Below are positions 1 through 64,000 of a stretch of 64,000 nucleotides of DNA, piece after piece. The stretch lies in NCBI GenBank assembly GCA_965649765.1, contig OZ287748.1, positions 104,842,001 through 104,906,000 on the forward strand. Reading direction: 5' to 3'. The translations under genes and the position numbers were made by a program. Below the pieces are notes generated by a model. It was not told where the DNA came from, made no database searches, and saw nothing but the letters and a program-made list of their open reading frames with translations. Positions within the stretch are counted from its first letter, which is position 1. The number at the start of each line of letters is the position of its first letter. The stretch is from Bispira polyomma (taxonomy: Eukaryota).

Positions 1-534
1 AAATATTGGTCAACCTGAAAGTAAAATAAAAAAATATTGTCGACCTGTGAACCAATAAGTTACCCCCAAAAATTATCTGTTCACCCTATAACTTATTCTT
101 GATTTCTTCTTGGGGAAAATTAGCCATTTTTATTGTAATAATATACAGAAACCAGGGCTTTTTAATATGTGTGCAAAATTTGGGTTCCTTTGTTGTCAGA
201 TGTATGTAGTCAATAATAATTTTGATCGATCTAGCTACTGGTAAGGGCCAGTGTGTGGGGACACAGCAGACTTCAGGGAACATGTTGAGATTTCCGTTTT
301 CTGGTCGTTTCTATTTTTTTTGTAAACTTGGTCGCTAGAACTGATGTAAACAATTCTCGCGAAGATCGTTTGTAACTGTATAATTTACTAAAATTATAAT
401 ATTGGGCGATAGACGTGGTACGCATTAAATATATGGTGATAGATTTTTGATTGATTTTTAGCATACATACAGCGTTTCTATAAATATGGGCCATTTTTGC
501 AAGTCAGCAATGCTAGAAAGTAAATATGTGACTG

Positions 535-645
535 TATAGGTCAAACTTATGTCAGTGCGGCCTAGATTTTTAAAACTATTATAGTTTTTTTTTACAAAAA
601 AATGAAACAACTGCATTATCCCCAGAATTCAAAAAGGATACAGTT
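535..645 (+). repeat. Dispersed repeat family A, truncated copy 1
   Basis: TATAGGTCAAACTTATGTCAGTGCGGCCTAGATTTTTAAAAC...ACTGCATTATCCCCAGAATT...AAAAAGGATA is shared with copies at ~1183 and ~4118. Confidence 0.75.
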
Positions 646-810
646 ATAATAAGGGATGTGTTGGTATGCAAAATTTTTAGTACTTGTAGTACTGAGAAAA
701 ATAACCAAAAATGTTATTGCAAATAAATATAACAATTTATCCCTTTTATTTTAGTATACATTTTTCACTCAATCTGTTCTTAAGAACTCCACTTATATAT
801 CCCTTTAAAA

Positions 811-1031
811 CTGCGCTTCACAATCACTGGTCTCTCACCTCTGGGCGGCGTGAGTTTGAATCCTGTCGATGCCTATGTGGGAAAGGTGGTAGTTCCTTAC
901 TGTGGGCTGCTGGTTTCAGTGCAGAACCTTGACCAACTGTATGCAGTGTTTCCTCCAGCGTTTCCAACTACCCGTCCCAATATAACCTACTAAAAGGTAC
1001 TAGAGTGGACGTTAAATATCCAAATTCAAAA
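811..1031 (+). mobile_element. tRNA-derived SINE, 5'-truncated copy
   Basis: Near-identical to the full copies at 17635, 35231 and 56959 from TGCGCTTCACAATC onward. It has a B-box-like GAGTTTGAATCC and a CAAATTCAAA tail, but the A-box head is missing. Confidence 0.9.
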
Positions 1032-1182
1032 ACTCAAACACATTCATTCACTACAGCAAATCTACCCCCCCCCCCCCCCCCCTCTCTCACATACACCCAC
1101 TGCACACATGTCTTTTTCTACACACAAAGAATTATGTGTGGAAGAAGACAAGGCAAGGCTAGAAAGTGAAGAAGTCCTTTCT

Positions 1183-1410
1183 ATGTCAAAGGTTATGTCA
1201 GTGAGGCCTAGATTTTTAAAACAGTTAATATAGTTTTTTTAAAAAAAAAAAAAAACCAAATTGACTGCATTATCCCCAAAATTAAAAAAAGGGTTCATGG
1301 TGAGTATGAAGTTGAATTTTCGGGCCAATTCCATGAAAATGCTGTTCCCACACAGATTCTGGCCAATTGCATTAACGAGTGCGCACCTCTAGCTGCTCAC
1401 TCGTTAAAAA
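1183..1410 (+). repeat. Dispersed repeat family A, copy 2, ending in a hairpin plus A-run (possible non-autonomous Helitron/Helentron-like element)
   Basis: Colinear with 4118-4338. Its 3' end is AACGAGTGCGCA-cctctagc-TGCTCACTCGTT followed by AAAAA. The class assignment is inference. Confidence 0.65.
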
Positions 1411-4117
1411 TGAAAGCTTGATCTTTGCAGAATTTGTCAGTATTTGTAAAAATAAAATTGATACTTATCTCTCAGCAAACCTGAGTAGCCCTGAGAGCTG
1501 TCAAATTTAAGTAAACCAAAAGCCCTAGAGAATTTAATTGATATGATAAATCAATATTGAATTTTATGCAAATAAAAAGTATTTATACGGTATATTACAT
1601 ATAATATTAGATTATTTGGTCACTAATAAGGAGAGTAATAAACAAGATTGATACTTTTGAACTTCAGATATTGTCATGAAAATATATTATAATATCATTG
1701 TCATGAAATTATTTAGGTTTACCTAATTTACCTAAAATTATTCCATTTTCACTCATATACACATGGCTTGTCATTTCCGTTGACGATAATGTCTATTGTT
1801 TACAAACAAGAGAAGTGGGCAATAAACAAATACTTTACCCAAAAATATTGTTTTTTTACAAGAAATAACTTCAAACAAATAATACCATAATATATCCTCA
1901 GCTCTTGTCAATTAATTACCGGGGTAATGTATCAATTTTATAATTCATTATTTATTTGTATCGGCTCTGAATAGTCGTCAAATATTTTAACATGTAGTTT
2001 ATCCTACATTTTACCGACTGAAAAGAAGGTATAACTTGAAATAAGTAAAATAATGGTCATATATATATATAGATGTTTTATCATTTAGTTGTGGCAATTT
2101 TTCATTTATGGGCTGTTTCTGATGCATGTGACAAAACATGAAGCTATTTTAGTTAAAATTTTATGTTGGAACAATGTCTGAATTTGTTTTCTGTTTAGTT
2201 TATGTTTCATCAATAAAAAAGTGATATTAGGGAGAAACAATGTGGTTGTTTGATAAATTTTGCTTTTTTAATATTTTAAGCGCTTATTTGTTTACTTTAA
2301 TTTGGGGACAGTGGTTGTCACTATTCAGATCTCATTAGAATAGCCGGCCAGTCGAGACTGCCCAATCTCTGACGAAATAATTTGCTCTCGTATGCACCCT
2401 ATGTTACAGTTTAGTTTAAGCTGTATAAATGCCTAATGGGATTAACTATGTAAGCTGGCTTGTCAACAATCGGTGATTTGTCAATTTAAAAACAATTCAA
2501 ATACCGACCATATAAAATTCATGATCGGTCTAGACTGAAAAATCTGTCCACGGTATGAGTAAACATAGACCGAATAATCTGTCTCTATTTAGCAAAATTT
2601 CTTGATGTTATTTTGACGGCTGAATTACAAAAAGGGACAGAATGGAGACTGCTACCAAAACGTTGTAAATTTAGCCCGATGTAAAATGGCAGACAGAGGT
2701 GTGGTTTTTATCTTGTATTACTTGTCGGCATGAAATAACAGAAATTCACCTACTATATCATATATAAGGAAGAAGGATACAGGATAAAATACCTGGCATG
2801 CAGCATTTTGGCTTAATTCCGGGAATTGCTAAAGTAATTTTCTAGTCAAATAAGATATTTAAGAGTAAAAATGGGTAGCCATTTTTATATTTTTTTATTT
2901 ACTTTATCACTTTTACAGGTGTCGCCGTGTAGTGAGTAACTAGAGAACATGTGTACATATAAATGCTGCGTTTGATAAATAAATATTACCTTATATGCAT
3001 AGGTTTCCCGAAATTTCATCAACAGACTTAAAAAAACAAAACAAGGTCTGCTGTTAATTAATCTATTAAAGTGATGAAATTGACTGAAATATTAACTTAC
3101 AAAAAGTTATTTATACACATAAAGTTGAACAAGGAACCACATACTCATTTTGCTAAGAGTAAAGCACACATTATCGGTATACTGCTGACTATTTTGCTAT
3201 GGACATGCGTGAGGAGCCCAATTTTTGGGCCGCATAATCGAGTTTGAGATTTTATCATGAAACATTGAAAAAGAAACAAAAACTCACAAGTAAAAATATA
3301 AAATAAGGATTAATTTGATTCAAATCTACCATTTAAGACCATTTTCGACTTGTGGCCGAACTATAACCACAAGCAGCGGTAGGCAATCATTTCCAAATCC
3401 AATTTTAATATTTTTGTTTTCTTGTCAGTTATTATAGCTTTACAGTCGAAACGTTTGATAAAAAACGGGTCGAATGTCTGGTAGGTTAAGACGTCTGGTA
3501 TTCCTTCAAGAATAAACAAGAGGAAAATGACCTGGCAACCATATCATGAGAATCACACTATAAAGCAAGTTACTTTTTCGTTGTAAAAGTCGCGGTAAGA
3601 GTATATAAATAGAAACTATACCTTTGCAAACAGCATTTTATAAAATCCTAACAACAATAAAGGTTGTGGCTTCACATTTCGCTATTTTACCTTATAAATA
3701 TAAGCATGGACCACGTTTTGTTTACTGGTATCGAAATGACCTTCAGATGTCTCGGAGACTTTTGGGAATGAAAAAAAGAGTACAGAGTAAGGGCACATGA
3801 TCTTCCGAAACATGAGCAATGTGGTCGAAGTTAACCAGGAAGAAACAGCTTTCAGAGACTGTTATTTTATTTATTTTGAAACAATATATTAAAATGTGTA
3901 CATCTCGGTGAGTATAGGACGGAATTTAATATTGTAAAAAGTTTCAGAAAGTTTATCAATTACTTTTTATGGACACATAAATCTTTAAATTGTAGCTTTA
4001 CTGGTAACTTCATTGATTTACGGAAACAGAAACGTGAGTTAATAAGACCCCTAGGTAAGCGGAGTCGTGGCTGATGACTGTGTATATGCCTACATGGAAG
4101 AAAAACTTTGTGAATAT

Positions 4118-4338
4118 ATAGGTCAGCTTTATGTCAATGCAAGCTACATTTTTAAAACTAATAGATATTTATTAAGAAAACGAATCGACTGCATTAATTA
4201 TCCCCAGAATTAAAAAGGATACCTAGTAAGTTTGAAGTTGAATTTTCGGACTGATTTCACGAAAATGCTGTCACAACACAAAATCTGAGTTAGACCATCA
4301 ACGAGTAAGCTAGCCTTATTGCTTACTCACTAAAAACT
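4118..4338 (+). repeat. Dispersed repeat family A, copy 3
   Basis: Same blocks as 1183-1410 (GAAGTTGAATTTTCGG, AAAATGCTGT, ACGAGT...CTCAC, terminal AAAAA). Confidence 0.7.
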
Positions 4339-4580
4339 AATTTCAGCTTCCCAAAATCAATTAATTATTTATTTCTCGGCACCTAGACTGAGTCTTCCGC
4401 CACCAATCACAAAGCAGTGATATAAATAAAGTAAGTAATGAATTCTTACATTACTAATCTTCTGCGGACTTAATAACATTTCTCGCGGACTTAATAATAT
4501 TTTCAGCAAACTAAATAACAAATTACTACAAAAAATATAAATAATAATACTGCCCACTATTTTCTTCTCTAAGTCTATTT

Positions 4581-4709
4581 ATTACACAGGTGGCGCTGGC
4601 TTCGGCCTACCCTTGGCCTCGGCCACCCAGTAAAATCAACACAAAGTAAATGTAAACATCGAAGTGGCCGAGGCCAAGGGTAGGCCGAAGCCAGCGCCAC
4701 CGGTGTAAT
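4581..4709. repeat. GC-rich inverted repeat (46-bp arms, 1 mismatch, 37-bp loop), MITE-like
   Basis: ATTACACAGGTGGCGCTGGCTTCGGCCTACCCTTGGCCTCGGCCAC (4581-4626) and its reverse complement (4664-4709). Confidence 0.9.
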
Positions 4710-5055
4710 TAATTACTTCTCGGCATATATCATTTCCATTGTATATCAGGAAATTTATCCCTGCATCCAACCACTACAAAAAGTTTTTGCTACATGTCGG
4801 GAATTTTATCTATTTATGTTACCACTGTGGTAAGCATATTTATTTATTTCAACCAGATTCTATGTCCAAATATGCCGATTTTAACTTACAATTTTTTTTC
4901 ATTGAAACTAGCTCTGTCCGGACAAATCTCTGTCTTAATCTCGGCTATTCATCAGTTATAAAAGCCGCCATTGGTGACAGAATACTTGGTCTAGAGTAAA
5001 CACAGATTGGTTTAGTTCCCAAACAACCGTCACAAATATGAAAGAAATATTTTTA

Positions 5056-5291
5056 CTGCTTGTGGTCATAACTCGGCCGCCTGTTATAAATCGGCCACCA
5101 TAGAATAAATGTGTCACAACTTCAAATTAAGTACATTTATTGGCTAAACAATACTTTACTTCCTTGAATATTAGTATTGTAATTGTTTTACTTGAATCCT
5201 ATGGTCTATTTTGTACCTAGATTAATAATAATTACAATTTAAAATGTGACGGCCGATTTACAACTGGCGGCCGAATTATAACCAGAGGCAG
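5056..5291. mobile_element. Tc1/mariner(pogo/Tigger)-type MITE
   Basis: 41-bp TIRs with 6 mismatches (CTGCTTGTGGTCATAACTCGGCCGCC... / ...GGCGGCCGAATTATAACCAGAGGCAG), flanked by TA on both sides (5054-5055, 5292-5293). No ORF. Confidence 0.8.
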
Positions 5292-5696
5292 TAAGTTGAA
5301 TTGTATCTTTAACAAACTTTTGAATCAATGCATGCCTTGATAAATCTGATGAAACCACATATAGCAAATTTCAAAGATCGTCTCCATGCCGTAGAACTGA
5401 TGACACAGGTAACATCGGGGTGTCTAATTAATTTAAAAAGTATAAATAATATTTGCCTTTACTAATATGTGCAGACAATAGTCAATAGTATCAATTGGCG
5501 ACACCAAAATTGGTCAAAACACATTTTGAGATCTTCAGAAAAACATGTTGCACGTCATCGGTCATATTTCTTTACTGATACACCCTTTGAACTTTCTTGG
5601 TTTGGCGTGTATCCGAGCACAGGAATGTAATTATTGGAAAAGAATATGTAAAATTATAGGGCATATCTAACGTGAAACTGTTAAAATTATACAAAC

Positions 5697-5728
5697 CATC
5701 CCAGCCTCTTTAACTCGACGTCCGCCAT
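5697..5728 (-). CDS. Probable first coding exon of an unidentified host gene (MADVELKRLG+2 nt)
   Basis: Strong start context AACATGGCGG and an open frame to a GT donor (GTTTGT, 5696-5691). CpG-containing, with an ETS-like site just upstream. No downstream exon was identified. Confidence 0.4.
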
Positions 5729-5775
5729 GTTGTTCTGGCTTGTCAAGGATCATATTATTGTGCGGAAGTGTGCAC
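5720..5775 (-). promoter_or_regulatory. Housekeeping-type promoter motifs: YY1-like (CCGCCATGTT) and ETS-like (CGGAAGTG)
   Basis: CCGCCATGTT at 5722-5731 and CGGAAGTG at 5763-5770, in a locally CpG-enriched patch. Confidence 0.35.
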
Positions 5776-7289
5776 AATCGAGTTCCCGAAATCCGAATAT
5801 ACATTTCCAAAACATGTTTATGGTTAGAGTGGTTTCAATATGCATATAATTAGTCAGACCAAAGTAATATATCTGCTTATTTAGCATTCATGAAACACTA
5901 AGAAATTTTTAATCTGGTAACTTAATTTTTCAATGACAAATAACAATTGAAAAGATAAATAAGAACAATCTAAAACATGTACACAGGGACATATATAGTT
6001 ATAAAGGTGATATTATCTAGTTTACTTAGGAAAATTGTCAAACAATTTAAAATGATAAATTTTACCCTGTCTAAGAGTTCAATGTGTTTTTAAAACAATG
6101 GAGATTTGAAGCCGTTACAAGCCTTTTGAAAGACAAATGTAGGTATAGACTTTGGTTTAATAGTAACTTGGTATAGACTTCGGTTTAATAGTAACTTGGA
6201 TCCTGACAGATTCAGATGCATTTGAAGAAAAAAATAATCCCTTACAAGAAGTTAATTTAGATATGATTTTGACTTTTGGTTTTGCCTGACAAATAATATT
6301 TATTAATATATGCTGTAATTACCTTTGATCTAAAGCCCCAGTCCCCCCAGCTTTCACTTAAGCAGTCATTAGGAAATTGGTTTTGCATAAGGTTTGTGTG
6401 GTAATCGCGTAAGCTAACGTTACACACAGAAGGAAGGAAGCTTAAATTTATTTATTCATTTTTTTTTTTTTCAATTTGTTTTTTCTTTCTTGTCATTAAA
6501 TTGGTATGCCTAGGCATACAGGCGTTAATGGTAGCTATGCCCCTGCATTGCCATGCAAAGGCATGCCCAACATGTAAACATATGTACTGCCACGTTAAAG
6601 CCATTTTTTCACTGCAAAGCCTTTACCCTAAACTCCCACGTTAAAGCTGCCTTTGATGTACGTTTGAACTCGCAAAGACACGTCAACTGTTGCATCATGT
6701 TGCAGTTTTCCACGTTAACAGTCGCAATTCTATGTTTTCCCACGCAGCTGTACGTTTAACACATAAAGACTCCTAAGGATACACAAGTTCTTGTAAGCCT
6801 ATGTTTAATGCTGCAAAACTACACGCTTGAAGACGCAAGTTTTCACAAATGTTACTTAATTGGACGCAAGCTCCCATTGGCCCACATTACATCTCGCATG
6901 TGATGAGGCACAATTCTCCATATGTATTGTGTGCCAAGCCAGGCAGTGTGGTGTAGATATAGCAGTTGAGAAGTGTGGAAGAAGAGTTTTTGGATTTATG
7001 GGATTTTTTAATGGTGTGTTTTTAATTTATGTTCTATTATTTGTGGATTTACTCTTTGGATTTGTGATACTTTATAATGGTTAGAAGGAGGAATGCAAAG
7101 AAATGTCTGCCTGTTGAGGCCGTTGTTCAGCATGTTGAGGCCAAGACTAGTGAGACTGAGACTGTTGAGACTGAGACTGTTAAGACTGTTGGGGTGTCCG
7201 TTAATGTGGTAGGTGTGGCTGGTAATGAATCACCACTATCTTCAGATGGCCACAGTTCGGACAGTGGGAAGCACAGGCATAAGCACTGC

Positions 7290-7435
7290 CACTATTTTTG
7301 ATCATCCCCCTACTATTTTTGATCATCTGCCCACTATTTTTGATTTTCGATTAATGTTTTGGGTTTGTTGCGCCTTAGAATTTATTATACAAAGATTAAG
7401 CGCTATAAAAGTACGACTAGATTAGATTAGATTAG
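7290..7435 (+). mobile_element. 5'-truncated LINE 3' end (146 bp) with (ATTAG)n tail
   Basis: 9-bp TSD AAGCACTGC (7281-7289, 7436-7444). The 3' sequence CAAAGATTAAGCGCTATAAAAGTACGACTAGATTAG matches the 3' UTR of the minus-strand LINE ending at ~43925. Confidence 0.85.
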
Positions 7436-7952
7436 AAGCACTGCAAAAAGGATAAAAAAGCAAGTGTTAAGTTGACTCGTGATCAGATGACGATGACATC
7501 GAGTGGGTGAAACTACAGAGGGTTCTGTGGGACAAGGATGCACATGAGTATAGCCTGGCCAAATGGGAGAAGCTGTGGATTTGGAACTAGAAAGCAAAGG
7601 AAATCGACCTGACAGGTACTGTGATTTTTAATTAATGTTTTCAATTTAGTAATTTTTATGTGAACAATGATATGTAATGGTTTTGCTGTACTGGTAACTG
7701 ATGAGCCCTGTTATCCAAACATTTTGGGTAATCAATACAAGTGTTGTTTACTTTGTTTGTTTTACGTTGTTTACAGGTGATCAGCTCCACCAGTCGTGGA
7801 CAAAGATCCGTAACACGTACGCCCAACACACGGAGCTGCTACCGTCAGGTGCTAGATACCGCAAGCCCACAAAGTGTGTAGAGTGAATATTGCAGCGATG
7901 TACATTCTTGTCTGGACAGATTTCCAGATTGGAAAGGAGAAAGAACACCTAC

Positions 7953-8107
7953 TTAGTTTAGTCTTGGTAGGTGGAACACGAAAATCCCGCCCTCCCAGTA
8001 CTTCCCTGTATAATGTTCTTTATCCCAGGGCCGGGAACGGTGTGATGTAATAACCTCTCTTTTTCTTAAGTTTTCTTAGTGTAAGGCCGCCATGGCTCTG
8101 GGCTTAA
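7953..8107 (+). repeat. Dispersed repeat family B, copy 1
   Basis: Reverse complement of 17306-17497 (GGTGGAACAC.AAAATCCCGCCCTCCCAGTACTT...TTTTCTTAGTGTAAGGCC), with an internal deletion of ~40 bp. Confidence 0.85.
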
Positions 8108-10352
8108 TCCAAGTTTGTGTTTGATTTTTCTTATAATTATTAAGCCAATTAAAGATAACATATAAGAAAAAGTACATGCAATAATGTACTTTAAACTGTT
8201 TTGCAAATGTCCATGGCATGTATATTTATGACGAGGTTGTAAAATATAGTTTTGAAATACAAGAAGGAATTGTTCTCTTGTTGGGACTTTTTTGTTGCAT
8301 GTGCAGCAGGACCTTGGTTATCCAACAATATTGGGGGAGATATTGTTTGTTTGCATTACAGAAAGATCACTCCATTTTCATTGATCATGCTGAAGGTTAA
8401 CATAATTAATTTATAAAGGTTGCAACTGGGATGCAATTAGGATGCAACCCCAGGATGAAATGCAGGAGAAATATGCTCATTATATATTTCAGATTTTAAA
8501 CGCCAGGCTGAAATGCTGCAAAAATCTCTTTATAAATTTAATTTTCCTTGTTTTAAATGTCTTTGTATTTGTTTTTATAATTACAGCTCAAGCACAACAG
8601 AGACCCTGGAACCTCCGGCCCAACAGAAGCAGAGGTCCAGGACAAGCAACCAACATTAGACCAAGAGACTGAGGCTGATGAGTTACTCAAGAAAACTCCC
8701 AAAGGTCCGACTCAAACTCTAACTCCAACAAAAACTACAACCCTGAAGAGGCCAACGCGTGGGAAAGATGCAGGTGATCAGCAGCATAGAAAAGATCCTA
8801 TGGAACAGGCAAACCAGACATTGCTCCTGCAGGAAATGATGTATGACACCTTGCCTCAACAGCAAGGTCTTTCTGCTCACCCCAGGCTACAGTTTGGGGT
8901 GATGGTCGGCAACAGCTGTCGGCAATTGGATGACAGATCGTTCAGGCAGTACAGTGTAGAGGTGTTGCAACTCCTGGACAAACATGTGTAAGTAAATTTA
9001 TATATTTCTTATGTAAAATGCAGTAGAACTTCCATTATCCGAATATTTAATTTAACTGAGTCAAGACCGTGATCCCATTCATTGTTTATCCCAACATGTG
9101 CCATTTATTGACATTTCCAGTATCAGAACCAACAAATTATTTCCCAAATATGGTCGGACAATCAAGGTTGTACTGCATACATATGTAAATACCAATTAAA
9201 TTTAAATGAAATTTTAATTGAACTTTTAATGCAGGTTTGTGTTTTTCTGCTAAAAATATATTGATTAGTGAGGAGGTTTGCCAAGCTAATGTAATGTTGA
9301 GCTGTAGATGCAGGTATCAAAATGCAATAAATTTGGATATGTCTTATGCCTTGTGTCTGTAGTTGTCGTGGTAAGTTGAGTTTTAGAACCTGTAAAAATA
9401 AAGGTTGAAATTGTAATGAGATTGTAATGGTTGAAGAAGTTAACATGCTATTTTAATTAAGAGCAGTATGAGCGCTATAGAAGTCTAATTACAATTACAA
9501 TATGTTTCCACCTATCCAATGTGCCTCCAGCTTTTTCACCTCAATCAAAGGGGTATGGATTTTGTATTTCACAGGAACAAAGCCGCATCACAGAGACCTG
9601 TGAAATCAACACAGACAGCTACATCTTTAACGCTGACCAGGTCCCCCTCCCTGGAACAAGACAACTGGGGAATGGACTTTACCCTGCTGTCACAGATAGA
9701 CACCTTTCACAATCTCTCACTGCCATCACCAAATTCCTTTTGCACACCGAAATCGGGAGATAAGGCACACTCGACAGGTTTTGGTGGACCTATACTTCCG
9801 ATCACGGTTGCTGAAACCCAGGTGTTAACGAGGGCAACTTGTACAGAGCTGTTGTCATCACAGGTTGGTTTTGGGTCCACCATAGACAGCCACATCCTGT
9901 CGGTGGCACCCATTGTAATGGTGTACGAAGACACTGTTGTGTAGGAGATAGCTGACACAGACTGTTATTTTTAACAAGCATTGATTAAACTTTTAATATA
10001 TAAGAAAAAGTTGAATATATTTTGTTTTTTTAATTTGTTTTAAGTATTTTTTGATGTATTCAAATTTGACCTTGCACCTCTTGGTTAAGGTCAAGTTGGG
10101 ATTGTGAAACTTAAAATTGCCTATACCTTGCTCATTAGTGGCCCTACATGTTTGGAATATGAAACCAAGGTGTAGCTGATCAAGACCTGTGTCCTTTGAA
10201 TGTTTTAATATATTCACATTTGACCAAGGTCAAACTGGCTTGTCAAAGTTTAAATGTTCCATGTCAGACTTAATTTTGGTCCAAAATCTTTGAAATATCA
10301 AAGCCACTTGTTCCATTTAGAGGTACCTAATGGAAATTATGCGGTCGTGGGT

Positions 10353-10845
10353 TCAGTTCTTAATGCCTGCCTTCAGTGGAGTAATTAAAAACAAATTTGG
10401 AGATTTGAAATCATTCAAAAACAAATATATAATATTATGAAAGTTCCATCTGTTGGCAAAAAGAGTAGCCACATCACGCCAACCACCCTCTGTACCAGGG
10501 GTGGTGATAACTTCAGCCAGGTACTCTTCTTCAATAGCCTGACATACCTGTTTAATGACTTTAGATATGGTATTATGTCCCATCCAGAAACCATACATCA
10601 GACTGTGATAGCTTTGTCCAGATACCAGATATCTCATGGTAAAAGCCAACATCAACCCAACATCAAGTGCTCGTCTGTGGTTATTATAGTTGTTTGTCTG
10701 ACGGCGGAGTTTGCCTTCTAGTCTGTTCCCTGAAAAACTGTAGGTCACAACGAATAAAGTTTTGTAACTAGCTGGATCTTCTGCCTCGAGTTCAGCCATT
10801 AGGTTTTCATAGTAACCAAATTGTCTTTATCTTAGACATCAGAAG
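10353..10845 (-). pseudogene. Harbinger (HARBI1-like) transposase, N-terminal fragment
   Basis: LMAELEAEDPASYK...LAFTMRYLVSGQSYHSLMYGFWMGHNTISKVIKQVCQAI...WRDVATLFANRWNF, truncated before the first catalytic D. Confidence 0.85.
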
Positions 10846-10899
10846 TACACCAGAAGTTTGATCAGATTGAGTCACATTGCTTTGATGATACAATAGAAT

Positions 10900-11235
10900 T
10901 TATCGCGTTTTACAGTACATTGGAACCTTTGCAGGGATGATTTTAAGAGCCATGAGCAAGTGGGTCCTCACCCACAATCCAACATATTTCTTTTTGTAAA
11001 CAATGCTTATCGACAATTTTGCAAATTCAAAACGATTAAATTAAGTGTTCTCACAAGTATCAATAATATCCAGCACATTGACCATTCAACACATAGAAAA
11101 ATCTATATCTGTTGAAGATTGTTGCATTTGAATAAATCCCATTAACACAAATATCTACATACATTAACTTTGACCTCGAATCTACAAGAACAAATAAACA
11201 ATAAAAGCTTTTGTAATTGTAGTATAGGTCTAAGG
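10900..11235 (-). pseudogene. Harbinger transposase catalytic-region fragment
   Basis: YYNYKSFYCLFVLVDSRSKLMYVDICVNGIYSNATIFN resembles the DDE_Tnp_4 segment YYNYKG..SI.L.A.VD..Y.F..VD.G..G..SD..IF. Confidence 0.7.
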
Positions 11236-12017
11236 GGGTGGTGAAAGTTGCACAAGTTTCTAAACTCACTTTCCATCCCCGAGCATATATATACATAGTT
11301 GGACATTATATTACCTAACCCCAGGGTTAACAGTACTTGGATCCCTTTGTGGAGACGTCAGCATAAATCCTGGCCCCCCAGCATCCGTGCTCAAGATCAG
11401 TGCATTTAATGCCTGTTCCTTGCAGAATAAGACGCCTGCGGCTATCGACTTAGTCATAGCCCAGGACCTGGATATTGCTGCCTTCTCCGAGACGTGGCTC
11501 AGCAGTGAGGATACAACATCTTTTTTGTTGGATATTACTCCTCTGGGTTATAAATTTCTTCAGTTTCCCAGGTTGCACAAACCCGGGGGAGGAGTTGGCA
11601 TTTTTGTAAAAAAAAACCTTTCCTGTGAAATTCTAAAAAACCAGTCCCACTTTTGAACACATTTCATGCAAAATTTCAAATGGTTATCACTCATTCCTAT
11701 TTTCCTCTTTTTACAGACTACCCATCCCTTCTTTAACTACTTTTATTCAAGAGTTTTCCGAATTCCTAGAGACCCTTAACCTTCTCCTATTTAAAACTAT
11801 CATCCTTGGTGATTTCAACATCAAGGTCGACATAGAAAATACTATAACAAAAGATTTCAACAACCTCCTTGACACTTTTGGGTTCTCACATTTTATCTCC
11901 ACTTCAACCCACATCCACAATCACATTACTCGATCTGGTAATCGCAAGACCAAATTCAAATCTCATCAGAGAATCATGGGTAACTGATGGGATTTCAGAT
12001 CACCTAGCAACCTTTGC

Positions 12018-13967
12018 CTATTTAAATTTAACAATACCTGCCTCACATAAACCTCGTGTCAGAAAATACAAAAACATCAGAAAAATCAATATAAATAAAT
12101 TTACAAATGACATCCTGGAAACAAATCTCATCACAACAAAGAAATTACTACAACTCTGACTACGTCTGGTATTGTAGGAACTACTGTAAGTGGAAAGATA
12201 TGGGGCAAAATACTTTGGAAACCCAGTGTGGACAAACTTATAAACAAGTGTAGCTGTCTTAAACACTGAACGCTGTTCAACAGGGAGCCAATGCAATTTC
12301 TTAAGAACATGAGTTATACTAGTGTATCGACTGGTGTTTGGCACAATTCTAGCTGCACTATTTTGAATGCATTGTAATTTGCATAAATTAAACTTTGAGA
12401 GACTCCTGAAAAGTGAATTGCAGTAATCCAGTCTACTACTGACAAAAGCATTGGCCACAAGTATAGAAGCATCATAAGTGAGAAACCATCTGACACGTCT
12501 AAAGTCACGGAATTGCATAAAACAGCTTTTGCAGACACTCTGAACGTGTTTAGAGAAAGAAAAGTCAGAGTCAAACCATACACCCAGGTTCTTGACAGAA
12601 TCAGCTGGACTGAAAGGGCTACCCAGGATGTCAACTGGAAACAATGCTTTCAACTTATCCCTCTGTTGTTTTGAGCCAAAGATTATGAACTCAGTCTTGT
12701 CGGGATTAAGTTTGAGTTTACCAGTTGACATCCACTCTTTCACATCGTCAAGGCACCTGTTCAACTGTTCAAAGGCAGTAGATGTATTTTTATTGGATAG
12801 ATGCACATAAATTTGGGTGTCATCTGCATAAAAATGAAACTTTATTCCTGTGTATTTGCCAATAACCAATCTGAGAGGAGCAGTATATAATGAGAACAAC
12901 AGAGGGCCCAAAACAGAACCTTGAGGGACACCAAACAAGAGTTTATAAAGATCGGACAGAGTAGAGCCAATTTTTATCAACTGATAACGATCAGTTAAGT
13001 AGGAAGTGAACCATTTAAGAACAGAGCCCGTAACTCCAAACCAAGTCTGAAGACAACTGAGAAGCGTGGAATGATCAATGGTGTTAAAGGCAGCAGAGAG
13101 ATCGAGCAATACCAGGGCAGTAGGTTCCCCTCTTGACAAAGATAGGTAAACTTCATTTTTTATAGACAGAAGAGCTGTCTCAGTCGAATGACCAGTTTTA
13201 TACGCAGACTGGTATGGGTTGTCTAAGTCGTGGACAAAGATGTGATCTAACAGTTGCCTAGCAACCACGCGTTCAACCAGTTTTGATATGAAACTAAGAC
13301 CAGATACAGGGCGATAATTCTTTAGGTCATCAACCAGAAGAGAAGCCTTCTTAATAAGACGAGTAACCACAGCTGTTTTAAAACTATCAGGTATATGTCC
13401 CTCCGTAAGTGAGCAGTTTACAAGTTTTGTAATGGATGGTAGTAATATATCACTACATTCTTTAATAAGAGATGTTGGCCATGGATCCAACATGCAGGAT
13501 TTTGTAGGCGAGTTACTTATTATTTTACTAACATCATCTTCAGAGACTCTGGTAAAGGCAACAATTTCTGGATGATCAGAAAGAGGATGAACATCAATTT
13601 TAGTTCCAGAGACAACAAAAGTATCTCTAATTCTCTTAATTTTGTCCGAAAAAAGGGAAGCAAACTTATCAGCTAGTGATTTATCAGAATCATGGGACGG
13701 GAGTGCCACATTGGTATCCATATTAAGGGTCTTGCGCAGTTCGTGCCACAGCTTCCTGGAGTTGTGACTGTTGTCAGAGATAAGTTTGCTGTAATACACC
13801 GACTTATCCTCGTTAACAAGTACATTGCACCAAGCAATCTGGCGACGTAGTCGACTTCTATTTAGTGGATTCTTGGCCCTTCGCCAAGTTCTTTCATATT
13901 GGCCCCTGAGAGATTTTGCCCGTCGGTAAGAATCAGAGAGCCAATGCACAGAATCTTTCTTTGACAT
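12018..13967 (-). CDS. Non-LTR retrotransposon reverse transcriptase ORF (649 aa; last ~37 aa are read-through into the antisense outer LINE)
   Basis: Longest ORF in the window, with complete RT motifs including YADD. Confidence 0.85.
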   Translation of the reverse strand: MSKKDSVHWLSDSYRRAKSLRGQYERTWRRAKNPLNRSRLRRQIAWCNVLVNEDKSVYYSKLISDNSHNSRKLWHELRKTLNMDTNVALPSHDSDKSLADKFASLFSDKIKRIRDTFVVSGTKIDVHPLSDHPEIVAFTRVSEDDVSKIISNSPTKSCMLDPWPTSLIKECSDILLPSITKLVNCSLTEGHIPDSFKTAVVTRLIKKASLLVDDLKNYRPVSGLSFISKLVERVVARQLLDHIFVHDLDNPYQSAYKTGHSTETALLSIKNEVYLSLSRGEPTALVLLDLSAAFNTIDHSTLLSCLQTWFGVTGSVLKWFTSYLTDRYQLIKIGSTLSDLYKLLFGVPQGSVLGPLLFSLYTAPLRLVIGKYTGIKFHFYADDTQIYVHLSNKNTSTAFEQLNRCLDDVKEWMSTGKLKLNPDKTEFIIFGSKQQRDKLKALFPVDILGSPFSPADSVKNLGVWFDSDFSFSKHVQSVCKSCFMQFRDFRRVRWFLTYDASILVANAFVSSRLDYCNSLFRSLSKFNLCKLQCIQNSAARIVPNTSRYTSITHVLKKLHWLPVEQRSVFKTATLVYKFVHTGFPKYFAPYLSTYSSSYNTRRSQSCSNFFVVMRFVSRMSFVNLFILIFLMFLYFLTRGLCEAGIVKFK

Positions 13968-14858
13968 TCTGGATACAAGTGGTGCATGCTTATCTAGTAC
14001 ATCACCAAGTCATGTATGTATTGTTCATAAAGTTTGGCTACAGAATTGGCAGGTGACTTAATAAAGGAAGTACTCTCAAGATCAGTACGGAGGTCAGACA
14101 TGTTAATACGGTGGTACCTCCTATAATGCACTGTATTAGGAATATGAGCCACTTGTGGGGGAGAGGCAATTGAGCATTTGACTAATGCATGATCCGATAT
14201 GAAATCACAGACTTTGACATCCACAATAGCATCCTGATCACAAGGAGATAAAATAAGGTCCAGAATGTGACCATGCAGATGGGTAGGTTGTCTAACTAAC
14301 TGTTTTAAATCACATGAATCAAGAAAGGTCATAAATTTATGACCGTCACCAACTGGTGCATCAACATGGATGTTAAAGTCACCACAGATATGATATGAAC
14401 TGTTAATGGAAGACAAGAAACCAACAAAAGACATAAATTTTTCTAAAAAAATTACAGGTACATGATCCTGGGGGGCGATAGACGCAGGCAAGCAACAGTG
14501 CGCGACCATGAAGCCCAATTGAAACCACCATATTTTCAAAGGATTGATAGACAGGAGAATCTACTTTATTTGGTTTGTAGGAGGATCTGATGAAGAAACC
14601 AACACCGCCACCAATACGTGAGGGATGAGGAGTTTGAGGAAACACAAAATCTGGAGGAGTAACAGACCGTAGGAAGCTATCCGTATCAGATAGACGGACA
14701 TGGGTCTCAGTAACACAAAGGAAGCCGAGGTCGTGCGATGTCACAATATCTGCAAGGAGTGGACCCTTGTTCCTCACGGATCTAGCATTTAACACCCCGA
14801 GCATGACAGGACCAGGGTTAAGGGACACATCGCCTGCGAGTAAAAGTAACAAGACAAG
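12132..14858 (-). mobile_element. CR1/L2-type LINE (inner), APE+RT, well preserved but lacking its 3' end
   Basis: ORFs 14852-14403 and 14539-13994 encode APE (LNARS, VTET, GDFN, SDH). ORF 13967-12018 encodes RT (NYRPVSGL, LDLSAAF, GVPQGSVLGP, FYADDT). Two frameshifts. Homology stops at ...TRRSQSCSNFFVV. Confidence 0.93.
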
Positions 14859-17305
14859 ATCTCTTCCATTAACAAGGATAATCCCAAAATTCTACATCGA
14901 ACATCAGAGAAAGTTTTCCCCATAAACCACTGCCTTACTTTTATAGCTGAAAAATTTGGAAATTTTTTTTTGAAAAAATCAGCAACATTTGTGACGCCTT
15001 CCCAATGATACATCACTTCAATCCTCCAGCCCCAGTGTACAAGGTTTGTAACCTGTTTCATTTCAGTACACTGTCAGAGCATGAAGTTCTGAAACTCATC
15101 AAATCCTCTTCTATTAAATCTTGTGAATTAGATCCCATCCCAGCAGTTATTCGAAATCATTGTCTTGACATTCTAGTCACACATAACAAACATATTAAAC
15201 TTTTCTCTTTGAGATGGTGTTTTTCCCACCTGTTTCAAGACGGCAAATGTAACTCCCTTGATTAAAAAACAAGGGCTTGATAAAAACCAGCTCAAAAACT
15301 ACAGACCGATGTCAAACCTCAGCTTCGTCTCAAAAGTCATCGAGAAAGCTGTAGCTCAACAAATTTCTGACCATCTTAATAGACAAAACATTGAAAATCG
15401 CCACCAGTCTGCCTATAGAAAATTTCACTCTACAGAAAGTGCCCTTTTTTCCATCAGCAATGATATTAATCTTGCACTGGACTGCAACGACACAGTGGCC
15501 CTCACCCTTCTGGATCTCTCAGCTGCATTCGACACTATTGATCATGTCCTGCTCTGCGACACTCTCAAGCAGTGGTTCGGTATAAATAGCAGTGTTCTTA
15601 AATGGATCAGATTCTACCTTACTCTTAGGACACAAAGAATTAAATTAGATGATCACCTATCATCTTCCATAAAGCTACCATATGGAGTACCCCAGGGATT
15701 CGTCCTTGGCCCTCCACTTTTCACCCTTTATACACATCCTCTCAGCACTGTCATCAATAAACACAATATAAAACACATGTATGCAGATGACACTCAAGTC
15801 TATCTCTCTCTCAATCCACAAAATGCAAATACAAACATAGACCTACTTGCAGACTGTCTGTCTGATGTCCAGCTGTGGATGAACTACTCCAAACTAAAAC
15901 TTAACCCTGACAAAACAGAATTCATCCTCATAGGAAACAAGAAAAACAGTGAACTCCGAAAATCTTTGTTTCCCATCTCCCTGCTGGGAAAGACATACTA
16001 CCTTCCGAAAATGCCAAAAACCTGGGTGTCACTTTTGATTCAGCTTTTTCGTTCGATACTCATATTGCCAACATCTGTTGCTCCTGCTACTACCACATAC
16101 CCGACATCAAAAGAATCAGAAACCACTTGTCCATGGACACAGCGATAACTGTGGCAAATGCCCTTGTGAGTAGCCGCCTCGACTACTGCAATTCTCTCTT
16201 GTACGGAGCAGCTAAGTCACACATTAAAAAGCTCCAGTCCATCCAAAACTACCTATGTAGGATCATTTTTCGCCTGGGTTGTCACACAGACGTCACTCCT
16301 TACCTCAAAAAATTTACACTGGCTGCCCATTAACTCTCGCATTTTGTTCAAGATTCACGTTACTACTTTTAAGGCTGTAGTCACTCAACAACCCCCTACC
16401 TTGCCTCCCTTCTTTCCTTCAGTAACCGCAAGAGAGGCAACAGATTCTCCGTCACTTCGGTCAGACCAATCAGAAAGGCGGGATTCAGAGTGATCACCAC
16501 TGCAGCTCCACGGTTATGGAACAGTCTCCCAGTCGACCTCAGATCAGTTACCACACTTATCGGTTTTAGAAAAAAGCTTAGAACCTATCTTTTTAATCTT
16601 GCCTACCCACCTTAGCTTCCCTCGTGCACACTCTCACTTCCTTCCTTTCGACTTTTCAATGTCCATGGACTCAATGATTGGACCAATTATTCTGCTGTTG
16701 CGTTTTAGAAGATGCCTAGCATCAATAACAATTTACTCTCTTGCCTTATTCTCCTCTGAATATCAATATTAAACAATGCTGAAATACCTATGTCAACAAG
16801 GGTCATCATAGTGGATCTGTCATTCGTCGAAGTAAGGTGACACTGTCTCAAGTATAATGCCCCAATAAAGCCAGATTCACAAGGCAAGGTTACGGAGGCC
16901 CCGAGAAAGGTTAGTGTAGTATGGGAAACACATGAAATGACAAGACAATGTAAAATTCATTTGGGCTTTATTACATAATACAATTATACTGTAATAATCC
17001 CCCCCCCTTAGAGTCACCTAAAGTTCCGGCCAAACGCCCACTTTTCTACTTTAAGGTGACCTTAACGTGGAGGTTTTTTTTATAAATATATTTCTAATTT
17101 CTAGTTACTACGTTTCTACTTGCTACCTTATTAAACCCTTTCAGATTAAGGGGACCACAATTTGAGGTCATTCAGCCGCGTTTCGGTAGTTATGGTGACC
17201 TTAACTTGAGGAGTTTCATTTACTGTTTACTAGTGCACTAAAATATGAACACAATTTGTATAAATGTATATATGTATAAAACTAAGAAACACTAAGAACC
17301 CCATT

Positions 17306-17497
17306 TTAAGCCCAGAGCCAGGCCTTACACTAAGAAAACTTAAGAAAAAGAAAAAACATAAATATTGAGCCTCGTAAAGGCTGAGACTCCAGAGGGGTTA
17401 TTACATCACACCGTTCCCAGCTCTGGGATGAAAAACATTATATAGAGAAGTACTGGGAGGGCGGGATTTTTGTGTTCCACCTACAAGACTAAACTAA
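17306..17497 (-). repeat. Dispersed repeat family B, copy 2
   Basis: Inverted match to 7953-8107. Contains the palindrome TGAGCC-N7-GGCTGA. Confidence 0.85.
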
Positions 17498-17634
17498 ATA
17501 TGAAGCCTCTTAGGGCTTGTTTACCAGAACTCCAGGTTTTTGGCTGGAAACCATTGTGGTCTGCCTAATAAGTATAATTGATAGGTGACCCCATTTATGG
17601 TTGACACTGTGTTTACTGGTGTCCTCATTTGTGA

Positions 17635-17891
17635 GGGGTCACGGTGGCCTAGTGGTTAGCAAGCATTGCGCTTCACAATCACTGGTCTCTCACCTCTGGG
17701 CGGTGTGAGTTTGAATCCCGTTGATGCCTATGTGGGAAAGGTGGTAGTTCCTTACTGTGGGCCGCTGGTTTCTCTGCAGAACCTTGACCGACTGTATGCA
17801 GTGTTTCCTCCAGCGTTTCCAACTACCCGTCCCATTATAACCTACTAAAAGGTACTAGAGAGGACGTTAAATATCCAAATTCAAATTCAAA
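17635..17891 (+). mobile_element. tRNA-derived SINE, full length
   Basis: A-box GGTGGCCTAGTGG, B-box-like GAGTTTGAATCC and (CAAATT)n tail. 14-bp TSD TGTCCTCATTTGTG (17620-17633, 17894-17907). Confidence 0.95.
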
Positions 17892-19639
17892 CATGTCCTC
17901 ATTTGTGGGTGGCCTTTTGTTGGCAGCAAAAAGGCCTCTTATATGTTTATCTGTATAAAGCCACTTGGGCAACTGAGACCTGATGCTTGCCATAATGCAC
18001 CCATTCAACTTAATATGGGATGCATCCATGACGTAATACTCGTGGCATGTTGTTTAGAAGTGGTTGTTGTTAACAATTCTCAATAAATTTATTAAATTGT
18101 TGTTCTAACACCCAATACTTAGGTTTTAGAATAAAAGGTGAGCAATTGTGTTGACTTGTCTGAATACCAAATTATTGACACAAGGAATTATGTTTGTGGC
18201 TATAATGACAAAATTGTATTGAGAAACTGACCTGTATAGGGAGATTATGGATAAAACACTTGTACACATGTTAAAAGGGGTTATTTAATACTTTAAAACA
18301 ATTATACATACACTGCTACATTTTAACGGTGAAAAGAGCTCTTGGAGCAGCTTGGGCCACATTAAACCCCCACCCCTTCCCAAAAGGTAATCAATCTGTC
18401 AGGGGGAAAATGAAACATAAACACTAATCATCTCAGTTTTTTTAGCATGGGTTGTACAACACTCTCATCAACATGCATTTCCACACTAACGGCTCATTCA
18501 CATTCTACTGAATACAGATTTATCAAGGAATTTGACAATATACACAAAACCGAATTTTATAAACTTGCAATACATACAAAGCCAAATTTAGTATCAATGT
18601 CAAGGTTATTTCTATTAGGATACCAATTATGAACATCCTACTTAAACAGTAAAGGCCACAGAAAGTGTTGAGTTGTGGTTAAGTCCAAATTTGAAGACAA
18701 AGCAGTGACCACTGAAGTTAACCTCAAAGCCAATTTTTTTAATGAAATATCATGTCAAGGTTACTTCTTTTAATAATATACCAAATACAAAATGTTTAAG
18801 TCCAAATACTAACTTCAACCCCTTTAAAGGTCAACCGTACACTCACAAAATTATAACTCGTACAGGGGGATATTTCTGTTGTACAGAATAAGTTTATATA
18901 ACACATAAAATTATTGTTATTCTCAATATAAATTTTCTGTCAATCAATGTAAATATTACTTCACTATTGAATTGACATGGTTATGAATATATGATTGTTT
19001 CAAATGTCAAAAAATAATAGACATATATGTATAATGCATAAGATCTTGCACAATGAAGGTTCACATGGTTTATTTCTTTCTTTTAATTTTTATGTCTATG
19101 AATATAGGATTAAAATTAGCACCGATATTATCGCACTACAGCAGAACATAGAATCTTTGAGTGAAAACATTCGAGTTCCATTTTACAATACTGGTATATA
19201 TGTGAGTTGTGCAGTTGTATCACTCTGTAGACTGTGCACACACAACCAGTGCCCTGACCTTGAGTTAAAGATTGACCTCAAATAAGAGAACAGTTGGGAT
19301 AATATATTTTTATCTACTTCTACACATACATATGAATTGATAAAATAGTTTTATAGTAAATAAGACCACATTAGTAAGATAAAAATAACCTTAGTCTAAG
19401 TTACATTAAGTGTGGCTTGAGTTCGGCAAGGTTTAAGGTGAACGTAAATTAAGATTCTTGAGTTTACTATTACTGAATTTAAGGTAACCTTAACATTTGA
19501 TATTACATTATTTAAGACTGGCCTTAGCCTTACATTTATTTTTAAGGCTACCATAAAGTTTTGACTATAACCATCACCAAGTTCATTCCAAAGATCTGTA
19601 AGGTCATTATCCAAGAATATAAGGAAAAAACCCTGGCCT

Positions 19640-20355
19640 GCCAAACCACCCCCACAGACTGGCTGAAACTGGAAGAAGTGTACAGAAACCGATGGAACAT
19701 CCCTCACGCTGTGGGCTCCATTAACAGAAAGCATTAGCCATCAAGTAACCTGCAAAGGCTGGCAGTGAATTTTTCAACTATAAAGGGTTTCATTTGATAG
19801 TGCTGTTAGCCCTGGTTGATGCTGACTACAGATTTGTTTGGGGGGACATTGGCTGCTGTGGTTCCTGTTCTGACGTTCAAATTTTAAACAATTCAGAACT
19901 GAAAGAAAAGTTAGAAGACGGATCCATCGGGCTGCCCAGATCTGCACCACTGTTTGAAGGATCCAGATGTGATGTCAACTACTTCCTACTGGGGGACGAT
20001 GCCTTTACCCTGAAGTCATGGTTGATGAAACCGTATTCCAGGAGAAAACTGACAAACTAGCAAAAGATATGCAACTACAGAATGCCTTTGGAATATTGGT
20101 CAGCAGGTTTAGGCTTCTACTGACAACCATGCAAGAACATCCTCTGGTGGCCTCAAACCTAACTTTAACGTGTGTTATATTACGCAACATCCTAAGAGCC
20201 GCTGTGGGGACCCAGCACTGGAGCACCCTGAGGAGCAGCTGGTAGGAGATCAACCGGACCATGAAAGCAGAAATGCATCTAGAGGGGCAAAAGAGCAAAG
20301 GGGCACTTTGATGGACAACTTCATGAATGAGGGGGCAGTCCCAATGGCAGAATGA
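19640..20355 (+). pseudogene. Harbinger (HARBI1-like, DDE_Tnp_4) transposase, C-terminal half
   Basis: FFNYKGFH / IVLLALVDADYRFVWGDIG..GSCSD...LLGDDAFTLKSWLMKPY / NAFGILVSRFR...CVILRN. Frameshifted. Confidence 0.9.
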
Positions 20356-21322
20356 CAGAATATTAAGTTTAACCTGAGCCTAACCACCTGAGCCAGATGG
20401 GAAGCCACCCCAAGCCTGAGATGTCAAATTAGCTGTAACCAAAAAGGTTCTTTTCAGGACCACCCAAATATTTCAAGAACAATTACAAAATCACCTCTCA
20501 CCCCCTTACACAATCACATCTCACAAACAGACTCTATAAACTTGAAACCCAGTACCCATACATGTAATATTTTTGGCCCCACCATAGAAACATAGCAGGT
20601 ACCAACCAAACAAGAAATACGTTTGAAAGAAACACTGTTGAAAGAAACCCTTTATTGAAACAGATTCGAACCCATGCAAGGTCTTTCACTGACATTATAA
20701 ATTTATACTGTGGGTCCACCATAATATATACCCTAAAGATTCCCCAGCAATAGATAGTTCATGGCCCATTCAGTGTTCTTTAATTTTGTCATCTGTGTGG
20801 CCACTTATTTGGGAACAAAACTGGATTCAAACTATAAAAGTGGTGTGACCACTTGTTTTAAAGAGGAATATCTCAGGAATTTATTTATTTTGTCTATGAA
20901 AAACTCTTTCTATTGCACAACTGTCAAAATATGGAGTTATACAGAGTTGCTCATTTCTTTTTTGTTTCTAAATCATTTTTTTTTCTCTTGTAATTTAAAG
21001 AAAAATTGGTTATGGAAATAGGGGCTTTTTCTCTCAATTTGGTAATTATTTGAGCTTTCTTTATTTCTGTTACTGGGAGATTTACTTTTATTTAATTTCT
21101 ACTTTCGGGTTTGAACACTGGGCCAGTGGTTTATAAGGTATGTGTTTGTGTATGCCTTTTTAAGTGGGGACAGTATAATCTGTTTGTTTCAGATTTATTT
21201 TTAGGTTTGAACTCTGGGCCAGTGGTTTATAAGTTCTGTGTGTATGTGCGGGAATTTTTCCGAGCTGCTGTTGTTGCTGGTTGCAAAGTTGTTGAACGTG
21301 CTTAATGTGATGGTTTCTGTTC

Positions 21323-22672
21323 CTAGCTGCTGCTGCTGATCACACACTGGAGTTGAAACAAGTCCTGGGGGGTGGGGCTACTGATCTGATCATATCCAAA
21401 GTCTTGGGGAATTTCCTGGTACAATTGTTTGAAAAATTTGGAAATTGAAGAAGTGTTGTTATGAGTCGAGTCTTCAAATGTAGTGGAGGCATTCACTAGG
21501 GAACTGTTTAATGGGTGAAGGGCTAGCAATCTTTACCTTTGTAGTACTTCATGACTTCATCCAAAATATAGTATGTAAGCGGCTTCTGACTCTGCAATAC
21601 ATGCTGCGGCCCAGCCTGAAACGTAGTAGCGGTATCCAACAAAAGAACTGAATGCTGTGGAGGATGCTGAGGCTGCTGCAGAGGTATCTGCTGGGGAATG
21701 TAACTTGAAATGGGCCCTCTGAACTGCTTGAAATTGGAAACTGTTCTCACAAAAGCACTAGTACAGGACTGACTTCTCTCACGCTGAATCATGCTGAGGG
21801 TTGCGAATGTCTCATTGCGAAAGTTCTGGAATTCCCCCTCGTCTAGCTTCTAAGCTTCTGCTGCCAGGTACTTGAAAAAAAACCGGCACCGCTTCAACTG
21901 GGGCTTCTCTGTCTTCTGGCTCTCTCCCACAGAGCTTGACATCATGGTCCTCATGTGTCCTAGGTGTTCAATCAGCTGAATGTTAATATCTCAGCCCTAA
22001 TGGGGTGGAGTACTTCTCTGGATACTCCTCATACGTATCTCTGTGGCACTGTCTCCGCCAATACTGGAACACCTTGACAAGTCATGCACCTCTGCCTGAT
22101 GCTGTGGGGAAGCTCCCTGTGTGGATGTGACAGTTGGCTTGAAAGCCAACGACTTGACATGACGCACTATGTGCAAGCTGAGAAATGAAAGAGGCTAAGG
22201 AGCCAGTTCTCCCTCTCTGTGAAATCTGGGGCTCCTTGTCCTGAATTTAACGTGCCAAAGCGTGTATGTTGGGATTCGAACCAGGTCTTGACATCGGCCA
22301 TCTTGAGGGAGCGACTGGTGTTAAACTCTTCCCAGAGCCTCTCCTTTAGAGATCTGTCTTTGAACTGTTAATGTCGCTTGTTGTATAACACCTGGTTATC
22401 CGGACGAAATCCACTACGGCCTCCTCATCTGCTTTAGTCAGTATCACATGGACCATCTTTCCAGCCTTCTTTACACAGCCTTTTCCCTCTATACTGGGAC
22501 AATTCCAACTATCACTCTGGTCACTGGGTGCTGGACTTGCCATCTGATCCTTGTTTTTTCTCTGTCCTTCAATCTCATCTGATGAAACTCCAACATCAAA
22601 CTCCCTCTCTGTCTTCTTCCTCTTCTCCTTCTCTGTCTCCATCTTCCTCTTCATTCTCTTTCCTCTTGGCAT
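21323..22672 (-). pseudogene. Harbinger Myb/SANT(MADF)-like gene
   Basis: Basic N-terminus MPRGKRMKRK, then LTKADEEAVVDFVR...WFESQHTRFG...SGQGA..TERENW and a Q/P-rich tail. Frameshifted. Confidence 0.7.
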
Positions 22673-24539
22673 TATTAAAATTGTGTATATAAAAAAAACC
22701 TAATTGTAAAATAAGCTCAAATACCTAGAATATTAAAAACAAAAAAAAGCCTCTCTACTGAAAACAAAACACGTAGTGCCAGCCAGCAATCTACAAATAC
22801 AACGAGTCTTGCACTGATGGGATGTTTTACCCAAACACCCCTGACAAGCCTAAGTTACATATTATTGGTGGGGAGTCGATACGTCACATCCTAATGGTTG
22901 TAAGTTTGATCATATACTCCCCCGTTTGATCGTTTAGCTTGCCCGGCAGATCCTATCGTCAATATGTTCTGTCCTACTCTGGCCAGTTTGATCCGGGTTA
23001 AAAAAGTATCAACTCCAAGTTCTGACAGGGTGACAGTAAGTTTGATTGGGGCGCAATACATTAGATCGGGATCTGAGTAAGTTACATCTTACTACTGGCC
23101 CTTTCTATTTGACCAAAAATGGGGCAATTTCGAGTAAGATAGTACCTATCAGACAGAACGTATTGACAATACAATGAAACGTATTCATCAATACAATTTT
23201 GAGTTCCGGGGAGGTAAGTCAGGGTACTTTTGAAAATATTCAACATGTTGAATTTTCTTCCCGACCTTCACAACCACCCTGTTTTTTGCTACTAGACCTA
23301 TACAGACACGCCCGGACCTCAAAATCGGGAAGGTCAAGGACCAATTCGGCATAGTGGAACCACCATTTAAAATCTGAAACATATTATTTTGCATTCATGC
23401 AACTGTAGTTGAATACTTTGTTCTATATATATTCATTTTACATCTGTCTAAAAATTCAAGAAAATATATATTTGTACCTTTTGATCTGCATTCATTATTG
23501 TGCCATTTACCATATATTATAAATAGATTAGTAATATCAGATTTCCACCTTTATCTGGTTTGTTCTTACCAAATAATACTTCACAAATTGTCAAGTTTCG
23601 GTCATAGGTCCATGTCTATGTAATCCAAGTTTCAAAATGTTCCCAGAATTCCTTACCGCATGAGAAGAAATAAAACCGATGTTCAAGAGTGTCTACGTGG
23701 GTACAGTAATTGCAGGATCGTGTTTCTTTAATTTTACATTTATATCAATTGAAATTAGTGTTAAATGTTCGGTTCACCATTTGACAATCTTCAGTGTATT
23801 ACTTTATTCTTATTTTTACATCATTATGAATTTGAATATCTTTAATGTGGCCTTATCCCCTTCTCAACCATGAATTTGCAATTGCCCTGCAAATGATGTT
23901 ACAAATAAGAATATTCATATTCCATTTCATTAAGTTCTTAACCTGACAGAAACTTAGTAGTTGAACATTTGAATTGGGTAAGTCTTTTATTGTTACACTT
24001 TTTATACTCTCTTTAATAATTTTTTACAATTGAGAATTCTATTTGAACATATGTAAATATTGTCAAAAATATATTCATTTAAAATTCTTCCTGTATTTAC
24101 TTTCTTTGTAACTTTGGATTGAGTGGTACAATCAATTTTAGTTTGGTGAAAGTCTAGAAGCCTGCACTATTATAGGTCATATGGTAATATCTTTGTTATT
24201 TGTTGACCTATTTATACTGGTGGTCAAAACTCAGAGGTTTGTGCCTCTTCAGTATTGAAAAAGGTTTATTGTGTGGTTAGCATTGAAAGGCTGCCAAGGG
24301 TGAAGGTCTGCATGGTTGTATAAGGTTTAAACCAGTTTTGTTTAATAATGTTTTGTCAGCACTTGAAAGGCTGCCAAATGTGGAGGTCCACAAAGTTGTA
24401 TAAAGTGTACATGGTATTAATCTACTTATGCCTTGTCAGCTGTTAAATATAATTCCTAGGTGATAACTAGCTCAGCTGGTCTGGTATACGGCCATACATC
24501 TAGCCATACAGCTAGCCTAAATGTTCATGGGGGGATTTC

Positions 24540-24590
24540 ACTCATTGGTTTTAATTTTTTTGGCCAGACGTTTGGCCTCTATATAAACTG
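24540..24590 (+). promoter_or_regulatory. Putative promoter of the YR retrotransposon (inverted CCAAT + TATATAAA)
   Basis: ATTGG at ~24544 and TATATAAA at ~24579, upstream of gag. Confidence 0.3.
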
Positions 24591-25135
24591 GTGTAAATGT
24601 TATAAATCTTTAGTCTAAATAGGATACTAGTGTTGATGTTGGAAATTCGGTTGGGGCTGACATAACCTCATACTGTTACCTTATTTTACAACACTAGGCT
24701 TTGGTAGGTTGTGGCTTGGTAGTCATTACTCTTGCATGTGTGACGGACAACCAAATGTGTAACTGTAACTGTTTGGGGTGTGATGGACAACCTTGTACGG
24801 ACAAAGAATGAGTAGTGCTGGTGCTTAACACGTGGGTGGTTAGACACGCAGGCAGACTCTGTAACACAAAGTGTTGGTTGCTTGGTGGTCAGAAATAAAT
24901 ACTGGGCAGTATATGCTATGGTAGGCCCAATAGTATTTGTGTTTTTAGTAGGGTGTTTTAGTAGGGTGGGTGCCTCGTCACCAATTTTTTGTGACAAAAT
25001 ATTATGCGCAGTCAGCTACAAAGGGCTGCCAAAAACATTGCCTATTGCTTCAAGTGTGACGACCGACACTGTAGACCTGTGGGGGTGAACTGTCCGTTCT
25101 CCCTGAATTTACCTGAGGAGCTGTCAGAGCACGTT

Positions 25136-26151
25136 ATGGCTGAGGTGAACTCCCCCCCCCCCCCCCCCCCGTCATGATGACTATCAGATCCCACCTGGGC
25201 AGAAGTCACCTGCACAAGACGAGACGCCGGAAGCAGCCTCTGATGTAACCCAGGCACCTGTGACGGACAAGCTGGATGCCATTATGCTACATTTGCGTAA
25301 GTTGGACGACCAGTTGCAACAAGTAAAAGGCGATAGACTGAAAGACGTACAAATGTTTAAATTAGCCTGTGTTAATACTGATACTCAGAAAGTAACTTCC
25401 CCAGTGAGATCCCCTTCGCGTACTGGCTATGTGCCAATGTCTGACACTGACTGGGCAAAAGAGGTTGAGAAAGCTAGGCAAGCCCCAGATCCTGAGCTAG
25501 ATGACATCGAGAAACTTGTAGTGCCCTCTACTACTTTCTTAAAGAATAATATATAGTTACAGAGGGGTGTGGATTCCCACCTCACGGCCTTGGACGAAAC
25601 ACACGGAACAGAACTTCAAGGTAGAAAATTAAGATCAGGTTTATTTCGAAATGGTGATAATCATGTCAAAGTTGATATCACGTGACCTCATGAGTACTGT
25701 TTTAGCAATGACAGGTCGAATATAGCTTACGATGATCTTACCGGGATTCAATTCAGCCAGGGTTTCATTGGTTGCGTGTTAGAGCAAAGTAATCCAAAAA
25801 TCAGACAAAACATTATTAGAAATGGAAAGGGGTAAATTGACGTGGGCAAAATTTGAGGCTATTAATCGACTCAGGGCTCGATACACCCAACACACTATTC
25901 ACCCACCACAGCAAAATAGCAAAAAATCAGGTCAAACTAAACCCCCGGCTACTTGTCGTTTCTTTAATAGGGGACACTGTAATCATGACAGTGATCATGT
26001 CGATGAAAATGTTCTTCAAAAACATGCTTGTTCTTATTGCTACAAAACTGTCAAACGCTTTGTCACTTCTCATGGAGAGTCCATGTGTTTCAAAAAACAA
26101 AGTCAGGGTTTAAAAAACTCGGGCAGTGGCAGAAGTGCCCTCGTGCCCTAA
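25136..26151 (+). pseudogene. gag-like ORF1 of YR retrotransposon
   Basis: Coiled-coil N-terminus, then LQGRKLRSG...(W>stop)PHEY...YDDLT..QF..GF and a Cys/His finger CRFFNRGHC...H...HACSYC...H...C. Contains stops and a deletion. Confidence 0.75.
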
Positions 26152-26692
26152 AGGGGCTCAGGAGGATGTTTATTGTAAGATAGACAATACATCTCCCATA
26201 CGTGTGCATAGGGGCAGTATCCCATTGACACGGGACCATAACATGCCCAGTTTGCAACTTCCCCAGTACACCCCTTCTGCCATAACGTCCCCCCTTTACC
26301 TGCCAAAAAATTCACGTGTTCAAGATTTATCCTTGCATCAATCTGAAGAAGTCAAAATTTGCAGAGTACTGGAATCTATCAAGACAATAATTTTAAATGT
26401 ACTAAAATGGCGCAACAATGTTCTATTTCAAAGGCTGAAGGGGCAGGGGAATCATGTGATCATTTGCACGTACTCGTGTCTGATTTTGACAATTGTGAGG
26501 TAAAACAGAATAACACGTGTTTAGACCAGTATAGCTCATATAGTTTGGTGATAAACAATGTGGCCATGCCACAAGAGGGTGACTCTCTTTTTAACCCAGG
26601 TCAATATTTAATCTAGCAATAGGCGACAGTTTTATCAAGGGGACCTTGGGATTTTAAAAGGGGATAGGGAAATCACTACTTGTGTCACTAAT

Positions 26693-28130
26693 ATGGCAAA
26701 AAATGGCCCTAATGAAAAGTTAGCCAATACTGAGTCTGCACCTGTTATGGATGTTCCTTCTATTGAAAATGACGTTATAACAGCAGAATGTCTGTTGGAT
26801 AAAATCACTACTTCTAGTGATACTCGAGTGGGGCAGAATAATGCTACTTTGGGTAATACCAGTCAGGGGTTTGGCTTCATGCATGAATGCATTCCCATAT
26901 ATGTATTACAAGACAAGTCGTCTGTGTTGGAAGCAGAATCTTTTAACTCCTGGGTCACTGAGGCATATCGTGTGGTTCACAACACGGGGGTGGCCAACTA
27001 TAAGGGTGCTAGGTTATTAGTAAATACTGACCTTAACCTTGCACTATGGTTTCAGCTCCTTAAGGACTATCGTGACCCAATGCTTTTTGGTTATCTGCTG
27101 TTTGGGTTTCCTCTATGTGTGGACTATACTTCTTTCAAGTATAATACTGATTGTAAGAATCACACTGGGGCCACTCAGTTTCCAAAAGACGTTGATATAT
27201 ATTTTGACAAGGAACTAAAACATAAATCAATGGCTGGCCCTTATGAAGTGGCTCCAATATCGCCCTTGCATTTATCTCCACCTTTGTCGCGTCCTAAACC
27301 TGGGGATTCGCGCAGAATTATTGTTAATTTGTCACATCCTGTTGATGACTCAGTAAATAGTAATGTTTTGGACGACCAATATGATGGTTATAACTTTAAA
27401 CTTACTTATCTAACTATTGACCACATTGTGGATGAAATTGCTAGAGTTGGCCAATCAGCCCGTCTCTTTAAAATCGACGTAAGTCGCGCATTTCATAACT
27501 TACGCATCGACCCTTTCGACTATGGCGTCATGGGGCTGTGTTGGAGAGACAAGTTTTTTATTAACGCCAGTATTGCGTTTGGTTATAAACACTGTAGTGC
27601 CCAGATGCAAAGGCTCGGGGACTTTGTGCGTCACATCATGTCTACCAAACACGGTTTTTCCTTATATCGATGACATCATTAGCGTCCAGCATGAGGACAC
27701 GGCTGCTCGGGCTTATCAAACCCTCAAAGCTTTAATTGAAAATTTAGGCCTGCCTATTAATTTGAAGAAATTGGCTAAGCCACAATGCGAGGTGACCTGG
27801 CTGGGCATCTTGATCAACACTAAAACGGGCACTCTAAGAATTCCCAATGACAAATTATGTGAGATTCGAGGCATTTGCACTGAATGGTTTGACAAAACTA
27901 CTGCTTCAAAACGTGATTTGCAGTCTTTATTTGGGAGGCTGCTTTACATTCATAGGTGTGTTCGTCCTGCTAATCGCATGCAAGGTGTCCTGTTAATCGC
28001 ATGCAAGGTGTTTTGCGCTGTGCTACCTATAAAACTCACATTAAATTGGACGACCAATTTACGAAAGACGTTGCCTGGTTCAATCAGTTTCTTACAAAGT
28101 TTAATGGGGTCGTTATGCTCTTCCCCAGGA
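26693..28130 (+). pseudogene. DIRS-type reverse transcriptase
   Basis: LLFGFP, NH.GA, GPY, RRIIVNLS, LFKIDVSRAF and AFG, then after a frameshift YIDD, WLGILIN and LQSLFGRL. Confidence 0.92.
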
Positions 28131-28149
28131 ATTCCACCAAATATATACA

Positions 28150-28503
28150 ATAGTACATTATGGGATGATAAACATTTATGTCATGCTGGGTGTATGGGGA
28201 CGTTATTTGAGGAACAAGCTTATTCGTGTGTACTGTGATAACGAAGCCATGGTTCATGTATTGACCTATGGACGTACTAAAGATCAGTATCTCATGTTAT
28301 TTCCTTGCTCTATTTGGTACCTGACTGCAAGCTGTGACATTCAAATGCAATATTCTCATATTCCAGGTGTCAAAAACAATGAGACTGACTGCCTTAGCAG
28401 GTGGTTTTCTGGCAAAACTAATGAGGAAATTGTAAATAAATTAATTACTTGTAAATGGTTCCAAGTTACACGGGAACATTTTACTCCAAACTATAATATT
28501 TGA
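28150..28503 (+). pseudogene. DIRS-type RNase H (N-terminus deleted)
   Basis: MINIYVMLGVW...VYCDNEAMV...HIPGVKNNETDCLSR. Confidence 0.88.
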
Positions 28504-28509
28504 TTGTAG

Positions 28510-29478
28510 GTATTCCACTGGCCTCTTCACTTTTGTCATCTGCTTGCTCTAGGATCCAAACAGCGCTTAGAAAAAATACTAGAACAGCTTATAATTCTCA
28601 GTTTCGCCTATTCCTGGCTTTAGCAGTATTTCTGCAGGCACCTGACTGTACTAGTTTGTCATACATATTGGCGTTTCTGGAGTATCTCCACCAGACAGGC
28701 CTTAAACAGCCAACAATATTGAATTACATGTCTGTTATCAGGCACTTCTTTGGTTATTATAACATTTCTACTGTGGTTTTAGACCACAAGAAAATTAAAA
28801 TGTTACTCAAATCACTGGCCATTAATTCTCCTTATGCCCCACTTGTTAATGGAGTGATAACAATTTCAATGTTGCAACAAATTGTATGTGCTTGTAATAA
28901 AATGGCTAATGGTTATGTGTTCAAGGCTTTATTCCTGGTGGCGTTCTTTGGGTATGTGCGGCTTTCAAGCCTTGTTTCCTCTACTGCTAAGGATATTAAT
29001 GTAGAATAAATGTAGAATAAATTTCCATAAGGTGAAATTGGGTATGCAGGTCACCCTGCCTAGAACTAAGACCCACCAGGTCTATAACCAGAACCACAAA
29101 TTCTGTTTGCCCTTGATCCCCTCATCTACTTTGTGTCCGGTTACTGCAGTCATGAATATGTTTCGGTTAGTGCCTGCTACACCACAAACATTGTGGTTTG
29201 TTTTACCAGCAAAACAATTTTTCACTCCCCTATTGGCTTCTAAAGTACGACAAACTTTAGCTAGGATTATTGCCACCTTGGGCTCTAACCCTTCCCATTT
29301 TACTTTCCACTCTTTCAGACGTAGTGGAGCTACTTTTTCCTTCAATAATAATGTAGCATTTGAGAACATTCGTATTCATGGCAGTTGGAAAAGTGATGCC
29401 ATATTTTCCTATCTTCAAAATTCTAAAGCAGCTCCCAAGGTGGCTCAATCCTTTCAAACACTTCTTCAAAATACATAA
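28510..29478 (+). pseudogene. Tyrosine recombinase (copy 1)
   Basis: N-terminal SAM-like domain, then catalytic motifs GYVR, TKT, FHSFRRSGA, HGSWKSD and FSY. One lesion at ~29000-29030. Confidence 0.93.
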
Positions 29479-29974
29479 TCCTATTTACTACTTTATAACT
29501 TTGGGTTTGGGGTCAGCCCCTTTTATTCATATCGTGTTTAGATTGCTGTGTAACACTACTAAAACATACTAATATGTGTCTAGAAATTGTTGATATGAAT
29601 AAATGGCCCAAAAGTATATATATTTTATTGTTATTGTGTTTAGCCATTCTAGTGATACTATTTAACTTGTTTCATTTATTGGCACATACTTTATCATACC
29701 TTTGGTCTTGCTTTGGGATTTGAACTGAAAACTGACCAAGATTCCAGTAAAGGTTTATGCAAATTGGTTAAACGTTTATTACAGTATGCTTGATGAAGTT
29801 TATTATTAATCAAAAAACTTAAAATATTTAAACACATACCATATTAGCGGTTTCAACTTACTCTCTTGAGTGCTGTCAGCAAAAATATGATGCAAATGTG
29901 CAGTTTGTGTTGTTTGATGTTGGGTTTAACTAACTGTAGTGTTTTAAATAAACTTGTGTGACTGTTTTGTTACG

Positions 29975-30655
29975 TGTGTGTTATTAAAGGTGCTTTTTTA
30001 CATGTGTATTATTGAGGTGCTTTATTACAGGTGTTTTATTAAAGGTGTTTTATTACAGATGCTTTGCTACAGGTGTTTTATTACAGGTGCTTTGCTAAAG
30101 GTGTTTTATTACAGGTGTTTTATTGCAGGTGCTTTGTTACAGGCGTTTTATTACAGGTGTTTTATTACAGGTATTTTATTACAGGTGGTTTATTACAGGT
30201 GCTTTGTTACAGGTGTTTTTATTAAAGGTGTTTTATTACAGGTGCTTTATTACATGTTGTTTATTACAGGTGTTTTATTGCAGGTGTTTTATTACAGGTA
30301 TTTTATTACAAGTGGTTTATTACAGGTGTTCTAACACATGGGCTTTGTTACAGGTGTTTTATTACAGGTGTGTTATTATAGGTGTTTTATTACAGGTGTT
30401 TTTAATACAGATGCTTTGTTGCAGGTGTTTTATTACAGGTGCTTTGTTACAGGTGTTTTATTAAAGGTGTGTAATTACAGATGCTTTATTACAAGTGCTT
30501 TATTACAGGTGTTTTATTACAAGTGCTTTATTGTAGATGTTTTATTACAGGTGTTTTGTTAAAAGTGCTTTATTGCAGATGATTTATTACAGCTGCTTCA
30601 TTACAGCTGTTTTATTACAGGTGTAGTCATATTTTATTACAAGTGTAGTAGGGTT
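29975..30655. repeat. Tandem array, ~14-bp unit (TTATTACAGGTGTT)
   Basis: Directly visible, roughly 45 degenerate units. Confidence 0.95.
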
Positions 30656-30949
30656 TTATATCAGTTTTTTACTCTTATCTAAGGTTATTCTGTTACATAT
30701 CTGTTAAGTAATTGTTAATGTATGTGTAGTAGATGGACAACAATTCTTTTAATGAATAAAGCAATGTCGAGTTACGGTCTTTTCATATATTTATGTTACG
30801 TGCACTCAAAATCAATTTGGCTTGCATGTACGTGAGAGATTTATAAAATGCAATAATAACAAACTTAAAACTGCCACAGTATTATGAGGTTGTATTACTT
30901 TACTTCAATTAAGTAATTTAATGAGTTAATGTGCAAACTTCTTTCCACG

Positions 30950-32500
30950 AATACAACTGTCACCGCTCATTTTGGGAAGCTGTCTTCGATCAAGTCTGGC
31001 AATGGGGCCAGGGACTTGATGGACTGTGACAACTACATCTCAAGGAAGTTAAGCTTCCAGGGTAAACATATTGCCCACATGCTCAGCAAGCCGTCTTGTA
31101 ATGTACAGTACAGATTGTAGAGAGCCACAAATTGATGCAAACTTTGAGGGAGGGCAATAAGGGCACAAGAAAGGCCTTTAAGAGGATGAACAAGGTTACC
31201 AGCTGAGAATCCTACAATGCAACATCCATAGGTCTGCATGGACCAGATTCACCCAAGTATCTGGAAAAAGTTTACCGACCAGACGTATGAACTGGTGAGC
31301 TATTTCATGGAACAGTAAACCAACATCCGTGAGCAGGAGAAGCAGCAGCAAATGACACTACAGTTCCTGCCCTTGTCCCAGTCCCAGTCCCAGGGTTTTC
31401 CCAGGTTTTACTAGGCAATACTGGGTAATACTGGACAATACATATATGACCCAAAAAAATATGTATGTAAACTTTAATACTTCACCATGCATTAAGTGAT
31501 TGTTGTGGTTCCTACACTATTGAAAAAACAAACAAATTTAGAATAATTTTAGAATGAAGCAAAATTTATGCAATTTCAGATGTATGCTTTAAAGCATTGT
31601 CTAGCTCATACAATAAAACCTTACAAATTGACACACAAACAAAATAGGCATTTTCAAATAATATTTCATAAAAGTTTGTTTTTTTTTGTTCTACGCTGTA
31701 TGGTCATATTAACTGCAATTTACTTGACTGGCTAATCCCTTCTGTCACAGGATACATTTTACTTGACATTTTATGGATTATACTATGTCACATTAGAGAC
31801 ATTCCTACTTCAGTACTGTGGCTTCTTAGCTCTTAACTATTTAAATATGGTGCTTGTCACTGTGCCATTTATTGTGATATTTTAACACTTGTGCTCTATA
31901 TAAAGAGATAGAATCTTAAACCTTTAGTATTTTCCATAAATTGCTGAATAGTTACAATTTGTGGGGAAGAAAACTGTGTAAAATTGCTTTCTAAAGTTGG
32001 AGGCAATGGGATATATGTTTACTATTATAGTATTATTGCATGTGAATCTACAAAAAGAAATATGAATAATAATAGTAATTTTGACGGTCTTTTTTAAATA
32101 AAAAATTGCATTGCCCACATTTCCCAGTATTACCTAACTTTTGGAGTATTACCCACCCTTTTGGAGCATTGCCTACTTTTGGAAGTATTGCCCGCTAAGG
32201 GGTATTGCCCAGTATGGGTTAACCCAGGTTTTTTCTGGGCGGCTAATACCAGAGCGAGTTATTCATCTCAACCCTGGCAGTCACAGGGTACTTCCTACAC
32301 ATCAGGAACACAGGTGCTGCTACAGCATCCTCAGCAGGGCATTCACTATTCAGTCCAGATTATGCAGTCTGACACATCCCCACATGCCTCGTACCACCTC
32401 AATCAGGAGCCCGGTACCTCTAAGCATACCACTGTGCCTGTGTGGCCAGCACAGCAACCTACAACCTAATCCGTGTGCACTGGTGCAGCCACAGTGGTAG
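30950..32500 (+). pseudogene. Harbinger Myb/MADF-like gene remnant interrupted by a MITE
   Basis: FGKLSSIKSGNGARDL...YISRKLSF..KHI resembles the RFG..SGQGA..W..FL..HI segment at 22150-22290. A Q-rich tail continues either side of 31391-32276. Confidence 0.55.
31391..32276. mobile_element. Non-autonomous hAT-like element/MITE
   Basis: Termini CAGGGTT...AACCCTG with inverted subterminal GG(C/T)AATAC / GTATT(A/G)CCC repeats. Only a degenerate TSD (CAGTC core) is visible. Confidence 0.6.
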
Positions 32501-32779
32501 AGACAGATAATCAAGTTTATTCAATGTGATCATCGCGACTGACTCCATCTTCGGTTTCTCTAACATGGGAAACATTAGTAACATATCAGGTATTGTGGTC
32601 CATGAAACTGAAAACTATGACTATAAGGATTGTTATTATATATATGAAAGTATTATAAGTTTGTGCTATATATCTTGGATTGTTGTTTTTCGCATGTTTT
32701 AATTTTATTACATGAATTTCCTTTGATATGTATATGCCTCAGATGATTTAGGTATCGATCTAAGAATACATACATGTCA

Positions 32780-33297
32780 GTGATAAGATGTTACTACTAA
32801 GATGTATATACCTTAGAGGATGCATACACCTGCCACACCTTAACCTCTAACTTTAACTTTAAAATAAGGTTGTATACCGGACATGAATAAAATGTCACTG
32901 ATAGGATGTATACACCTTAAAGGATACACACCTTGACCTCTAACTTTAACTTTGAATTTTTTAATATATTTAACTCCACTCTAGTACCTTTTAGTAGGTT
33001 ATATTGGGACGGATAGTTGGAACGCTGGAGGAAACACTGTATACAGTTAATCAAGGTTCTACACTGAAACCAGTGGCCCACAGTAAGGAACTACCACCTT
33101 TCCCACATAGACATCTACGGGAGGCAAACTCACGACCATTCAATCTCCAGAGGTGAGAGATCAGTGATTGTGAAGCGCACTGCTTGCTAACCACTAGACC
33201 ACCGCAGCCCCTAACTTTGAGTTTCAACTAAGAATGTCAGTGATAAGATGTAACTGATATGATGTATATGCTTTAGAGGATACACACCTTGATCTCT
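32780..33297. repeat. Three ~90-bp tandem units (GATGTATA.ACCTTAGAGGATACACACCTTGACCTCTAACTTT) with a SINE inserted
   Basis: Units at ~32777, ~32892 and ~33233. Confidence 0.65.
32956..33210 (-). mobile_element. tRNA-derived SINE, more diverged copy
   Basis: Reverse complement of the same family (GGGGCTGCGGTGGTCTAGTGGTTAGC...). Possible TSD TAACTTTGA (32947-32955, 33212-33220). Confidence 0.9.
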
Positions 33298-33989
33298 CAC
33301 TGAAATTCTGGCTCTATATCTTCAACGTTGCAACATTTGGTATAATTTTGATGTGTTGATCTTGTGCCTGGCTCCAACTTTATATAAGTGTACAATTTTG
33401 ATATGTAGACCTTGTGTTGAGTTGACCTTGTGTTCAAATTGTGTTGTGTTTTGTGTTCAAGTTGTGTTTGTGTTTGTAATAACCGAATATAAACAACTAA
33501 ATATAGTAATAAAAATTTCTTCACTGTAATAATAACAAAGATAAAACTGAATAAACTAGTGTCTATATCATTCAGTCCTACCAGGGTGCAGCCCCTTGTG
33601 GTGAGTTGTAGTACTGTTTTAGGTACTCCCTCTGTTGCTTACCAGTACTGCTTGCACAATTTCCCCTTGGTGCGTTCAGTAAATCTGCCATGAGTAGTCC
33701 ATCCCTCTAGGCCCCAGGTATAACACTGTGTTAGTCGTCTTCAGCATCAGGGAGGCCATCGTGGACTGTAGGGTACCTCATCTGCATGAAATTATGCTAT
33801 ACCACACAAGCTTGGCAAAATGTTCGAGACACCTCTCAACCAGTCTTAACTTTAAGACAGAATGTGAGACTAAATTTAGTCTCAATTCTTCTGTGAATAC
33901 CTACACTGTCTGAGACTGTCGTTTGTTTCAACCTTGAGACCTTGAGTTTCTGAAGAACATGTGGCTTTCTAATATTGTGTGTTCAATTC

Positions 33990-35560
33990 TTGCGCATGTC
34001 GACGGATAGGTGAGCATTGATTTTATATGGACAAAAATACACACAATAGCTCTTGATAGGCTTAGCTCTAACTACCTCCAAGAAACTCGGCACAACTCCT
34101 GTCAAAATCACGTCACCTCTGGAGAACACTTTTTGACTCCTGAAAAGTTCGTTATAAAACTCTGCTGGTAAAGTCACAGACAGCACGACCTTGATTGGTT
34201 TATTTAATTTTTACATGTTTATAATGGTATCACATATTATAATCCTAAGGATATTGATTTTTCACATGAGCTACAGCAGACGCACGCAGAGAAGTGCCTA
34301 TACATTACCATAACTTAGATTGTAAAATATGATTACAGATTCCACAGTAGCATCATCGTCTCTGGGGGATGCTGCCATTTAAAGATTTCACACAGCACTT
34401 AGACCTTCCACTACTGCAGCCTACACTACACAGTTTAGAACTTTCTTATTATTCCTGCAGAACGTTAACATGTGTGACATTTCAGTGCACTCAATTTTAG
34501 CATTCTTGGAGTATCTTACTCAGAACGGACTATCTCCAGAAGTGATTAAGAACCATCTGTCTGCTCTAATGTTTATGACTCAAAAATTCAACATTTTGCC
34601 AGATATTTTTCATCACAATGCTGTTTCACTTTTCATTCGCAGTTTGACTTACAGCTCACATTATAGGCCTGCCCTCAAAGGCGTGTTTTCAATCAAGCAC
34701 TTATCTCTCACCTCCCAGGCCTGTCATACCTTACAGGACCCTCTCCTCTTTAGATCCATTTTCCTTGTGGCCTTTTATGGTTCCCTAAGATCCCCACTCC
34801 AGGGCGAAATTCGACCCTTCCAGGCACATTCTCCGCAAGGACGTTATTTTTGGTCCCCCTGGCGTCCACATAATCATTAAGTGGGCCAAAACATGCCAGA
34901 CAGAACTACTACTCATGTTATACAACTTCCTTTTATTTCAGTCCCTCACTTATGTCCAGTGCAGGCACTTTCCGCACTTATAAATTCTTGGGAGTTCCCT
35001 CCCACTGCCCCTCTGTTTGTGTTTGCCAACAAACCTAACTTCCCTGTAATTTATTCCCACGTCAGATCTACAGTACATTGGAATTGACCCATCATTCCAT
35101 GGATTCTACACTTTCCGCAGATCTGGTGCTACAGCAGTTTCAACAACAATGTTTCTTTTCAAAACATTATGGCCCATGGACTTTTGTGTGGCTCTGCTGT
35201 TTGGTCCTACCTCCAATACACCTCCCAAGCGGGGGCCGCGGTGGCCTAGTGGTTAGCAAGCATTGCGCTTCACAATCACTGGTCTCTCACCTCTGGGTGG
35301 CGTGAGTTTGAATCCCTTCAATGCCTATGTGGGAAAGGTGGTAGTTCCTTACTGTGGGCTGCTGGTTTCAGTGCAGAGCCTTGACCGACTGTATGCAGTG
35401 TTTCCTCCAGCGTTTCCAACTACCCGCCCTAATATAACCTACTAAAAGGTACTAGAGTGGACGTTAAGTATCCAAATTCAAATCCACCTCCCAAGCTGCT
35501 TTCATCATGCCTGGCATTTTCTCCTCCATTGTCCCTTCCTCTATTTAGAACGATTTGGGC
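33990..35560 (+). mobile_element. DIRS-like element remnant 2 (RT trace + tyrosine recombinase from 34339)
   Basis: An RT tail (HDLDWF...YNGITY) is followed by YR: TALRPST..AY..QFR.FL, LAFLEYL, IFLVAFYG, LCPV.AL, GFYTFRRSGA and AHG...WSY. Confidence 0.85.
35231..35484 (+). mobile_element. tRNA-derived SINE inserted in the 3' end of YR copy 2
   Basis: Full length, with a 12-bp TSD CACCTCCCAAGC (35219-35230, 35485-35496). Confidence 0.95.
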
Positions 35561-36122
35561 TTATCTTAAAATCTCGTTTTTTAAGATATTTTAATATACC
35601 TTTTACCTTACCCTGTATATATATAATAACTTATACAGATTAATTACTTCAAACTGTAGCTTAGTCCTTATTTAACCATTTACTATCAACTCCCACCATT
35701 TTGGGAACTGTAATTCTAACCCCAGTGATTCTAACGACGGGGTTTAATACATACACTAAACACTAGAAATGTTGTAAGTTATTGTATACTTCTTTCTGTA
35801 ATATCTGCACAGTGACTCCATAAACACTATATTATTATAATTTCTTATCTAAATTACATCTAACAGTTGTTACATGGGACAGTTTAATTAGCATGTTATA
35901 AAGTAATGACTAATTCTTTTTTTTTTATATTTTTTTTATTTGTCACAGATGTATGCAGTTATACAATATCAAACAATAACTTTACTCACATGGCGAAGTA
36001 TAGCAGAAGTGTATATTCATTTACATGTGTAACATTGATATACACACGTATCTTAAAATATATATACATATTTTTTTCAGGGTATAAATTGAAATTTCTA
36101 CAACATTTTAGTAAATAAATTT

Positions 36123-39100
36123 TTAAAAGGTATCCAGATTTTGTCTAATTTTTTCTTTATCCTCTATCTCTTCATGGAGGTATACTTGCTCATTGTAATT
36201 TTGATTTAATTTGACTTTTAGGCCAGTAATATTTGGGATACATTTATTTACTGCACATTTGAAAATATATAATTTTGTAAGGGCAATCAAAGTGTTAACT
36301 GGAATGAATGAGTTATCTTTATTTAAATAGCCTAATATGACATCTAATGGAGAGAATTTTATAGTTTTACCTATTCTCAAAAATATCCAATTCGCCAAGG
36401 ATTTCCATAAATCCGCAACATAATTGCATGATATAAACAAATGCATATACGTTTCATGTCCTGTCTGACAAATTCTACAATTATCACATGTATCAATAGA
36501 CATCCTTGAACCCAGTATTCTATGTATTAATTTATACTAAAACCAGACCAAGGAATTGTCTTGTACAATATTAAACATGAGATAGAAAACTCTCCTCCAT
36601 GTCACACTATCAATATGTACTTCTAGATCTCTATTCCATTTTAATTTATATTTACATTCCACCTGTTCCACATTTATTTTGTTATAAATAAATTTACAGC
36701 CCTGGTTACATTTTAATATAAGGGACATGTGATGAGGGATATAAGGTCTTGAGAAAGAGTAGTTTTCATTTATTAGATGTCTTCCATCATTGATGAATCT
36801 TTGCATAACAGATCTGATTTGAAAATATTTCAAGAAGTTTTTTATCCAAAAACCATAGTTTTTTCTATTTCTTCTCTTTTTAATAGTTGTAAATTCGGTT
36901 GGACAATATCTCCAATCACAGATATTCCTCTTTCATACCATTCTTTTTTTAAAGCGAATAAAATTGCCTAGTTTTGTGTTATACCAAAAGGGAGTGACAT
37001 AGATATCTGACAATGTTTTCACTTGAATAGAGTGGTAGACTGCTATCCATGCCTCAAAAATATCTCTCCAGAGCTGGTTTAGTATCTTGTTATTAGCTTT
37101 GACGCCCCAGTAAGGACCAAAATCATACAATGCACGTATAGGGCCATAAGATTGTTCAAATAATTTGGCCCAAGGGTTTGTCGGTGACATTATTAATCTC
37201 CTTATCCAAGTACATTTTAACGATTGGATGAACTTGTCTAAATTTGGCATTTTTAAACCACTGTGTACCTTGCTTTGGACTAAAATTGCTCGTTTAATCT
37301 TTTCTGGTTTCCCATCCCACAATAATTTATACAGTTTTTTGTTCACGTCTTCACAAAATTTGTTTTTTTGGTAGTGGACTGGACACAAATAAGTGATTAA
37401 ATTGCGCCAATATCAGAGACTTAATAACTGTGATTTTCCCCAACAGTGTTAGGTCTCTTTTTTCCAACAAGATATTGTTTCCTCGAATTTCGTAAGAGCT
37501 TTAGAGTAATTTATGATTGGTATATTTTGCAAATTTACATCAAAATCAATTCCCAATAGTGAAAACATAGCTGTACCCCATTTCAAGGTACTTGCACATT
37601 CAATTTTTTCCTTTGAAAACCTTTTTTTTTCCAATCCACACCATTTTAGTTTTAGCCATATTCATTTTCAACCATGATAAAGATCCATACACTTCTAAAA
37701 TATTTAGAATTTGGTGTAGGGAGCTCTCTGAACCATCCATAAAGATTGTAGTGTCATCAGGAAATTGTGAAATTTTAAACTCTACTGAACCAATTTTTAT
37801 ACCCTTTACATTTTTATTGTTTTGAATCATTTGGCACAGATATGGGGCAATAGGGTCTCCTTGTTTACACCCTCTCTCAATTGGGAAGAAATCTGAAAGG
37901 ACTCCTACTTGTAACACCGTAGCTGTTATTCCAGTATTAAAAAGAGTTATCCATTTTATAAAATCCTCACTAAAATGATATGCCGTAGGACATTATATAT
38001 AAATTTCCATGACACAGAATCAAAGGCCTTTTCAAAGTCAATTAACATTAGCAGCCCATTAATATTTTTCTTCTCAGTGAAATTCATAATATCATATACC
38101 AACCTTGTACTCTCTCCTATGAATACACATTTTATATAATACACTTGTTAAGGAAATCGGCCGCCAATTTTTTAAACTATCTCTTGCCTTGTTACCCTTT
38201 GGCAAACAACATATTACTGTCTGCCTGAGAATATGTGGTAGCAGTCCTTGAGCATGGCTTTCATTTAAGGCTCGGAGAATAAAATCTTTAGATCTTTCCA
38301 AAACACCTTGAAAAATTCTATAGGGAACCCATCTATCCCCGGGGTTTTATTGTTTTTAATAGTTTTAACTACATTGCTTAATTCTTTTTGGGTTTGTACG
38401 ACTTTTCCATTTGATAGCGTAATCTTTTTGATGGTTTTACCAACATATTTGGCTTTTTTCAAGATTGCAAAAGAATTTAGTCAGTTTTTCATTCAGTTGG
38501 ATATTTTGCACTCTTGACCTTATCATGTAACTCCTTGACTTAGTTTCTCGTAGTTCTTTTAGTTTTTCTTTTTTTGTGATTACTAATTCACCATTATCCT
38601 CATTATTTTGAGTCTCTAGCTGTTCAATTTCTTTAATTAAGATATTTTCCTGTTGTGCATTGTAGTTTTTTAGTTTACTTGCAAATTTGATGGTGTTGCC
38701 TCTTATGTTTAATAAAAGCATTTCCAGAAAAACATTATTAGTCAGTGTAAATTGTATATCTGAATCTTCAACATTGTCAATATATTCGGGTCTATAAACT
38801 GGTAAGGCATATTTTCTTTTCAATTCGTTAATCCATTTATTCACATTCTCAACATAGTCTATGTTTTAAGAAGACTACAGTTAAACAACAAATTCCTTTC
38901 CCTTTTATGAATTTGTCAATTAACAATTCAAGCTCAATTCGTGAGTGATCACTTCTATACCCCGGTAATATTTTACAAGAATGGACAATGTCTATCAAAT
39001 TGCTATTACTTATCACATAGTTGAGTCTCACTTGCTTAACCGGATTTCTTTGACGCCATGTGTATCGCCTCAAATTAGGATTTAATATGTCACAAGGATA

Positions 39101-39630
39101 TGTCACAAGGATTTAGTACTTGAATAGAATTTATCAGTGCAGCCCTAGATTTAGGATTGTTTAAGTTAACATAATTTTGCGAATCCATCTTTGGGTCAAG
39201 CACTAGATTGAAATCACCACATAGTAGGGTATACACCTCTTCCGACTGTTCAATATATTCTCCAACTTTTGTGAAGAAGCAAGGAGTATCTACATTTGGA
39301 GCATATATATTTATTAATCTTATTGATATCTCCCCTAGTTGAAGGTCTATCAAAAGCAAATTCCCACTCGATCCTGATCGGAGTATTTAAGTTTGTATTC
39401 AAAATTCTTTTTTAAAAATATCGCCACTCCTCTCGAGTTTGTTTTATTTCCATTTACCAAAATTTCATATTTTGGAAAAAGTTGTATTAGGCTACTAGAA
39501 TCTGAATTTATCAGATGAGTATCTTGAAGGCACAAGATATTTGCGTCTCTAAGTAAGTATGTTAGCACATCTATTCTAATCCCTTGAACATTTGCTGATG
39601 ACACCTTGACAGAGTTATGTAAGTACCATT
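36123..39630 (-). mobile_element. L1/Tx1-clade LINE ORF2, decayed
   Basis: APE (SANVQG, CLQDTH, NIYAPN, GDFN, RSDH), RT (KTPGIDG, NWRPISL, IDFEKAFD, GCKQGDP, QFPDD) and C-terminal zinc finger CRIC...ET..HLFISC. Many frameshifts and deletions. Confidence 0.93.
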
Positions 39631-39742
39631 ATGGCATCCCAGACAGGGAGCTCTCATAAAACACCAAATGTAAACACCATTACATTACATATAAATAACA
39701 TTACACCATACACTAAGTAACCATACAAGTATTTGAAACATC

Positions 39743-39947
39743 TTAGTATTGTCACTCATCTTGGACTTTTTAAATGTTTTACAAAAGAAAAAAAAATGAG
39801 AAAAAAACAATAAACATAACATAATACACATCATTAAGTATTGTCACTTAGTATTGTCACTCATCTTGGACTTTTTAAATGTTTAACAACAGGAAAAAAA
39901 AAATTAGAAAAAAACAATAAACATAACATAATACACATCATTAAGTG
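39743..39947. repeat. Tandem duplication, ~105-bp unit x2
   Basis: TTAGTATTGTCACTCATCTTGGACTTTTTAAATG...ACACATCATTAAGT occurs twice. Confidence 0.9.
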
Positions 39948-41759
39948 TTAATTATGTAGCTTACAGATTGCTACATTTTTGTATACAATTATACACTAGC
40001 AATACAAATAGTATAATTGAAACATTAGTTTGTTGTCTAAGACATTTTACCTATAAAATCATACTTAAGTAGAAACAACCTATTATCAAAAAAGTCTTGA
40101 TCTATCTTTCCACTAGAAAGTTTGTATTGTCAGTACCAGTTAATTATCAATAATTCTTAAAAAAGTATACCCCTTAAAAAGTATACCCCTTATTTTTAAG
40201 AGTCATTATTAGCTTAATATATTGAATTTATGAACCAATTCTATTTGTTTTATTGATTTAATGAGTTTTATACTTAACATAGACGATGCTTAACATTTTT
40301 TACACAACCTTACGAGTGGCATTTTGTTCATATTGCAATAATAATTTGATGTAAATGTAAAATCACCTAACAAGATGTTATAATTAAAACATATTGTAAT
40401 TTATTTATTATTACTCACAAAAGCCACTACCTTGCTTTATAAGCTTACCACAAAATTTAACATATCATTACTAGAAAAGATAAAATTTTGATAAAATTTA
40501 AGAAATGTTTTATACAATTGCATGTCAATAGGAGAATCATTAACGATTCAGTGTAATAAATTACTATGACATAACTGACTTAGTATCAATAATCACTTTA
40601 CACAACACCTCCATCTATTATCGAATATATGTGTATTAGGATTACTTAACTCTTACAAAACACATCCATATAATGGCATACAAAATATTTAAATTGCTTA
40701 CATTTTGTGTCAAATTGAACTAATATAATTTACTGCGTAAGTGAAAACATTGGTACATTGAGATATAATGACTCCGGTTTCATATGTATCAATAAAGATG
40801 TCCAGATGTTTTTTCATGTTTTGATACTTTAATGCTCCTATTACAAAGATAGATGCTGCTAATATCATAGTTTTTGTGAGCAATAATTACCTTAGTAACA
40901 TTGATTGTACTATAGTATGTCTTAAGTATGTCAAAACAACTACAACTTAAGAACTTATCACCAATTTGATAAAAAGAAAGAAGGTGCAAAGTGAATATAT
41001 TTAATAGATATTGACTGCAAATTATATCTTTAATTTGGGGTCAAGGTAACAAGGCTTATCACAGAATGACATTAACCTAGGCCCGATGGCCAGGGAACAG
41101 CATCCTGTATTTCATACTACACATGAAAAAAACTCTGTTATGTAATATGATTATTATTTTTTCTACTGTTGCAATAGGTACTATTTGAAAGTGTAAAAAA
41201 GCCTAGGCATACAACTGTACAATACCATGATGATGATATGTTTATGCAGAAGTGACAGATAAAGAAAGAGTTTGTGAGGCCCATGAATTATGTGATTTCT
41301 ACTCTGACCCAATTACCAGCCATTTACCTCTTTTTAGTGACTAAATGGCTTTCGTTATACGAGCAAGATTGATATTTTGATAACTAATATTCAATCTGCG
41401 TTTTAAAGCATTTTTAATTTTTATTAGTAATTCTAAGTAATGTTAATGAACTGGCCCATTTAAGTTTTAAATCTTTACAAATATTGTTGAAGATTTCATC
41501 GCAAACACATTGCTATAGTCTTATCATATTTTAATTTCAGACCTGAACATGTCCAACTTGTAACATAAAAGTGTTATCTGCATGTTACCCTAACTTGTTT
41601 GGCCTTCACGGTAAGGGGTTCTATAGCTAGAATATAAATATAGGGACTATTTTTTGTTCTACTTTATCTTCAAATTTTTATTTGTTTAGTTTTTCCTGAA
41701 CTATTAAGCTTCAAAATTTCGAATGGCATTTGATAATCTATGGAAAATATATTAGTAAA

Positions 41760-43237
41760 GTCACTAATTCTATATTGATCAACATTGACAGAAATATCCT
41801 GAAGAATTATAGACATGTATCCAATTTGAGCTATGTCTCCAAACTCATTGAGAAAGCAGTAGCAATTAAAGGACTTCAGGGCCCACGAAGGCACCTCAAA
41901 CCCACATCAATCAGCAAACAGACACTATCATTCAACTGAGATCGCCCTGTTGAAAATGATCTTTTTCTTTTGACAATGGCAGAGCAGTAGCATTCACACT
42001 GTTGGACCTATCTGCTGCCTTTGATACCATCGACCATTCTATCCTTTTCAATTGTGTGACTGATTTGTTTGGCATGGGTGGCACCATCCTTAGTTAGATC
42101 CGGGTGAATTTTGCAGTTTAGCCCTATTTTCATCGTAGAAAGCAAAAATCATAGGTGATAAATTCTCAGGGGCTTTTCACTCCCCAAGGTGTCCCACAAG
42201 GCTCTGTATTGGTCTTTCTTCTCTACACCATGTATACCACTCCTCTCAATAAAATAATCTCTCAGTTTAACATCACTCACCACCTATGCTGATGACACAC
42301 AAATATATTTAGCACTAGATGCAACAAACTTTGACTCAAGCATATCACAGTTGGCAAAATGCCTTGAGGCTGTGCAAATATGGATGGAAAGTGTCAAGCT
42401 TCAAATTCAACCAACATAAAACTGACCATATTACTATAGGTGATAATGCTACTCGAGAGAGTGTCAAAGCATTCTTCCCAATCAGTCTCCTAAACAAAAA
42501 TATGTCACCATCAAGTAAAGAACCTTGGTGTTATCTTCAACCAAGACAACTCATACAGTAGTCATGTAACCAGTGTTTGCCGGACCTGATACTACGATCT
42601 GAAGAGAATATGCAGGTATCTCAGTCATGAAACTGCGGTCCAGGTGGCAAACACAATGGTGAGCAGGCAGTAAAACTAGTACAATTCCTTGCTGTACAGT
42701 ATTAATAATGTTAATATGACAAACCTCCAAAGAGTCTAAAATGCCCTCTGCCGTATTGTGTACAAGCTTGACAAATTCAGCCATATTTCATCATACCTAA
42801 ACAAACTCCACTGGCTTCCTGTCGAACAGCACATCATTTTTAAATACCACCTCCTTCCGTTCAAAGCTATTAAACTCAACCATCCTCCTTATTTGTCCTC
42901 ACGCATCAAATCTAGTAGCCTTACCGAGTAAAATTGTCTCTGCTTGCTCAATCCAAAAAAAACATTAAAATTGGCAGGTGCTCCTTTTTGCCGTTGTGGC
43001 TCCTGTTTAATGAAAAAAGCTCACACTGTCAGATTACAGGATAAAATCACTGGCTTCAAAAGCCATCTGAGAACTAACTTTTTCAAACTCACCAAGCCCC
43101 CTCTTTAGTCACTCTTCCCTTGGTTGATGCTTTATGGTAATGATCTTTTGATTGGCCCTGGACTCTTTTTTTTTGGATATCAGCGCCTTAGGCGATGTTA
43201 TCGTCAATTTCGCAGTTTCAATTATTATTATTATTAA
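41760..43237 (+). mobile_element. CR1/L2-type LINE, 5'-truncated RT fragment with 3' UTR and (ATT)n tail
   Basis: LKNYRHVSNLSYVSKLIEK, LLDLSAAFDTIDH, GVPQGSV, YADDTQ and LHWLPV, with an ATT tail at ~43221-43236. Confidence 0.88.
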
Positions 43238-43329
43238 GCATTTCTTGCTTGGCAATGCAGATATAGTTTTTATTATAAATAAGTGATGTATTAAATTTCT
43301 AGAACCCCTTGCTACAATGTACCTCACAC

Positions 43330-43790
43330 AAATCTAATTCAAAAGCTAGAGCAGAATTATTTTTAAGCTTGCATAAATATTAGGAGTTTAGTCTAACTAT
43401 TTGCCTTGGAATATCCCCACTAATACAATCTCTTAATATTCTCATTATTTATTCTCCATATATCTTTTAGATGCAGAGTTACTTGCATTTCTTGGACCTT
43501 CACTATTCCTTTGGTATTTTTTTTCTTAGATGTCTAAATCAAAATTCTGAACGAAATTCCAGTCACTACAAATTATCAAGGGGGGGATTTTCTTTATCTT
43601 GCAGCTTTTCTTTAATATTTTGATAAAAAACTAGGGTCATCTTTATTTGGTTGATATATATCGGATCACTAATACAAAAGGAGTTATTAAAAACACATAG
43701 CTTGATTATTAGTAAGTTACAAATATTGTCCTTTTCAATTTCTAAAATATTAAATTCAAACTTTCCATTCATTTCAATCTCAATTTTGAA
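43330..43790 (-). mobile_element. L1/Tx1-type endonuclease fragment
   Basis: FEFNILEIEKD...NLLII...DDP.FY...DWNFV...DIWRI parallels the APE at 39090-39400. Confidence 0.55.
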
Positions 43791-43924
43791 ACCTTAAAGT
43801 CCAAATAAAAATTGACATTTCTATTTCAAATTTGAAACCTTAAAGTTTTACTGGTAAATTATTTGCTTAAACTTATTTCATCCGAAGTTTAGTCTTAACT
43901 TTAACTCAAACCAAATTCAGAGTG

Positions 43925-45170
43925 ATCTAATCTAATTTTATCTAGTCGTACTTTTATAGCACTGAATCTTTGTGCAAAAAATTGTAAGGTGTGACAAACC
44001 AAAAAATTATTTAAATATCAAAACTGGTGGACAGATGGAAGTCGTAACTAGGAAGATAACCGGAATGGTTGCGATGACTAAGGTGAAAAGGCCTGTTTAA
44101 AAAGGTAGGCCTTCAGCTTACCCCTGAAAGAGGAGAACGTTTGAGCCAGGTATACATGATTAGGCAGGCTGTTCCATATGAAGGGGGCCATCATGAGCTA
44201 GGCAATGATTAAAATGTACTTTAGATTTGTGGATCCGAGGGTCGAAAGTGGAAATAATAAGATATAATGTATCAGGGTTACTGCGCCTAGTCCTCACTGA
44301 GCATGTATATTAGGATAGATAGGTGCTGAAATAAGTGGATGATTCAGAATTTAGAAATTTGTAAAAAAAAGTTGCATTTTTATTGGGAGCCAGTGCAGTG
44401 ACTTGAGTAATGTGAGAAAATTTAAAAGTTTTGGCCACACTGTGAGCCAGTGAGTGTTGAACGTTCTGAAGTCATCTGAGATCACTACAAGATAGGGAAT
44501 GGAACAGAGAGTTGCAGTAATCAAGCCTACTGCTGAATAAGGTATTGGCAACAGTGATTGCAGTAGATTTGGTGAGATAATGTCGAATCTGCTTAAAATT
44601 ACAGAAGCCAACAAAACATGATTCATTTGATCCGTAAGGCCACCGTGCGTTCCACCAACTTGATAAGTTTGGTGATTGAGGGCCACGGATCTAACAAGCA
44701 AGATTTTACAGGTGATGTCAGTATAATTTTTCTGACTTCATCAACAGTTACTTTGGAGAAACAGTTAAAGATGGTTGGTGGAGCTGATGGTAAAGGAGAA
44801 TTTAGGGTAGCTGATATAAAAACATCACACATTCTGGTAATTTTATCAGTGAAAAAAGTACTAAAAATGTTTGCCAGTGATTTACAAAATTTTTGGTATA
44901 GTAGGCACATTTGAAATCATTGATGATGTTGTTGCAGCGGGTGATGCATTGGCGTAGTCATGATCTGTTTGCGGTAGTTTTGGTTCGGCGCCAAGTTCGT
45001 TCAGCTTGTCTACGCAACATTGTCAATTCATGGTATCTACCAGTGATCCACTCAGGTGCAGACTTTTTAACGTCTTAGATTTACATGGAGCATGATGTTC
45101 TAGAGGAGATTGTAGATCAGCACAGTACTGTGTGTATAGGTCAACCGCATTATCGACAGGAGACTTGACA
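43925..45170 (-). mobile_element. CR1/L2-type LINE with RT core deleted, intact 3' UTR and (ATTAG)n tail
   Basis: Linker KSCLLDPWP jumps to C-terminal LKSLHWLPI...WNSLP...KLKAYLF. The tail TCTAATCTAA is at 43926-43935. Confidence 0.85.
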
Positions 45171-46019
45171 TATTGATTTTATAAACAAAAGCCGAAACGT
45201 GGGTATAATAGACTAGATTCCTTGAATTCTTAAATTTTAGATGAGGAGCCTCAACTTTAATTTATCTCTGTAAGTTCAGGCTTAAACTCTTTCGTTTGGA
45301 AATTTCACTCAATGTAAGTGAAATTTAGACTGAAGCTAAGGTGCCCTCCTCTTCTTTTAATGTGATAACTGTATCTGGCGGCGGTCATGAACAGTTTTTG
45401 TACCAGTTTTTACAGAAACTGAGTGATTTCTACAGAGCCAACACCGGATCTTTGAAGGGTTTGTACTGCACACTCTGTGACAGAGGACCACCATTTTAAG
45501 TGGTCATCTAAGCCACCAGGAAAACTTGTGCTCACATATTGATCACTTCATCTATTTAGAAAAGAAACACACCACACAAAATTGATTGTCTGATTGGTCT
45601 CAATATTTTATTAATTTTAAAAGACTTTAATTTCTGCTGGAGCATTGGTCTGCAGAATTTGGCGCGATAGAGCCTATTTGCCACAATATTTCACTTTTTG
45701 AACCTGATATTATTGTTCGACTCATCAATGCTGTTTGCCACCACTCAGAATAATGGGCAGAATCTACTGTGGAACAGTACAGCATCAGTTAAGTAGATTG
45801 ATCCAATCTGCTCGACCTTTAGTTCTTTTACTTAGTTGCAACTAGCCAAGTTGTATGCTTTTTTTACAAATAAATCAGTGGATATGTGCTTCATGGTCAC
45901 TCCTTTAAGCAGGTTTAAGCATTTTACCTAGCTTATGTTTAGCTACGAGTTATAAAACACTTTTCCGTTGGGAGTTGGTTTGATTACCTGACTCACTTAG
46001 AGGTCTACTCTTTACCAAA

Positions 46020-46500
46020 ATCTTTTTCGAGCGATAATGGGTCATATTTTTTTACTACTTTTTGGACCTAGTCTATGTGCATTTGAGACTGTACTCTTTG
46101 AGATATGTTCTTCAGTCTGCAAACTTTGTAACAACAAGAGTTTAATTATTTTAATGCAGCTCTCTGTATCGTTTCTTGAATTACATAAACCAGGATAGAT
46201 CAGCCTAGAATTTTCAGTCAAGAGAGCTGTTTTCATAACTAAAAGAGATCCTGTTTCACCGACTCCTTTTCTCATGTCCGTAGTGTCCTCCTTCTGTTGG
46301 TCAATGACTTCTGTAAGATTTGTAATATCTGCCTCTTACTTGTTGACACTGGTTTTTTTTTCACTCAGATCTCTAGATATACTTTCTAGCTTTTTATTAA
46401 TATCTTCAATGGACTGTACTGCGACACTCATTTTTTTCAAGGCAGCATTTATATTTCAGTTTTTGCCATTGCATTTTGTACAATACACTGTAGTTGTTCT
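46020..46500 (-). mobile_element. LINE ORF1-like fragment (coiled coil + RRM-like)
   Basis: Heptad-rich stretch followed by NAHRLGPK...RPIIAR, typical of L1-type ORF1 domains. Confidence 0.5.
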
Positions 46501-47479
46501 TCTGCTGGTTCCACATCTTTAACAATTGTATCTTCAACAGGGACAGAATCTTTTTGCTTTGTTAGAACAATGTATCCATTTTAGTGTTTAGAGTTATTTT
46601 AGTCTTACTTTCCTTGTTTTGGTCTACTGTATGCTTGATTGAGTTACCTTTGTTTTCTTGTTTTGTTTATATTCTTCCAATGATTAAAATATATATGCAC
46701 TCCACGCTAGCACCAGTTATGATAATATTGAACTAATATAAACTTTGGCAGAATGAGGTAAATTTGAACTTTAAATTCACAGAATCAAACATTCCTCTGT
46801 ATTCATATTATAGATACATAAAACCAGTCTGCCTCTTTAAGTTACCATGCCAAAAAATCACCGCCAAAACTAAAATATCCTTGTGGTCAACATTGTCAAA
46901 TATATACTTATATAACTTTGTGTTGCTCAGTAATAACACTGTAGGTCATGTTACATAGCCTATCAAAATTATTCTCCTTTTTCTACAGACGTTATTTTTT
47001 GCAAGTCTTTTGTTTACTTTATCTGGAGTAATTCATAACTCCCAGAAGAACAATATACCAACAATTGATCTTTAAAATATTCAAGAAATCTTAATATAAA
47101 TAGTTTTAAATTGACCTATCTATAATTATAATTGTATTAAAATGTCTTGTTAAGCTTAAAGAATTTTAGTATTGCTTGATGCCAAAAAGTTTTAACTAAA
47201 ATAATTCCACTAAGTGATCTTTAAGAAAAAAGATGTATACCAGCAGAAATGCATTATTTACTACTGTAGCGCATGTTTGTGAATTGTGGTATGGTGAGGT
47301 GAATTTATTAGGTTTAATACTCTGTTATTAAACAAATGGATAAAATGAAAAAAATGTTATTGGTATACATTTAGCAAACAAACAATGAAGTTTAATAGTC
47401 TGTTAATGGTTGAGTTTTAACAAATAATAAAAAAAACATAAATCATAGTTATGAAGCTAAAATAAAAGAATGTGCATTT

Positions 47480-48260
47480 ACTTGCTTGTCCTTAAATGTA
47501 TGAGGATTAGACGATAAATCACAGAGAATAAGATTATCTCAATGGGTGAAATCAATAGATATTGACACAATATTGTTTCCAGAAACAAATAGTTCCAAAG
47601 GAACTGAAACTGAATTGAAAAATATTTGATTATGACAAAGTAAGTATAATTTTTCTATGGCACAAATCATCCAAAGGGTTGTTTGACATTAAACAAACTA
47701 GATTTTCAGCTTTTTAAACAAGTGTTTTACATGGAGGGTAAACATAATTTTACAGATATAAATTAATGGGAAATATTGTACAGGAAACAACTCTTTATAA
47801 TATGTTCTAGAGGAAAAATAAAAATATTTTAGAGATTTAAAACTAACACTATTGTCAAAAAAAGGATTACATGAGAACATTAATATAGCATTAGGTGGTG
47901 ACTGGAACACAATCTTAAGTATGATAGACAAAGTACACAATCTTTTACATCAAACTCATCAGTAACATGTATAAACAATACATTGTGACACATGGAGAAA
48001 CCATAAAAATAGATTATACACTTTTTGGAGGATGAAACAGTTATATCAAAGCAGAGTGGATTATTGGGTAATGTCATATATACTACAAAATGTTTTTGGG
48101 TTGAGGGACATAATTCCTAGTATATATTCTGATCACTCAACCATCGTGTTTGGGTTTCATACACTATATGACATATGAGGTAGGGGAACAGGTATTATAA
48201 GTTCAATGTTTCCTTATTAAAAGAGCTAGCACATGTGAACACATTAATATTAAAATTTAA
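47480..48260 (+). mobile_element. L1/Tx1-type endonuclease fragment
   Basis: LGGDWNTIL, YSDH and GRG.GYYKFNVSLL motifs in broken frames. Confidence 0.6.
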
Positions 48261-48359
48261 CTGTATCGTTAACAAAATACAGAACAAAAAAGAAGAAAAT
48301 ATTAGAACAAAATAAGAAAACAGTAATGAACATATTAATAGTAATCGTCTGACACAGTA

Positions 48360-50672
48360 ATATGGCAGTCGTACAGCCCAAGTTCTTGCCACGTTAATAC
48401 CAGTTTACTCCCGATCATTAGAGCTTGGCTGGTCGGAAGAGAATCGAGCAAATGTTCATTTGCATTTGCATATATTTGCATCCCCCATTTTTGCCCCGTT
48501 TATGCCCGGGATATGCCCAGTTTTGACCAGATTTGACCAGTTTATGGTGTTTTTATGCCAAGACCAGATCTAATGGCTTGGTCACACCTACACGTGCTAA
48601 TGTCCCACAACATAGCAAAGAAATATAAACAGAAAATGTAATAGCTTCGTGTCAAAGTAACATCATTTTCATAAAAGTGGAGTCCATTGTGACGTTTTGT
48701 GATGCTTCGTGACGATATTGGTACTTGTCCACATGGAGCGGGGGCAAAAATCAAACACTTTACTGGTAGGATATCACTACCAACTACTATGTATATCTAC
48801 TTACTGCAACTTATTGCTGCGTTCTGCTGAGTCCTGCTATTTAATGAAACATTTCACGACAAATACAGACGAGTGAAGATGATATCACTACTTACTGCTA
48901 CGTTATACTATGTTATGCTACATTATGCTACTTATACAGATGAGTGAAGACGTCCTCGAGAAACGAGAGCTCTGCCACAATTATTTCAAACAGAACCGTG
49001 GCAGTGGACTAAACGGAGACATTTACAGAACCATATCATCCATTAAGCAACGTTGCAGAAAGAACGCACCAGGGATCCTCACTTTGGCATTACCTTCTAC
49101 TACGTTTATACTAGGTTTCAAATAGTTCAAAATGTCACACACAAGTAGCTCCAGCAGATTTAAAAGCCTGGTTACACCTACACGTGCTGGAGCTACGTGT
49201 GTTGGACGTTAGAGTGTGTAGGTCTGACCAGGTCATAAGCAGTTTATCACATGTTTATGTAACATTTGCTCCAGATTAGACAAAATTACTCCTAAACACT
49301 GTTTATGCCCTGTTTATCCCTCGATCAGACCCATTTACTCCAGTTCTTTGAAGATGTGCTTTTAGCGCCAACCACCCATGAAAGTTTTGAGCATGTTAAA
49401 AATTTCCGGCTCTGTCTCCTGTTCTTGCCGATTTCCTGCCCAAACTGCCCCAAGAACGTGGACAGTGTGATCTATATTACCCTATATTACCTTTATTTTT
49501 ATTAATTTAAAAGAATTATGGGTGCATACAGGTTTAATATATTACAACTTGTTCAGTATAGAAATAGTGATTGTGTTGTTATTGATATTAACAATGATAA
49601 TAGGAAATATGAGCTGTGGGATATTGATTCTTGTGAAACCTTCAATACCCTGGAAAGGGAAATGTCTGCTAGTAATCTGGAATACCTAGATTTAATGTGG
49701 ATATGGAACAAAATGAGAATGAAGCAGATGCAAATGTGAATATAGAAGAAAATATAATGATTTAAGTACCTGCAGATTTTAATGTTCCAAATTTTAATTG
49801 GGGTTTGGAGATGCTAAAACTTGTTGCCTATGGCGTCAGGAGGGGAAGAAGGAGTGGCACACTTGGGTGACCAACTTGGTTATGGTGGACCTCCCCACTG
49901 CAAAGGAGTAATGTAGGAAAGTGTAGGTCTCCCCAGTGGCCAAATGTGTCATTGTTATGACGATCTTCAGTCCAGGGGACAGTGGCTTCCTACACCAGGG
50001 GGCCTGCTTATCGATCCTATGCCCCACCCTCCTCTCCATCTCTTTGAATGCATCTAGGGACATCCTTAGGAAGTTACGGTATGACTCCCCATCTTGTAGT
50101 TCCAGGCAGCGGAGAACTGCAGAGTAATGCCGATATTATTCATGTTGCCTGAGCCATGGCTTCACCCAATATCAACGTCTGGCCCTTCATTGTTTGACCA
50201 CTTTTCCTTGACTTGTATTCTCTGTGTCTGTCTCTCTTCCTAACATGTCTATTCTTCTTTGCAGATGTAGAAAACCCATCACTTGTAGTCGCATCAAAGC
50301 CATTAAAACTTGAAGTACCCTCATAATCTCTATTTCTATCTGTAGAACCATCTTGACAATTAAATCTGTCCGGATTGGAGATATATATATATAGGGTTCA
50401 TAGGTGACAATCTTGGACATTTCAAAGTTTCCACCAATGTTAATTACCAGGATTTGTCGGTATCATGAACCACGCTGAGTGTATCGGACGGCCTGCCTAT
50501 ATTATCTTAACGATCATAAGCAGTACTACCAACTTATCATCCCAGATCGGGGAAGCTCGGGCAGCCATTTGTTCATCGGGAGGTCAAATAGGGCAGATTG
50601 TTAAGATCTATCGGGAGCCCCCCAACTTATCGTTTCACTCGAGAGTCTTCATAATTATAATCGTGTGACACA
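48360..50672. mobile_element. Cluster of Harbinger remnants (termini plus transposase)
   Basis: Two same-orientation TIR-like starts GC(T/C)TGGT(C/T)ACACCTACACGTGC at ~48576 and ~49166, each just after a TAA. Subterminal repeats, and a different terminus-like CGTGTGACACAG at ~50662. Confidence 0.6.
49836..50351 (-). pseudogene. Harbinger transposase N-terminal fragment
   Basis: WVKPWL...YRNFLRMS..AF...KPLSPGLKIVITMTHLATGETY..LHYSFAVGRSTITK..VC. Confidence 0.88.
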
Positions 50673-51254
50673 GATTTTCCCTTTCTTTTCTTAAAAAATC
50701 GGAGGAAATTGCTGCCGAGTCACCCCGATAGCATTATTGGAGGCTAAGTGTAACAGCCCCATAAGAGCAGGTTTAAACATACATTTACAGGGACCTCCTT
50801 TTGATAAGGTTACAAATATTGCTACAGATAGAGAAAGTTTGCTGGCAAATAAGGTATTGACAGGCAGAGTCAAAATCAGCAGGGGACTGGTCTTGATGTA
50901 ATAAAACATAAGTTCTCTTGCACAGGTGATATTTAGAAAATGTATCAGGCTGGTACTTTGCGTAATGACAATCCAGAATCCTTACAGAATAAGGTATTCT
51001 TTGAACTTTGCCTACATTTTGGTCATAAAGGTAGGGAAGGGCTACATAGTCTAAATCACATTCCTTTATCTTTGTCAGAGATGTTGAATATGTGAACTTG
51101 GCAGTCAATGAAAAGATTAAAAAAAGGTACTGATATAAAGAGGAAGGAAAATTATGATGACTATTATTACAATCTCATGTATTCATTTCTTGATTATCTG
51201 TCCTGTTGAGTCATTGAAGAAATATCTTATTAAATTCCAAACGTGAGTAATTTT

Positions 51255-51700
51255 TTCAGAAAGCTAAGGTTTGCTCAAATGTGTTAGTGTAGTCTGGCAA
51301 AACAACTGTCTGTAGAATGGTTTTAAAACATTTCCATAATGTGTTTCGGTTTCCCTGATTTTTAGCAACAATGTTTGACTAGTGGCTGCATTTGGACCGC
51401 TCCAGGAGGTAGTTGTGGTGATTAACCGCAGCACGGTATCTGCCACAATTACTCACAGAGTTATGGCGGGGCCATGCCCACTCATGTTTCCTCCTGAGAT
51501 GTTTTGCAGCAAGAATGTTGCTGTTCATAAATCCAGTCTCAGGATGCTTTGGTACACTCTTCCTCTTCATTGGGGCATGCTTGTCAAGGAGGTTATGCAG
51601 GGTAGTAAAATATTGATGGCTGAGAAGACTAGCTGTTTTGTGGGGACATCTAATTAGGTCAGAACGAAGGATGTCCGACCTAAAGTCTGAGATATTTATT
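51255..51700 (-). mobile_element. CR1/L2-type LINE linker fragment
   Basis: LLDKHAPMKRK...AAKHLRRKHE.AW...LWKCFKTIL...LPD is homologous to the APE-RT linker of the inner LINE. Confidence 0.75.
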
Positions 51701-52759
51701 TTATGAATTCTCCGAAAATTGACCTGTCGGAAATTACAGCTAGACCTTTTTAAATTACCTTTCCAATATGATAAAAAAGAAAGCTGTCAATGCAGGTCTG
51801 AGTCATATTTACACCATTATTCCATAAAAGCAACAACTAGTACTGTTGTTTCACATGCAAGTGTAAATGCAAATAATATTACCAGTATAAAATTACACTC
51901 CAACAAAAGATCAAGCGTACATACTTTACTTGGCCGCAAATAGGATCACAGTTTGATCGCTGGGTTTAGTCCAATGACAGAAGAAAAAAAAGTATATATT
52001 AAATATTTCTATACATATCATGGGTTTAATGATAAATAAATGCCATAATTATTAGTTGAGAAACTAACATTAAAAATATGTTGGAAACTGGTTGAGTTAT
52101 AAAGGTTCAAAGTTCAAAATATGCCCAAATTAGGATCATCATTTGATAAACGCATCTACCATATGAAGCCAGCACATCAAATCAAAAAAGAAAAAAAAAC
52201 CATGAGCTTCATTTTTTACCATTATGGCAAATCTCCCATGTCATCAGATAAGGAGAATGGAAAGAATGAAAGCGCACAAAGTTTTAAAGTTTCTAATGAT
52301 AACAAGGCACAGAAAAATTATCAGTGTTATAAGGAAAAATTCAGATAAAATCAAGTGCCTCTGAACAAAAATTTTGTCATGCCCAAAGAAATGGCTATGA
52401 GAGTATTTGAAGGAAAATATGATAAGTGGTGGACAATTCACAGTCAATTTTAATTTCAATAATTAATGGCTGATATGTTACTGCAAAGACTAAATATGCA
52501 TTGTTAGAAGTATTATTATTTTATGTTTGAACATCACTTTCTGGCTAGTGACAATAAATTATTTACTTATGTAATACATATTTGATGAGTTGTACTTCTT
52601 GCTGTACAACACAAATAATACATATCTAATATATTACTTAATATGATTTAAATACTTTTAAACTTAGAATAAACTACAGAGAATTCGAACATGCTCATTA
52701 AATATGGCATTTATGTAGTAGGCAGCGTCTAGCTTTTGGGGTCTTTATGAATTGGTTCC

Positions 52760-53600
52760 CCACCCAAGTGAACGCTTTCAATATTTTTGCTTATCTAGAA
52801 TTTCTAAATTTTAATGCTGTATCACCCTCTCAGATTGCAAACCATCAAAGCATGAACCATCGGCCATCAAAGCTAAATGCATCTTGTTCCATTTAAACTT
52901 TGATGTCTTTTCTGATCCACAAATTTCATATTATACTAGAGCTCTAATAGTAAATCGACCTTTGCAAGTTAAATTAAAATGTATATTCGACATCCCTTTT
53001 CTTACTGCTTTGCTTCGAAAATGTAATTCTATGTATATGAGCCAAGTCTTCAAGGCTGTCTACGTTACTAGCTTTTTCAGCTTTTTAAGGCTCTCTAATT
53101 TGTGCCCTCACTCAACTCAGTGATTTTTCACCCCTTAAGCATCTCGCCAGGGGCGATATCGATGTTCAAGCCTGGTTATGTGGTACTTGTGAAATGGTCC
53201 AAGACAATGCAGACCAAGGATGCAGTGCGACTAATCACATTACCAGCTTTGCAAAATTCAATTATATGTCCATTTACAGCCTTGAAGAACTTGCTGGCCA
53301 TTACTCCTTCTGGTTCCAATCTTTCTCTATTTCAATTTAACCTGTCGGCTTCCTGGATTCCTCTCACTGACACTCGGGTCAGACGCCATCTCAAAACTGT
53401 ATTGGAAATGCTTGATGTAAAAATTCAAACCTGACCTTCCATACTTTTTGACGTTCAGGTGCCACCTTTGCTTTTAATAATGATGTGGCACCTGGACGTC
53501 GGACTGTGTGTGGAGATACGTCACAGGCGCAGCTGACGTTGGTTCCCAGGTAGCTGACGCTTTCTCTCTAGCCCTACGTAATATGTCCTAGTCTGGGTTT
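52760..53600 (+). pseudogene. Tyrosine recombinase (copy 3) of a DIRS-like element
   Basis: AYLEFL, FFSFLRLSNL, KWSKTMQ, ICP..AL, TFHTF*RSGATFAFN and WTSDCVWRY. Confidence 0.9.
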
Positions 53601-54547
53601 GGTAGTCTGGTGTCTGTGACAGTCTCAGAGAACATGTTAACATTAAAGTTTTTTAAATATAAACTTACAGTAACCATATTACTGTACTGGGCATCAGGTC
53701 ACCTTACATAACACAGTACATAATGTACTCTTTTACCTCCAATTTGGTTTAATAATTTCAAATTCCATTTAAATTTAAGTCAACCTCACTAATTGACATT
53801 ATGTTGACTGTATTCAACCTTACACTCAATCTAACTCTATCTTGGCTTAACCCAACCTTAAACTCAAGTAAAGTCACTGGTAGACTTAATTTAAGATTGA
53901 CACGGAAACTCTGGTCAAGCTAACCTTAACTAAAATGTTGACTTAAAGTTAATTTCTGGTCGCCTTAATCTCAATTTAAGTCAACCTTATTACTTTTTAA
54001 TGTTCACATTTAAGGTGACCTTATACCCCAACCTCAGATAACTGTATATATAAACTAGTAGCCCTAACATATTAGTGTCTAATAAATTTTTAAACTGCAA
54101 TCTTTTACTGGGTTATACAAGCTTATATACTATCAAATAAGACAGCTACACAGGGGAACTGTACCCCATACCTGCTTGTGAAAGGTATTGAATGTAATAA
54201 GAGCAGTGCTATTTTTTTCAATATTAAACAATGGTACCAAACTAACTGTGACTTCATTTATTTTACAACAATTTGTATTGAACACATTTCCAGTTGCTAA
54301 AAACATCTTCATAGTTTGAAAAAGTTGGGAATCATTTATTCACACAAATCGCTTCTGAAAAATATATTTGTATTAATTATTCCTGTAGTTTTTAAAGTAT
54401 AATAAGTTATTCAGAGAAAATTTCTGTTTTCATAGAAGTATTTTATCCAAACTTTTTGTAACTTCATCTTTTACATTGAAATCTCGCATGTGATATCCAC
54501 CATTATTTAAGCATGAATATATTGTGATTAACATTTTCTGTTTTTAG

Positions 54548-54663
54548 GACCCCTTCCATGATTTCAATGTTGGGACTAAATGTCTACACCGCTGACATGA
54601 GCTGCATAGAAAACATCCATTTCCATATTTTACAAGAGTATCAGAAAACTACCTGTTTAGCCA
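54548..54663 (+). CDS. Candidate internal exon (TPSMISMLGLNVYTADMSCIENIHFHILQEYQKTTCLA)
   Basis: Strong acceptor TTTTCTGTTTTTAG and donor GTAAGT, with one open frame. Not linked in phase to the 61599 exon. Confidence 0.35.
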
Positions 54664-56216
54664 GTAAGTGTCCTTATTCAAATATAAGGCTTGTACACAA
54701 GTAAAGAAGTTGAAAGTGCAATTTTCTTTCAAATTCATAACAATACACATTTACTAAGGTCTGAGGCCAATAGAGCTTGATCAATCTATTGCATTGGTAG
54801 ATAAGGTATCATTTTTTTCCAAAGAAAGCTTTTAGGAATATACCCATGAACTTTAATTCACAAAGATGTTGTTGTTTTTGAATTTATGGGGACAAACTGA
54901 AGGTCAAATAGGACAATAAAGTAAACAACAGGTGTTGCTTTTGTCATTAGTTTACTGGTAATTTGTTTATGAGCCACAAATGCATCTTTTTGCAGATTCT
55001 TTATACTGAACATCTCATGTGTCTTCACACCAGCATCAACAATTGTAAAGTAAAATATATTTCATTTGTGTAAAGTGAGTCAAAGGAGACAGAAGATAAT
55101 CCATGGATCTAAAAATGTTGGAGCTTATAATCATGGTGTTGATGGTATGGGAACCAGAATCACATGCACAGGTATAATGATACATTTGATTATTAGTTTA
55201 TTAAGGAGACATTACTTTAGGGACATCACTATAGTTCTATTACTTAGGATATGAAGAACCATAAGGTGTTGAATTCTTCAACTGTTCGCTTTGACAATGC
55301 TAAGAGTTTTCATGTTTCTCTTTCGAGAATCACTCAAATACTAATATACAGTCCTGCAACATATAGTATGTATCTTCAGTATGTGTTTTAAGATGAGTTA
55401 TGAATAACTGACAGAGACAAAATTTGCATCATTACTTCTTCCTTAAATATATGGGGACATGAGGGTGTAGCTCTGGTCAGTGCAGCTAAGCGGTTAAGAA
55501 GCCTGATATTCTGTTGTCTGTTGTAATCCTCAAACAGGTTATACAATTTGAAGACAGTAATCATTCAAACACGTTCACACTTGCAGCCCATTTCTATATA
55601 TAATTTAGAATTAAGTTACATCATCTGTCTTATCCAGTGTTTTAAGCATTGTTTAGCTCTGCATTCGTTTGCTCTTTCTCAGAGTTCTTTGTCTTTGTGG
55701 TTGTTTGGAATGCCACTTCACTTAGCAGATGAGGATTGTTCAAATAATAATTTTTGAAAAGTAGGTTGAATTTACTTAATGATAATACTTACAAATGTTA
55801 GTCTGTTTTAGTGCAGGGTTCTCTTTATATCCAATGTGACATCCTATCCTCGTAACGAAAGGAATTCTCAAACCCATTAATTAATGAAAAGAAGAGTCAT
55901 ACTCCACAGTATAGAGTAGAAACTCTATTATCCAAACTTTTGTTATCTGTGTTTTCTGACTTTACAGAGTCCATTTTACTGTTGTTTTTTTTGCATATCA
56001 ATATATAATACCAAACCATACAGAAAACGCAAAGCCTTACTATGGTACAATATGGTCATGCTGCAGTGAATTTTGCTGTGATTAATAGCATGGCTCTTTA
56101 TGTGTTACAACTATAATTATAGCAGACAAGTAGTAGTTTATACCAATGCAGCAGTGTCATGAGTCCTTGTTGCTGTTGATTGTTGAAGTTGGCTAGAGCA
56201 GCTTTCCATTTCTGTT

Positions 56217-57825
56217 TTATTTGAAATAATATAGTACCTGACAGATCCTCTCTGTGATGGCACTCGTCAGACTCTCTAGCTGTAAGTAGTCATCTACCAT
56301 AAAGAGACCATTGTGAATTCCACTCAGGCCTTTTAATTCAGCCTTATCCACACTGTCACCTACACCAATCACTATCAGGTGTATTATATGACGACGGGAT
56401 ATTTTGGCTTGTTTCAGGGTTTCCATTCTGTTTCGGAATTTGTTGTCAATAATAAGGACGCCAAACTTGGCTACCTTTCTCCCAGCTCCATTCTCTGGTG
56501 CCATTCCATCTGTGTACATGTACGGAATGTGTTTCTCTACACTGGAGTTATTGTACACCCTCTCTTGCAGCTCTGCAGCAAATTCTTGCTGAGTGTGGTG
56601 CTGGTTCAGGTAGATGGCATTTTTATATTGTCACAAAACCTTGGCGTCACACCAGCCTGCACCTGTATGGCACTCAGGACTGTCTCTCCAACAACATGTT
56701 CAATAAACTCCGCACTGTACTTGGTCTCTGTAATGCCAGCCTGATCCGGAATGGAGAATAAGATATCAATGGGATAGCGCTTGTCACAGCCTTTAATCAT
56801 GGGAAGTTTATAAGTTTTCAGTATGGTGGTAGTTTCAATTGTAGTGGTGGAGACGGAGTTATCACTTGACAAACCTGCATGACCAGTTTGGTTTTTTGTT
56901 TGTCTAGAGCTTCCTAGTTAGCTGCAGTACTGACATAATCTGTGTACAGCTGACTGGCGGGGCCGCAGTGGCCCAGTGGTTAGCAAGTATTACGCTTCAC
57001 AATCAATGGTCTCTCACCTCTGGGTGGCGTGAGTTCGAATCCTGTCGATGCCTGTGTGGGAAAGATGGTAGTTCCTTACTGTGGGCCGCTGGTTTCAGTG
57101 CAGAACCTTGATCAACTGTATGCAGTGTTTCCTCCAGCGTTTCCAACTACCCGTCCCAATATAACCTAAACAGCTACTAGAGTGGACGTTAAATATCCAA
57201 ATTCAAATTCAACGCCTGAGTGGCAATATTCTCCAATGCTGTCATGTTGACCTCCTGCCCAACACCAATAACAAACATAAGGATTCCTACATATCTTGCC
57301 AGTTTAGATTCTTCTTTAGTAGTGGGAATACACTTTTCACTATTTATAAAGTATGGCAAAGTGTGGAATGCTAGCTCGACTATGTGCTGAACTAAACATA
57401 GCCACCATCATGTAATGGATTGATATATTAGAGGCAGCAGCACCTCGACCATGCTGTGCTTTGTTGATGTGGTCCAAAAGTTGGACTTGGTTGTCATAGA
57501 TGTCCATGTTGAAGTGAATTTTTAGCCATTTCGCAAAGGTCATCAACCCTATATGTGTACCATCCGCTCCTACATCAAACATCCTAACTACATCGGCAAC
57601 AAAATTCAGCTGTAATCTAAAGTTTTTTCTCAATGTATTGGCATCTAGTACAAAGGTTATGTCTGCAGGATTGTTTTCTCACACCTTTTCAATTTTAGCA
57701 TCTCCCTCTGCCCCATAAAGCTCTAACAAAGCATCTTCTGCCCTTGCATAGGCTCGGCCATAAGACCCAGCCACCAAGCAACAATAAATGAACAACACCA
57801 CGGTTACTGTTCCTCCTGACAGTAT
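56217..57825 (-). pseudogene. Secreted two-VWA-domain protein pseudogene (matrilin/collagen VI-like matrix protein)
   Basis: Hydrophobic signal peptide (VTVVLFIYCCLVAGSYG), VWA1 (PADITFVLD...FDVG...HIGLMTF...MFVIGVG), a Thr-rich linker and VWA2 (PIDILF...LIVIGVG...ITERIC). Lesions: apparent ATG>ATA (57825), TGA at 57681-57679, TAG at 56916-56914, three frameshifts and a SINE insertion. Confidence 0.88.
56959..57212 (+). mobile_element. tRNA-derived SINE inserted in VWA1 coding sequence
   Basis: Full length with a canonical B box GAGTTCGAATCC. 9-bp TSD with one mismatch, CTGACTGGC/CTGAGTGGC (56950-56958, 57216-57224). Confidence 0.95.
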
Positions 57826-58914
57826 GTCCTGTATATCACACCAATCACTGATAGCGCTTTAACTTTTCAGAAAGTCTCAGAAGTGTGCCCTGTTATAAAT
57901 GAGTCCTCTGTTTTTATTGCCACACAACTTGTTATTACACCAGTATTTATACATATCCAGGCCATAAAAAGAGTTTGCCTATGTCACATTGAAGCCACCC
58001 ACATCATATTATCCATGATTAATGCATTTTTATCAGCTTGCAGAAACATTTTTTTCATGATGATGTTTCACATTGAGTAGTCTAAACAGCCATCACTGCT
58101 GGTATTTCATATGCAGTAGATATAAGTATATCAACACAGTTTTTATTATGTTTTGTTATTTGCACATTCCTTTGTACTTCTTCCGGAGAGAAACGGTAAA
58201 TTAATGATGATTGAGGAAATTGAGGAAATTAAAAACAAATATAACGTAATTATAAGTAATACTAGAATAATTGAACACTGACCAGAAATGTATCCCAATC
58301 AACACTATTTTTCTGTCTGTGAAGCACTTTATACCCTCGCTTATCAAAAAAGATCATCCAACCTAACTGAATATATGAACCAATTAACAAATCCTGGATC
58401 ACAAACTTTTGCAACTAAAAATGTTACTAAAATGTTGTCTACTGTTACATAGTCTTTACAATTGAGTGACAAAAAATATAAGAAAGAAATAATTTGTATT
58501 TGTGTATTAAATTAGAAAAAATCTTGTGGAATGTTATCTAGGAATTTTAATCTGGCATATTTTAACACTAAAAATGGACACAGAAACACACGTACAACAT
58601 AAAAAATGAATAAAATTAACAGACAATTCAAAGATAATTAAAATTTTGCTGGTCAAAGAAAAGTTTGGTTTTTCTTAATTCTTTAGATGGGTTAATTTGA
58701 ATTAAAATATCTTTTTAGAAGGGATTAAACTTCTCTATTTTACAATTTCACTACAAGTTACCTTTACATTTGAATGTTGTGTAGAATTGAAAAATGATTA
58801 ATACACATTAAAAATTTTACTGTGATTTTCAAGCTCAATCCTTAAAGGAGCTAAAATAAATTCAATAGTTACAATCTGGTGTGTTAATTATGTGGCACTG
58901 AAATGTCATCGAAC

Positions 58915-60718
58915 TTTGTTGTATTTTTGATGTAGACCTTTCTTATCTTGTATTTTACACTTCTCTTTGGTGTAGACATTTCTTATTTTGTTGTATTTTA
59001 CACTTCTCTTTGGTGTAGACATTTCTTATCTTGTTGTATTTTACTATTTTCTTTGGTGTATACCTTTCTGAGCTTGTTGTATTTTACTTTATTATTTGGT
59101 GTAGACCTTTCTTAGCTTGTTGTTTTTACTATTTTCTTTGGTTTAGACATTTCTTAGCTTGCTATATTTTACTCTATTATTTGGTGTAGACCTTTCTTAG
59201 ATTGTTGTATTTTACTCTATTCTTTGGTGTAGACCTTTCTTATCTTGTTGTATTTCACTATATTCTTTGGTGTAAACCTTTCTTAGCTTGTTGTATTTTA
59301 CTCTATTCTTTGGTGTAAACCTTTCTTATCTTGTTGTATTTCACTATATTCTTTGGTGTAGACCTTTCTTAGCTTGCTGTATTTTACTCTATTCTTTGGT
59401 GTAGACCTTTCTTAGCTTGTTGTATTTTACTTCATTATTTGGTGTAGACCTTTCTTAGCTTGTTGTATTTTACTCTATTCTTTGGTTTAGACATTTCTTA
59501 TCTGTTGTATTTTACTCTATTCTTTGATGTTTACCTTTCTGGGCTTGTTGTATTTTACTCTATTCTTTAGTTTACACCTTTCTTAGCTTGATGTATGTTA
59601 CTCTATTGTTTAGTGTACACATTTCTTAGCTTGTTGTATTTTACTCTATTCTTTGGTGTACACCTTTCTTAGCTTGCTGTATTTTACTCTATTCTTTGGT
59701 GTATATCTTTCTGAGCCTGTTGTATTTTACTCTAATATTTGGTGTATCCTTTTCTGGGCTTGTTGTATTTTACTTTATTCTTTGGTCTACACCTTTCTTA
59801 ACTTGATGTATTTACTATATTCTTTGGTGTATCCCTTTCTTAGCTTGTTGTATTTTACTTTATTCTTTAGTGTACACCTTTCTTAGCTTGCTGTATTTTA
59901 CTCCATTCTTTGGTGTATACCTTTCTGAGCCTGTTGTATTTTACTCTGATGTTTGGTGTACACCTTTCTTAGCTTGTTGTATTTTACTCTATTCTTTGGT
60001 GTACACCTTTCTTAGCTTGCTGTATTTTACTCCATTCTTTGGTGTATACCTTTCTGAGCCTGTTGTATTTTACTCTGATGTTTGGTGTACACCTTTCTTA
60101 GCTTGTTGTATTTTACTCTATTCTTTGGTGTACACCTTTCTTAGCTTGCTGTATTTTATTCTATTCTTTGGTGTACCCCTTTCTTAGCTTGTTGTATTTT
60201 ACTTTATTCTTTAGTGTACACCTTTCTTAGCTTGTTGTATTTTACTTTATTATTTGGTGTAGACCTTCCAAGCTTGTTGTATTTTACTATATTCTTTGGT
60301 TTAGACACTTCTTATCTTGTTGTATTTTACTCTATTCTTTGGTGTACACCTTTCTGGGCTTGTTGTATTTTATTCTATTGTTTAGTGTGCACATTTCTTA
60401 GCTTAGCCTTTCTTAGATTGTTGTATTTCATTTTATTCTTTGGTGTAGACCTTTCTTAGCTTGTTGTACTTGATTCTATTCTTTGGTCTACACCTTTCTT
60501 AACTTGATGTATTTACTATATTCTTTGGTGTATCCCGTTCTTAGCTTGTTGTATTTTACTCTATTCTTTGGTATAGACTTTTCTTAGCTTGTTGTATTTC
60601 AATTCATTCTTTGGTGTAGACCTTTCTTAGCTTGTTGTATTTTACTCTATTGTTTGGTGTAGATCTTTCTTAGCTTGTTGTATTTTACTCAGTTATTTGG
60701 TGTAGACCTTTCTTAGCT
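58915..60718. repeat. Minisatellite, 43-bp unit (TTTCTTAGCTTGTTGTATTTTACTCTATTCTTTGGTGTAGACC), ~42 copies
   Basis: Period measured between GTAGACC at 59401 and 59444. Confidence 0.97.
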
Positions 60719-60784
60719 GGTTCTTTCGAAATTGGAGTTAAAAAAAGTGCAATAAATTGGGTCTGGCGTGTTACCTTTACAACA

Positions 60785-61066
60785 GAAGAAAAATTTATAA
60801 AAATTATGCAACTAAATTCTAGACCTCTACATAGCTATATTGAAAAAGCATGGTTTATAATAAAAGCTGAAGTTTATTCCTAAAAGTAATTTCTGATTAT
60901 ATGTTTTCCATGTTTTTCGTATCACCACACATTATTGATTGTATTAGTTTAAAGTGACTTATAAGCTTCCTGGTGGACTGGTTGTATTGTATCTGTTTTA
61001 CATTTATTGTATGTTGTTTTAGTGTATACACCTGTCACTATAATAAATAAATTGAATTGAATTGAA
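60785..61066 (+). mobile_element. 5'-truncated retroposon (LINE 3' end) with AATAAA and (ATTGA)3 tail
   Basis: 13-bp TSD TACCTTTACAACA (60772-60784, 61067-61079). Confidence 0.85.
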
Positions 61067-61328
61067 TACCTTTACAACAAATTAATAAATCATAAAAAAC
61101 AAACAAGTAAATATTTTTGTTTATAGGTGAAACTTTTATTAATCTATTACCTTTTATTGTCATCGTGCCTTTCTAAGCACAGTCCAAGTGCATTTTATTT
61201 TTTATAATTTTGTGTTAAAATCTGATTTGTTTATGTTCTAAACACTAATCAGCATCCTTATGAGCCTCGCACCAAAGTTGGCATGCAAAAGCTAACAGAC
61301 AAGTTAGGCCAAACAATACTTGCTTTTA

Positions 61329-61460
61329 GACAAGTGCATAATGCTTTGATATGAGTGCATAATACTTTGAGATAGGTTCAATGAGACTCTGACACGGTGC
61401 ATTATGCTTTGAGACAAGTGCATTTATTCTCTTATACGGGTGCATCATGATTTGAGATGC
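61329..61460. repeat. Degenerate ~21-bp tandem repeat (GACAAGTGCATAATGCTTTGA)
   Basis: About six visible units. Confidence 0.6.
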
Positions 61461-61598
61461 ATGCAAAGGTTGATGGCACCTAAATTAGACTTCGTGGACG
61501 ATTGAGAGGGTCGAGGACAACTACTTCCGTTGTGTAATTTGAAGACAACTATTTCTGTTGTGTAATTGGAATGTCATGTTTGTCACTTTGCTTTGTAG

Positions 61599-61660
61599 GT
61601 ATGTCCTCCTATACCAACTGTCCCACCCAAACCAGTGGCCCCTCCACCATCAATTCTTGA
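61599..61660 (+). CDS. Internal coding exon of unidentified host gene (VCPPIPTVPPKPVAPPPSILE)
   Basis: Acceptor TTGCTTTGTAG and donor GTAAGT. Ends in phase 2, matching the next exon. Confidence 0.65.
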
Positions 61661-62056
61661 GTAAGTGTTCAGGATTTAATAAAGTTAACATTAACTGAGA
61701 CATCTTTGTACTATTTGATGTCAATCAAGGACACCATTATTTCACCCACTTCTTTTTATTTTTGTCACTAGAATTATACAGAACCTTTTGAACAAAGAAA
61801 AATTAAATTTTATAAATGGATGGGGCATGGGTAACGAAATAATGAGTTTTGGAGCAGAACATTGTTTTTATAGTAGTATCACTCAAAATTGCAATTTGAT
61901 TAACTTACAATCGAATAAATGATATCGATTTTATAATCATTTTACTGTTAAAAGTTAGGAAAAAAGGGAAAATCAATTATCATTTGGATGCAAAAAGTTG
62001 TAGATGCATCGGATTCACAGTACTTAGTTTATTAGGTCTGACTTTGTTTTTTCTAG

Positions 62057-62231
62057 GAAGCAGCTAGGTGCCTCTGGATCACTGAGGGCATCCTGGGAGA
62101 ATGGCACATTTCTTATATCATTCCGCAGATTTAACTTTGACAGTGATGAGTTTAAAAAGCCAGTTGTCACAACACTGAAGAGGAAAGAGTACAGACAAAT
62201 GAGAAAGAAAGAGATGAAGCTCTTCCTTGAA
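62057..62231 (+). CDS. Internal coding exon of unidentified host gene (KQLGASGSLRASWENGTF...MRKKEMKLFLE)
   Basis: Acceptor GTTTTTTCTAG and donor GTAAGT, with 58 open codons in the phase dictated by the previous exon. Confidence 0.65.
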
Positions 62232-63799
62232 GTAAGTTCAATTGGGGGAGGAGATAATTTTCTTGGCCCATTTGTGATAGATATTGCAATGGGTAATGTG
62301 TGGTCGGTTTTATGCCTTTGTCTGCACTTGACCAAAATGTTAGATTTAAGAGTAAGACATTTTTGTAAATACCACCTTTACATTTTCAACAATCTGAATC
62401 TTCTAATATTATGAGTGGTACCGTAGCACTATTCTCATGTGTACACCATTATGTAAGTCACAATGCAGCTGTTTTAAGCTAATATTACTGTTGATGATTA
62501 TATGTTTTCTATGCGAGTATTGCTTTTGTAGATACTGTGATGATCTGGCCACTGTTGTGTTGTTGAAATGTTGTGAAATACATTACAAGTCATAAGTAAT
62601 TATGCAAATAACATATAGCAATGTTAGAACTGTAGCTATGTAACATTATTACATTCTCTGTATATATTTGACACAAGGCCTTGAACCGGTTCCACAGCAC
62701 AACAAACTTTAATCTGTTTGTGAATGAACACCACGCAGTCCGTGCATCCCACGCTCATTTTGGAGTGACATTTCCTGGCTGGCACAGGCATTATCTCTAT
62801 GTGTAGGTATTGTATAGGTACTCTTATCTATATATGTATTGTATCTATATATTGTGATCTAAGAAACTAAGTTAATAATATTGAAGTTCAAGTGCTGACA
62901 TTTTAATACAAATTATTTGGCGAACTGCAAAAATACAACCAATGGTTTTGAGTTTTGAGAATATGGAAGACGAAGGTGAAGCTATACAGTATCGAAGAAT
63001 GAGCTTCAACATATTTAACAACCCATGGAAATAGATGAAGACACCTTTATTTATTAATGGCTATATATACTTGCTATTTCACTACTCTATTTAACAATAT
63101 TTAAATGCGCACCCCACAGAAATTGAAAAAAATGTTACCAGTACAAATATATATATAAGCTCCACCCACTTTCATTTAGTAACCAAGATAGAACTAGACT
63201 CATTTACTTTTACATTTATATAATCCGCAGTATCTGCACACTCTTTGTCACGTGATGCAATATTCTAAGCATGTGCAATTCAGTACCATAAGACTAGGAA
63301 GAATATATGTTCAATCTTTTAATATTTTACAACGAAAAAAGTAAATTAAACTATAAGATGTAAACCTTTATTTTCTTTTTTGCCCTTCTCTAATTTAAGT
63401 TAAGTAAATTAAGTGATCCAATGGAAATATGGACATATTTGATTTATACTTTTATATTACTTCATGTGATTGAACAGATTCCATAAGCTATCAACTTTTC
63501 TCTCATATTTTGTCAGACGTATAGAAGTGTTACTTTTCTGAGTTGATTGTACATCATAGGCTTTATACAATAAAGGAAATGTAACGGATTAACACTCTTT
63601 ATGCCAAGTGACTCTTGGCATAAATACTGACAACAGATGCAATGAAACACCTATCTTTAAGCAAGATCCTCTTACGTACTGTCTGCATTGAAGAGACATA
63701 TGAAATATTGTTCACCTTTTAATCGCTCTTTGTAATATTGTATGTATATTTTTTTTCAGTAATTGCCACAAATTTAGGCAATTTGCGAAAGTCCTAAGC

Positions 63800-63915
63800 C
63801 TAAAACCAGTCATTTTGTGAAATCCCTCAAAATTCCAGTCATTTCGTGAATTGCCTAAGTGAATCAGGGATTTTGCAAAATGACTGAAATTTCCAGGGAT
63901 TTTGCAAAATTCCTG
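63800..63915. repeat. Clustered direct/inverted repeats (CAGTCATTT.G.GAA / GGGATTTTGCAAAAT)
   Basis: The motif occurs twice forward and twice inverted, like MITE subterminal arrays. Confidence 0.5.
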
Positions 63916-64000
63916 ATAATATAGTTTGGCTGTAACATATGGTATATACATAGAACGTATATCCTACCTTTACTTTGCAGTCTGGAGCAATCGTTGAGAG

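Follow-up and report, generated by a model that had tools for sequence, protein, structure and literature searches.

The locus examined in this study raises the question of how a retrotransposon makes its recombinase when the recombinase frame has no start codon near its beginning. Recombinase production in tyrosine recombinase (YR) retrotransposons has so far been guessed, with ribosomal frameshifting as the guess in print, and the first-pass annotation of this locus had proposed splicing into a fusion of the N-terminal part of Gag (Gag-N) with the recombinase. The window, that is, the whole stretch of DNA analysed, comprises 64,000 nucleotides of Bispira polyomma, and the element in it consists of the following main parts:

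24110 to 24648, plus strand: A1 repeat of the split direct repeats, which recurs after the YR in the sibling copies L002, L004 and L010 at 97.6-99.6% identity
25004 to 26151, plus strand: gag (ORF1), broken by a frameshift at the C-run 25152-25170, TAG 25554, TGA 25683 and about 80 nt missing at 25813
26114 to 28503, plus strand: pol, which encodes RT and RNase H and carries disabling frameshifts and deletions; its stop is TGA at 28501-28503
28510 to 29478, plus strand: tyrosine recombinase exon as predicted, with SAM-like and catalytic domains, broken by TAA 29007 with a frameshift
29509 to 29734, plus strand: B repeat, the end of the element, without A2-B2

We observed that the window element is a dead, decayed Ngaro-type recombinase retrotransposon, the class being set by repeats, domains and ORF order against published descriptions. 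As in the order DIRS, RT/RNase H is accompanied by a tyrosine recombinase in place of a DDE integrase: a Pfam scan of the less decayed sibling L004 returned RVT_1 (E 5.4e-08) and RT_RNaseH (E 0.003), both within its 957-aa pol frame, together with Phage_int_SAM_1 (E 4e-05) and Phage_integrase (E 0.0012), and H-x-x-R and the catalytic Tyr region line up in the recombinase alignment. Two further Ngaro-like characters are the order gag, RT/RNase H, YR on one strand and the split direct repeats A1-ORFs-B1-A2-B2 of the siblings, with the internal repeats 3' of the YR; self-comparison of L004 gives an A repeat of 538 nt at 99.6% and a B repeat of 215 nt at 99.5%, while of these repeats the window copy retains just A1 and B. 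The Pfam scan of the three ORFs disclosed no methyltransferase domain after RNase H, Pol ending 39 residues past the start of the ADCLSR motif, which is Ngaro-like and not PAT-like; since one derived Pat1-like lineage is described as also lacking this domain (PMC4157794, in the text available), its absence alone does not exclude PAT. The element ends carry direct repeats in the self-comparison, which is not the Dirs1-like arrangement, and no inverted repeat pair was found at the element ends in the window. The same scan of three ORFs revealed no SGNH hydrolase ORF in the family, where the B repeat follows close behind the YR.

With reference to the start of the recombinase, its frame in the window is open only from 28497, past TAA 28494, and no ATG occurs in it before codon 78 (28728), which already falls within the Pfam SAM-like match (residues 20-87), so that the earlier claim of a frame without an ATG near its homology start holds. 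An in-frame ATG does exist at 28455, and TAA 28494 closes that frame in the window's subfamily; upstream of the YR we found no conserved ATG and no conserved slippery site. The two splice sites that had been proposed, together with the TGA that closes the RNase H frame at 28501-28503, are all seen in the window, and define the following predicted features, in which a slash marks the junction:

25618 to 25626, plus strand: predicted phase-1 splice donor AAG/GTAGAA, junction between 25620 and 25621, at Gly203 of Gag
28494 to 28510, plus strand: predicted phase-1 splice acceptor TAATATTTGATTGTAG/G, junction between 28509 and 28510
25621 to 28509, plus strand: predicted GT...AG intron of 2889 nt, containing the C-terminal half of Gag, RT and RNase H

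The donor reads CTTCAAG/GTAGAA, and the AG at 28508-28509 is followed by GTATTCC; each junction leaves one base of the split codon on its 5' side, as read in gag at the donor and in the YR at the acceptor. The GT...YAG ends, the matching phase and their conservation are those of a spliceosomal GT-AG intron, and a branch-point-like YTRAY lies at -25 to -5 in 17 of 37 copies, against 6 and 2 in the controls. The intron of 2.9 kb in the first-pass annotation fits the window copy, which is missing about 80, 277 and 92 nt within it; in L004 it measures 3334 nt. The window copy itself is unable to make the fusion protein, its reading being interrupted by the frameshift in the C-run 25152-25170, by TAG 25554 on the 5' side of the donor and, within the recombinase, by TAA 29007.

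Conservation of the donor GT, the acceptor AG and the phase had been named as the check, and it came out in favor of the splice in close and distant copies alike. Among 38 close copies fetched, the acceptor YAG/G is present in 35 of the 36 mapped and the donor AG/GTR in 24 of the 25 mapped, and when the 209 GT sites of a stretch of about 2.6 kb in L004 were compared, the mid-gag donor was the only one to keep AG/GTR in nine of nine subfamily groups. Gag codons 202-204 have invariant third bases in nine representatives that are 52-80% identical, including codon 202, which varies in residue (Q, L, E or P), against a background of 25 in 330 codons and one in ten conserved glycines. The donor had been called weak through decay, which the close siblings contradict: among the seven whose donor was mapped, six share GTAGAA and one has GTAAAA.

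The distant set consisted of 40 hand-picked elements of the same genome, with YRs 32-52% identical to that of L004. Thirty of them were anchored on gag and ten were not, by an anchor rule written after the translations had been inspected, and the 30 are related, forming 20 clusters at 80% YR identity and only five lineages at 50%. A phase-1 AG/GTA donor at most 20 codons before the gag KS motif was detected in all 30 anchored copies, compared with 0-4 of 32 in eight control windows, and a phase-1 YAG at the YR start in 37 of the 40 elements, compared with 1-15 of 40 in nine shifted windows. The donors of these families are mostly GTAAG (17/30), and the interval between the sites is 2586-4583 nt. 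The 4583-nt interval is that of L052, whose gag match may belong to another element. Conservation of the glycine as the cause of donor conservation was ruled out by a glycine of RNase H, which is as conserved as the donor glycine and shows AG/GTR in only 5 of 36 distant copies. An element from a metagenome (L040) likewise has a donor AAG/GTAATT between positions 510 and 511 and an acceptor TTTTGTAG/G between 3951 and 3952, which lies 334 nt beyond the RNase H stop. As judged from these alignments, donor, acceptor and phase are conserved far more than the protein sequence requires.

Public gene models point in the same direction. The amphioxus RefSeq models XP_078682739.1 (four 503-aa loci) and XP_078682969.1 consist of Gag-N and recombinase, and diverge from long Gag-Pol-YR models at residues 174 and 212; the residue of divergence is the glycine before a conserved K-x-K-x-x-S-G...WPHE block, and it aligns with Gly203. 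An N-terminal part plus YR without RT was noticed in 5 of the 150 matches listed. Models of this make-up, 502-600 aa in length, are these two, XP_078660129.1, XP_066287688.1 and XP_077986280.1, which come from amphioxus and acorn worm; the exit from Gag at the homologous glycine applies to the first two, for which a full Gag could be compared. All five are automatic models labelled 'uncharacterized' or 'xerD homolog', with YRs about 30% identical to that of L004. Site conservation, together with the amphioxus models that join at the homologous residue, thus supports the proposed splicing, and we consider it very likely that the family, which keeps a mid-gag donor and a YR-start acceptor, makes, by splicing, a fusion of Gag-N and recombinase that is about 525 aa long.

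Poulter and Butler 2015, according to the quotation in PMC13003380, hold that the YR is made as part of Gag-Pol-YR by frameshifting. A programmed -1 ribosomal frameshift at the RNase H/YR overlap has in its favor that the YR is read in the -1 frame relative to RNase H, the two frames overlapping in 49 of 75 copies, that a slippery-type heptamer lies within the overlap in 12 of these 49, nine copies of one sister subfamily sharing A AAT TTA and also keeping an upstream ATG, and that a gag-pol frameshift is probable in the same element. Nevertheless, the overlap in the window is 4 nt without a heptamer, overlaps do not exceed 4 nt in 17 of the 49 copies and 37 of the 49 have no heptamer, the YR frame of L040 opens about 300 nt beyond the RNase H stop, and a frameshift leaves the conserved YAG and the conserved mid-gag donor unexplained. 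We regard this polyprotein as a very improbable source of the recombinase, and frameshifting could be a secondary route in one subfamily.

A start of the YR's own, from the ATG 55 nt upstream (by reinitiation or an internal promoter) or from a non-AUG codon, is hardly credible. In 12 copies, which belong to more than one lineage, the ATG at codon -18 lies in an open frame; however, it arises where an A precedes the TGG codon of a conserved tryptophan in RNase H, and its frame is closed by stops in the window's subfamily and others. The first-pass annotation had held that an in-frame ATG ahead of the YR would speak against splicing, and some such ATG with an open YR frame does occur in one sister subfamily and scattered copies (21/75), while the window's subfamily and most copies (54/75) are without one, and the first downstream ATG in distant copies ranges from codon 5 to codon 120. 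It is equally doubtful, and we give it very little probability, that splicing is real and gives a different product from another donor, such as one of the 5' leader or one at the H-I-x-G glycine of RNase H, or that the mid-gag donor mainly pairs with another acceptor. The donor of the window's family is indeed weak, the window has CAG/GTGTCA at the RNase H glycine, and gene predictors also link RNase H to the YR acceptor (P0093, P0105 and P0122, 3 of the 150 matches listed), but AG/GTR stands at the RNase H site of just 17 of 69 copies, the 5' 2.6 kb contain no second GT that holds a donor context across the groups, and a leader donor would give no YR ATG until codon 73 after the acceptor.

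Three sequencing runs from one study cover the element evenly, like DNA. Their contigs contained no donor-to-acceptor joint among 15 of 38 joints on the window, nor among the 15 joints shown on the copy L063. Intron-less genomic copies were also sought, and no match started at the acceptor among the best 40 of 50 candidates scored, and none ended at the donor among 40 each of 55, 234 and 111 candidates. In L014, L024 and L025 the leader is joined to late RNase H, which we read as a deletion, as the junction lies away from the predicted splice sites. No description of this splice was found in the literature searched, a scope outside which Repbase, Goodwin and Poulter 2004 and Poulter and Butler 2015 themselves fell.

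The predicted cut falls within Gag, where the following features were recognized:

25046 to 25093, plus strand: N-terminal C-x2-C-x3-H-x6-C motif of Gag from the translation, in the first exon, presumably metal-binding
25266 to 25370 (ends approximate), plus strand: long amphipathic helix of Gag-N, likely a coiled coil, in the first exon, from the AlphaFold model and heptads
25954 to 26088, plus strand: C-terminal Cys/His zinc-finger-like motif of Gag, within the intron, from the translation and Gag alignment
26112 to 26118, plus strand: A AAA AAC heptamer in the gag frame, a candidate gag-pol -1 frameshift site

Gag of L004 is an open 401-aa frame. In the AlphaFold model of Gag (mean pLDDT 63) the helix comprises residues 84-119 and the donor codon falls in a low-confidence linker, residues 198-207; the heptad pattern was read from the Gag alignment, which also revealed that some families have the N-terminal motif and others are without it. 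Fold searches with the model gave a best Z of 5.0, and none of their matches reached E 0.001. Five proteins, none of them a fusion, came out of a homology search with Gag, and a search of IMG/VR found no relative. We propose that the unspliced RNA would serve as genome and as mRNA for Gag, with Gag-Pol produced by a -1 slip at A AAA AAC, and that a fraction of the RNA would be spliced from gag Gly203 to just beyond the RNase H stop. Because the cut falls in a flexible linker, the fusion would retain the N-terminal helices and lose the C-terminal helical domain and zinc finger. Removal of the zinc finger, as first claimed, applies to the C-terminal motif, while the N-terminal Cys/His motif and the long helix would stay in the first exon. 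Gag-N would probably provide the start codon and tether the recombinase to the Gag particle or an RNA-protein complex, in the way Gag-Pol tethers integrase in LTR elements; this is the weakest step, with about even chances. It is plausible that splicing efficiency sets the recombinase dose.

We consider it reasonably probable that animal Ngaro elements in general obtain their integration enzyme by splicing, as a Gag-N/recombinase fusion, within a set of three products (Gag, Gag-Pol from a frameshift, and Gag-N-YR from the spliced RNA), and that the conserved Gag-N carries the recombinase to the particle or target site; the frameshift model would then be replaced. Exact junctions are now predicted and open to testing. 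Should the prediction be true, annotated YR ORFs are second exons, the real recombinase is some 200 residues longer than annotated, and the fusion protein is the right subject for biochemistry, with Gag-N as a candidate packaging or targeting module. Such a module fits the report that in Cafeteria Ngaros the loss of ORF1 accompanies an altered insertion preference (PMC8547959, in the text available). It would also explain a set of 'uncharacterized' RefSeq proteins, and the element would be a retroelement that retains a large intron because the unspliced form is the genome RNA.

In comparison with known systems, the env mRNA of retroviruses and gypsy and the spliced pol mRNA of foamy viruses have the genome middle spliced out to reach the 3'-most or enzyme ORF, using the leader or a few gag codons. 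The logic of splicing out the genome middle is the same here, and about 200 Gag residues would stay; the earlier likening to an env-like subgenomic mRNA is therefore a loose one, since the product would be a fusion with half of Gag. With Ngaro-like elements, as far as their available descriptions go (PMC8547959, PMC4157794, PMC6681497, 10.1101/2021.08.05.455354), the element shares the gag-RT/RNase H-YR order, the A1-ORFs-B1-A2-B2 split direct repeats, the lack of a methyltransferase and a short -1 RNase H/YR overlap; in print the YR of such elements is proposed to be made by ribosomal frameshifting (PMC13003380), whereas the conserved splice signals here predict a Gag-N/YR fusion. Plant Ty1/Copia, in the part of the report available (PMC5580714), likewise has a conserved alternative splice within a retrotransposon that separates structural and catalytic proteins. 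That splice yields Gag alone through early termination, whereas with the predicted Ngaro splice the whole of Pol and half of Gag would be lost, and the integration enzyme would arise as a fusion.

Judged from sequence, it is highly probable that this element family joins gag to the tyrosine recombinase (YR) by splicing, as the first-pass annotation had predicted. In the window copy, the gag donor CTTCAAG|GTAGAA was recovered at 25620|25621, where the gag frame across the junction reads ELQ-G, and the YR acceptor TTGTAG|GTATTCC at 28509|28510, after the RNase H-frame stop TGA (28501-28503), with both sites in phase 1 as claimed. The YR had also been said to lack an early ATG, and its frame indeed opens at 28497, with the first ATG at 28728, within the SAM-like domain. 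This copy is dead: besides several deletions it carries a C-run frameshift (25152-25170) and three stops (25554, 25683 and 29007).

The own-genome DNA search returned at least 41 matches (40 of 50 candidates scored), and the close-copy set of 38 fetched loci covers all 40 non-self rows. Siblings carry split direct repeats in the layout A1-gag-pol-YR-B1-A2-B2; in L004, the less decayed sibling used as reference, A measures 538 nt at 99.6% and B 215 nt at 99.5%. The window copy retains A1 (24110-24648) and a single B (29509-29734), the remnant that would be expected from recombination between two B repeats. There is no room in the element for a methyltransferase, and by the structural criteria in the available text of PMC4157794 and PMC8547959 it is Ngaro-like. 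Three neighbouring copies (L014, L024 and L025, G000:C11 14.1-14.3 Mb) lack the same internal stretch between the leader and late RNase H, share an insertion of ~160 nt, and are probably one copy duplicated locally. The window also holds the following.

Other features of the window
12021-14560 (-) and 15213-16145 (+): long open frames of 663, 188 and 311 aa, by their motifs putative fragments of non-LTR retrotransposon endonuclease/RT
29963-30624: 14-bp tandem array of ~47 copies, ~230 nt beyond the element end
32975-35461: structure resembling a non-autonomous DNA transposon, its long inverted repeats imperfect (arms 48, 114 and 65 nt; 88-94%) and ~2.5 kb apart
58922-60722: 43-bp satellite with a 343-bp higher-order period

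Both splice sites are conserved among the close copies: the acceptor could be mapped in 36 of the 38 loci, 35 of them with YAG|G, and the donor in 25, 24 of them with AG|GTR. The A of the acceptor occupies a third codon position of the YR frame, 3' of the RNase H stop, and is invariant although the encoded residue varies (V, S or L). The donor is the sole GT, out of 209 in the 5'-most 2.6 kb of L004, with AG|GTR in all nine groups. Gag codons 202-204 form the sole run of three invariant third bases among nine representatives, against a background of 25/330 codons and one of ten conserved glycines.

YR retrotransposons are abundant and diverse in this genome, two YR protein queries giving 117 and 85 scored matches, many with long open frames; one family has a dozen copies that are 99-100% identical over 401 nt, indicating recent activity. 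From each of these searches 20 distant copies were picked by hand for variety, with YRs at 32-52% identity to L004 and forming 24 clusters at 80% identity. An amino-acid anchor was located in the Gag of 30 of the 40, and a phase-1 AG|GTA lies 3-8 codons upstream of it in 30/30 (0-4/32 in eight control windows), a count to be read with the anchor rule having been set after the translations were seen and the anchored copies being related, as five lineages at 50%. The donor is GTAAG in 17 of these 30. At the YR start, a phase-1 YAG occurs in 37/40 distant copies versus 1-15/40 in shifted windows, and the conserved glycine of RNase H H-I-x-G, used as a control, shows AG|GTR in just 5/36.

A metagenome scan gave eight loci, three of which were examined. 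In L040 the same gag linker carries a donor (AAG|GTAATT), and an acceptor, TTTTGTAG|G, lies 334 nt 3' of its own RNase H stop; at the YR starts of L039 and L041 the phase-1 sites read TTTGCAG|G and TTCACAG|G. Five of the best 150 YR relatives are proteins of 502-600 aa without RT, in which the YR match begins at residue 187-292; all five are RefSeq models from amphioxus or acorn worm, and the predicted L004 fusion would, by arithmetic, be 525 aa long. Two of them could be compared with a longer model from their own family: P0079 (XP_078682739.1) diverges from P0093 at residue 174 and P0107 (XP_078682969.1) from P0122 at residue 212, each at a glycine aligned with or adjoining Gly203, the Gag codon split by the predicted donor, before the K-x-K-x-x-S-G...WPHE block. 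Gene models alone are no proof, since three other rows among these relatives (P0093, P0105 and P0122) join RNase H to YR. P0093 and P0122 (KAI8490524.1 and KAI8515333.1) are labelled in GenBank as pattern-recognition-receptor signalling but are actually Gag-Pol-YR retrotransposon models.

Poulter and Butler (2015), as quoted in the available text of PMC13003380, hold that YR is probably translated via programmed frameshifts in the RNase H/YR overlap. An A AAT TTA in the overlap of one sister subfamily (nine copies) favours this; however, in the window the open overlap spans 4 nt and contains no slippery site, such a site is lacking in 37 of the 49 copies that have an overlap, and L040 has no overlap. 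The same nine copies (L018, L020-L022, L026, L028, L030-L032) may have a second route to YR, since they carry an open ATG 18 codons upstream of the acceptor (codon -18) besides slippery-type heptamers in the overlap, yet in this subfamily every copy retains the acceptor, and a single mapped copy lacks the donor. The absence of an early ATG stands for the window copy, whose in-frame ATG at 28455 is shut off by TAA 28494. Some upstream ATG is present in 21 of 75 copies, which, like the sister subfamily, counts against the splicing reading.

Under the splicing model, we infer that unspliced RNA would serve as genome and as source of Gag and Gag-Pol, the latter via an A AAA AAC heptamer that lies in frame where gag ends (26112-26118) and is retained in most aligned copies, and that spliced RNA would yield Gag-N/YR, whose Gag-N portion may tether YR to Gag. 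An in-frame A AAA AAC (or AAT) at the gag end is found in most close copies and several distant families (L068, L072, L081, L085 and L086), pointing to a candidate -1 frameshift into pol. In L040, gag and pol share one frame split by a single TGA (1122-1124), which suggests expression by readthrough, not frameshift. In the predicted Gag model (mean pLDDT 63), which gave no match at E 0.001 in fold searches, the donor codon falls in a linker modelled at low confidence, flanked by helix 180-197 and by a confidently predicted helical domain (~222-318). Features retained in the first exon include a long helix (84-119) and a P-S/T-L-like motif; the proline of this motif does not vary among 26 aligned Gags, and four of the five fusion models have a similar motif.

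A gag-to-YR splice is undescribed in the YR-retrotransposon literature covered, namely the available text of PMC7192593, PMC8547959, PMC6681497, PMC9341512, PMC2632668, PMC4157794 and PMC13003380 (including section 12 and supplement text) and of the preprints 10.1101/2021.08.05.455354 and 10.1101/2022.06.16.496473; the founding papers and Repbase, outside this scope, may mention it. The nearest mechanistic precedent in the text available to us is the spliced subgenomic Gag RNA of plant Ty1/Copia (PMC5580714).
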